DNA of 64,000 nucleotides from NCBI RefSeq assembly GCF_964204645.1, contig NC_134034.1, positions 8,568,962 to 8,632,961 on the forward strand, given 5' to 3'. Below, piece by piece: positions 1 to 64,000 of the stretch; position 1 is the first letter of the stretch, and every line of letters begins with the position of its first letter. The translations under genes were made by a program, and so were the position numbers. Origin of the DNA: Tubulanus polymorphus (lineage: Eukaryota; Animalia; Nemertea). The notes under the pieces are model-generated. The model was not told where the DNA came from and made no database searches. It saw only the letters and a program-made list of their open reading frames with translations.

Positions 1-582
1 AAAGAACAAATGGAAGACAGAAATTTAGCTGACATTCTCAACTATTTGACTAGCGGTATATTACCGATTGATAACAAGGACGACGCAAGAACTGTTCTAC
101 TGTCGGCCGATCAAGAATACACTAAATGATAAGGGTGTATTATATCATATCCCAAGGCCCCCTAAGAACCAGAATGGCGATTACTTCTTATAGCTTGTTG
201 TGCCGGAGTCACTTATATTAGACATTTTAAAGTTCATGCATGACGAGCATATCACAGGTCATTTTGGGGTTCCTAAAACTTATGCGAGAATATACCAGAA
301 TTATTTTTGTAAGAATTTGTATAGGGATGTAAAACACTTTGTAAACAGTTGCCCTGCTTGCAACCAACGTAAGAAACCTAGTAAACCTGCACGTGCTCCA
401 GTCCTGCCTCAGGATATCCCTGATGGACCATTTGTAAAAATTTCCGTAGATTGTGTTGGACCTATTACTAAGTCCGAAGATGGTATGACGCAAATTGTAG
501 TTTTTGTTTGTAACTACAAACGATACTGTGAGGCATTCGCTGTTCCGGATATCACAGCACCTACAATAGCCAATACCTTCTC
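1..582 (+). mobile_element. Ty3/Gypsy pol fragment (integrase zinc finger and start of catalytic core)
   Basis: ORF 200..619: HDEHITGHFG...CPAC (HHCC), then PF.KISVDCVGP and YCEAFAVPD; similarity stops near 582 where the next element begins. Confidence 0.85.
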
Positions 583-599
583 TCTATTCTTGTCTCCTG

Positions 600-2310
600 G
601 CGGGTTGTACCTTACATGAAACTACAAGAAACACACAATCTAAGAATAATGGAAATGATGAAAACGATGATTGAGATATTGAATAAGTATAATTTTTCAA
701 CATACCGATGGAAAAATTCCAACTGACACATTGCATCAGATGGATATTGAATATTCAGATTGAAGTATAAAGCAAATAAGCCCTTAAGAGCATTCATATA
801 TTCTCGCGTTTGAAGAATGACAGTACCGTCGACACTTCACATGTACTGAACCGTGTTACCTCCCAAAGCTGGAATTTAAAAAAAAACCGATTCTGAGGCA
901 TAATCCTGAATTCAATTTCAAAATCAGAGCTCCTTTCTCACTTACTTAGCTGGATTATCAATGGATTGGCTGAGAGTGTTTCGTCAAAGTCTTCTGCTAT
1001 CGCGTGTACTTTCCTGATTACACTGGTGACTTTTTCTTTGAATGCCATTGCGAGTAAAGGTAGTGCAGAATGAATTCCATCAAATTCAAAATCATTGATA
1101 CCATTGACATAAGTTTTCTTTAGATACGCATACAAAGACCTACTCCTTGCGAGTACGTTTTCTTCCATGTTTTTGAAGTCAACACGTGTAATGTATTTGC
1201 AATATTTAAAAAATAGGGAAGTTCAAACAAATGTGGCCATTTGCATTTCAAAGCTGTAGTTGGCATGCTAACCTTGATATCAGCTTTTATAAGGTCAAAA
1301 GATTCAGTTATTAGTTGTTCTACGACGTTTGAAATTTTTTCTCCATCATTGTAGAGATGAGATAGTTTTAGTCGCTTTTCATCGACGATAACATGACTTT
1401 CCAGTGGTTCGCGTTTTCGTTTAGAACAAGAACTACGGTTTTCGTTATCACGATGATTTTCCAATGACCTTATTTTGCTCTCTTGTCCGTCAGAAATAAG
1501 TTGGTCTCCTAAGAAGAGGGAAAATGCCTTGTCATATTTTGCAACTAGCTGCGCAGCAATTTTTTTTAAATCTTTCCTCCCAGGCTTCTCGTCGTTTTTT
1601 TCTGGTTTTAAGATCGTCCCATAAAATTCGCATCAGATGAGAACGATCTCTCGATGACGGTCTCGCCCCGGCAGCTAGTATTGTGATGCCTTGGGGTATC
1701 TTGTGCCAGGGAATCGTGTATAGTGATTATCTTCACATGTAGGTTCTTGAACAGCGTATCACTCGTTGAAGCCAGGGATATAGAGCAACTGGGATCCTGG
1801 TACTCTACAATGAAAATATGAGATGAAATAACTTCTTAATCAATCATTTTTCATCTTTGACCGATAAGACTTATTAAATCTGAATGAATAATCCATCAAA
1901 TAGATGGAATTCTTTTTCAACTTGCCTAATAGTCCGAGTTTACTATTCATCGTGCAGAACTGAAAAACATCCTCGTCTAGTTCTACTTCTTCGTCTACCA
2001 GACATATTTACACATCTTCTGAATGGATCCGAACTTTCTTAGCAACTAGCAAAATATTCATAGGAAATGATTGAATACTTTCATTTCAAAATAAATACCA
2101 CATTATTTTTGTATAGCTACAAAAATAGCTTTATAAACTTACCATTAACAACAAATTCACCATAACAGGTACCCCGTCTAACCGCAATAGTCCTTTCCTT
2201 TACCATCAATTTTAGGAAATCTCCATTCGCTAATGCACTGCATACGACCTAAAAGTCAAAATATACAATACACTACTTGTTTTAAGAAGAATTGAGCTCA
2301 GAACATTCAT
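600..2310 (-). pseudogene. EnSpm/CACTA-associated accessory gene (SAMD3-like), multi-exon, disrupted
   Basis: ORFs 612..797, 938..1168 and 1120..1464 (LKCKWPHLF; FALYFNLNIQYP..LEFFHRY) lie directly downstream of the EnSpm-like transposase on the same strand. Confidence 0.55.
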
Positions 2311-2434
2311 GATGGACGTACCCGCACATCTTCCGTTTTGGCAGTCTTTGAATCATTTTTATCCTCTGTCCAATATGTGTACGTATAGTTTGTATCGAAT
2401 GGTTCGCCAAATGGCAAAGTCCAAAATATAATTC

Positions 2435-3639
2435 CTAGTACATGTATGTAGACACCGCATGCTTCAATGTAACCACTTCTGTATCACCAGACATTATGTA
2501 AGAAGGTAGTGTGTGATAATCCAACAAACCATCAATTCTTACACAGCTGAGCTTATCGGTTGAGTCTAGTTTGTGTACCCCGAATCGACGAATGTAAATG
2601 GTGTTTGTTTTCTTAACAATACAATAGGGTTCATTATTTTCTTTTACGAGCAAAAGAATGATTTTTCCAAGCACAATACCTTTCTCCGATGACGATTCCA
2701 AAACTACATACATGTCATGTTTGTATAAGGTGTTATTATATATAATTTCATTGCTAACAGAGCATATGCTTGTATTTGGTATCTTCAATCGAACACATTG
2801 CACAATTTCCCGACTATACAATGTTTCTGAAAAAGCTACAGTTTTCTCATAGGTTAAGGCCTGGCCAAACAAATTGCTTGCAGAATAGTAGGATTGCAGA
2901 AATTGGTGTTTCTCAGATAATGTCAGCAAAATATTCTTAAAATTCAGTGCACGCCGAGCAACTTTTTTGAAATATGAGTGCTTCGACTCCATGGGAATTG
3001 TCTACACTCGAATTAACGGTCCAAACTGAAGCGTCAACGTGGTGTTATGCGATAAGAAGTGGTGTTTTGGTTTAATTCGACTTTCAGCAAAGTATTGTAT
3101 TCTTAATTCGATGTAATCACGAATTAGTGTATCCATTATATCAATCATATCATGGTTTAGGCAAGGAGCACATATAATTTCAACAACCTCCTTCAACGAA
3201 ATGAACAGTTGCCAAATTTTGTCTGTCCAATCAATTATAGAACTTTCTAAGATAATGGGTAAATGGCGCAAAAGCACCCAATTTTGGATTGCACCTCCTG
3301 ATATCTTAAGACCTTCCTTTTTATTCCATGATATTGCTGGACGGTCAAGCGCATCGTTGCCCTTTATTTAAAGCTTTTAATTTTTCTTAACAAATCTACA
3401 ACTTTAAACCATTTTTTCTTGACGAGATCTAAAATCAATTTAAGGTCATAAACGATAATGCCTTCAAATACGTCGTGCGCCAGACATGGACGAAGACCAG
3501 GGTTACAAACATGATAATATTCTAGACTATTCAAAACAGAATTCACTTTAATTCCCTGGTGAAAGACCAAATCTCCATCCTTCAATATTTCAACGGAGGC
3601 ATTATAATTAGCAGACGTTCTTTCTGGTCTTTTTGTCAT
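2435..3639 (-). mobile_element. EnSpm/CACTA (CMC)-like transposase, C-terminal part, frameshifted
   Basis: Motifs CLAHDVFEG, KPKHHF..H, QFGPL and ESKHSYFK...NFKNILLTLSEKHQ across ORFs 3364..3639, 3002..3277 and 2435..2992. Confidence 0.7.
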
Positions 3640-3985
3640 ACTTCAGGATGACGTTCATGCGGTTCAGGATGTACAAAGTTGGTATCACTGCTGACGTTGA
3701 AAAAGCCTCCTTACAGGTTGCTTTAGATGAATCCCAGAGAGATGTGACACGATTTTTTTGGTTGAAAGACCCACAGATACATGATTTAGAAGATAACATA
3801 CAGTGTTATAGATTCTGTCGTGTCCCTTTGGGGGTTATATCAAGTTCGTTTATCCTGGCAGTCGTGATTGATCATCACATGAAAATGGTTAACAGTGAGA
3901 TGTCTAAGAAGATAAGAGAAAATATGTATGTCGATAACTTGGTAACAGGAGCTGATAACATAGATGACGCACGGCTCTACAGCTC
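3640..3985 (+). mobile_element. BEL/Pao retrotransposon reverse transcriptase fragment
   Basis: ADVEKA.LQV.L...RD.TRFFW, YRFCRVP.G and YVDNL motifs in ORF 3633..4064; cut off near 3985. Confidence 0.88.
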
Positions 3986-5870
3986 TTCTACGAAGTTTTT
4001 CATCATCAAAGGGTTTCATTTTTCCGGTCATGAATTCTGCTGTGCTGGTACTTGCCCTTTGTAGAAATTGAATTAATTCAGTGATGTATTTTGTAATTTC
4101 TAATATATGAATCTGTCTGTCTTCGATTACCCTCCAAAGGGGAGCAGTTACTAGTTTGCTGATCAATCCTAAGGCTTTGCAGCCTGCGATGTTTTCGTTG
4201 ATTTTGAGATCAGCGAGGACAGATCTTTGGAGTCGATTTTTTGAGCCGGTTGATTGAAGATATTCAGTCATCTTTTTGTGTAGGAAATACACAAAACCTC
4301 CATTGAAGAATATAATATTGAATCTGTTGCCTCTAAATGGTACTATAGGTATTGACCGCATTCCGTTGTCTTTTAAGAAATCATCTACGAAAATCTTGAA
4401 TTGCCCATACGCCCCAGACTTCTCATCTCCGCCACGAGAAAAAGCTTTCGCTGCTGTCCGTATTAAACGGATGACTCCAGGTTCATTTGGTTGGATTATT
4501 TGTGGGCCACATGTTAATTTATCTGGTGTTTTGGTATTTTCCAGTTCCATGATTGTTGTTTGAGTGACTTCAGCAACTTGAACAAAGCTGTGAAGTCCAC
4601 AGAAGAAATTGTTTAGAGTTTCGATCGGTTTTCTGTCATCCGATGAAAGAGAATCCAAGTTACTGACCACGACAGGTAAAATATTCTTCCGGTAATTTTC
4701 TAGAAGTTCATGCCATTTTAATCTGTTGCTGCTCTATCAGACATAGTATTCCTGATGTTACTTAATACTAGTTTTCCAGCGTTGTTGTTGGTTGCCGTAC
4801 TCTGATCGTCTATATCTTGGAGGACTCCTTGGAATGCATAAAATGTGTCATTGGCTGATTTTGTTGCCAGGTCTCTGACACCAAGAACCCAGTATCGTTG
4901 ATCAGAGTCAGTTGCGTGATATCCGATATACTTTTCTCCAAATTTTGATGTTTCATCCGAGTACAGGGTAGTTTGAGATTTAGTCGAGAATTCTTCGCTT
5001 AGCTGTTTTTGTGAGAGCCCGAGTCGTTCAATGTTCATATTTCGAATTGTTTTTTTCAGATGGTAATTTTGATGGAGTTTTATCGATGAATTGTAAACAG
5101 GCGGTTATGACTGGTCCGATATGGGTGATACCTACATGTTCCTTCAATAGTTTGTATATCAGTTGCCGAAATTTGGATGAATAGCAGTTACTTTCCAGAT
5201 CGTATGTTTTGACTGTGTCTTCATTGAATTCTTTGATTTGATCTTCTAGTTTCTTGATTTTTTCCGCGAGCTGTAAATTTTCTTCTTTCAGTTTTTCATT
5301 TTCTGATATAGCATTATCGAGGATTTCGTTTTGTATGATTGGAACAGTTGTTTCATTCGCATTCTTTGTATATTTACAACGATAGTATTGTTCCCGTGCG
5401 GCTGTTCTTTTTAGGGTTGACTTAGTTGACTGTAATCTGTATGTTAGGGACTTGTTTTCGTTTCCATAGATAGTGAGTTTCTTAACTGATTCATTTAGTT
5501 TCTCCTGTGTATTCAAACTTGATTGACGGGTTGAACATGGTAAGACGTTTTCTGATGATGACAGAGTGGTTGATGATGGGGATGATGCTGATGGGGCTAT
5601 ACCTGATGTGGTTGACGCTGATGGTGGAAGTTTGAATTCTTTTTCTAACCAGTCTTCATACTCTAATTGATTTCCGACGCGATGTAAACTTTTTGCTCTG
5701 TCACTGTTCGATTTTATTAGTCTACGAATGGACGATTCTAAACTCTTGGTAAAACACTGGTTAGCAGATGGAATCGTGTTCTGAATGTACAGTAGTGTAG
5801 TGTTGATTTTGCCATGATCTTTATAATGTTTGATAATGTCGTGAATTTTCAAAGCACGACCGGTATCCAT
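3985..5870 (-). pseudogene. DDE transposase-like gene with CxxH motif (hAT/MULE/P/Kolobok-type fold), frameshifted and 3'-truncated
   Basis: ORFs 5028..5897, 4718..5038 and 3840..4670: N-terminal coiled coil, then LYSDETSK, MSDRAAT and FFCGLH. The final catalytic E is not seen. Possible upstream exon with donor GTGAGT near 6493. Confidence 0.55.
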
Positions 5871-6534
5871 ATTACTGAAAAAAAGATAAAAGATCATTCA
5901 TTAATATTTTCATCCGTTTTGTTTTTTATTTGGCACTGCTCATAGTATTTTTCTTTTTGGTTTGTTCGAAGGGCTTGTATAAGAATAATGTTTCCAGTCT
6001 TCAAGTCAATTTTATTAATCGTAGAAACACTTAGGCCTGATTAATTTGGTCTCAACATGATTTGTATTAATGCCTAATTTCCTCGTAATTTCACTTTCTT
6101 GTGATATGATATAAATTTAAGAATGTCTGTAAATTTGTATATGTTTGAATATTATATGTATGTGAAATAAAAGTGTGAGCTTGGGAGATTCAGAATGTGT
6201 AATTTGGTGGCTCTTTGTTTGAGTAATACCTGTGTGAATATTCCTGGAAATGTCAAAATCCACGTGCAATTGTTTACGTTTGATGCGCCTATTATATTGA
6301 TCGCGCGGCACCGACCGGCCTGTCAATATTGGCTTCGCGGAAAAATGCGCGACATTGGAACTTAAATTTGTTTCATTCGATGACAAAAAACATTACAAAG
6401 ATCAATATTGTTTGTGAAGTTTTAGCGAGGAAATATTAATTTCATTCAATTTTTCATCTTAATTCCGAAAATAGTAGTGCAAAATGTACTCACCGTTCGT
6501 TGATGACCTATTTCTTGCATTGATTTTTGACATT

Positions 6535-6670
6535 TCGCAAAAATATCAGCCTACATTAGCAGACGCGTCATCTTTAACCTTGACATGTCAAAATATTTTC
6601 CCAGAATCCCTTTCGTAACATGCCAGAACCAATGGAATTGCCGTCGATTAAAAACGTAAACAAAAAAAAT
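6535..6670. promoter_or_regulatory. Putative short bidirectional promoter
   Basis: About 135 bp between divergent ATG-containing exons, with TTCCCAGAATCCC (ZNF143-like), CCAAT and AAAATGGCCG (YY1-like). Confidence 0.35.
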
Positions 6671-9600
6671 GGCCGACAATGTGCGCGATCGACGTGGAAT
6701 TTACCTTGTGTTTAACGGACTATAAATCTTAATAAAAGGAATGCAAACGATTTGTGTACATTTAGACCGTAAGTTAAGATTGTATTCTATGATTAGTGAC
6801 CTTTATTTTCATACAAATCTGGATAAACAGCCGGATGGAGACGGATTAAAATTTGGTCTCGCTCCATACTGGCAGAATATAAATCCAATATGGCGGACAT
6901 CGGTTCCTATTCCTAAAGAAGCCCAGAAATACCTCAGGAAAAGGCCTAGAAATTTATTTAGTCAAATGAAGTACATTTATTTGAACTGGATCCAGTCTGG
7001 CCTACCACCATACCAGATATTTATTCTTTCATTTTTAGTACGATTAGTACCGACCGTTAGGGATGTAAATTTGAGTACCGCTGCCGGTATGTCTGCTGAG
7101 CAAGCCACTGGTAAGTATATCAAATTTTTTAAACTTGAGATTAAGTTTAAGACAATATGAAAACATTTTAATGCACTATCTTTCACTTTTTACAGTATAA
7201 AAAAAGCGCTCAGTCAACCTCACTACTAAGCAAGGCGCCCATTCAAGAAAGAAGTACTTCGGAAGTTCAAGAAAAAAGCGTAGGAGTGAGTCTTATATAA
7301 TCTATATTTTTTGGAATGTTTTTATTAAAGAATTAAAATTCATTACACATGTTAGAAATTACGTTTGTTCGTTAGTTGATTGTGAGGTTACAGAATTACT
7401 AACATTTGCAAACTTTTCTCTCATATATTAGATGCGAAACATGAGACAAATATTTTTCTTTTCTCTCAAAAAGATAAATGTAGAGAACTATAACTGATTC
7501 AGCTTAATTCAACACATATTTCATCCAAATAATGAAGGTCTTTGAAAGGACCCATTTTTACAATCGTATTTATTCTTCCCTCTTAACATTTCCCTAGGAA
7601 CAAAAAATAGGGACATAGTTGCAAATTCAACATTTGAAGAAAGCCAGAGTAGTGAATTTACGGAAAGAGAGGATGCAATAGAGGAAAGCTCGACTAATGA
7701 CGACATTTTGCTGGAAAGTACACTCGAGATATCTGCTGTTTATGCGCACTCTGGTGTAGATTTGTCTGATATTGATGATAATGATATCCTCCAGTGTAGT
7801 GATCTAAATTCGGTTTCCTTATGTTCATTATCACCTGTTAATTCTCATTGTCAATGTTCTTGTCATCCTGATTTGATAACCATAAAAGAGAAAATCACGA
7901 ATTCTCCGACCAAATTCGACTGAAGAATAAAGAAATTCAAAATTTAAAAGCGAAACTTGAGCAAATTTATTCACAAGATTTATTAAAAATTGACACAGAT
8001 TCATCAAACTTAGAAACATTTGAAGGTACTCCCCTTGTTACTAGTTTTCGCAGTAAAAGCAGTTGTTACACCAAATTAGAACATCCAACAATTAATTCTA
8101 GTTCAGCCTCAAAGAAAACTCTAGACTCGAGAGCAAGAAAACTTTAACTTGTTTTGGATAAATTATCCTCTATTTCATCGTCAGGCAATGATATGGCTGT
8201 AACATTATCTTGTTTCATGAAAAGGTATCCTGATTAAGTCAAAAAGGCTCTGTCAAAAAGGCTCTTGGCCGGTATCGCAACTGTAAATCAGTTAGATCCA
8301 ACTCAAGTCATAGAATTGAAATTAAATTTGAGACTACCGATGAATAAGTTACTTGAACTTAAAAAAATCTTGAAACATTACAATATTCAGATTTTTCCGT
8401 CTAGTCGAAATATTAGACAAGAGCTTGAAGCCAGACAAGAGTCGCTCTCGACAAACATTGAAGCTGGTGAAATAGAATTGGAAATTAATAGCAGAACTCA
8501 TGAAAAGCAATTGTCAGCGTTTGTTTCTGTGACATCAATAGAGCTATTAATACAAAAGTCAGTAGAAAAACTGATAATGAAAAATCAGTTAAATAGGTCC
8601 CCAGAATTTCATGACGAAATATGGGCAAAGATCGGGGTGGATAAAGGGGGTGGGAGTAAAAAGATGGTACTAGCCATCATAAACGGACCATCCCTTAATA
8701 GTCCAGATCAAACGCATTTGATCAGTTTTTACGAAGGGGTTGACTGTTTGGAGAATTTGAATAAGGTTTTTGGAAAATTCCAGGGTGAAATTTAAACAGT
8801 CAAAACAATCATCGTTTTTGGTCAAGAAATTACCGTTAGAATATTTCCAATGGGGGACCTTCATTCCCTTTGCCAGATGATGGGCCACTAAGGCAGCGCA
8901 TCAACCTATCCATGTCTATGGTGTGAGGTAACACTCCATGATTTACGCTAAAAAGATGCAACACCTCATACCCCAACATTCAAGCAGTATCAATCACGTT
9001 CAATCGAGTCCTATTTAAGGAATGCACAAACTGCTGAAGCTACACCACGGGTTATTGGTGCTGAAACACAAAACATTCAAAGTGGTATGCTTTTCAAGCC
9101 CTCTGATTTAGGCCATCTAGTTCCTCCTGGTCTCCATATTTCTCTTGGCTTAGGGTTAATGTTCTTTAAGATGCTAGAAAAACGTTGTTGTGAACTTGAT
9201 GAATCTTCGCTCGGAGAACGTTTTCCCGAGCAATGGAAAGCATGGAGAGCAGCTTCAGCATCTGTAACTAACTAGCTTGCAGGGTGAACTTGATAGCGTA
9301 AAACAGAAGTTACAATCTTGTCAAGAACTAGTTGACTTATTGAAAAATGCAAAGAGAAAACGCTCTAGTCCATTAAACTGTGGGGCGCCGATTTGTATAA
9401 TTCGTTCTATTGAGAATCCGCAGCCACATCTGTATTTGTATTGCAATTTTTTAATCTATTTGCAATTTATTTGTAACTGTGACGCACCATACCACAGCCA
9501 ATGTGTTCAATCTGTATATGTCGATCCCGATATTTCTGATAGCGATTTCCTTTGTTTGAAATGTCGGCCACTTGCGGACAAAAAATAACACCGGATAAAT

Positions 9601-10368
9601 TCCTGAAACAAGCAGAAGAAAACATGAGCAAAATCAAAGATATAGAAATTCCATCAATAAAAGTACTATTAAATCCGAGAAGAATCAAGCTTAACCAAAT
9701 ACATAAGGACATAACCTTAGAGATGGGACCGATACAAAAAGATCTAAATGAGAATCTTAAAAAGATAGGAGTTGACAGACAGGCATATCACTCGAATAGC
9801 TTTGTAGGAAACCATGTACACAAGTTGTTTAAAAAGGATGAGGAAAATGGAATTAACTATCCACAAATACTATTATCCTGTCTCAACCATTATCCGAATG
9901 ACCGAAAGTTATTTTCGGATCTCTTCGAGAAGTTTCAAGATATTTATCATGTATATTCAGCTTGTCGGTTTTTGTGCGAACCTGAAATAGAACATGTAGT
10001 GAACAGTATTCATGAATTTGGTACATGGTTTCCTCAAAATTTCCCCACGGCGAATATAACTCCCAAATTGCATGTTTTGATCTATCACGTGCCTGAATTC
10101 ACCCAAACATGTCATTGGGGCTCATTGGAGAGCAGGGGCTTGAAAGCAAGCATGCGAGTATGAACCAAGATGCTAGAATCTATTCCTGTTTGCGGAACAA
10201 AGTAGTCCGCACAAAATTAATGTTTTTGAAGGTCTCTACTCAACAAAATCACTGCACTTACACAAAATAATCCGAAAGTGTAACTGTGGGGGATTCTTCA
10301 AGAAAATGTCACCATCGAGTAAAACACGAACTTGCCAGAAATGTAGCAATGTCAGTGATCAGGTTTAA
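6669..10368 (+). pseudogene. RAG1/Transib/Chapaev-like DDE transposase with internal PHD finger (copy 1), intron-containing and disrupted
   Basis: IGVDKGGGS (D1), GDLH..CQMMGH..ASTYPCLWC (D2 plus CxxC), VPPGLHISLGLG, C4HC3 finger, QAYHSNSFVGNH, ITPKLHVLIYHVPEF, GEQGLES (E), C-terminal CxCGG..CxxC. Several stops and frameshifts; the 5' exons are uncertain. Confidence 0.75.
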
Positions 10369-10491
10369 CCTACAATGAGAAATATTTCTTCATGAGCTGA
10401 ATATGCATTGATATAAGTTTATTCATCATACTTGTTATAATGTTTTAAAAACTTAAAATGCCGAAAATTTTGAGGAACTGTACCTTCGAAG

Positions 10492-11632
10492 CCGGTGTTG
10501 TCATATCGCGGAAAGACGGAATCGCGGAATTTTCCAAAAACGCGGAATTTCTTCATTTTTACTTTAAATAGAAAACGGGTTTTCCCACGGGGATACCCAC
10601 TGTCGGACAGGGCATCGGACCCAGGTTTTCAACGCCGGGAATTAGTATTTGATAATTTATTATATCTCCAGTCAACAACTTAACCATACTGTTCCAAATA
10701 ATGTAGAACCTGGGCAATACGTGCTTTGCGAATTCAGTGATACAGAGTATCGCTGCATTAACTGAAGGAATACAAATCGATGGTACGTAAACGTAGGATT
10801 TGTGATGACACCATGGGTCATTCTCCAGGACTCAGTTCCGAGTTAAGATTTGACTCTGGTCTCTGGATTTAAAACATTGGAAATGAATTGATTCTAAGTA
10901 ACTCAGAGTTAACTCACAACTGTGGAACTGGATCGATGTCAGACGAAAATAAATAGACATTATGTATATTTCATTCTGGCTTAGGATTGTTCATGCGTGT
11001 TGTGTGTCTACATTGTTGTTATAAGGGAATGTGGTTTATCTTTTAGAATTAAATGATATGAAAGATTATAAAATGGTTTCGTTAATGTTTACTTTTAATG
11101 TTTACTTTGTGACTGCTATAACATATGTTCCTATGCTGATTATTTGGATCAAAAGAATCTTATTGGTACCGGTACTGGACGAATTTGACGAAGGAATTTG
11201 AACCGGTACTTGTTTGGTCGTAGGGTTTCATGTTTGCAACCATCTACAACTACGGTCCGACACCGCGAACGTGCTCAATATTTATCTGATAATATTCGTT
11301 TCTGAAGTTCTCAAAAAGTCGATGAACTTCGATAACCGAAGTTTGCCTAGTAGAAATAGACATTAGGTGCCTGGTCTCTTTCACCCCACTTGATTCTGAC
11401 TTCTTCTACAGGTGGCAGCCAGTCAACGGTATCGTAATATAATAATTCCATATAAAATTGCCTGCAAATAATGGGATTCGAACCTAACTCGTTGCATCGA
11501 TCGGTCCGGTGCCCTGTCCGACAGTGGGTATCCCCGTGGGAAAATCCGTTTACTATTTAAAGTAAAAATGAAGAAATTCCGCGTTTTTGGAAAATTCCGC
11601 GATTCCGTCTTTCCGCGATATGACAACACCTG
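10492..11632. mobile_element. Non-autonomous TIR element (MITE, hAT-like ends)
   Basis: ~130-bp TIRs 10492-10621 and ~11502-11632 (C[A/C]GGTGTTGTCATATCGCGGAAAGACGG...); non-coding interior; TSD only partly matched (TTCGAAG / TTTTAAG). Confidence 0.85.
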
Positions 11633-11634
11633 TT

Positions 11635-13032
11635 TTAAGGTGTTATGACAGAATAAGGTATAAATTACAGGAAGGTAGTCAACACCCGAAGTTACTTCCA
11701 AGAAAGAGTCCGTATACTGACCTGGTTGTCTTTGACTGTCATCGCAGAGCGTTACATAGTGGATGTTCTCACACACTTGTTAGTGTACGACAAGAATATT
11801 GGATTTCTGGGGGAAGAAATGTGGTAAGAAAAGTTGTTAATAACTGTAGGGTCTGTAAGATGTTGGAGGGAGGACCCTATCAGTTGCCGACTATGCCTCC
11901 ACTACCAGCTTACCGAGTGATGCGATCACTACCGTTCACGTACGTTGGTCTGGACTATATGGGTCACTTGAATGTGAGAGAAGGCCAGGAGGTGAAGAAA
12001 ATTTGGGTGTGCCTCTACACATGCCTATCTATAAGGGCTGTACACCTCGAGATGGTGGACAGTTTGACTACAGAACAATTTCTTCTGTAATTCAGAAGAT
12101 TTATAGCCAGAAAGGCACACCAGAAAGAGAAGTTCTGTCAGACAATGCCGCCCAATTGAAGTTGGCCAGTCGGGTTATCCAGTTGGTCTGGAGAACCCTC
12201 ATGATGCACGAAGATGTACACAATTAATAATGGTATTTCCTGGCGATTTATAACAGAATTGGCGCCGTGGAAAGGCGGAGTATATGAGAGATTACTGGGC
12301 CTCGTAAAAAGAGCTTTGAAAAAGAGTATTGGTAAGCGACTGTTACAGGTTAGTCAAATGCTTACTGTACTCAAAGAGGTGGAAGCTGTTGTAAACAGCC
12401 GTCCACTCGTCCATGTACCAGCTGATGACATAAATTCCAATGTTACTTTGACGTCTAGTTCATTTTTTGTCAATGAAGACAAATACAGGGGTACCTGATG
12501 AAACTATCCATTGGAAAATGATGATGAAGACTATGATGACCAGAGTGATGCCAGAATTTTACTGAAGTCTTGGAAACGTGGTTTGAGTTATGTGGATACC
12601 TTATGGAATATATGGTATACTGATTATCTGCAAAGTCTTCGTGAAAGATACCAGACTATGGTGAAGTCCCCTCGAGTAAAAAGTCACAACACTGCTCATG
12701 TGAGGGATGTTTTACTTATCAAAGAAGAAAAGATGCCTAGAGGTTGCTGGAAAATGGGAGTCGTTGAAGAGCTGCTGATATCGTCAGATGGTGAAGTTCG
12801 CTGTGCATGGGTACGACTGTCTTCCGGGAATAGACTCAGGCGATCATTAGGTCATTTATACCCGTTAGAGTGCCCAACAGTTCCGTCAGATTCGGTGGAT
12901 GTTACTCCAGTCACCATGCAGGAAAAACCAGATCATCCTGTTATAGGGAATCGTCCTACGCGTTCTGCAGCAGCGGCTGCTCGTCAAAGGATCAGAGGCT
13001 GGATAAATGACAGCGAACACAATGACTCGTAA
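11635..13032 (+). mobile_element. BEL/Pao integrase region, frameshifted
   Basis: H..ALH.G..HT...VRQEYWI...CRVC, GLDYMG, RAVHLE, SDNA, APWKGGVYER, then YLQSLRER and W.MGVV.....DG.VR C-terminal motifs. Confidence 0.9.
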
Positions 13033-13686
13033 AGTAATGGTTAGTGTTGTGAGTTAGTTAAATAATTGCCTCTTTATGTGCTTTTTAGCGCATATACATA
13101 TCTTAATTGGTGAATTAGTGACTTTTGAGTGTGGGCCACACACGATAATGTTATGAAACTATATCTTAAGTTGTGTGCGAAGTGAGCTCGGTGCTCTGTG
13201 TTACTACTCGCGATTGATGAAAATTCCAGTGTATACTTCATGCTGCTTCGTTGTGATCATGGCCATTTGTGGGCTTTTTAGCGCACAGTTTACATATATA
13301 TTAATAGCAGCTTTGTGTGACGAATAGTCATAGTGATTCATTTAATAATTACGAAGCCTCGCGGGGAGCTTACGAAACATGTCGCCGATCTAATATGGAC
13401 CTATCCTGCCATGGGACCATCCATTTATTAACTGTACTTCCGAAATGAACAATTGGTGATTGTGTTACAGAACTATTTCGGGACTAACAGTGTTGCAGAG
13501 AACTAACTATTGTTTTAGATATCATCGATAGTACTTTAGTAATAAGACATTTAATTTACCTGGTATTGCTTATCAGTTTATTACAAATAAGATGTTCAAA
13601 GTTTGGAACTACTGGTAGACTAACAATATTGTATACATTTTGTATTTAAATGTACCATCTAAATTTTTTTGCTCCTTTGTCGGGAT

Positions 13687-13937
13687 TGTCGCCAAAGCAA
13701 TTTTGTCATTTCTTGTAACTTTATGTGACAGTAAGGTGCTGCCACCTTTTCTGGTGTGCAAGTTTCATTTTTTCCTAAAATGAGGGTTTTAGTTCCAACT
13801 TAATTGAAACTTCCTGTGAAAACAAAATAGATGGAACATGAATGACATGAGAATGAATACTGTTCGAATAAATTCGACATAAGAGGAGGAAAGTAGTTAC
13901 TTATGGTTTTATTTTCTGATTGAGTTTATTCGCAACA
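13687..13937 (+). repeat. 3' LTR of the BEL/Pao element
   Basis: Follows a BEL-like purine tract (GTCGGGA); TGTCGC...CGCAACA termini; internal AATAAA near 13867. Confidence 0.6.
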
Positions 13938-14705
13938 CCTGCGACTGATGGATACGACTCATGTGCATATTCAATGCATTATAAGACGTAACTCTCTCTG
14001 CACATTTTCTAAATGGACAGGGAAATTTGATGTTTGGCAGATGTCGATGTTGGGAATAATGTCTACAATAGGCTTTCAAAGACTTGTGAGACGATCCACG
14101 TAAATGACATACGTATGTTATCCGACCTTGATGATTCCACTTCTCCCCCTAAAAAATCAAAACCCCTCTGATAAACTGGGACAGTGTTTTGTCACTGCTG
14201 GGGGAATTAATGGCCGTGCAGATATTCATGTCATTTGAAATCACCCGAAACTGGGACATATTTTGACTTGATTGGCCACTGAAATGCCTCTTTCAGTACC
14301 GGTAGTACATTACGTACCACATTTCCCTGGTGCAAATTGAATCGTGATCCTTTTAGTTGAATTGTTGGTGTTCAACATTGTCTTTGACTTGAGGTCAGAG
14401 CCCCGGTAATTTTTGCGAAACTCAAAAAATACATTGGCGGTACGGGGGCAGTTCAGTGGATGATGATCAACAGAGACAGTGTACAGTTTTATGTGCAGAG
14501 ACTAAATCGAAATTTGAGTTTCACTCCTTCGCGAAAATGGACCCGATGTATGACGACACACGCTGCGGGAACGACGAACGTACTTTTTTCAAGCCGAGTG
14601 ACATTACAATACAAGAAGGCATATGTTTTCGATTCAATCAATTAATATTTGGACCTTTTAATCCGTTCATGTAGTTCTGCGTGAAATGCTGCTTTTAATT
14701 ACGTT

Positions 14706-14952
14706 CGGGGATGGGAGACGGTATGGCATGGCATGCAAGCAAATAACAATTGCAGATCACTGAGGGAAGGTAGTATTTATTTACATCGAACGAAACGCGT
14801 CGATCGCGGCCGCCGGCTGCTCCCGGCGCTTCACTTCCTTTATTCAAATAGCCGGCCGACTAATCGGCGCCCGACTATGCGAGCCAATCGCGTTCGCGCA
14901 GCGCACCGACCGAGCGTCGATAAACCGGCCGGCTACCTATAGTCGTACTATT
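14706..14952. mobile_element. ~250-bp GC-rich dispersed element (uninterrupted copy)
   Basis: Inverted, highly similar copy at 29087-29303 plus 40105-40149; CGGGGATGGGA end; imperfect flanking duplication ATTACGTT / GTAACGTT. Confidence 0.75.
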
Positions 14953-16903
14953 GTAACGTTACATCGTTCTAGTTGATCATCGATCGCAATGGCCCGTACG
15001 AAGCAGACCGCGCGTAAATCCACCGGAGGAAAGGGTTGACGGTATATCCAGGACTGAAAAGTCACCTAGTGACCTTCACCTTAATATTCGGTTGCAATGT
15101 ATTCCTTTTTCCAAGGCCGTTTGGCTGCACCAGTTTTGGCGGGACATTTTATGATTTTTGGCGCAGCGGCGCTTGCTGATGTAACTGATGATGGAAACAT
15201 GACTACGGCGTATTTTGATTCGTTTGAAGCTGTATGTGAACACATCAGATCCCACGAGATAGAGAATTGGACAAAGTACTGTGTTCAGCATAAAGATCCG
15301 ATTATTAATGACCATGGTAAATCATAATCACGACACGATCTGACCCACCAAACCAGGCCTTGTGACCCGGCCAGCCGACCTCCGAAAGGGGAGGGGGCTG
15401 GATCTAGACGTCCCCCCAGGCCAGGGGACTACTTTTTGCTGAGCAGTGAATTTATTTTCTTTCCATTATTATCGCAAAAGTACATAGTTTTACAAAACTT
15501 TTATTATATACGTAGCCCTAGTCAGTGTAGTGAGTGACTTGTTTGTGGACCCTTGTTTGTTGTCGACCATTTATACTAATTTAATATTTGTACCCCCCTT
15601 TTTCAATATGCTGGATTCGCCCTTTGTCTTTAATCGTTTGTGGAAATGTGTATTTTAAGTTTTATGCTAAAAAGAGAGAAAGTACCTTATAATACTGTAT
15701 AAAGTGTTCTAAATTATATTCAAGAGATAAAAATGTCTAAAATAAAACATGTCATCCTGTAGCGGCCATTTTCCAAGATGGCCGGCATTCAAAGTAGGCC
15801 CCATGGCCTAGGCCTATCAGCATTGGATTTAAAGAAACTAAACAAATCTTTAATTTTATAAATTAGTGATTTCATAAACGTGTCAAATTCCATCTATAAA
15901 AAATAAGGATATCTAGTGGGAGTGTGGGACAGGAAACAAGGAAAATCATTGTTTGGCCTAGAAATAGATTTTTCTGTGAATAAATCAATGAATTTGCAAC
16001 AAGTGACACAGGAGTGAAAAAGTAGCAGGTGGGCTGTTACAGCATCCTTTATCAACCTCAAGTACCTTCTACAGTCTTGAAGTTGTCTTTGTTAACACTA
16101 GAGTGACATAAACTGGTAAGCATGGTATTCTTATTCCAGATTAGCTATAATAATGGGGAACACAGGTCCAGTTGTCAAGTGGCCTGACAGTACCAAGCTG
16201 GAATCTCTATACCTCTGGGTAGTGTGTGTGTGTGTGCGTGTGTAAGGCCACAAAAGCCACATAATGTGTTTTATATCTGGCTACTGAAAAATTGCATTGT
16301 AAGACATTAACTAATTTCTATTTTTAGGTAATGGCTTGTCTTTTTTGTGGCAGTGATACAAAAACTGTCATAAAGTCCTCCAGAATCGAGTGTCCGCAAT
16401 GCAAGTCATCAACGCTGTGATGACATATCTGATAAACTTGAAATTGGAGCAACTGATTTCATGTGTCATAAAAACTGTCTTAGCACCTATTGTTCGAAAC
16501 ATTATATCGAGAGACACTTAAAACAAAAACAAACTGCAGAAAGCAAACATGCCCAACCATCGCCTAAACGCAGAAGATGCTCAACGACGAGATTTAAATT
16601 TCGCCAACACTGTTTTCTCTGTGGAGAGGAATGCATCATGGAACGCAACAAGAAGAATCCTACGAGATGGAGACCAGCATATTCATGTCGGACTGTTACT
16701 GGCCAAAGAAATTCATCGAAAGAGGCCTTTCTCTCCCGTGTGATGGAACGAAATGATGAGTGGGGTAGAGAGGTAGCATTTCGAATAAATACAGCATTGA
16801 GTGACTAGCATGCAGCAGATGCTCGGTACCACAAGGATTGCATTTCGAGACTCGTCAGTAACCCTCCAAATGTAAGAAATACCAACTCGACAGATACAGC
16901 ACT

Positions 16904-22122
<5,219 letters not shown>

Positions 22123-25100
22123 CACTCGAAAAATGTGTGGAGAATATGACCAATGACCGTACACGCATGTGGAACAGTACTGAATTATACAACATGTATC
22201 TAGAACTGGAAGGGACACAGTTATCTCAGCGAACACTCGTCGACAAGTTGATTGAGATCCTGGCTCCAGATTTAATTGTTTTGACATCTCCAGGTATTGT
22301 GTCCATTGTAGTTTTTCGCAGCAAGGCGAGACTGAATATTGTTGATGATGCTAAGAGTGACTGTAATGTACGTAGCATCAGTAATTTGGCCAGAACTATC
22401 CGCTCTGAATGTCCAAAATCTGACCCTCGATATTATGCAACACGTATCTCACAGCAATCCCTTCTCACTGAATGTAGTGATACGTTATTGGCCCTTCTTG
22501 CTTCCATATCTCCCAAATTGGATGGAACATTGCCCGCCATAATGATTGGTCATATAGTTACAAGTGCTGTTACTGGTCAGACAACAAGCCTACAGTTAGC
22601 CCTGAGTGCATTGTTAAACAAACAACGGAAAATCCTGGATCAGCTTCACAATTTCAGCATCACATCTTCATATGACGAACTCCGACGTTTCGGAGTATCA
22701 TCTGCGATTTCAATGGCTAAGGAACCAAGAGAAATTGCACAATTTGATAGCCGAAATGGTTTGGTACAACTTGTGGCAGATAACTTTGACACATATCATC
22801 TCAAAATAGTCAGAAATCAACACATGGTTTGGCAATGATCATGACGCAAGCTGCTGCGCAACGGCCAACATTGGCAAACAATGACAACCCCGATACCTCC
22901 TCAATCAAACGTCTCAGTAGAGATGTAATGAAGAGACGGCATCTGACCTTAGGAGATATAAACGTTCAGCGCTACCACGGCAGTAAAAAATCTAAGATGC
23001 CTCATAGTTGCACTTAACGTGTTCTTCCATCTCTTGCTTTCCTCGCCACAACTCGTGTGTCTTTGAATAGACGAGGATCAGAAGACATGATTTTTTTGAG
23101 AGATGTAGTAGCAGAAAAGTCATGTGCATAATACAGTGGCTTCAATACGAAACGTGCACGGGAGAGTGGACAGCAAATGCAGTCAAAGTCCAGCCTAGTG
23201 TATACTCCATTTCTCGACATGCCTCCAGCTGAACCGGACACAATGAAAACTGCAATGGTTGAAGCACAGCGCTTGAGTGAATTGACTGGTCAGAAGTTGA
23301 CGGTACTCACAACAGATCAGCAACTCAATGCGGTGTGTGTCAACGTTACATGGATTGATGAAGAGCGTTTCAAGTGCTTCGTACCTAGACTTGGTGGCAT
23401 GCATGCGTTAATGAGCTTTGTCGGAGCATCAGCAATCCTCATGGCAGGTTCCGGTCTCGAAGATGTACTAAAGTCTACATTTGCCGGTGTGCCCAAGCTT
23501 CTATCTGGAGAGAAATTTCCGCAGAATATCAGAGCTTTGCGTATCGTTGTAGAAGAACTTCTGCGCCCAATCCTAATGGATGATAACAACAATCTACTTA
23601 CAGTTGACCATCTGGAAGATTATTTAGACAAGAGAATTAAACTGAGTAAAACTACAAAACTTTGGGTGGATTGCCTCATCAAACCTGTGCTCATCATGAT
23701 GGCATTCGTTCCCGCTGAGTGGGAAGGTGACTGGCCACTACAGCTGTATGCTGTAGAGAAGATGCTGCTATACTTTATCGCTTCAAGTCATGTTAACTAT
23801 GCGAGGTATGGACTTTACTATTTACGGTCGATACAACGTCTTCCTCGGGAACTTCTGAAGAGATTTCTAGCAGGAGAGCATGTAATGCGCCATCAAGATG
23901 GACTCTTGAATGGTATCTGGTCAGACTTATTCATCGAATCTACTTACATGCGGTATGGGCATGGACCTTCTGGCATTATCGGTTCTACCCTTGATGAAAC
24001 CACCCTTGCTATTTGGGCCCGATCACACAGCACGCTAGGGCAGTTGATGGCAGATCAGGAATCATTGAAATCATGTACAGCTTGTGCGATAACTAGCCAC
24101 AAGGAGGAGCGAAAGTTGCGCGTGAAGTCAGATACTGAGGATAGGCTACACATCCGAGAAGCACTGTCAACATGCTTTGAAATATTTGACCACAAGACTC
24201 ATCCAACGACTGGACCTATAGATATATATTCTGGGCAAGTTGTCGATGACCCAACAGTGAATGTCCACGAAGCACTTCAAATTGGTGAAATTGATAGGGT
24301 GAACTACGAAAAACTCTGGCCTGATGGTTTCGACAGTACATTGACAAAGAATGTAAAGACTATGGCGAATGCCACCAACCAGAAAAAAACGATTGAACAG
24401 TGGACAACAGGTCATCAATACAGAGTTTGTATATGCACGTGTCATCGGACTTATGGCGACATCGAGGGAGAACATTTCCATCGAAACATTCTTTGCCTAT
24501 GAATTGGCTCCACATACAACAGCTCTGTTTGATGACAATGGCGATATACGTAAGAAAAACAAATAAGTGCTCAAGTCTAAGATGCAGTGTGTCGTCCGGC
24601 ATACAGACCCACCACAGGTTGTCATCCTTGATGGATGTGCCATACTTTGGACAGTTCCATGGCCATCATTGCCAGCAAAGGTTTCGCTATATGTCTCTAA
24701 TGTGGTATCTGTCATCATGCGCAGACTTGGTACATGTAAAATTCTCCATGTTGTGTTCGATCGATATTACAAGAATAGTATAAAGTCATCATGCCGAACA
24801 ACACGTCAGAAAGGGGTCTCGCGAGTTTACAAACTAACAGAAGAGTCACTGTTACCAAAACAGGCTGTTGCACTCAATGTCAGTGTAAACAAGAATATGA
24901 TCATTCAGATGATAGTTGATAAGCTATCTGATGTGCAGGTTCCTGCTGGTAAACGAATGGTTGTCACTGGACCAGAACTGAAACCAATAGAACTTGGAGT
25001 TGGTGCACAGGAGGTGGAAGTGAAACACGAGGAGGCTGATGTGATGATCGTCTATCATATGATCAACGAGGCTGCTGCTGGCCACTCACCGATCAGAATC

Positions 25101-26459
25101 GCGTGTGATGACACAGATGTTCTCCTCATACTTGCACACCATCTGCATGCCAGAACAAACGACATCCCAGAAACTGTACAAGTGTCCATTGAAGAATGTT
25201 CTCGAAATCATGCTATCATCAGTGTGAACAATGTGATAAAGGAACACAGATCTGTTATTTCGAACATTCTATGTGCCCATGCCCTAACTGGCTGTGACAC
25301 AGTCTCGTCATTCTCCGGAATAGGAAAAGCAACGGTTTAAAAAAAACTGAAGTCATTTCCAGATCAGCTTCTTCTTGGGAATCTGACTGTATCGAACGAA
25401 CATGTTACAGATTCTTGCATGCAGTTCGTAAGATCACTTTACAATCAAATGCCATTGGACACATTAAGTTTGATGAGAGCTGCCATGTTTACAGCTAAGA
25501 TTGCCGGCAAGTGCCATACACCACCAAAGTCAAAAACTTTACCACCAACATTAGCAGCATTCCATGCCCATTGCCAGCGAGCACATTACCAGACGGCGGT
25601 ATAGATGTCAGCTGGACAACCTTCTCCACCTGACCTCGATCCATTAGAGTATGGCTGGGAGAAGAATGGACAGTCACTCAGTCAAGTCCATTGTATTTCA
25701 GCGCAGCCAATTGCTCCCAACGAGGTGTTAAATATTGTAAGTTGCCACTGCAAGGGTGATTGTCGCACTGCGTTGTGCTCATGTTATAAGGTCACCATCA
25801 CATGTACTCAGTTTTGTAATTGTAATGGCGGGTCATCTTGTCGAAACCCAATGACGGTTTCTGCATCTGAGGACACCGACAGTGCTAGTGAAAGTAGTGA
25901 TGATTATGACGAGATAGACATTTAACTAACTTGCACTGGTATGTATCGTTCAATATGCCTTGACGAAACTGAGAAACAGACAATTTTTCATTATCTGGAA
26001 AATGGCTGCTACTGGATGACATGTTTCATTTTAGACATTTTTATTACCCAAATAAAATTCAGAACACTTTAAACAGTATTATTAGACACTTTGACTGATC
26101 TAACTGGATGATTTTAAAAAATCCTTAAAAAACAGCGGCCATCTTAGAATTCAAGATTTTGCAATTTCAAAATGTTAAACGTCGTAATCAGTTTTGGAAT
26201 ACCAAAGAACATGTGAATCGATACCAAGATCGTGAAAATCGGACATTTATATATCTTCTTCAATATTTTTCCCACAGGGGCGGCGGCCATCTTGGATTTT
26301 GGGGTTTTGACGAAAACGCTCAAGAGTGCCAGTCTGGCACTCATCAGATTTGGATTCAGCACCCCAAAATCTAATAGAAACAGCAAAAAACTGACTAGAT
26401 ATAAAAAAATGAAGTTCGGCTAAAAAACAAGGTTTATCTCTTGGACTACTGCGGAGAAA

Positions 26460-26878
26460 CAAGGTATCATTTTTGTTTAGCCTAAGACATTATTTACTTA
26501 ATGTACCTCCATACTGAATGGGGACAAGAAAAGCATTGCTGTTTTTCAATTCAAGTGATTGTCTGAAATAAAGGATTTAAATTAAAGAAACTAGTATCGT
26601 GTTTTTCATCCATTAATCTCGTGAAAATTTTCATGAGGTGTGATTTGTCATTATTTTTGGGGTAATCATATATATGGAATATGTTTTTCCGTTGCATTTT
26701 CTGATAGCTGTGAAAGTTACCTTTCATTTGGTGTAAAGATTATCTGTCTATCTTCATAAATAAAAAAGTTATGAAGATTTTAGTACATGTAGTATCCCAG
26801 CTCGTTGTTTAATTGCATCGGTCATATACCTTGGGCACAAAATACCTTTCGAGGGAAAAACGGGAGGGTACCAAAGGG
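26460..26878. mobile_element. Right end of a piggyBac-like non-autonomous element
   Basis: Ends ...CCAAAGGG followed by TTAA; no partner end found, so the left boundary is a guess. Confidence 0.4.
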
Positions 26879-27791
26879 TTAAGGTTTTATCTTCTGCTTT
26901 TATGTAACAACAAAAGTTTCGAGTCGGCATTACTAGAAATCTTACATCGGTTATCCCAGATTTGAGCGTATTGGTCCCGCGGTCGCAAAGACGACAGGCT
27001 GCGTGCGTGCTGCGTAATCAGGATTAGGGGGTGTCTGTCTGGTCGTGCCACAAATTCCCAAGGCCATTTGTTTCAGAGGTTGTAGGCGTTCAAATTGCCG
27101 TTTTCATGCGATCCGAGTATAATATATGATACATAATATCAGAAGAAAATTTGTTGCTGTTTCAAAGTTTGGCCCAAGATTTTATCATTCGACATTTCAC
27201 CGTTAATTCCAACGGGTATTGGCCTAGTGCGCCGCGCGCATACAAACACGTTTAGGTTTGACATTTTTTTTCCTGCAGTTTGATAATGTATTTAATAAAG
27301 TTTCAATTGCATTTTCTCGAAAATTGATATATACGCACAGAGATTCGCGCTTGTTGCTCTCTGCTCCTCAGTCGGTTAGTTATAGCGCGCTTTTTGATAG
27401 ATACAGTGCGTCACATTCTATGTAATCTGATATGTATTTTTCTTCAACGCGACTTATGTTTCATGTGTAGGCGCGCGTATTTCTTTCATTTTTTTCAAGT
27501 AACAAAGACAACGACCCAGACAAAATCAAGAAGAAACCATCACAAAATCCACAAAACAAAGAAACCAACAAAAACAAAAAAAATCAACGCGTACATACAT
27601 AAAGACAATAATTATATTCGACGAGTCGAGTCCTCAGTACGTAGGTAAAAGGCGAAGCAAATCTTTTTCACTTTGTAGTGCACTGATTTCCTGTTCTCAT
27701 TTTGAAAATTAAACATTATAACATTATCATTTTCTCTTTAACAAACAATATAACATTTTGTCTCTTTGCACTCATATAAATTAGACGCATT

Positions 27792-29085
27792 ATGACTACT
27801 CTCTTAGACAGGTCAGCTACCCTGATCTTTGAACCTGAGCCCGACGGTAATGACAATAGGCACATTACTCAAACAGAAATCATAAAACACCTCCAACAGT
27901 ACGACATTGAACTATCAGAAATATGCCAAGTGTCGAGAACGTCTGATAACACTTATGAGGTCAGTTTCACTGATTCCTGAACGATAGGAGGATTTCTGGC
28001 AGACATGAAATATAAGATACCCTCAATCAAGGGCACTCGAATAAATTTTCAACGTGCACCCAACGTTACATCGGACACGAAGCCTTTTGTGTGGCTTCAC
28101 ATATATGGGGCACCCTTTGAACTGGCAAGCCAAGACATAGACAAAAAACTTTCGGAAAAATACGGGTTCAAGACCCTTTCGCATAAAAGAGGGGTTCTCC
28201 AGTACTATCCGCAAATCTTTTCGGGAGTCCGCCACTTCAAGGGCTACATTGATAAGCCTATATATCGTACCATGTACGTTAAAAAAGCCAGGATCACGGT
28301 CAAGTACGATGGCCAAATAGAACAACCTCCTCTTTGCTACGTATGCCGCGAGAGGGGGCACATAGTAAAGGACTGCACGAAAGATGCTGCACAACACCAG
28401 CTCATCAACAGCATCTAAAGTACGCACAGGCGGTATTTATACCACATACTGTAGCCTTCCCAAGAACTGGCCCAAATACCGCTCCCCGAACCAAGGATCG
28501 AGGAAGCCGACGAGCTAAATGATCAGGATCCACCTCCACTAACCCAACCAACCGCATACACCTTGGACGTGACATCCAAATATACACGGATATGATCGAT
28601 CTACCGATATATCCTCCTATGATACGCTCGTATGATGATAAAGCTGAACCTCGTGTGTCGAGCCAGGCTCTAACATCGACCCCAAAAAGACCAAGAAGCA
28701 CACCAGAAGAAAAAATAGACAAAAGAATGAAAACCTCCACAAAGAACATACAATTCGTTGATGTCTAAATTATATCTGCATGGATCTAAATCCTCTAAAC
28801 GTGGTAACCCTCAATACTGAGGGCCTATCAACCAAAATTCCTGACATTGTCGCACAAATTAAAAAAATTTGGAAAACCAATTATCCTACTACACGAAACC
28901 CACAACCCCCCTGAAAGAACGATCAAATACCTTGAAAACAAGACTAGCAACCATATTTTCAACAACCCAGCAAGCTGGAACCATGTTTCTAATTCCCAAC
29001 ATAATAGCAGCCGAACACTATATAACCTTTCCGATTTTTAATACCAGGACGACTATCACATATCTATTTAAAAACAAAACTATAG
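27792..29085 (+). mobile_element. L1/Tx1-clade LINE copy A: ORF1 plus start of ORF2 endonuclease, 3'-truncated
   Basis: ORF1 with zinc knuckle CYVCRERGHIVKDC; ORF2 begins near 28780 (TLNTEGL, LLHETH); clearly homologous to the copy at 41065. Confidence 0.8.
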
Positions 29086-29086
29086 C

Positions 29087-29303
29087 AATAGTACGACGAT
29101 AGTGTCGCCGGCCGGTTTATCGACGCTCTTTCGGCGCGCTGCGCGAACGCGATTGGCTCGCATAGCCGGGCGCCGATTGGTCGGCCGGCTATTTGAATAA
29201 AGGAAGTGAAGCGCCGGGAGCAGCCGGCGGCCGCGATGGACGCGTTTCGTTCGATGTAAATAAATACTACCTTCCCTCAGTGATGTACGCCGATATCTGT
29301 AAT
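29087..29303. mobile_element. Left part of second copy of the ~250-bp element (continues at 40105-40149)
   Basis: Reverse complement of ~14750-14952, split by the ISL2EU insertion. Confidence 0.8.
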
Positions 29304-30226
29304 GGGGAATGTCAGTTAGTCGTCCACTATGATATTTATTTATCTGTCATCTATAAACATAAATCAGCCTTAAATCACGATGCCTCTGTACTGTGCAGTT
29401 CCGAAATGTACTAGAACAGGTGGGCACAAGTTCCCACAGGATGAAGATTTGTGTAATCGGTGAGTGATAGCGATAAAAAGGCTTCAGAGTGATGGTTCAA
29501 AGAAGCTTTATAGACCTGGCAAATGGGATGTAGTGTGCTACAAGCATTTTACTGAAAACGATTACGGGCCTGCTGGTTTGTTAGGTGAGTAATGATCTGG
29601 TATTACATGTATATGCAATTTGGCTACTATAACAGGTGACCACGAATCTGGAAAACAGGGAAAACAGGGAAAACACAGGGAAATGATTTTTCTCAGGGAA
29701 AACACTGGGAAATTACTTTTGTCTCGCACGCGCGTTTTCACCGCGAATTTTCACAATTGTCTACCTGATTATATATCAAGGATCATATGGTAAGTAATAC
29801 TTTTCTTTTAAGTCATGTAATCTTGTTAACGTTTCAGTTCTGTTATGTCATTTCCACAGACATTTTAAAGACGTATTTCGTTGAAGTTCATTGAAGGTAC
29901 ATTGAAGATTAGCCTCCTCTTTCACTGCATTTGCTGAATCATGTTATACATGTACCTGTCATCACTTTAATGCACCTTGTTACTTTTAACCCATACCAGT
30001 ACTAACAATGTTTTAAATGCGCTGCAACTAACTCTTACACTTACTTTCTAAAGATGTCAGGTATCAAACCTATAAATTAATACATTTCGTGTATGATGTA
30101 CAGCTACATGAAATGCTTTGAAACTTAAGCTTTGCAAACCAATTTTTGCAACATGAATTGTTACTGTACAATCCTTAGTCCTAGTCCACACACTGTCTGT
30201 AGCAGGGAAAAACCACTGTTAACAGT

Positions 30227-30349
30227 ACATATATATATATATATATGTATGTATGTATGTATGTACGTATGTACGTACGTACGTATGTATGTACGTACGT
30301 ACGTATATATACGTATATATACGTACATGAATGTACGTACGTACATACA

Positions 30350-30385
<36 letters not shown>

Positions 30386-30391
30386 TATATA
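30227..30391. repeat. Compound TA/TATG/TACG/CATA microsatellite
   Basis: Seen directly in the sequence. Confidence 0.95.
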
Positions 30392-30677
30392 GGCCTAACT
30401 ACAGTAATGTGGATAAATCTACGTGGACATTGATGTATATTTTGCCATAATTTTCAAAATATTTTTTGTTGTTTTTAGGCCAATTCTAATTAAGAGTAAG
30501 GTGGGATACTATATGGCTTTTTTTCTATTCTGCTTTGTTTCAAGCTTCTTGTTATTACCCTGCTATATAAATAAAATACGTTAATGTGCTTGGTCTCAAT
30601 GAAAAAATATAAAATCCATAAGTTGATAGTGAAGCTAATAATTCAACATTCATTTATTGTAGGTTTGAAAGTCTGAA

Positions 30678-32856
30678 ATGGCATTCAAAACTCCATACCT
30701 GAGTCGGTTTAACATTGACTGGATTAATCCTGCACTGAACCCAAACTGGAGCAAATGGCTGGAGAAGGTAGACGATCCATTTAAAGCTAAATGCAAGATA
30801 TGTTTTAAAACATTCGAGCTGAGCAACATGGGAAGGTTGGCAATAAAAAGTCACGCAGATAGCAAGACTCACATTAGAAATGCAGACGGCTCTCGTCCAA
30901 ATGCATCAATGAAGTCCTTTCTAAGTCCTAAATCACCTGTTGTTACTGCATCTGTTTGACAAGATCGGACAGTCGAAGATATAAATATTTCTGTGTCGTC
31001 AAAATGTCCACGTACATGTACCTTGAGTTCATATGTTAAGAAAGATGATGTAGCCAGAGCTGAACTAATATGGGCAATGAGGAAAGTTGAAAAACACCAG
31101 TCACTTAGGTCTTGTGAAGATCTCCAAAAAACATTGGCTGCTACATTCCCAGATAGTGAAATAATAAAAAAGTTCACACTTGGGCGGACAAAAGCACAGT
31201 ACTTGATAAACCATGGTTTGGCACCATATTTCCATAAATCACTCGTTGATGCTATTAATGGAACTGAAAGTTTTGTAGTGTGCTTTGATGAAGCAATGAA
31301 TAAAGTAGCACAACGTGGGCAAATGGACATTGTGATACCTTTTTGGGACAACACCAAGAATGAAGTAATATCTCGTTACTTAAAATCAACTTTCTTGGGG
31401 CATGCAACTGCAAGAGATTTGCTTGAAAAGTCCAAAGACGCCCTTGCCGATCTTCAAACAGACAAGATGTTACAAGTTTCAATGGACGGCCCTGCTGTGA
31501 ATTGGAAATTCATCGAATTATTGGATAATGATGAGGAGATATTCAACGGTGACCAGAATATACTAGAACTTGGTTCCTGTGGGCTACATGTTATCCATGG
31601 TGCATTACAGACAGGTCACACAACTGCTAAGTGGAATGTAAATTCATTTTTGAGAGTCATCTATAGACTTTTCAAAGATAGTCCTGCAAGAGGGAGTGAT
31701 TATATATCAATCAATGGAACTCCCAAAGAAGTTCTGTCAAACCTGCTGGGTCGAAAATGCTAGTGTTGCAACTAGAGCTTTGGAGGTGTTTGTAGATGTT
31801 AAGCCATACATAGCCAACTTCAAACAGAAGTCAGAAACCTTAACTAGTAAGGCTGTGTGTGATGGTTTTCGTGATCCATTAATGATTGCCAAGATTTCAT
31901 TTTTTGGACACATCGCTGATATACTTGAACCATTTCTCCGGAAATATCAAACAGATAAACCTATGGTCCCATTCATGTACGATGATATTCAGATAATAAT
32001 GAGAAGTCTTTTGTCCAAAGTTGTGAAGAAGGAGGTTCTTGATAAAGCAACAACTTCAAAACAGCTCATGAAGGTAGATGTTGAAAAAGATTCCCTGAGC
32101 TTTAAGGACATTGAACTTGGGGTAGCAGCTTCCGCTGCGTTACAGAATGCAAAGAAAGTCAGTGATGGAAGCAAACTGGATTTTAGGATGGAATGCAAGA
32201 CATTCATCATTTCATGCATCAACAAAATAAAAGAGAGAAGTCCTCTTCGGTACAGATTAACAAAAGCTGCTTCATGTTTGTCTCCTATCCTGATAAGGCG
32301 TAGTCAGACACTGGCTCTTACAAGAATGGGTGATCTTATATCTATACTTCATGAGTTTGGTAGACTGAAGTCACAGGTTGCTGATACCGCCAAGCAACAG
32401 TTTTCTACCCTATTGAAACAACGTCTAGACACATTCTACGATAGCCACATTGGAGAAAGTGAGAATCTACAGAAGATTCTCCAAGTGATGAAGATTGTAC
32501 TTGTACTTTCTCATGGAAATGCCTCAGTGGAGATCGGATTTTCTGTGAATGGAGATATGCTGGCTGAAAACATGTTGGAGGTGTCACTTGTCGCACAAAG
32601 GCAAGTGTATGGTGCTATCAATGCAATGGGTGGACATCTGAAGGTTCCTATTTCTTCTGCTATGCTGACTGAAAGTAAACTGGCTCGAGGTAGATATGAA
32701 AAAGCATTATCAGATAAACGTTTGACACAGTCAGAAGAAGAAAGACGAAAATCAGCAAAGCGAAAGATTAGTCTTCAAATTAAAGAGCTTAACAAGAAAA
32801 AGGCTAAACTTGCAGCTACAATAGATCAGGAGATAGAACATTTAAAAAAACTATGA
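30678..32856 (+). pseudogene. hAT transposase (BED-like finger, DDE core), one stop and one frameshift
   Basis: CKIC...SH...TH, CFDEA, SMDGP.VN, SCGLH and HGNASVE.GFS across ORFs 30678..30959, 30993..31763 and 31696..32856. Confidence 0.85.
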
Positions 32857-33814
32857 TCTGTGTTGATTGATTTGAAATAACAGCATAAATCGAAAATCAT
32901 TAATGGATCACGGAGATACCGGTCATGGCCTGTGTATTAGTTGACATTGCTGATAAATTTTTTAGTGTTTTTATTGCTGTGTTTCTGGTCTTTGAGGTTC
33001 TTTTATGGATTTAAAGTATCCAGATAGTTCAACGGTTAGAGTTGGACTCAATAGAAAAGTGAATACAGATGTAGGCCTAGTTGTTACACAGTAAGTGCTA
33101 GTAATTTGATACACACATATTTTAAGAATATTAAGTCCCCTATAAGTTGTGGGGTATTATTATTCACCGGGGTCCATGTAATTAGAACATATTAAATGTT
33201 ACTTTTTTGACGCCTTATAAAACGTTACCATTATGAAACCTAAACAATGCTAACCATTCAGCGTCATTTTACAAACGACAACCGTAAATCGATGTGCAAA
33301 ACGTCACAGGTTTATGTGTACTCATACAAGCTATTTGGCAAAATATTATTGATAAAGATGTAGAATGGCTCCCTGTGATTATATAATGACCTCTATTTGA
33401 ACGTCGGAATGTTATATTGCATTGAATATCATGAGAAGACGTATTGTAATAGTAAAGGATGTATGATTATATCAGGAGCGGCAGGCATAAATAGAAATGA
33501 TAAGTAAATCGGATTATTCGGTTAAATGGCGGATGTATACACGATTTGGAAGTCTGATATAAAAGTCAGACCCTGTCATGGGGATGCTAGTGGAATGACG
33601 AAGCTATCTACGATCTGAGTAGGGCCGGCGTGGATTTCATCGGCGGCTACAAGCGGTCTATATAAAAACGTGTAAACATATAATTTCAATATTCAAATGT
33701 TTTAGAAAATATGTTCGATATTAGGGGTATGCAGGTTTCATGAGATTAGCAATTTATAATAGCATAGCTGTCATATACGGCTCCGCGTCCCCTGATGGCA
33801 TGTGTATAAGGTGA

Positions 33815-34430
33815 CAATTCAATTCAATACTTTATTGATCCTTATTACATTGAAATTCCGGGATAAAATTCCCAAATTCAATAAAGTTACAAATTTTAAA
33901 CTAAGAAAATACAAAATACAAGACACACGGGTAATTCATACTGAATAACATGTATAAGTTATTTAAATGACAATGTCTACTTCAACCCAGACTCAAGTCT
34001 AGGATATCGAGTGACAGCCAAACCGGGCCCCGGGACCGGGCCGGCTGGCTACACGATATGCTCGAAGTCATGATGAAGCAGACATCAGAAGAGCTCTTTC
34101 TTCAACCATGGAGGCAATGAAGTTGCAGACCAGCTTAGAGGCAAAAGTGAATCGAAGTCGGTCACAAGTTGACAATTTTTTTTTAAATTAGACCAGTCGA
34201 AGGTATCATCTACCAATCGCCAAATCTCATAATTCCCCAAATTTCTTATAACTTCGATTTCAAATTTGCAATTCCACATTAGCTTATCCCAGATATTCTA
34301 CATTTTTTCGCAGGCGTCAAATAATTTATTAAAGTTAATTTTCTTGTTATAAATGATGTGGTTTGACATTTATAATTCATTGAATAAATTGTAATATGAA
34401 CTTTGAAATCTCATATCAAACTGTGTTCAA
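33815..34430 (-). mobile_element. Probable 3' fragment of a LINE
   Basis: Minus-strand AATAAA followed by a short (TTGAA)n tail at 33815-33835; weak ORF2-end-like coding near 34250-34420. Confidence 0.35.
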
Positions 34431-35050
34431 TTTTTAGCTCCGCTGTGACCGAAGGTCGGCAGAGCTGGTGGGTAAGGGGGGGTCTCCGTCGTCGTCCGTC
34501 TGTCTGTCCGTCAACTTTTAAACATTTCAATTCTTGTCTCTCAGTTTTCATCCGATTTGGATGAAACTTGGTACCAATGATCTAAGAGCAATGGTCTACA
34601 TATCTATGGAGCCGTTTTTTTGAAAATTTGCATATATTATGCTAATTAAGGCGACCAACTTGAAAAAACTAAAATTGCTACTCCTGCCACAGTTTGCAGA
34701 TCTTGACAAAACTTGGTGTGTGAGTGATCTATATAATCACAGGGGCTCGTTACGATAGCTGGGGGTCCAAAATCAAAGATTTGACCCAGTATCCTAGGTA
34801 CCACCTATAAAAAAAGAAAAGGGAGCTAACATTTTGACATACAAGAATTGACCTTCTCATTTCAACCCCTCATAACTTCGTAACCGATCGACCGATTTAC
34901 ACGAAATTAGATTCGTTTCATTCCCAAGAGGTGACTTTTTCGTTTGAGACCTTCCCCGATGAAATCGGACCGGAGACGCCCGAGAAATCACGACTCAAAT
35001 CCGAAAAAAACGAGTCAAAATAGCCAATGTCATGGTCTCCATATGATGCC
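34430..35050 (+). mobile_element. Helentron/DINE-like non-autonomous element
   Basis: TTTTTAGCTC start, short hairpin, CCGT/CTGT microsatellite and CAGTTTTCATCCGATTTGGATGAAACTTGG core; the right boundary is approximate. Confidence 0.6.
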
Positions 35051-36354
35051 CAGCACAGGGAAAATCAACTTTTCACAGGGAAAACACAGGGAATTTGCAA
35101 GTGGGTGGTTTGTGGTCACCCTGTATAATAATCGATAAAGCAATTCAGCTTCACGTACTGACATATTTTTATAATTTTTTTTCCAGGCCTCAAGAAACGC
35201 CTAAAGGAGAATGCTGTGCCATCAGTTTTTGAATTTTCTTCAAATAAACGACCAGCCACTCCAACAAGCCGAGACGAAAGGACACAAAAAAGACGAAGAA
35301 TTTTTTTCCCGGATGTGACTGATATAGCTCAGGAAGTTGAAGTTTTCAGTGATGAATCGACACTTACAGTTGAGGAAAATATTGAAAATGTGAAGTCAGT
35401 CCAGTGTGCTCCTGATACTAGCGAGTTCTCTCAGCAGTATTCATTATTGTTGGATTCAGCCTGTAGAATGTCTGTTTTTAACTTTAAATGTAACCCAAGT
35501 GCTATTAAGTACTATACAGGATTCCAGCACTATGAACACTTTCAGCTCATGTTTAATATTTTGGGCCCTGCAGTTTTTGAATTAAATGTACGAAAAGGTA
35601 TTTTACCACCGGAAGATCAGCTTTTTCTTACATTAATGAAACTACGAACTGCAAAAGACGATGAGGAACTCTCCTACATGTTTAGAATTGGCCGGGTCTC
35701 TGTTGGATCTATCATCACTACTTGGATAAATTTCATTTATTTCCAGTTCAAAGATCTAAATATTTGGCCTGAAAAGGATGTTATCAATAGCTATATGCCA
35801 ATCAATATTGCCAAAGTCTTTGGTTCTACAAGGGTTATACTAGATGCAACAGAGACCCCTATAAAGAAACCCAGTAATGTAGCAGCACAAAATTCTAGTT
35901 TCGCTACCTACAAGAATAAAAACACATTAAAAACCATGGTTGGCTGTACACCTCGCGGTTTAGTATATAAGCGGTAGCTATGCTGGATCGGTTTCCGATC
36001 GCCAAATTATAGAGCGATCTGAACTAATAAACTCCTCTGCCTCATATTTCTGTAAAGGTGATTCTATAATGGCTGACAGGGGAATACGAGTGCAGGATAT
36101 TTTTGCTCCATTGGATGTCAAAGTTAACACACCCCATATGTTAAAAGGGAAGAGCCAACTAGAGCCAGAAGAAGTTATCTATGACAGGAGAATAGCCTCA
36201 AAACGAATTCACATCGAACGTGTCATTGGTTTAGCTAAAACCTATAAAATCCCACAGCAGCCACTCCATCCAAACAAAATTCAACTAGGCTCTAGAATAG
36301 TGTTTGTATGCTTTAATCTTATTAATTTCAGACTATGTATAGTTGGAAAATATG

Positions 36355-39300
36355 CTTAAAAAAACTCTGCAAGTTTTGGTTTCAGGTACATGTTATAAAA
36401 CAGTTCTAGCTTCGGTATCATTGAAATTTTACAGTATGTCTCATCGAGTTGAATTGCCTCTACAAATAAATCCTTGAATGTGTATACTATAAAGTAACAA
36501 GTTTTTCTTTTTGAAATATGCAGCTGCCCCTGTACTTGGTAGTACAGTTGTAGTAGTTATGGTTCCTCCTGAGTTGAATTTGACCATCTCTATCTTCCAG
36601 AGATTTGAATTCTTTCAGATTTGACATAATTTCCAAGTCTCTGTGTTTATACGGGCATTTTACTTCAACTGTTGAATCTGTTCCAATCAAGCCATCGGGA
36701 CTTGCTCCGAGGAAAGGGTGCTCAATTGAAACAAAAAGGCCACAGGATTTCACTCTCAGAGCGTATAGATCTTCGAACGTTTTTAGGGCCTTGGCTTCAT
36801 GTTGCTTGCCATGGGTAAATGCAAAGTTGTGCAATTCAACTGGATTGATTAAGCGTTCTGCAAGCTTCCACTTATTTTTTCTCACGGTGGCCTTGCAGAT
36901 CTCTCCAAAGTTTGATGCGGTTTATCTTGAGGACCGCTCTCTACGCTCTCTCCACATAGTTACATCACTTTGGCCTACTGTTTTCTGTTCTATCTTATTT
37001 GCACGAGAATCAGTAACCTGAAATACATAAAATTACTCAAATGAAAGGCAAATTGTTGTGTACCTTATTCATTGTATCAACCCAGTAGTAGGTGAATGGA
37101 CACTCAAAATAATCATGATCTCTGACTGCTGCTTTCATATCTGCTTTTGGAAAGATATATCTTATCTTCACTCGTTTTTGCAAAATAGTTGACAACCAAT
37201 TTTTTTACATGATCCTGATAGCTCGGCATTTGCCTGTATCTTAATGGCCGAGGGTCATTTAACTTGAGTTTTCTTTTTGTTGGGAACTGTTCAGATTTGA
37301 TTGGAGATCCTGAAAATAAATATGCAAACATAAGAAAATTGTTAATCATTTCTCAATCAGATTGCTTTCACATGATGAGAAATACAAGGTTTATTGTTTT
37401 ACATGGGTCAGAATTATTACATGTACATACCATCGTAGGCATATCTTGGTCTATGGAATCTCTGTAAAATTTCAGTACATGACCGTCCAACCAATAGAAT
37501 ACCATCTTCCGTAAATTTGTTGAGCATCATCAGTACTGCTGCGATATGCTTACAAGTGCCATGTGGCCCTTTTCCAGATGGACATTCAGAGTCAGTATTA
37601 ATAACATCACCTGTCGTCGAATTAAGCTTTATTCTATAGTTATACGTCACCTGGAAAAATTCATTTTTTTTTCTTTGAATGAACAAATTAATTTTTACTT
37701 GCATAAAACGATACCTCAGTTGTTTATTATGCGTAATCTAATGAGAAGGAATTAGTTGTAAAATTGAAGTTAAGATTTGGAAATGTCAAAATTCCATAGG
37801 AAATGGTACCTTTTTTCATAGCAGCTCCAACCATTCCAGTTAAAACCCTGGGAAGCCCAAACCATCTTATAGGTGTCAGAAAAATATTTGCAGCTAGTGA
37901 ATAATACATTAGCATGCCAGCTATCAGAATCAAGTGTTTTTTCCAGCATCCTCTGACCTTGACCTACTTTTCCAGACTGGGTCATATATGACCTAGTGGG
38001 CTACAATGGCATAAAATGTTTAAAAATATAAATCAAGCCAAAGTCTTAAATTAGATAAATCATCACTTTATTACAGCTAACTCATATTCAAACCGATTCC
38101 TGGGCATAACATCGGACACTTGGGGATAACGGATGTAGGTGTCCCAGTACATACGGATACTGTTCATTTGTACTAAGCCCATACGCATATAAATCCCAAG
38201 TAAAAGTTCGATTTCCTTCTCATTAGTGTTGATACATCTACCAGCTCCTATTTTCTGAGAGCTATACAAGTTTGTATTGTCTACAATCAATTTTATCATG
38301 TCCGAAGTGAAAAAGCGACGAAAATACTCGAACGGATTTTCAGTTACTCCTGTTGGATCCGTCGGTTCAATATTTGTCCCAGAAAAGTTCACAACAGGTA
38401 CAACAAAATTAGACTTTGACCAAATATACCGCCGATTTATACCCTGACCAACTCCAGCCATCTGAGCCAATGGAATGTCATCAGAATCAACGCCTTCACT
38501 TTCATTTTCATCACTTTCATTTTCATCGCCTGGAAATTCATCATCATCGCTTTGTAGTGAAGCAGCAGGTTGCATGTCTTCATCTTAGTAATCATCGGGG
38601 TCTGGGAATTCATCATCACTCTGTTCATCATCCCCAATATCACTGTCATCCGCTGTAACCGCATCAATTATTTGGTTCAGACTCATACATTTACGACGAC
38701 GTTCCATTGTCGATGACAATGGATGTCCATTGTCGATGACAATGGATGTCAGAATCTGAAAAATAAGATCAGTCATTTAATCATAAATGTTCTCTGATAA
38801 TGCTGAAATTCATTTAAGTTAGATGATTTATTGATACAAACCCTTGGGAGAAAATCGTGAATAAATCTATGAAAATTTTTATTTTCATATCACCATGACT
38901 AAGGTTGACATTTCATCCCAGTGGGTCACATATGACCCCACCAAAAAGCACCGGTTTGTTTGAACACACAGATGTGTAAATCAGAACTGTCACTGTTGCT
39001 AGACATTCTTTATAATTTATTTTTTCGAATTATCACTTGTAAATAAGCTTCACAATCTTGCTACCATTGGGTCATATGTGGAACATCGGGTTGTAGGTTC
39101 AGTAAAAATAGTAAAATGAATGGAAAATTAACATCTCAAGTTCCCAGGGGTACCCAAATGAGGTGAGTCACATGTGACCCACAGGGCTACCCAGGGTCAA
39201 AATCTCTTCGACTTGACAGAAGCTGCATGCTGTAACATGAGATGATTCCAACAACTTTTCTCCTTTTGACAGTGCTTTTATATCTTGAGCACTCTCTTGA

Positions 39301-40037
39301 TCTGTAGCTAAACGGTGCTTAAAGTAACCAGTTATCAGATCTGATGTCACCTTTGGTAGAATCAACTTATGGTCCATTACCAGCTGTCTAAATCCCTCAT
39401 TTGGCCAGTCTGGAATCTCGGGGGAGGTCAAATAATTGGTTCATTTTGAAAATCCTGGTTTCTGTCATATGATTCCAATCTGCAAGAAAATATGTAACAA
39501 TTAAACTCTAAATAAAGAATAGTTCAAAGATATATTTATAATTCATCAGTATCTTATTTTTACTTTGAACTTGGGGCCAATAAAGGCTAGTTTATACTTA
39601 ATATATTACATTGTTGGAAAAATGTCATGACTTGTAGGCCAACATATTGTTTTCAAAATGAAAAGATCTATAAAATTTTTTTCTGGTGTCCGATTTGAAA
39701 AAAAATCCTGCCTCTAATATCTTTTCATGGAATATCTTGAAGTCTAGGACGTGGAGCCATCTGCAGGAAAATATCTAAATCAAAAGGCGACCTAAATTTG
39801 TACTATAATAGCTCATTGAACTTCACTTGAGAAATACAATGAGCTATAGAAACCGGTTTAAAATGGGATATATTGTGTGCTTTATTGAATTTTTGTTCAA
39901 TGACTGAACAGGTATTGTAGTTCTATTTACCTATCTATTAGTTCGGTTTTTCGGCCCGTTGTTCTTGCTCCTCGTTTTGTAAGCTCCTCTTTCAAAAGTT
40001 TTACTGAGCATCTTGAGTACTTGTTTAGGTCAGCCAT
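36355..40037 (-). pseudogene. ISL2EU second gene: SAP + SWIM + YqaJ/lambda-exonuclease-like nuclease, multi-exon, disrupted by piggyBac
   Basis: Exon 1 MADLNKYSRCSVKLLKEELTKRGARTTGRKTELIDR (SAP) followed by GTAAAT; CPSGKGPHGTCKHIAAVL (SWIM); G.QHE, GASPDG and VEVKCPY (YqaJ). Confidence 0.82.
37846..39196 (-). mobile_element. Internally deleted piggyBac transposon
   Basis: TIR CCCTGGG[A/T]AGCCC with degenerate TTAA flanks; ORFs 38063-38776 give an acidic N-terminus plus PFEYFRRFF...IVDNTNLY...MYW...MPRNRFE. Confidence 0.85.
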
Positions 40038-40667
40038 GTTGGATTTCATATCCTCTTCCAAACACGCGCGCCATCTATCCGTGGTGAAATAACTGACATT
40101 CCCCATTGTTTTTTACTTGCATGCCATGCCATACTGTCTCCCATCCCTATTATTACACATCGATGTCTGTCATAGAAACAATGATATGATCACATATTCG
40201 ATGAGATCTACAAAATGTCCACATATAGCACGAAAGAGGACCTCCGCACTAAACTGAATTAATCAACAGCCAATTTGAACCCGCGCAGTCGCAATTACGT
40301 AAGCGAATTAGGGCCTAAATTATGAGGAATTAATAATCAACGGGTAAAAAAGTAAATAAGCGAATAAGCAAATGAATAGAGGTTTATTAATTCGAAAGCA
40401 ATAAGTAAAATCGGATGTATTGTAGCAATGTCAATATCGAAAAGCGTTGATCGTTACTTTATGAAAGAATTAATTTTCGAAGGCAAAAACCTTCTCCACT
40501 AACATGTTCAGAGCGTGTGCGCAAAAACTCGGCACTTGCTCGGTAACTATCAGTCATTGTTGGTATTTGCGTGTTTAACAAGTTAATAAGGTACCCAAGT
40601 CAGGCAGGATTCGTCGTTGTGACACGGAGCACTTCTATCAACTCTACTCAATAATCATCGATTAATC

Positions 40668-40700
40668 ATGTCTGGCCGAGGCAAGGGCGGTAAAGGAAAG
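40668..40700 (+). pseudogene. Histone H4 (or H2A) N-terminal fragment
   Basis: ATGTCTGGCCGAGGCAAGGGCGGTAAAGGA = MSGRGKGGKG, identical to the first 10 residues of H4; similarity ends where the LINE 5' region starts. Confidence 0.65.
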
Positions 40701-43700
40701 ATAGCCTAGTCGTGTCGCCAGTTGCGTTCGTCGCCCTTACTCGGCGCCCGACTCGTCTAACTCTCCAGGATTATAAATTATCGTGCTCAGAATCGGAGCG
40801 ACAGTTTATCTTGTGTTTTCTGCTGGATCTAATTACACCCGGATTTATCATTTCGGAGCCACATCGCTTCAAGCGCTTCTGGATCTAGCTGCATATGTTT
40901 TCCACGGGAAAAGGACAAACCAGCGTAAAACCCTTTTTTATACTCATCCACGCACTTGTTCCTGGAAAAATTAATTAAAAAGAATTTCATTAAACTAACA
41001 TTTTGTTATTATTACTTGTTGTATTAACCTTTTGTCTTCCTTTCTTATAGCCATTGCACAGACAATGACGATCCTCCTGAATAGATCGAGGACTTTGGGC
41101 ATCGAGAGCACGTATTCTCTCCAAGACTGGACACGAAAAAGATGTCATCAGCCTATTACATGCCCAAGATATACACTTGAGCGAGATCGCTCAAATATCC
41201 CGCTTGGGTAATCACATTTACGAAGTGTCCTTCTCAAACCCCGAAAATGTCACTTCTATCGTCAATGACAACGAAGACACTGACATCATTCATAAAGGTA
41301 TATCAGTGCGACTTAAACGCGCTGAAAATGTTACCACGGAATCTGACCAACTTACCTACCTCCATATCTACGGGACGCCTTACGAAATGTCAAGGGAGGA
41401 CATAGAGCTCCTCAATCAATATGGCTTCTTAGCTAAGTCGTACAAACGCGGAACATTACGAGAACACCCACATATATTCTTGGGAGTACGACACTTCGCC
41501 GGTATAATAAAACAACCAATCTTTCGGACGATGTACGTTAAGAAAACCCGGCTAACTATAAAATACGAAGGCCAAGAAATTCAGCCCCCCCCCCCCTCTG
41601 TTATAACAGAAACCGCGGACATATAGCTCGCGACTGCCTGGTAACAACCCCGAAAATGCGATAAACCTACAAACCGAGACCTTTTCGTACACAGACGTGG
41701 CTAAGATCCCACTACCAAATCCAACTCAAGACGAACTTGACCTACCCGAAGAACATAAAAGCCTAGCCCCTGAAAGACAAACTCAAGACACAAGTTTTCA
41801 ATCTATAGATAATAACGATATTTATTACCAGGAGCTAAAAAACCTACCCCTATACGAGGATGACGTCGCTATCAATACTCTGGAAGCCTTTGTGTCAGGC
41901 CCTACCCAGAAAACATCGACGTCTAGTGGAAAAAGACAACATGTGACGCCTAGTAGAAAAAGAGGAAAAACGAAGAGCACTATATAGATATAGTCTCCAC
42001 TATATAGATGTCAGACGAGACCAAACAACCCCCTCCATGTTTGCTCTCTAAATACGGAGGGCCTGTCGACCAAAATTACAAACATAGTCCACCAATTAAA
42101 ACACTACTCAAACACAATTAAGCTCCTCCAAGAAACTCACAATCTTAGCCTTAAACATTTTACATACCTAGAAAATAAACTCCGCATAATGATCTACAAC
42201 AACCCGGGTACAAAACAACAAGCAGGCGCCATAACTACGTTTCCAAATTATCTACTTGCACCCTACTATACAACCTTAGAAATTCTTATACCAGGCCGAC
42301 TCTCCACCCTTAAAATCAACGATAAAGATAATAGAACTCTACTACAAATCTATAACAAATATGCACCATCCGTATATGCAACCTTAACACTTCTTTGAAG
42401 ATCTCAATGAAAAAATAAATACAAATAACATCCCCATCATTGTAGCAGGCGATTTTAAAATGATTCTCCAACCCATAGATAGCAGCAAATATCAATTAGT
42501 TAAAAATACAAAATCAGTTCTCCAAGCCCTGACCCTTATCATATCAAACAACATCCTAACAGACGTTTTCAGATATAATCACCCAAATAAACAAGAATTC
42601 ACACGCACACCTAGAGGAAAATCCATCCATCGCCTAGCATCGACACGCCTCGACAGAATATATACTAACGATACACATATATTAAACTCATCGAACATAG
42701 AACACATACTTAGACCCTTCTCAACCACTGTGCCGTATTAATAACCATTCCCTTCCTGATCCCAATACCTACCGTTAAAACCCACACAGGCAAGAACCCA
42801 GACTTCTGGAAATATAACAACTCAATCCTAACCCACTTAAAATAAGAGAAAACATACAAGCCGAAATCGAACTATACATTAACCATAAGAAAACCTTAAA
42901 ACCTCCATAAGACTCGTGGGATGAATTAAAAACCAATTTCAAAAACATCATAATCAAAACCTCCAGCCAAATCAATATAGAGCATTTAAACCAGGAAAAA
43001 GAACTAAACGAACAACTTATAACCAACACACAGATCTATAATAACACCAAGTGTAAACAAACACTCATCGAAATCAATCAGCTAAAAGAACAAATTAACA
43101 AATTGCAACTATATAGGAATAAAGGTCACCAGATACTATCCGGAGCCAAAACTCTCTTAGAAAATGAAAATAGTCCTCTATACATCCGAAAACTCTTAGA
43201 CACTAACAATAAAAAAGCGCAAATTTATTCCCTCCGAGATAAAAACGACACACTACACAATAACCCAGAAAATATAAAAAAATCGCTGGAGAATTTTACC
43301 AGGAATTATACTCGAAATAAGATTTAAATGAAACCGACCAAGAAAATATCGTATCATACACAGACAAAAAACTGACCTTAGAAAAACTTATATCGATAGA
43401 GGAGACTTCCAATGCCCTCAAAGGAATGAGTAACAATAAATCACCAGGCCCCGATGGACTAACTAAAGAGTTTTACCTAACCTTTTGGAATTCAATCGGA
43501 CCCGAATTTACTGAATTGTTCAATAACATTCTTTTTTTAAATTCACTAACAAAGTCACAAAAAACCGCCCACATCAAACTTATTCCGAAAAAAGGCGACA
43601 CAACGCTAATTAAAAACTGGCGACCAATTTCGCTCCTAAATATCGATTATAAAATTCTAACAAAAGTTTTATCAAATAGATAAAAAAACAGTTCTATGTC

Positions 43701-45258
43701 ACCTAACACACCCTGGTCAGACTTGCGGCATACCTAACCGACAAATCTTTGACAATATATATCTAGCCCAAGACATTTTCAATTTTTATAGAACCAAAAA
43801 TACCGCCTACGCCATAATGTCAATAGACCAAGAAAAAGCTTTTGATCGATTAGACCATACCTTTTTGAAAAAAAGTAATCAAAAAACAAAATTTCGGCCC
43901 AAACTTCAGGAAATGGATAGATATTTCATATGAAAATCCAAATTCAAAAATTATTATTAATCACCAACTCACAGATCCAATAGAAATACAACGAGGCGTC
44001 ACACAAGGATGCTCACTATCTATGCAACTTTTTACACTATGTATTGAAATAATAGGCAATATGATCCGACAAAATATAAATATTAAAGGAATTAGTCACC
44101 CCGGAGGGAAATCATGTACCAAATTAACCCAGTATGCAGATTACGTTAATACCTATATTACATATCTGGATGGAATGAAATTAATTTTTAAAAATATATG
44201 ACGACTATGGCTTAGCCTCGGGATCAAAGATAAGCAGCGAAAAAACCGAAATCCTACTTACAAACCCCAATATTCAGAACCACAATCCAATAGAATATAT
44301 AAAACCATACATAAAAATTCTCGGACTACCGATAGGACAAATTACAAATAAAGAACTTTGGACATCCATTATAGAAAAAAATAGCTAATACATTCAAGAT
44401 CATGACCATTCGAAGCCTAAATTTCATTGAAAGAGCTAAACTAGCCAATACGTATATCCTCAGTAAATTATGGTAAATTGCTAAATTTCGGGAACCTCCA
44501 AAAGAATACATAGATCTAATTCAAAATAAACGTTTTACTTTTAACTGGAACGGCAAATTAGCCATCATATCAAGTGAAAACATGTACCAGAGTATCGATA
44601 ATGGCGGATGCAATGTAACCAACGTTGCAAAAAAATTAAAAACGCACCTCATACAGAAAATTTCTAGAATCCCAACATTAACGCAACAAAATATTAGGCC
44701 CCCCTTCGGCTCGGACCAACTCGAATCAAAAAACTAATACTCCACATTAAAACTACCCCGATACCCATTAACCTAGTAGTACCCCCTTACAATAAAAACA
44801 TTGCTACAATCCTCAACGAATTTGAAAAATCTAAAATTAAAATCTCTAACCCAGATACCAAAATGAGAGATATCTACAAACCTCTTGTCTTGAACACTAA
44901 CGCTATTACCAAAATTCAAAGTAGGATCCCTGTCCCAAATTGGAAAAAAGTCTGGAGTACAGCTTGGGGAAAATTCTTACTCAATACATATCAAGAACTT
45001 AACTTTCGAATAATTCACAACGCACTACCAGTTTCGAAAGCCAAATATCTATCTAAATGTCCCCACTGCAAACTCAAAGAAACTATGAAACACGTTTTTA
45101 TAGACTGTACATATACCAAAGAAACCCAAAATCACCTTAAAAAATATCTCCGAATTACCTCAAATTCCAAGATAGACTTGAACTATGAAATGGTATGCTA
45201 TAACCACCTGAACTATACTCTTAAGTCAAAAACATTACAGCATGTGGAAATATCTTAA
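40701..45258 (+). mobile_element. L1/Tx1-clade LINE copy B, near full length, degenerate (ORF1 41065-41987, ORF2 42008-~45258)
   Basis: Endonuclease LNTEGL, LQETH, AGDF, RLDRIY; RT KSPGPDGL..EFY, NWRPISLLN.DYKI, DQEKAFD, QGCSLS, QYAD; C-terminal CPHC...ET.KHVF.DC. Confidence 0.9.
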
Positions 45259-47569
45259 TCGCAAACACAATGATACAATAAAAATTTTTCCAATCCAAAC
45301 CTTCAAAGAAGATATTAAAAAATGCAAAAATATTACACCGACCACGACTTTACCATATACCCTTAATATCTTAAGCCGAAACACATATGAAATATACATC
45401 ATAGCTATGTACAAAAGGTATAGCATCGATTCTATCAAACAGTCGTCTCAAGACCGACACACAACTCTACTATCTAGTTATTTAACCTGTCCAAATATAT
45501 ATTACATTGCTATATGTCTTATTTTTTGCGTGCTTATACACACATGTCCATGTATGTGTATGCATTTCCATGACAACCGACAAGACTACCTCTATCGAAA
45601 CCTGGCCCGACACACACGCTTTTAAAGAATACACAAATTCGAGTTGTATACAACAGGCTGACTCGTACTACGACAACGGTTACCCGACACCCAAGCAGCA
45701 AAAACGACTGTCAGACATCCTACAATTCAAGACTAAGCATAAAGTAGATTGATACGTAATGATCTTTCAAAGGCAAATATATACATATACATGTATATAG
45801 AAATGTGTATATCAGTACATGCATATGTACATGTATACCCCTCTTAAAAATGGAGTTCAAGATAGAAAAGCCAACTATTAGAAACCCGAATATATGCAGA
45901 TATAAACTATATGTATACACCGCTCCGATCTCTTACATACAAGGAGTGCATCAAATAATTGCTTCTGCGTAAGCGATCCGCCAAAATCGTCCTTTGTATT
46001 CCCCTAGTCTATTGCATTTTTATGTATATTATATTTATATGAAGGAAAGAGTTTAACGGCTTTTCCATTCTTTAATCGCTTCTACGAGGATATTTTTTAA
46101 CCATAAACTGTCAGATATCTGACAGTCTATCACCTCATAGATGATCGCCGTCACGCCGTCTTTAAAAATCGGAAAATGTACTATTTGTATCTGTGTATAT
46201 ATGTAAAGCATAAAGCTCTACATTCTAGACGAATACTTTTAATTTGAAATTTAAAATCACTCTCCCCACCCCATGCATATACCGGTACCCCCAGTAGACA
46301 CACGAGTGTAAAGTCGCACCACCCGGATTTCCATCGCCCCGACATTGACGACGAAAATCTATGCAATGTTTGGTCTACATGGTGCACCGCTTACATACTA
46401 CAGCTAGAGCATGGATCGGATAGCATATCCCAGCTCTTTTCTCTATATGAAACTTCTTACAGATCATATCAGATCCAAACTTGGAGTAACCCACTCCAAG
46501 ATCCAATGCACTCCATAAATTCAAGCTACTAGTTCTGCTTAATAAACTATGATTCCAGCTGTTCCCCCTCCAACTTACATTAAGAGCACATGGTTGTTAG
46601 AGTGTGTACTGCTGTGTCAAATAGCTACACACCATATAATACCCAATTTTTTCATATGTGGAAACCTCCCCTTTAAATCACCGTTGCCTAGATAGAAAAC
46701 TTTCGCATTAGACATAAACCGATCAAAATGGCATTAAACACTGTGCAGATCCATGGCGTGTGATGCTACAGCTACACACCATGGATCAATACTATATGAT
46801 ATCTACACCTTATACTCCAGATTGTACATAATATGCATACCCAAGGCAGTGACCCATCGAGCAACAGAGAAACAGCCTCAGTCTCCTATATGACCAAACC
46901 CTGTATATATCTATACTATAAGCGGCTAGGCGTCTCAACTTTGTAATGCGTAATCTCCGTTCGTGTGGCTTCGATTACCCGTTGAGTGGTATGGATTGAA
47001 AGAGGGTGGTCTGATCTGTGTTTTAAAAATCGATTTCGTGACAATACGATAAAGTTTAGGTAGACTTTGGGACCATTTAAGTTTGGAAGCTCCACGTGTC
47101 GTCACTGCGCGCGATGATCGAAACAAACATTTGAGCGTCAGCTGTTGCTCGGTTTTTGTATAGCGTGCTTGACTTCAGAGACGCTGATGACCTCAATTCA
47201 TCTCTCTGCCCACAGAGACGCGGGTCACCTCGCGGGCAATCTAATGGTAGAGATTACTGCGATGTGAGCATCGGCTGTTGCTGGGTTTTCTACAGAAACG
47301 TAGGTGACCTCAATTCGCCTCTGCCTGGGGAATTTAATAGTGGAGATTACTGTATGTATTCAGACTCACCACAGCGCCACTTCTTTAACAAAGAAAAGCG
47401 TGCCAATCCATTCTTCTAAGAATCACCGAGATTTAATAGCCTGATTTGTCATTGTCGTCGGATTGAAAGGTATGCAAAAGCGTCATTCATTGACTGTTAC
47501 ACGATGTCGTTGGGTCTTTAGAAGTCATGTTAAAAAACGTATTCAATTGTTTGGAATGTAAATTGAAAC

Positions 47570-47626
47570 CAACTCAATTCAATTCAATTCAATTCAACTC
47601 ATTTCAATCAATTCAATTCAATTCAA
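47570..47626. repeat. (AATTC)n microsatellite
   Basis: Seen directly in the sequence. Confidence 0.9.
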
Positions 47627-48244
47627 TGTAGCAGTGCATCAGCCAAAATGGCGGATGTCATTCGGTTGCCTTTTTTGTGTCATACAGTGTCTTTATTCTA
47701 TTTCAGATTTGTCCTGTAATCAGTGTTTGTGTTTGTGATTGTGACTGACAAGCTTTATTACACCTTGCTGCAGTATTTGGCAGAGGTAATTATCTTATGG
47801 TAATGGCTTTAACGTTTAATTTAACATACACTTTAATTTAAAATAATTCACAATATTGTAATGGTTTAAACTAAATAGTGAAGACATTAATTGAAATGCA
47901 CACATTACTCATTTTTGTGCTATCATCTTTTCAAATGAGCCTTGGATTTTGGGGCAAAGTAGGCAAAATAATTAAATGCTGTAACATTTTAAATGTAACT
48001 GTCATGCAGTTTCTTACATTTGTTTCTCTTACATTTCATGTTCATTCATTTTATTTAAACTCAATATCAATTCTCATAGCCACTACTTTGCCCTAAAACT
48101 TTGCACTAATACTCACAAAGCAAGGCTAATACAATCCTTTATGTCCCCACCACCACAGCTGTTATGCGATGTAAGTATGGATGGGTTTTAAAGGCATTCA
48201 AATGTCTTAATTTTACTCTAATGGAAAACTACTATTTTTTGTAG

Positions 48245-48760
48245 ATGTCTGAGAATATTTCGCTCAGTGTCAATGAACTCAAGACTAAAGTCGACAATTT
48301 GCAAGATATCCTAACCAAAGAGCTGGCACTAACTGAAGTTCAGCTACATAATGCAATCCAAAAAAACGACATCAGTAAGTTAGACACTGATACGATAGCC
48401 GAAACCAGGCTTAGAGTGAAAAACGTTTGCGGTGATATCAAACAGCAACTGGGGCAGCTCCATACTGACTGCAGAGTTACTGTAGCTAAACTGAAATCAC
48501 TGAATGCAAGATTCAGTTCTCCATCATAAACAAACCTGGCAACGTCCACGCTCCTTAAAAACAAAAGGGCAGAAGACGAAAGCACTGAAACCCCTGCTAC
48601 AGCGAAACGGCAGTGCTTTGAAATTTCGAGTGGAGACGATGCCAGTCTTTCCAATGCACTGGATACATCGCAGGCCGAAAAAGGCACCGGAGGTCGATGT
48701 AACCCAAACTGAACATCTGACGGAAAAAGAGGCTAAGGCATTGATCCACTCAGAATAGAT
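48245..48760 (+). pseudogene. Coiled-coil ORF upstream of the Helitron Rep (possible Helitron accessory gene)
   Basis: TTTTTTGTAG acceptor before the ATG, heptad-like ORF 48245..48529, AATAAA near 48769. Confidence 0.3.
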
Positions 48761-48836
48761 GTGCTTTTAATAAATTCATTTATTTCTTTCATTGCAGACT
48801 TCATTTAATTAATTTCTCATTGGTCTCTCTAAAAAA

Positions 48837-50422
48837 ATGCCTCGGAAGATATCAGCTTTGGGTAGAAGCACCCCCAAAACAAAACGTGTCCAGCGTCATC
48901 GTTCGGCTACAAATGAATCAAACCTGGAAGAACAAGCTAATGTTGACAATATAATTCATACATGTGAACTCATAACACTTTATCCCATGCCTGTTTGCAG
49001 CACACAGTATGTAGATGGTCGTTCTCACAACAATATGGCTGTGGGCAAAATTATAAAACAGTGCTGTGGCAATGGTAAAGTAGCTCCACCAGTTTATCCA
49101 ACACCACCTCAGTATTTAAGTGACTTGATAACTGGAAAGCTGTCATTGTCAAATCATTTTTTGCACAACATTCGTACCTATAATACAGCTTTCCAAATGA
49201 CAAGTTTTAGGTGCAAAGTATCTCGACAGACAGGTTGGAACCCCTCATTTGTTGTTCAAGGTCAGATATGCCATCGTATTGGCAGTTTACACCCCACCCC
49301 TGGTGAAACACCTAAATTTCTTCAACTATACTTTCTGGATAATTTGACTCATACAGTCATGACCCGCCATAGTCTTTCAGACATTTTGGACAAATCTGTC
49401 CTAAAATCACTCAATGAAATGCTTCATGCCTGTAATACTTAAGTATCATCTCCTAAAACTGCATCAGAAATTATTGATAGTGCTCCAATTCCTAACCTCG
49501 ATACAACAAACAAGTAAGCAGTGAAATAGGTATATTAATGCCAAACGAGCCAACTGGCAGTAGAGATATTGTCCTAACATACAAGGATGGACCACTTCAA
49601 AGAATATCGGAGCTGCACAGATCGTACGATGCGCTGCATTATCCATTGTTATTCCCTTTCGGCACTGATGGCTACAGCATATACCTTCAGAATACACATG
49701 GCAAGAAGATTACTCAGCAATAGTTTTACTGCTACCAGTTTATGTATCGTCAACCTGACATCTCACCTACACTTTTGCAGGAGGCTTTTTCAACAGTTCA
49801 TAGTTGATGCCTACTGCAGGATGGAGACTGAACGTTTAAATTATATACGCCGAGAACAACGGTCACTGCGTACTGATTGCTACAATTCACTCCGTGACAG
49901 CATATCATCATCCGATTCTGATCCACAGTGTTTAGGGCAACGCATTATACTTCCCTCTTCATTAATTGGGAGCTCACGATATATGCATGAAAAACAGCAA
50001 GATACTGTAACCTATGTACGCCTATTCGGTCGCCTAGACCTCTTCATAACATCAACCACAAATCCAAAATGGGCAGAAATTACAGACAATCTTCCCTCAA
50101 ATCAGCCATCGGCTGATCCTACTGACATTGTTACACGGGTCTTTCATTTAAAACTGAAAAAAAACTTATAAAATGTCTACGAAATGGTGCATTTGGTTCC
50201 GTTAAAGCATGGCTTTACAGCATTGAATTTCAAAAAAGGGGTTTGCCTCACGTCCTACTGTGGCTGTACAATGACAGCAAAGACCCGATGACATTGACTT
50301 ATTTGTGAGTGCCGAAATCCCTTCACCTGATGAAGAGCCCCATTTGCACAACTTGGTTAAAACACACATGGTACATGGGCCATGTGGTGTCACAAACCCA
50401 AAATCGCCCTGCATGAAAGATG
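48837..50422 (+). mobile_element. Helitron RepHel N-terminal/Rep fragment, frameshifted and truncated
   Basis: CCGNGKV, NIRTYN.AF..TS, YDALHYPLLFP.G, LFQQFIVD, ILPSS..GS.RYM, T.NPKW.EI, IEFQKRGLPH and HGPCG motifs. Confidence 0.9.
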
Positions 50423-52480
50423 CGGGGATGGGAATATCCCGCGGTTCCCCGCGTTTTTGGACGACGAAATTATTAGTTTTCCAATTCATGCAAATCTGAT
50501 GAGAAACGGGGGGGGGGGGGGTAGTGTTGCCCAACGGTGATTGAGCGACGAAGTTTGAAGACTTCGTCAAGCTCTCCCTCCCTCCCTCCCTCCCTCCCTC
50601 CCTCCCTCCCTCCCTCCCCCTCCCCCCTTAGATTGGCTTGCGATGGATGCCGCGGCTAGCATAAAAGAGAAATTTAAATCCGAGTGGATGGACAAAGTGG
50701 TCACCTATCAAGACCACAAAATGATATTAGGGGACTGTTTCAAAAAGGTTCCTGTTGCCGGTGTTATTGAATGTAGAGTCTGCAACGGCCACCGAGTAAA
50801 ATATGCGACTCGTGGTGTGAATGCTCTTACAGATCATCTGAAATCGGCAACCCATTTGAAGAACCAGAAATCTGTTAACACTGTTCCGATCACTGAGCAT
50901 TTGGAAGCCCTGCCACTCGAGAAGCCCTCTTGTTCAACTGGCACAGTGAATAAACCCAAGCATCATGCATTGATGGCCGATCGTATATCATCTACAGAGG
51001 TACTGGCCTAAATTAAAACATTTGCTACAGCAGAAATTATAAAGTGCGAGGTGCCATTCTGTTTTCTGTACCTAGTATAAAAATTAGGTTTACCCTGCCG
51101 TTGTGCTCATAGAATAAAGTTTTTAAAAATTATGACAACTGTGATTTTATACGACTTTCAGGGCCAGCTATTTTTAATACAAGCCAATTTTCATCTTCCA
51201 GGCACTGTATTTGGCCTTCATCGCAGACAATAATTTGGCATTATCCTTGGCCCCTAAGCTAGTGAACTTGGTGAAGAGCGTTGACCAAACTGCTGTTAAA
51301 GAAGTTAATCTTTCAAGGCATAAGGCCAGTTGCTCAAAGGTTGGTTAGAGTTAACCAGTGGATAGTTGACATATTGACAATTAAAAGCTCATTGTAACTA
51401 TGGTATTTATCCGCTGGTTATCATTAACCAACTTTTGAGCAACTGGCCCCAGGCTACACGTACGATGAGCGTCATTGACTTATATTCCTCTGTTCTCCCG
51501 ATTTTGAAATCCTACGTCTGTGTGTTTCAGGGAGAGGATACTCTCGTCCATAAGCTCCATGAAAAACAGTTGAAGGTATTCCGTGAATTTATCGGTTGTT
51601 TTGTAAAACCAGATAATATTGTCAACAAGTCTGCTAAGAAATTACTTGAACTTGACTTAAAGATGAAAAAATCCAGTACAAAACCGTGTGACATGTTTGT
51701 TGGCGAAGAAACTGTCAAGGAACTAAACACCGAGGATGGAACTACAAAGAAAAAATTCTTTGCTGAAAACGGCGTTAATAGCTTGCAGGGTGTATATGCA
51801 AGGTAAATTACCAATCAACAGTCCTGTCCTGAAAGCGCTGGCATGTATCGACCCTTGCATAAGGTCAAATTCCCGTTGCCACCAAAGACTTAAAGGCATT
51901 AAAGGAAAAGTTCAACCTGGGGCGTTTCATCAAACGTGGTGATGGAGATTTTTACAGTGAACTGATGAAATTTGAGTATGAGGAAGGCCCAGGGAAAATA
52001 GATAGCTGGTGGCATGCCGTTATGAAAACGGGAGAATATCAATGTCTGTGTGCCGTGGTCAGAGGGGCTCTCAGCATATTTCATGGACCACAGGTTGAGG
52101 CTTCATTCGAAATTATGAATAATCTTTTGAACAAAAAAAACGAACAGATTGGACAAAGGAACCTACTCGGCCTATCAGTCAGTCAAATATGCATTACAGG
52201 CAAAAGGACAATCCGCCATTCAGCACTTTGCTCGTCCGGACGTGCATTAAATGCACGTCCGGACGAGCTATAATATAGCTGCATTGATAAGAGGCTCTGT
52301 CAGAAAATGCGCATTGCTGCAAAGAAACACAAAGCTAAGAGGGCAAAATCTGTAGAGTTGAAGACTCAGGTATTGGCGAAATATCAGCTCACCGCCGTCA
52401 AAAAGATCAGCAAGAGAAAAGCCAGCATGGCACATGAAGAAAATATTAGTAATTAGAAGATGGCGTTTTCAGATCAGAGG
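50423..52480 (+). mobile_element. Internally deleted hAT transposon
   Basis: CGGGGATGGG left end; BED-like CRVC...H...H (50643..51011); C-terminal IDSWW...Y.....ALSIFHGPQVEASF dimerisation-like motif; right end not found. Confidence 0.7.
50508..50627. repeat. Poly-G run and (CCCT)n tract
   Basis: Seen directly in the sequence. Confidence 0.9.
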
Positions 52481-52524
52481 TCGAGACACCACTCATCACC
52501 ACAAGTAATTTTTTCCCCTAATAA

Positions 52525-52851
52525 ATGGGAGATAGAAAAGCATTCTTAGCAACAATAAATAACAGAATTAAACCAGCAAAAAAACAATTTGAAATAAAAA
52601 AGTTAGTTGATGTTACAAAAGAAATTGAACATAAAATATTGAAATTAGAAAAGATAAAAACTAAATATGGAGAGAAAGTATCAGCTAATTTAAGCTACTG
52701 TAATGTTAGTACATCGCGAGAATTTAAAGTATTTTTACCCGATAAATGGGTTTCATTGAGTACAGAGGAATTGAAAGATTTAGAAGGATTTAAAATAATC
52801 TATCATGGGAAAAATGAAGACGGTCATCATGATTTAGAAATTGTTGATTAA
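52525..52851 (+). CDS. Small viral hypothetical protein
   Basis: Intact 108-aa ORF with ATAAATG start and the same composition as the neighbouring viral genes. Confidence 0.55.
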   Translation: MGDRKAFLATINNRIKPAKKQFEIKKLVDVTKEIEHKILKLEKIKTKYGEKVSANLSYCNVSTSREFKVFLPDKWVSLSTEELKDLEGFKIIYHGKNEDGHHDLEIVD

Positions 52852-53134
52852 ATAAGAAATAAAAATAATGAATATCTAGAATCCAAAATGACCTTAATCG
52901 TTTTACGAACAACTACAATCATACAGTCAAACATCTGTTACATGTTATTATAAGAGAGTGCTTCATTTGAATATTGATCAATCAAACAGGTGTTGCACAA
53001 CATTGTTGTTATATTGGATAGCTAGCAGTTATATAATAAGCACGCAGTACATACAACACACACAGGACAGGAGGATAGTCATTCTCTCTCGTGATTAAAA
53101 GGAATATTTCAATGTTTTTACGGTAAGTTTTAGC

Positions 53135-53423
53135 AAAACCACCCGACCTGACTCGCAGAGTTTTTAGGGGATAAGTGTCCCGTTATTGAGAGGCGCCACG
53201 AGATACCTATCCCCAAGCATTTCTACTTACACCCCTGTGACCCACACCTCGCCAATTCTCCTTCAATGGTTGACAGGAAACACATTATATTAAAGGCGCC
53301 TAATGCATTTCCTATCAACCCCTTACCCCCGAAAGGAGGATCGAAAGTCGAAACTGAAGGAGAACCACGGAGGGTGGACAAAGGTGCATTTTCGAAATGC
53401 CCCTGCAAGCCAAGCCCGGCGGC
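53135..53423 (-). ncRNA. Candidate Pol III-transcribed structured RNA (~290 nt) in the adintovirus intergenic region
   Basis: TATATAA 31 nt upstream; first T4 run falls right after the terminal stem; 23-, 20- and 17-bp stems with 12 G-U pairs on this strand; two GGCGCC loops. Confidence 0.6.
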
Positions 53424-53518
53424 ACTCCAGTGGTTGAATGAATTGCCTTATATACTTAGCTAAAACACCTAAGTAAATGTTGCTGGTGCTAAAAAATTGT
53501 GAAATTTGAAATTATGAA

Positions 53519-54109
53519 TTATTCCGAATGAAAAGAATATAAGAATGAAAACTGATAAATGAATTGTTCATTTATTATAGAAATATTTTTACTTTCAATA
53601 TTCGAAAATGTTATAACTCCAGTTGATAATAATGTCATAAATCCACCTAATTGAAATGATAAATATCCAATCCGTTTATTTAATTCAGTCATAACTAAAT
53701 AATCATTTTTTAAATCGGAATATAATCGATTTTCATCTTCAATTGGAAGTATATAATTACATAATTTACTATAACCTTTTACTACATTTTCTGATATCGC
53801 GTCATTAATTCTAGCTGTTCTCGCGGCTTCATAAATCTTAAATAATCTAATAATTTCATCTGATTTCATTGTATCTAATTCATTATAAGTTAAATTTTTA
53901 CCGACAAAATTTTTACATTTTCCAGATGCTATTAATATTTCTAATTGATGTTTACAGTAAAGATAATATTCATAATTATTATTTGTTGTAACATTATTTA
54001 AAGCACCATCATCTGGAATTAATTTGTTTTCTGTTATTCCTAAATCATCTAAAGTATTTTCAATTGGAACATCACCATTTTTTGATTTTATTTTCTTTTC
54101 ACCTACCAT
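53519..54109 (-). CDS. Viral hypothetical protein with hydrophobic C-terminus
   Basis: Intact 196-aa ORF in the viral gene array. Confidence 0.6.
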   Translation of the reverse strand: MVGEKKIKSKNGDVPIENTLDDLGITENKLIPDDGALNNVTTNNNYEYYLYCKHQLEILIASGKCKNFVGKNLTYNELDTMKSDEIIRLFKIYEAARTARINDAISENVVKGYSKLCNYILPIEDENRLYSDLKNDYLVMTELNKRIGYLSFQLGGFMTLLSTGVITFSNIESKNISIINEQFIYQFSFLYSFHSE

Positions 54110-54129
54110 TTATATAACAAAAAAATTAG

Positions 54130-54414
54130 TTGTGATGTTGCAACTAGAATTCAACTAGAATGTAACAAGAATTCAACTAGATTAACAAGCTAGTTGAAAT
54201 ATTGTTACTTTTTTTTATTTCTTGTTAAATCTAGTTGATTTTTGTTCCAACTACCAATAACTAGAATTCAACTAGAATGTAACTAGAATTAAACTAGATA
54301 AACAAGCTAGTTACAATATTGTTAAAATCTAGTTGATTTTTGTTACAACTACCAATAACTAGAATTCAACTAGAATGTAACTAGAATTCAACTAGATTAA
54401 CAAGCTAGTTGAAT
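54130..54414. repeat. Higher-order tandem repeat (AACTAGAATTC / AACTAGAATGT subunits, three ~100-115-bp units)
   Basis: Repeated blocks begin near 54141, 54256 and 54353. Confidence 0.9.
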
Positions 54415-55023
54415 TTAAATAAATTCATATTTAAATGGGTGTTGTAATCTAAATAGTAATTTTGATATTTTAATATTTTTCAACTTATCCATATATTCAT
54501 TATGTAAATCATGTGGAATAATATCATTTTCCTCAAGTGCATTTTTCATCGATTTTCTATCTTTATTGTAGAATAAAACTAGAAATCTAATGTTTTCTCT
54601 AAAGTCTTTAACAATTGAATTATATTTTTGATTTAAAACCAAAGTTGTTATCCCAAAATGTCTCCCAGAGAAAGCTAAATAACATAACTCACTTTCTCTC
54701 ACTTTTGAATCATGTAAATTTGCACAATCATCTATAATGAATAATGTATTTGATCCTTTATAAATATCTATTGCTATTTTAATACAATTATCTAAATTTT
54801 CTTTTACTGTTTTAGGATCTAATATAATAAATTTATTATTTCTAGTAATATTTCTATCATAAGTTTGATTAAATTCATATGTTGGACAAAATAATACTAT
54901 ATTATCAAAATAGTTTTTATAAACAGTTTCTAATAAATTTAATATAAAATAAGTTTTTCCACAATTTGTTACACCAGAAATTAACATATTATGAGGTTCA
55001 AATATAAATAATTCCTTATTCAT
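54415..55023 (-). CDS. A32/FtsK-like DNA packaging ATPase
   Basis: Walker A GVTNCGKT, Walker B LFIIDD, GRHFGI and the downstream Q motif; ORF intact. Confidence 0.9.
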   Translation of the reverse strand: MNKELFIFEPHNMLISGVTNCGKTYFILNLLETVYKNYFDNIVLFCPTYEFNQTYDRNITRNNKFIILDPKTVKENLDNCIKIAIDIYKGSNTLFIIDDCANLHDSKVRESELCYLAFSGRHFGITTLVLNQKYNSIVKDFRENIRFLVLFYNKDRKSMKNALEENDIIPHDLHNEYMDKLKNIKISKLLFRLQHPFKYEFI

Positions 55024-56120
55024 TTATATATTTTTAATTTTACTTGACAATATCCATTCATTGAATTTATCTGGCCATCCAACCCATTTTACTAAAGAAT
55101 ATTTTTTTCTTTTAATAGTTTTTGTTTTTAATACTTTTTCAATTTTATATTCTTGTTCTAGATTTTCGGTAGTTAAACTCAATTCTTCTTCGTAAAAGTA
55201 GCCATCAACTTCTTCACTATCTAAATCTTCTAATTTATAGACATATGGTTTTGTTGTTATTACCTTTTTTATTTTATATATTTCTCTAGTAAAATTTCGA
55301 TCGTATCCTTTGTCAAATATCTTTTTATACTTAGAAATTCTAACATTTTGACCAACTTTAAATTTAGGTTCACCAAAATCATTTACAAGAAATGCTCCAT
55401 ATAAATTATTCCAAACAATTTCAGCATTTTCAGGTTTTCTAGCGTCAATAGGTTTCATTCCAATAGAAGAATGATAAGAATTATTATATCCTTCCATCAA
55501 TTTTGGTAAAACATCAATCCATTTAAAAGTATTATTTGCTGTAAATTATTTCCACATTCTTGTTCTTAATGTTCTATTAAATCGTTCAACAACTGCTGCT
55601 TTATCCGATTTTGTTGAAAAATATTTAATATTATGATTATCTAAGAGTTCACGAACAAGTGAATTATCAAACTCTTTTCCATCATCAAATTGTATTTTTT
55701 CTGGTTTTAGTTTATCATCCGAAAGAAATTTTCTTAAAACATTTGATGTTTGTACAGCATCTTTTCTATAAAGTGGGAAGCTCCATACATAACGACTAAA
55801 ATATCAATTATATTCAATAACCACCAATAATCATCATTATCTTTCTTCATATCAATTAAATCTCCTTGCCCCTGTTGATCTACATAACTTACCATAGTTT
55901 TACGAGTTTTATATTTTCTAACAATTTTTTTATGTGTTGTGTATGTTGGTTGTTCTAACATAAATTCATTTATATCTTTATATTAAACTAAATCTTGTGG
56001 GATTATCTTAACTAATGTACATCTTAACTGTACAGAAGAATAAGCAACCGAACTCTCAGGGTTGTAATATAAATTTCTTAAATATTGTTCTTTAGTATTA
56101 GGAGTTTTTTTACCGCCCAT
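55024..56120 (-). pseudogene. Polinton-type retroviral-like integrase with C-terminal chromodomain, frameshifted
   Basis: LYYNP, Q.DLIDM, QFDDGKEF, AAVVERFNRTL, YNNSYHSSIGMKP, FDKGY and chromo motif YKIEKVL...LVKWVGWPDKFNEWI. Confidence 0.9.
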
Positions 56121-56161
56121 TTATATATCGTTAATTTTAACTTTATATTAACTTTATATTT

Positions 56162-57381
56162 CTAATATTGAATACTATCTAATTGTGAATTCACAATATT
56201 TAATTGTGCGTCAGATATAATATAAATGTGCATTTTGAAATTTTTGTCTCCTCTTTTCTTCGCCATGAATAATTGTATTCCATCTTTAGTGTTCTGTAAT
56301 TTCTTCCCAGAACCATGTAATGAATTATCCTCTGTTGTTCTAAAATCTAACCATAATGCATATTTATTGCCGGTATAATAATCAATTTGATTAATATTAC
56401 AATTTTCAAATGATTTTACTTTTTCATTCATAAAATGTTTTCTAATTTCTGGCCATTGATCAATCATCCTCATTCCTTGACAAAATATTTTATTTGCTAT
56501 TCCTTCAATAGTTATTTCTACTTTTGTTATTTCAGGAGTATAATAATTATCAACCTTTATTGCGCCATTAGAATATGTTGCAATGGTAAAAAATATTAAT
56601 ATACCTTTAATAGATCTTCTTGGGAAGTAAATATTCTCATTAATTATTTCATCATTTGCATTAATAGTTACAGTTTTAAATTTATCAATATAATCATATA
56701 ATAATGAAAATCCTTGATTGTATTGAGTTTGAATTGTGCTAGCAATATTTTCATTAGTTACTGTGTCATATTCTAAACATATATTCGATAATTTATATCC
56801 CATATCTTTAACAACGCTAGATAATACAATTTCATTTACAGGAGCAAATGTTATCTCAAATATAATATCTTCTTGAATTACATATTTATATAAAGGTGCA
56901 TTATTATTTATCAATTCAAAGTCAAATGGAATTTTATATTTGCTTCCATAAATCTTTTTTATCAAATTATCTGTGGCACGAGTTACTATTGCGTCATTAG
57001 CTCCTGATTAATTTATTATGGTTTTCTGATTGGATGCCTTGAAATATCATATTATTTCTATTTTCTTTAGTTAACCCTAAATCTTTATAATGCATAAATA
57101 AATTATAATCATCTAATGAGAAAACTGTTTCTGGACCAATCTTTATAGTTAATTTTTTAATCAAATATCTCCCAACATTATCAACAACATAATTATTATT
57201 ATGACCAATTACTTTTATGAACATAAAAAGTATTTTGTGTTAATCTAGGAATTCTAACATATAAAGTTTCATCGGGATTAATATTTAAAGGATTATGAGT
57301 AATTATATGATGTGATATTTCTGCTTTAATAGCATTAGATATTCTAGAAATCTTAGAAGGACTTATATAACTCCCACTCAT
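56162..57381 (-). pseudogene. Adintovirus/Polinton major capsid protein, frameshifted
   Basis: NPLNINPDETLYVRIP, Y.L.NI.LEYD, PRRSIKGIL and ALWLDFRT..DN.LHGSG motifs, next to the ATPase and integrase. Confidence 0.75.
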
Positions 57382-57419
57382 TTATTTAACAAAAAAATTA
57401 ATTATTTATTTTTTATCAT

Positions 57420-58338
57420 GTTTATTTTTTATTATTTTTTCTTGATATTTTTTGATATCATATTCACTAACCCAAAAATAATAGCACTTACAACTGTAAT
57501 TAAAAATAAAATAGTATGTTCAGCACCAAAGTTAATAATGTTTCCTGCAGATTTCAATATGAAACCAACAATTGATGCAATAATTCCTGGTAAAGCTGCA
57601 GCAGATTTTTTTAGATAATTCCCATAAATATTTTGCTAATTTCTTTAAACCATCCTTAACTTTATCTTGTATAGAATTATTATTATCTGGGGATTTATCC
57701 GGTTTATTGGGAGTAGGAGTAGGAGTAGATTTCAAAGCATTTGATATTGCTAAACCTATTGTTGTAAACAACATAGTTACAGCTGTTAGAATTGAAAGAA
57801 TTGTGATTCCTTCTAATTTAAATAATAATTTTATTCTATCCTTCAATGATATTTTAGAATTTGGTTTTAATAGATATCTTTTAAAAACATCTTTTAATCT
57901 TTTGAAATTATTACCAAATTCTTTTAATAATATATCTCTTTCACCTTTCAGTACTTCTAAATTATCTTTTAAATTATTAATTTCTTTTTTAAAACCTGAT
58001 TCTTTTTGTCTATATTCCATTTTAATTTTTTCTTTAATACTTTTTATATTTAATTTTGAACTTATACCAGTTAAAACACTTGAACTTAATCCTAACACGC
58101 CAATTGATATAGCTAAAGGTGTTAAAGGACTGAATATTGCTAGAAATGTTATTACAGAACTAATTGTAACCGAACCACTTATAATCAAATAATATATAAT
58201 TTAACTTTTTAAATATTTTTTCTTTTTTATCTTTAAGTCACTTTCAAATTCTAATATTTGTTTTTCTAAATATATTTTTAATTTAGTTTTATTTATAACA
58301 TGAGGAATAATATCAATACTATCAACTTTATCTTCCAT
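57420..58338 (-). pseudogene. Viral coiled-coil/multi-hydrophobic (putative membrane-active) protein, frameshifted
   Basis: ORF 57532..58188 has hydrophobic segments, a coiled coil and a PTPTP linker, and continues in another frame as AAALPGIIASIVGFIL...LFLITVVSAII. Confidence 0.55.
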
Positions 58339-58503
58339 TTATTTGGAAAAAAAAACTACTTATTAGTAATTAGTAAATTTATATGCTACAAATATAACAA
58401 TAACTGTTCCACCTAAAATCCAAATTATTTCATATTTCTGTTGTTCTTTACTTGGGGAATAATAATCTGATAATTTAATAATAATCTAATAATTTTTACT
58501 CGA

Positions 58504-59734
58504 TGTTATTTCGACCACATGGAATATATCACATTGTCCCCCCCCCCCTCCACTTCATATATCTTTAGGTTTAGGCCTTTTATTCTTCAACATGCTGGAG
58601 GAATGCTGTAGAGCGAAAGATAATTCCTCTTTGGGAGACAGGGATTTGGCCCTATATTCACAGTGGCAAGAATGCTCCAAAAAAGTTCAAGATCCACAGA
58701 AATCACTCGATGACTCTAAACTTTCGATACAAAAATGTAACGAAACATTAGACCTTTTGAAGAAGGCAAAATCACGAGGCCGGTGTCCAATAAATTGTTC
58801 GTCGAAAGTATGTATTATACGTACAATTCCCAATGCTATGCGGAACAATTTCATCGAATGCAAAGATTGTTCTTCGCCGTATCACAAACAGTGCGTTCTC
58901 AATCTCAGTGATCGGGATGATTTTAGATGCCTTGAATGTATTTCAGGCCGGCGATCTTCAGCTGAAACAATAATAAAACATAAAACTGATGAAATAAAAT
59001 CATTGAATGCAGATTCGAACAGAACCAAATCTGAAATAACTACAGCTCGTCGTGAATTGAGCGGGATATTCACTAAAGTTAATGCGTCAATTGGTCCAAT
59101 GACGAAGAAACTAAACGAGATTCTTCATGATATCGGAGTGGATAGGCAAGCCTATCACTCAAATAGTTTTGTGGGAAACCATATCCACAAAATGTTGAAA
59201 ATTGATGAAACAAACGGTATTAATAACCCTCAAAAACTTTGTAGTGTTCTCGAGGGTCACGAAGAATACGAAATATTTTACGAACTATTTCACCGATTTC
59301 ATAAGATGTACTCACTTTATACGGCTGCACGATTTCTCTCTCACAACGAAATAGATCTGCTTGAGAACATGTGTCACGATTTTGGCATATTCTTCACAAA
59401 AAAATTCCCTACATCAACGATTACACCTAAGCTCCACATGCTAATATTTCATGTACCAGAATTCGTCAGAATTTGGGGATCCATCGGCATCTTCAGTAAG
59501 CAGGCACTTGAATCGATTCATGCAAGTATGAATAATGACGTGCGAACATACTGCACAATCAGGGATAAAGTTCACCGGGCTGAACTTCTATTTATAAACC
59601 AAGGTTTATACTCAACAAAAACGTTGAAGTTCGATTCCCTTAGCCGAAAATGCCCTTGCGGAGGCTTTTATATGAAGCAGTCGTCTGATAGTTCAGTAAG
59701 GACCTGTAAGACTTGCAAGAAATCTAGCACCTGA
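58504..59734 (+). pseudogene. RAG1/Transib/Chapaev-like transposase with PHD finger (copy 2), C-terminal half only
   Basis: PPPLHISLGLG, CSSKVC..CKDC...YHKQC..CLEC, GVDRQAYHSNSFVGNH, ITPKLHMLIFHVPEF, GSIG..S.QALES, CPCGG..CKTC; collinear with copy 1. Confidence 0.8.
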
Positions 59735-60779
59735 AAAGTAAGAAAGTACAATAGTTAGGCTATCTTGTATAAATCTATTTTTCCATGATGTCATATGGTT
59801 TTTTTGATATTTGGAAATGAGTAATTATTGCTAAATATTACGAATGTAAATGCTAACTTTACTTAAAAAATGAAATTATATATAGTAGGCTCAGTAAAAT
59901 AAAGTACACTACAGTGAAATGATTGGTTGTCTAAGTTTTTTGTCGTACTGTTGACGGGAAAACCAGATTTTCAGAATATTTGTGCCAGAATCGAATGAGT
60001 TTGTGGATTTTGGTATCACGAGAGGTGCGGATTTGCAGCAATCCAAAGCAAGCATGGGGCCCGCACCTCTCAAGGCCCATGCTATTTGTATTTACACTTG
60101 GTTGTTTTTCTTCTATTGCTTTCTTTTCTGTGAAAAAATGAACAATGAATTGAATTTGACCTACTTTTTACTTGCAGTTGTGAGTCGAACCTACCAACTG
60201 CAGCTGCACGAATAGGCTAGCGTACTCAAATCATAATGTCTGTTGTCGTTGGTATGATTATCAAAATTAGCAGGTCACCTGTGTCGTGTCCGTAATGTGG
60301 AAACAAACAGGGATTTATTTGATTCGGTCCCGTCATCAGCGAAAACTGCCGTCCGCCATTTTGCTCCTATCATGTGACCGCGAGGAAATAATCAATCGAT
60401 AAAGTATTTCACAATTTATAATTCAAATCATACATAATGGTATTATGTTATGGAAATAAGAATTCATTTCATGTAAAAAGAAATTGAAAATCTAATTGTT
60501 TTCGAATTTGATGTGATAAACGAAAACTCGCGCGACCGGTTACCAGAGCGCGACAGATGGCGCTCCACGCATAATTAAAAAGGTCAAGGTAGTCGAAAAT
60601 TACTATTACGTCTACTGTCGTGCTTTCTTGGGACTAAATTCTATATTCGTTATATCCAATGAATCGTTGTAATCCGTTGTAATTTCGTTGTAACGAAGTT
60701 CCACTGTGTATTCATACAGCTGCAACCAGTAAGATCAAGGATCTTCCTAAATAGTATTTAGTTAAACTTAGCAACCATG

Positions 60780-62208
60780 ATTTGAAGAAGTTTCGAAATG
60801 TTTGGTGAAGTTGTCAGAAGTAAGCTCGATATAGATCAGCCATCAAGTTCGAATAATTTTATTGCATAATCTTCAACTTTTTATCTTCAGAAGTATGCCT
60901 AAAACAATTCCCCGATTCAACAGAAAATGACGTCGAGGAAATGATAAGCGATGAACTTAAGTACGCTCCACACCAGCCTAGAGGCAGTTTTTACGAGGTA
61001 AATTGATGGGAAGCTTATGGCCTCGGTAATTTTCTAATGAAACAATTATCTATGCTTTCTCAGGCCACAGGCGCTGGTCTATAGCTATGCATCGACATTG
61101 CCACACGTTAGACAAAATGCACAGCTTAAATTGTCATTATTAGGCAATCAGAAATCCTGTTTTATTTTAACCCGGGTATTCCCATTTATAGTTCCTCCTT
61201 GAAATTTGCCTCAACAACGAGCAATCAGATTGGTGCCGCAACTTTTCGCATGTACCTGTGCAACCGCTCTACAGTAACTGTGGCAGGGGTTCGTAGTGTT
61301 CGTGGGAGTGTAGCGATGCCATCAGGTTCGACAACTGTATAATATGGCTTTTTCGGTGCCGTAGATATGGATGCTATGATTTGCTAATAAGCTATCGAAT
61401 TAGATTTTATTCTGACAAAACACATCAAATCAAATCAAAGCAATTTTATTCGTCAAATTCAATTCATTCAGACGAAAAATTATCAAATCCAATTAAATAT
61501 TATACATCAATAATATCAAATCCAATTAAAGTTTTATTCAATATATAAATAATTAATGGCGCATCGTTGAGGACATAAAACATTTGTTTATGCCAATTAC
61601 CTGTCTGTGTTACTTTAAAAAACATGATTGTACTGGTGTGAAATAGAAAGCAGAACAAGTGTCACAACGTATATAGATATCATCCAATTACCAGTTTAAG
61701 TCAATACATTGGTCCATTATATTATTCATGTTGATTAATGATTTGTGTGACTAACGTTATCATTAATTCATTCATTTCAGGCGAAGAGAGCTGCTGCTGT
61801 TGGGCAGTAAAGTGCTTTTATTATTCTGTTTGTTGGTGTTGGCTCCTAATTTATGAATAAATGTTTATGTTTATTATTGGTATCATTAATTGCATTTGTT
61901 GGTTGTTGCAATGGCTGTGATTACGGTTGCGGAAACATTGTAGCAATAATAGTTGGATATCATTTAGAGGATTGTCACAACGTTATTTAAACATCAAGAC
62001 ACTATTTACGTCGTTTGTCAAATATTAAACAGAGGTTGGGAATGTTGTTTAAACGTTGTTGTAACGTTTTCAGTAAGATCTAGAAAACGCTAAAAAAACT
62101 CTACACAAAAACATTGTAGAAAAGTTAGAGCAACGTTTTTTGTAACGTTGTCAATGTCAGGGAAAACATATTTGGCAACGTTGCCTCAACATAAAAATGT
62201 TACCTGGG
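60780..62208 (+). mobile_element. Probable 3' end of an EnSpm/CACTA-like element
   Basis: Exon ending ..EMISDELKYAPHQPRG near 60950; AACGTT subterminal repeats 61978-62185; terminus TGTTACCTGGG. Confidence 0.4.
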
Positions 62209-62329
62209 CCATTTCTGCTTACGTTGGCCGCAGCGGCTACTTTAGCAAAGCTATTTTCTGTCCTACTCTCGAAGAATGGTAGACGTCGGAAATCCGGAAC
62301 AGAGTGAAAGAGTAACGAGCGAACTAATG

Positions 62330-63009
62330 GTGAAAAACATGGAGACCTGTATAACGGATATTAAATCATGGCTTACTGCTAATAAGCTCGCGCTGAACCC
62401 TCCAAAGACGGAGGCTGTTAATCTTGTGTCTACGAGAAAAGTTGGATCATTGCCTGAGATTGAAGTAGACGGTGTTCCGATTACAACCTCTGAGTCTGTT
62501 AAGGACCTAGGGGCTTGGTTGGACCAGGGTATGACTATGCCGGAGCATATGAAACGTACTTGTAAAGCTGCTTACGCGTCTTTGTATAAAATTGGTCGCA
62601 TATGCCGATTCTTGGACCAAAACAGCACTATAAAATTAGTTCATGCTTTCGTCCTGTCCCGTCTTGATTTTAACAATGGAATACTTTACGGACTACCGGC
62701 AAAAACATTAGCGCCTCTTCAGCGAGTACAAAATATGGCAGCCAGATTAGTGTGTCGTAAAAGGAAGTTTGATAGAATAACACCTATTCTCATAGAACTC
62801 CATTGGCTGCCTGTCCAGGTTAGAATCGAGTTTAAGATCTTGTCAACCGTACACCGTTGTATCCATGGATCTGCTCCAATTTACTTATCAAATCTGCTAC
62901 GTAGGGTAGAGGGGCGCACTCGTTCTTCTACCAGCCTTGCTTTACACGTTCCTCGTTCTAAATCCAAGTATGGCGGCCGTGCCTTTTCTAGCTGTGCACC
63001 CTACCTTTG
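62330..63009 (+). mobile_element. L2/CR1-group LINE, RT C-terminal fragment
   Basis: W...NKL.LN..KTE, KDLG, LSRLDF.N, LQRVQN.AAR, LHWLPV..RI.FK and RAFS..AP motifs in ORF 62276..63097; cut by an LTR. Confidence 0.88.
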
Positions 63010-63567
63010 TGTAAGACTTCTTCCACGACTTTTATATATTTTATCATACTCGACGTTTCAGGTCGCAATTTCCGTCTTGCTTTATTTCGACCTATGAGTT
63101 TTCATTGTAGTTTCAAATATGGCCGCGAGAAAAGTAAGTTAGTTTCTCGTCGGTGGTAATTATTACTTACGTTACGCAACAAATAAGGGGAAATTTCGGT
63201 ATGTATAATGTTTATCATACTTCTAAGATTACCGACAAATGTTGTTTGTATAATGTCGTATGCTCATATCTAAGTAAAATGGGTTAACAAGTTGTTATTT
63301 TCCCGGTGCATGGTGGCAGCACCATACGGTTGATTTACATGTGTTTGTTCTAAATGCTTCCGCGGGTTGTACTCGGAAGATGTCTGATAGCCATTTGCCA
63401 GAATTTTGTTTTACCATTAGTTCAGTCACCAGAGTTGTAATATCAGTATTGTGAAACTTATGATGCATTTATTTGTATTTTGTAGTCAATCTTCTTTCTG
63501 GATGAATGGACGAATAAACCTAAACAATTAGATATAAGAAAATCTTGTAATCAGTTTTATGTCTACA
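63010..63567 (+). repeat. 5' LTR of a (probably BEL/Pao) retrotransposon
   Basis: TGTAAGAC...GTCTACA inverted termini, AATAAA near 63513; starts exactly where the L2 coding similarity stops. Confidence 0.6.
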
Positions 63568-63597
63568 TCATTGACGAAATCCGAAGTTTGAAGAACT

Positions 63598-64000
63598 ATG
63601 TCGTGTACAGATGGGCCTGGTACAAGTGGTGGCCAACCTGGTGTAAGTCGTGCTCAACGTGATGTTAGTAATGGTCAACCCGGTCTCAGTAATGGTCAAC
63701 GTGGTCTCAGTAGTGGTCAACGTCCTGGTCTAAGCGGTGATCGAGCTGGTGTAACTAGTGGTCAAAGTGATGTTGGTAACCGCAATGGCGATAGTGAAAC
63801 CGATGAAGAGATACAATTTCCACATCTACCTTCAAGGGCCTTACCCCCGAGAATATCAGACGACGAGGCAAGACTTGCCTACATGGGTCTCTGCCTATCC
63901 CAGCACAAAAGAAAACACGAAATCGAAGCTCTTCGCTTAGAACTCAAGCTAGAAGAGGAACGAATGGAGATAGAGTCACAAATTGCTGAACTCAAGCTGA
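63598..64000 (+). CDS. Gag-like ORF N-terminus, open to the window end
   Basis: ATG 63598 with no stop through 64000; GQ(P/R)GLS repeats, then coiled coil ..LELKLEEERMEIESQIAELK. Confidence 0.55.
   Translation, partial: MSCTDGPGTSGGQPGVSRAQRDVSNGQPGLSNGQRGLSSGQRPGLSGDRAGVTSGQSDVGNRNGDSETDEEIQFPHLPSRALPPRISDDEARLAYMGLCLSQHKRKHEIEALRLELKLEEERMEIESQIAELKL

Follow-up and report, generated by a model that had tools for sequence, protein, structure and literature searches.

In the window analysed here (the whole stretch of 64,000 nucleotides), the minus strand at 53423-53135 is predicted to encode a 289-nt structured RNA beside the genes of a Polinton/Maverick remnant. Selection very probably maintains the RNA structure of this stretch. 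From its sequence layout the stretch is probably a Pol III gene, and there is a good likelihood that the RNA is integral to the Polinton family. We tentatively read it as a stand-alone Pol III non-coding RNA gene of that family, whose 289-nt double-stranded product would act as a decoy for the host dsRNA machinery. Given the selected structure, the Pol III gene and the Polinton membership, the decoy role itself would have roughly an even chance.

Predicted fold and transcription signals

The first-pass annotation had proposed a structured Pol III RNA whose pairing is kept on one strand only, with folding of both strands against shuffles as a check. Folded as RNA, the minus strand reached -152.2 kcal/mol (z -11.5), a value equalled by 0 of 200 dinucleotide shuffles; the plus strand, 53135-53423, gave -93.9 kcal/mol (z -5.3). 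The one-sided pairing was borne out, with 20 G-U pairs against 1 A.C mismatch in the whole fold (binomial p 1e-5). Control windows with strand bias gave far weaker folds (z -4.4 and -2.0). With DNA parameters, 53423-53135 folded at z -6.8 (minus) and -3.9 (plus). The GC content is 51%, compared with about 25% for the Polinton genes, and no second copy of the stretch lies elsewhere in the 64-kb window. The control with z -4.4 is a strand-biased fold at 46201-46489 (minus strand), 3' of a broken LINE-like element.

The 108 pairs divide into 49 G-C, 39 A-U and 20 G-U, and the two 1x1 mismatches of the fold are a G.G and an A.C. Most of the helices described earlier were recovered: the terminal stem with 15 Watson-Crick pairs, 7 G-U pairs and one mismatch (the G.G), the hairpin 53320-53268 with 20 bp and 3 G-U, the hairpin 53214-53167 with 2 G-U and 1 A.C, and a 10-bp stem (53364-53355 with 53265-53256). 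Nearly all pairs of these helices have a probability above 0.9. Other helices are 11-20 bp long and interrupted by wobble pairs. When 11 nt were added per flank, the flanks remained unpaired in the centroid. The AAGUA-GAAA-UGCUU tetraloop hairpin of the first-pass annotation does not appear in either the MFE or the centroid fold, its bases being paired with RNA positions 24-30 instead (p ~1.0), and three adjacent bases of it differ in one of the subfamilies of copies (subfamily B, below).

Table 1. Features of the predicted RNA and of the surrounding remnant (positions in the window)
Feature	Position	Strand	Remarks
108-aa ORF	52525-52851	+	Shares 73% identity with an ORF of Maverick-type locus L001; lies beyond the 3' end of the RNA and convergent with it
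First T4 run	53135-53138	-	Predicted Pol III terminator; leaves a 3-nt U overhang
Predicted structured RNA	53135-53423	-	289 nt, 108 base pairs; long interrupted rod and three-way junction
Terminal stem, 3' arm	53138-53160	-	
16-bp hairpin (48 nt)	53167-53214	-	14-nt loop, 2 G-U, 1 A.C; pairing preserved in subfamily B
20-bp hairpin (53 nt)	53268-53320	-	13-nt loop, 3 G-U; stacked on a 15-bp stem
Terminal stem (22 bp), 5' arm	53401-53423	-	G53423 is the predicted +1
TATATAA	53448-53454	-	Begins at -31 relative to G53423
Candidate proximal sequence element (PSE)	53473-53489	-	Near -66; from sequence
196-aa Maverick-type ORF	53519-54109	-	3' end missing; 8 homologues, 55-69% identity
Junction in this copy	53564-53568	.	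Homology of the upstream ORF to relatives ends; in other copies both sides have loose ends
A32-like packaging ATPase	54415-55023	-	Pfam Pox_A32, E 2e-13
Retroviral-type integrase with chromodomain	55024-56099	-	In pieces
Probable major capsid protein gene	56162-57378	-	In pieces; Capsid_N E 0.001, below curated cut-off

As described earlier, the TATATAA sits 31 nt before G53423, and the body has seven T3 runs with the earliest T4 at RNA position 286, at the end of the terminal stem. The stem ends thus fall exactly at TATA+31 and at the first T4. In the Maverick stretch, the chance of TATAWAW in a given 9-nt window is p 0.032 and that of a T4 start in a given 7-nt window p 0.059; the chance that a shuffled body is free of T4 is 0.15. 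The joint chance of the TATA, the end T4 and the T4-free body is about 3e-4, as a post hoc product. Long T4-free runs behind a TATA are not in themselves uncommon: 41 of the 431 TATA-like sites have one, many of them in microsatellites. Among those 41, the RNA at 53423-53135 has the lowest folding energy per base.

The internal signals did not stand. Against the consensus sequences in the consulted part of PMC12498455, box A has 2 mismatches at +12, which is chance level, and the B-box-like site of the first-pass annotation has at best 2 mismatches to GGTTCRANYCY, matched or bettered by 134 of 300 shuffles. Since both boxes are at chance level, the promoter looks U6-type and not VA-type. The Pol III layout was therefore upheld in its TATA, G start and terminal T4 and not in its internal B box; together these traits are what a type-3 (U6-like) Pol III gene would show. 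The candidate PSE was picked for a position and a CACC core like those of U6 promoters. Its upstream edge coincides with a cluster of indels between copies, at 53488-53497. A second TATATAA was seen on the plus strand at 53030-53119, convergent with the main RNA; a T5 run follows at a distance of about 85 nt, and the stretch has two small hairpins. The likeness of its upstream region to the main promoter was not significant (p 0.064).

Alternatively, the structure could be a cis-acting export or stability element in a longer transcript made by Pol II, and the TATA and T4 would then be coincidental. The stretch does lie on the same strand as the minus-strand Polinton ORFs and downstream of them. 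However, a minus-strand poly(A)-type hexamer stands at 53576, upstream of the RNA, and none was found between the RNA and 52481. Together with the joint chance of the fold ends given above, this makes the cis-acting reading very unlikely.

The Polinton/Maverick remnant and its relatives

The window is rich in transposons and, judged by its ORFs, of animal type, and the RNA lies in an AT-rich, frameshifted Polinton/Maverick remnant at about 52500-58400. The Polinton-type neighbours named by the first-pass annotation were found: a packaging ATPase of the A32 type, an integrase and a capsid gene, the last with a weak match. Pieces of the capsid gene are 66-81% identical to 415-aa ORFs of three related loci (L001, L003 and L005). 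A type B DNA polymerase, a protease and terminal inverted repeats were not seen in the window, and the remnant is deleted. Adintoviruses are defined by adenovirus-like virion genes together with the class of their PolB, in the part of PMC8502044 consulted.

In this copy the RNA does sit between convergent genes; the adjacency is secondary, since the gene on the 5' side is truncated at about 53564-53568. Homology of the upstream ORF to its relatives stops at 53564 and other copies have loose ends there, so the RNA module is joined to the upstream gene by rearrangement in this copy. Three tandem repeats of 86-98 nt were seen at 54110-54410, between the ATPase gene and the 196-aa ORF, and relatives carry AT-rich repeats or symmetric palindromes beside the ATPase gene. 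Elsewhere in the window, 16904-22122 holds an element with 537-nt inverted arms (94%) and about three 73-nt tandem repeats per arm, and 49578-50171 encodes a Helitron helicase-like N-terminal domain (E 2e-35).

For the 196-aa ORF, 109 candidates yielded 8 homologues, whose alignment led to 8 loci from 436 candidate stretches. All eight are partial (1.1-11.5 kb, 39.7 kb in total) and have capsid, integrase, ATPase and accessory ORFs in common with the remnant of the window (46-81% identity). Conservation in related elements, on which the first-pass annotation had made its proposal depend, was not seen in the parts sequenced: a comparable fold occurs in 0 of the 8 partial loci (best 250-nt windows -38 to -76 kcal/mol), and a GC island like that of the RNA in 0 of the five longest, also partial. 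Another ORF comes next after the end of the 196-aa-ORF gene in all seven loci that reach it. The palindromes in relatives fold alike on both strands (-56/-54 and -61/-60 kcal/mol), unlike the RNA stretch. Locus L001 also carries a deoxynucleoside kinase gene at 10340-10981 (E 2e-31), and L004 a 1241-aa ORF at 337-4062 with a weak endonuclease VII match; PolB motifs were not found in the latter.

The absence of a comparable RNA from the eight partial loci weakens an essential packaging role. U6-type transcripts often remain nuclear, and a nuclear RNA that aids replication or packaging of the element, in the manner of BocaSR or EBER2, would accord with that; an essential part would be expected to be general, no conserved single-stranded motif could be demonstrated, and we consider this reading decidedly unlikely. 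Its precedent, BocaSR, is similar to VA RNAI both in sequence and in predicted structure, but it helps DNA replication and leaves PKR uninhibited (PMC11194592, consulted in part).

In wider searches, Rfam gave no gathering-score match in the window or the eight related loci, with only chance matches around the element (E 1.4-9.4). The RNA itself matches no family at E up to 10 in this search, which the first-pass annotation had proposed as a check. ARAGORN found no tRNA in the window. Protein scans found no relatives among viral contigs, and no relative was found in prokaryote genomes and phage records. Six viral-contig loci retrieved with an 18-nt pattern were rejected as chance, since the match spans only 18-27 nt.

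Copies of the stretch and their pairing changes

Copies were surveyed in DNA contigs of four sequencing runs from the same species (two samples, one study). No RNA run was listed among those with the stretch, and run X5, presumably RNA, touched 3 of 30 bins, all of them away from the RNA; neither result bears on expression. The contigs listed comprise two high-depth subfamilies, A and B, about 19% apart, and low-depth variants. Subfamily A differs little from this copy (4 differences in one contig of 364 nt); subfamily B has 40 differences from it over 212 nt. Depth suggests that the stretch is present in tens of copies, a rough figure relative to the lowest-depth contigs and not a copy number. 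Several contigs match only 53090-53125 and then leave, which marks a module boundary just past the terminator.

The RNA is likely linked to the Polinton. The subfamily A RNA contig and the contigs over Polinton genes have similar depths (621 versus 672 and 554 in run X2; 174 versus 125-264 in run X1), and both subfamilies continue past the terminator to at least 53090 (records 1 and 2 of X1). Among the best 40 of 62 matches, no contig joins the RNA to an ORF of the Polinton. These depths and the common downstream flank argue against the main rival, a U6-type Pol III module (perhaps a captured, diverged host RNA or a hitch-hiker) carried by several DNA elements and not tied to Polintons. Such a module would fit the junction at 53564-53568, the flanks that vary among copies near 53122 and 53482-53500, the lack of a counterpart in the eight related loci and the GC contrast with the Polinton genes. 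Against it, further, stand the lack of a match to any Rfam host family, the single GAUC and the absence of a telomerase template and of a hammerhead core. We regard a travelling module of this kind as unlikely.

Differences between copies were scored by hand against the pair table, among the best 40 of 62 matches. For the 3' hairpin (53167-53214) the list is complete, with all 19 differences of one subfamily B contig present. All five changed pairs of this hairpin in subfamily B stay standard, and one further change lies in the loop (p 0.056 if transitions alone are allowed, 0.011 under the observed spectrum of 23 transitions and 9 transversions). One of these five pairs has a double-sided change, the sole one seen, relative to this copy only. 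The four differences between this copy and subfamily A comprise two that keep a pair, one unpaired position and one that is the A.C mismatch, which this copy alone has. In the 20-bp hairpin of subfamily B, two of the four listed changes pair and two break, unless about four unlisted differences offset them. Over both hairpins, 7 of 9 changes keep pairing (p 0.04 to 0.22). A further 17 stem changes, of which 8 would fit and 9 would not with the partner unchanged, were left unscored because the partner strand lies outside the aligned part. On the covariation that the first-pass annotation proposed to test, the sequence differences are suggestive of pairing kept between copies, which is not formal covariation.

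The excess of G-U pairs could in principle come from strand-biased mutation. Differences that make G-U showed no strand bias over the whole element (81 versus 96, 90 versus 106 and 95 versus 108, unpolarised), so this source was rejected as an explanation of the asymmetry. The same counts, with the 20:1 ratio of G-U to A.C, speak against a feature acting at the DNA level, such as a decayed nested inverted repeat, a MITE, a SINE or a single-stranded DNA hairpin. For a DNA-level origin there are the DNA fold above chance (z -6.8), the multi-copy state and the AT-rich palindromes in related Mavericks. There is, however, no poly(A) tail, neither the A nor the B box exceeds chance, and the TATA region and downstream flank were copied along with the RNA, which is not expected from retroposition. 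We hold a DNA-level feature to be highly improbable. A SINE in particular was rejected on its chance-level internal boxes and on the upstream and downstream flanks common to the high-depth copies.

The arm sequences differ between subfamilies in both arms of the 3' hairpin, in the 3' arm of the 20-bp hairpin and in the 3' arm of the terminal stem. That the arms drift while pairing is kept favours a decoy acting by its shape, rather than a guide precursor. A precursor of miRNAs or siRNAs made by Pol III, with the inner hairpins or terminal stem as Dicer or Drosha substrates, would account for the 53-nt and 48-nt hairpins, their 13-14-nt loops and the 22-bp terminal stem. Pol III-type units with hairpins of pre-miRNA size have viral precedents in BLV, foamy viruses and the MHV68 TMERs (PMC4378190, in the part consulted). 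Here there is no tRNA head and no type 2 promoter, the arms vary unlike conserved guides, and no complementary target was found in the window; a small-RNA precursor is quite unlikely.

Likeness to known RNAs and a possible decoy role

Polintons and adenoviruses are related groups of linear dsDNA viruses. By sequence and predicted fold, the RNA is like adenovirus VA RNA (Rfam RF00102) in how its layout works, and is not a member of the VA family. The likeness lies in a terminal 5'/3' stem of about the length that Dicer cuts, a four-U terminator and inner stems. VA RNA is an abundant Pol III transcript able to block PKR or Dicer. VA RNA, in contrast, is about 160 nt long against a predicted 289 nt here, and it has intragenic A and B boxes where the predicted RNA has none credible and an upstream TATA instead. 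There is also no Rfam model match at E up to 10, and the host context is of invertebrate type. ACCC at 49-52 and GGGU at 181-184 are not paired in the VA register in the MFE fold, and the two motifs occur only in an order opposite to that in VA. With neither a B box nor the tetraloop hairpin supported, VA-family membership is not supported.

EBV EBER1/2 and BocaSR are likewise highly structured viral RNAs with a Pol III layout in non-coding regions (PMC4378190 and PMC11194592, both in part). BocaSR differs in its 140 nt and intragenic type II promoter (PMC11194592, same part), the predicted RNA being about twice as long, and the EBERs differ in that the predicted RNA has no Rfam match to them. 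With the type-3 host RNAs (U6, 7SK, RNase MRP/P and Y RNA), the predicted RNA has in common a purine start, here a G, with a TATA some 30 nt before it, an end in a U tract and a possible PSE. Its 289 nt is about the size of 7SK or MRP. Unlike those RNAs, it has no Rfam match and is multi-copy within a mobile element. A ribozyme or retrozyme was rejected: the CUGANGA motif of the hammerhead core is absent (best 2 mismatches, sense strand) and Rfam was negative. The RNA also lacks a telomerase template motif. For 7SK, whose hallmark is a stem with repeated GAUC HEXIM motifs (PMC8406779, consulted part), the predicted RNA offers a single GAUC and no Rfam match at E up to 10.

In the decoy reading, TBP and SNAPc would bind the TATA at -31 and the putative PSE near -66. 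From the layout of the sequence, Pol III would initiate at G53423 and terminate at the first T4. The ends of the transcript would then pair into the predicted 22-bp stem with its 3-nt U overhang, a VA-like shape that may suit Exportin-5 and Dicer by analogy with VA RNA, which engages Exportin-5 through its terminal stem and single-stranded 3' end and serves as a Dicer decoy (PMC7589676, consulted in part). An abundant, imperfect duplex of this kind could occupy Dicer or dsRNA sensors, and the transcripts of the element would be protected.

The first-pass annotation knew of no equivalent in Polintons or adintoviruses, and none surfaced in the literature searched. At the level of titles and the beginnings of abstracts (supplements may differ), no Pol III or non-coding RNA was reported for these elements, and neither PMC8502044 nor PMC11131425 uses the terms non-coding RNA or polymerase III in its main text. 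The consulted part of PMC4378190 calls viral Pol III RNAs "not widespread".

The predicted RNA would be a discrete molecule, amenable to Northern blot and small-RNA sequencing. If the decoy role is true, these elements would face host RNA defences as replicating viruses do, and the strategy of VA RNA would have had a second origin with a different type of promoter. The broader proposition, that animal Polintons are active viruses making counter-defence RNAs and that a 289-nt dsRNA decoy driven by a U6-type promoter evolved apart from VA RNA, is somewhat unlikely on present grounds. If this counter-defence reading is true, the RNA would constitute a family of its own, new to science, and would suppress RNA silencing or dsRNA sensing in invertebrates.

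Follow-up and report, generated by a model that had tools for sequence, protein, structure and literature searches.

Adenoviruses, whose capsid and genome design are related to those of Polinton-like viruses, produce VA RNA, a transcript of about 160 nt that inhibits PKR and saturates Exportin-5 and Dicer. Among RNAs with interacting loops, HIV-1 DIS is a retroviral dimerisation palindrome, and phi29 prohead RNA (pRNA), which is essential, carries two different, mutually complementary loops. The terminal stem of VA RNA with its 3' tail is a substrate of Exportin-5 and Dicer (PMC7589676), and the enrichment of wobble pairs in VA-I, EBER1 stem IV and nc886 has been proposed to permit binding to sensors without activating them (PMC6599070). 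In MMTV the PBS palindrome GGCGCC contributes to RNA dimerisation (PMC4264320).

Host genes for U6, 7SK, RPPH1, RMRP and Y RNA have type 3 promoters (PMC12193147). In buffalo U6 and 7SK the TATA box spans -32/-31 to -25/-24 and the PSE -67/-66 to -47/-46 (PMC3958870), and sea-star U6 elements show strong sequence divergence (bioRxiv 10.1101/2023.01.09.523328). 7SK contains a repeated GAUC stem (M3) and a 3' hairpin (M8) (PMC8406779). The pairing of an integrase with a chromodomain has been described for adintoviruses (PMC8502044), and the accessory regions of Mavericks are variable (PMC8097293). PMC8502044 does not contain the word 'noncoding', nor PMC8097293 the whole word 'RNA'. A joint report of Polintons and VA RNA, or of adintoviruses and polymerase III, was not found in the main text of openly accessible papers, and in a wider literature search none of the matches listed indicated such an RNA by its title or the start of its abstract.

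The Polinton-like element and its relatives

The window, i.e. the whole stretch of DNA analysed (64,000 nt), contains an AT-rich element of about 6 kb; the rest consists of degraded transposons, which suggests an animal genome, probably that of an invertebrate. The limits of the element were taken from the GC profile, from a step in read depth at 52448 and from the similarity to a related locus, L001, which extends up to 58475. Its features are the following.

52449..58530, no strand: Polinton/adintovirus-like element, AT-rich, about 6 kb, multi-copy; a partial, degraded copy with approximate ends
52525..52851, plus strand: 108-aa element gene, converging on the candidate RNA gene; two homologues at 67-74%
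52860..53565, no strand: segment of about 700 nt carrying the predicted promoter, RNA and terminator, unmatched in related elements; lower end approximate
53519..54109, minus strand: conserved 196-aa element gene; eight homologues at 55-69% identity; its last ~15 codons reach into the RNA segment
54415..55023, minus strand: A32-type packaging ATPase, frame intact; PF04665 E 2.2e-13; 195 homologues
55024..56120, minus strand: integrase with chromodomain, in pieces here; whole rve+Chromo gene in L001, DNA 83% alike; upper end approximate
56162..57381, minus strand: putative major capsid gene, three pieces here; Capsid_N E 0.001, below the cut-off; 415-aa counterparts in L001, L003 and L005

Integrase, packaging ATPase and capsid gene are hallmarks of Polintons and adintoviruses and are present, the capsid assignment being weak (E 0.001). 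A protein-primed polymerase, a protease, a pair of terminal inverted repeats and a 6-bp target duplication were not seen in this partial copy. The initial annotation had placed a packaging ATPase gene about 1 kb from the hairpins described below, which is borne out by the A32-type gene at 55023-54415. The 196-aa protein matched no Pfam family and gave no usable Atlas match. Between these two genes lie three direct repeats of about 86 nt (54110-54410), 66-97% alike and built of short units, with several internal inverted repeats and a folding z of about -4 to -6 on both strands; they are possibly a promoter or enhancer array.

Other structures in the window lie outside the element. One of the degraded host transposons contains a 58-bp imperfect inverted repeat (51324-51448; 81%, 9-nt spacer), probably a MITE; it has a weak MIR6135 match far below the gathering score. 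Just outside the element (52230-52268), two perfect inverted copies of 19 bp flank a 1-nt spacer. Apart from the unit described below, the window folds most strongly at 30225-30391, a palindromic microsatellite whose two strands give similar folds.

A metagenome scan yielded eight related loci, all of them partial elements. The DNA beyond the 196-aa gene covers at least 1.4 kb in five of them, 640 nt in one and less than 300 nt in one, and one has none. Several carry ATPase, integrase and capsid genes, and the ATPases are about 80% identical. Neither GGCGCC nor DNA similarity to the RNA was found in any of the eight, and the highest GC content in any 289 nt of these loci is 27-43%, so that there is no comparable GC island. 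DNA similarity to L001 ends at 53566, and at the same place L001, L003 and L005 have a gene of ~130-177 aa and other accessory genes. Thus the RNA lies on an accessory segment of about 700 nt; judged by this break in similarity, the segment sits in an accessory slot of the element. Since none of the eight partial loci shows the RNA, it is not a core function of these elements. In the relatives (L001:8542-9572, L003:868-1257, L005:766-1811) the 196-aa gene is followed by the ~130-177-aa gene, which overlaps it and has a hydrophobic stretch, and the variable slot after that holds a deoxynucleoside kinase in L001 and an HNH-like gene in L005.

Protein-led scans of viral contigs and of genome contigs returned no loci. 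A scan for the loop pattern in half of the viral contigs gave 120 loci, and the best stem among 149 motif matches in 128 loci had 6 pairs; in two further scans all 15 loci had at most 5 pairs and all 24 loci at most 4. These matches are chance only. The same pattern had no match in phage records. Two of the ATPase homologues, P0063 and P0082, carry the source label of Bartonella proteins and are likely host DNA in those assemblies.

The 289-nt unit, its signals and its other copies

The initial annotation had described two hairpins on the minus strand with near-identical loops and unlike stems. Both were recovered at 53320-53268 and 53214-53167. They do not form a free-standing module but are sub-arms of a larger, closed candidate Pol III RNA, whose parts and flanking signals, all on the minus strand, are listed here.

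53469..53489, minus strand: stretch placed like a PSE (-66 to -46), containing CACC at -65; PSE identity inferred from position and four bases
53448..53454, minus strand: TATA box TATATAA, -31 to -25 from the first paired G
53135..53423, minus strand: candidate structured non-coding RNA, about 289 nt; predicted +1 at G53423, T4 run at the 3' end; 51% GC
53138..53423, minus strand: terminal stem closing the RNA, in which 53423-53401 and 53160-53138 form 6+16 pairs around one G-G mismatch; a short U tail follows at the 3' end; every pair has a probability of 0.83 or more
53217..53400, minus strand: main arm, with helices of 7, 11, 4, 4 and 15 pairs and small hairpins at 53351-53341 and 53339-53326
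53268..53320, minus strand: hairpin 1, contiguous 20-pair stem (53320-53301/53287-53268); 13-nt loop 53300-53288 with GGCGCC as its 5' part
53167..53214, minus strand: hairpin 2, 10+6 = 16 pairs around one mismatch (53214-53198/53183-53167); 14-nt loop 53197-53184 with GGCGCC as its 5' part
53135..53138, minus strand: T4 run, predicted Pol III terminator, directly after the last pair

The GC content of the unit (51%) stands against 21-31% in the neighbouring parts. On the minus strand it folds with a minimum free energy of -152.2 kcal/mol (z -11.5; 0/200 shuffles), against -93.9 kcal/mol for the same 289 nt on the plus strand. Sampling 289-nt folds at 150-nt intervals along both strands of the window gave 850 others, all weaker than this one; the runner-up, at -132.7, is the palindromic microsatellite. 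The 108 pairs include 75% of the bases, and the longest uninterrupted Watson-Crick run is 10 pairs. There are 20 G-U pairs and a single A-C mismatch (p 1e-5). Energy minimisation favours G-U on whichever strand is folded, but the plus-strand fold has the same helices with mismatches, so that the G-U bias speaks for selection acting on an RNA from the minus strand. We regard the unit as very probably a real and strongly selected RNA structure.

In the predicted fold, hairpin 2 is a side arm at a basal three-way junction, and the upper junction joins the two small hairpins and hairpin 1, which continues on its 3' side into the 15-pair helix without a linker. An internal loop of the main arm, AGUA (53227-53224) facing GAAAA (53393-53389), resembles, as we take it, a loop E / sarcin-ricin motif; a literature search on the loop E motif turned up no paper. 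The initial annotation had also noted a word GGGG(U)GUAAG before each hairpin. Such words do exist (53330-53322 and 53235-53226), but the second lies 11 nt ahead of its hairpin. In the full fold each of the two G runs is paired, in a helix of its own, and judged by this fold the words are probably not a separate motif; as pseudoknot partners they were dropped, the G runs being already paired.

The promoter positions were judged post hoc, once the ends of the fold were known, and a TATA falls in that 7-nt slot by chance in 330 of 20,000 shuffles. CACC resembles a PSE core in its four bases; a host snRNA gene for promoter comparison was not found in the window. A T run after the stem occurs by chance in 2387 of 20,000 shuffles (12%). 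The RNA has no internal T4, an absence shared by 1434 of 5000 shuffles (29%), and a second T4 follows 38 nt further on (53100-53097). Taken alone, these terminator signals are weak. Canonical boxes A and B are absent from the RNA, which has one loose B-like word at +78. The layout of TATA box, PSE-like position and T4 matches the geometry of type 3 promoters (PMC3958870, PMC12193147), and from these signals the unit is probably a U6-type Pol III gene that is transcribed.

Other copies were examined by aligning four sequencing runs (at most three samples from two studies, one of them possibly the source of the window itself) to 52300-54500. Raw DNA read depth was about 525-655 over the RNA, about 250-285 in the 196-aa gene's 5' half, about 2000 at the element end and 0-11 in the host flank. 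As the depth over the element is far above that of the host flank, many copies of the element exist, although depth is uncalibrated as a copy number. A contig of 364 nt across the RNA differs from the window at four sites, none of them in the loops; three face a stem partner, and all three can pair. Among the variants listed, the sites where most reads differ from the window likewise number four; none is in a loop, and all three with a stem partner can pair. The loop is kept both between hairpins 1 and 2 and in the majority copy. More divergent contigs, with about 81%, 86% and 95% identity, show that there are at least three subfamilies.

In reads of other copies, different letters connect 53424 (-1) with hairpin 1, at 53318/53320 (18 reads with 11 starts for each join; the reads are 150 nt long and have 36 letters on their shorter side). 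Such joins agree with copies that share the promoter but differ in the 5' part, and they independently hint at a boundary at +1. In this subfamily the joining letters are probably fewer, and a shorter variant of the RNA likely exists. Some contigs bypass the RNA segment (joints 52808-53568 and 52863-53611, with loose ends at 53568), so not every copy carries it. Sites at which many molecules start or stop were not seen in the raw reads.

The twin loops and the possible role of the RNA

The two loops are one substitution and one extra base apart, a likeness beyond chance, since none of 200,000 random 14-mers of the composition of the RNA aligned as well. The similarity of the stems is not significant (5' arms 1560/20,000 shuffles, 3' arms 5137/20,000), GAUAGG being common to both. 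For every base of both loops the predicted probability of being unpaired is 0.91 or higher. GGCGCC occurs nine times in the window, within the element only in the two loops, and because these are near copies the palindrome counts as a single observation, not two. Inside the RNA neither loop has a better partner than this hexamer in a loop, and the loops can pair in every combination, at a computed -14.1 kcal/mol for the free duplexes. The non-palindromic half of the loop, which ends in AAUA, is also kept between the hairpins. The kissing or multimerisation proposed in the initial annotation is plausible in that the loops are predicted to be open and are mutually complementary, but twin protein-binding sites fit these observations equally well. 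A retroviral primer-binding site was dropped, as a preceding U is found only at loop 2.

Our best reading, possible rather than probable as a whole, is an element-borne decoy for dsRNA-binding proteins that resembles VA RNA and whose two palindromic loops pair between molecules. It is drawn by analogy, from a terminal stem like that of VA RNA together with wobble-interrupted helices. Host RNA polymerase III would transcribe the RNA of about 290 nt from the U6-type promoter of the element, and the transcript would fold into a closed, wobble-rich rod. Its 22-pair terminal stem with the short 3' U tail could give it export and access to Dicer, as in adenovirus VA RNA. That the RNA would bind dsRNA sensors of the host, or its proteins of RNA silencing, and not activate them is, by the same analogy, a little short of an even chance; G-U richness is common among structured RNAs and no pointer to a decoy role, and it counts against this reading that the element copy is broken.

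Loop-loop pairing itself has about an even chance. Hairpin 1 would stack on the main arm, with loop 1 at the far tip and loop 2 near the base; in the model hairpin 1 points away, at a distance of 61 pairs from the junction with hairpin 2. Two molecules should therefore be joined more easily than one is closed, and contacts of tip to side arm would give antiparallel dimers or chains. Alternatively, with the upper junction folded back, an internal kiss would be possible by length (41 pairs plus internal loops against 20+16+6). The further idea that the rod self-assembles through its identical kissing loops into dimers, rings or chains and so forms a multivalent trap for the host dsRNA machinery is doubtful.

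Other explanations have to be weighed against this decoy. The loops of the same Pol III RNA could be twin sites for one host or viral protein, the RNA serving as a sponge or scaffold and the palindrome being incidental. The entire 13-14-nt loop is duplicated, beyond the hexamer alone, and the hexamer abuts the 5' stem and leaves a tail of 7-8 nt; in HIV DIS, unlike in this RNA, the palindrome is centred in the loop. A 6-nt palindrome of any kind is found in 11% of random 13-nt loops. Yet the hexamer here is all GC, which happens in only 1.5%, and pairing is to be expected of two open copies, at -14.1 kcal/mol; we consider twin protein sites rather unlikely. A captured host Pol III gene of an undescribed family, multiplied with its upstream promoter as cargo of the element, appears unlikely. 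It would account for the abrupt start of the RNA segment where L001 similarity stops, for the GC content of 51% against 21-31%, for a read depth that is about twice as high over the RNA as in the 196-aa gene's 5' half, and for the external PSE and TATA promoter, which is typical of host genes (PMC12193147). However, the flanks of the RNA within the segment are as AT-rich as the element (27-31% GC), the depth gap could stem from divergent AT-rich coding copies that do not align, and there was no Rfam match at E up to 10. The Rfam search presumably covers the 7SK, SRP, RNase P and MRP models.

Hairpins 1 and 2 have their loops in common but not their stems, whereas miRNA paralogues keep stems rather than loops. 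This, and the lack of a miRNA family match in the region, makes it improbable that the RNA is a precursor of small guide RNAs, cut by Dicer in the terminal stem or the 20-pair hairpin into miRNA-like products against host or element transcripts, even though its 22-pair terminal stem with 3' U tail is like the stem that yields mivaRNAs (PMC7589676). More improbable still is a 3' UTR element of the minus-strand mRNA of the 196-aa gene, acting in stability, localisation or dimerisation as in oskar or bicoid. The RNA lies about 100 nt past the stop of that gene on the same strand, where the single AATAAA, at 53576, precedes the stop; but a stand-alone transcript agrees better with the closed ends, framed by a TATA box at -31 and T4, and with the read boundary at -1. 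A structural part of the packaging motor like phi29 pRNA, as suggested in the initial annotation, is very improbable. The ATPase gene is only about 1 kb away and two loops could build rings, but none of the eight related loci, which are partial, has GGCGCC, a GC island or such an RNA, although several carry ATPase, integrase and capsid genes. Within the same host, the place of the segment is taken by other sequence in some copies, and we know of no RNA requirement in A32/FtsK-type motors. From this distribution an obligatory packaging RNA is unlikely. The least probable explanation of all is a decayed DNA inverted repeat or a single-stranded-DNA structure without any role as RNA. The window does contain other strong DNA palindromes, and the 289 nt fold as single-stranded DNA at -58.7, but a decaying palindrome should not give 20 G-U against one A-C, and the branched fold, the spacing of promoter and terminator and the absence of a pile-up of read starts or ends also speak against it.

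If the RNA is made, poorly understood animal viruses gain a defined counter-defence or regulatory RNA, and the VA/EBER design is extended to another branch of DNA viruses, with viral use of a U6-type promoter. If the idea of the multivalent trap is true, an invertebrate virus would have a counterpart of adenovirus VA RNA that assembles itself; a single rod with two identical sticky loops would be a natural self-assembling RNA. As the RNA is short and easily transcribed, dimer formation and protein partners are directly testable.

Comparison with known systems

Rfam had nothing at gathering in the window and no credible match in the RNA region at E up to 10. Covariance models of SRP, RNase P, RNase MRP, ribozymes and miRNAs gave no match, and ARAGORN no tRNA. 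HDV, hammerhead and hairpin ribozymes were dropped for want of an Rfam match, and an IRES was dropped because no ORF of at least 60 aa begins downstream on that strand within the element.

The element shares with adintoviruses and Maverick-Polintons the integrase with chromodomain, the packaging ATPase, the capsid gene, the AT-richness and the variable accessory genes (PMC8502044, PMC8097293), whereas this copy is without a visible polymerase, protease or terminal repeat pair. As with phi29 prohead RNA, two loops per molecule could link several RNAs and a packaging ATPase gene is nearby; the loops here, however, are alike, and the related loci, all partial, show no such RNA. The hexamer is the same GC palindrome as in MMTV and is likewise open in the predicted monomer (PMC4264320). 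In contrast to the retroviral palindromes there are two loops per molecule instead of one, the hexamer is at the 5' edge of a 13-14-nt loop, and the carrier is a small RNA that stands alone in a DNA element, not the leader of a genomic RNA.

Host type 3 Pol III genes have in common with this locus a TATA box at -31 to -25, a G start and a T4 end; the putative PSE, at -66 to -46, agrees in position. The length is near that of 7SK and MRP, and the 5' end is paired with the 3' end as in the closed 7SK model (PMC8406779). Unlike these genes, the RNA is found in a multi-copy mobile element and has no Rfam match; 7SK membership was rejected, with a single GAUC, no 3' hairpin between closing stem and U tail, and no Rfam match.

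Membership in the VA RNAs was likewise rejected, as there are no internal boxes and no Rfam VA match and the fold is not the three-domain fold with a GGGU-ACCC stem. Adenovirus VA RNA uses internal boxes A and B, this RNA an upstream TATA/PSE; this RNA is longer, with about 289 nt, lacks a GGGU-ACCC central stem in the VA order and has two duplicated palindromic loops, and its host is likely an invertebrate. Both have a U4 end of the Pol III type, are closed by a terminal stem that bears a 3' tail, and contain long helices interrupted by wobbles as well as a branched junction (PMC7589676, PMC6599070). By this analogy, the RNA may work like VA RNA.
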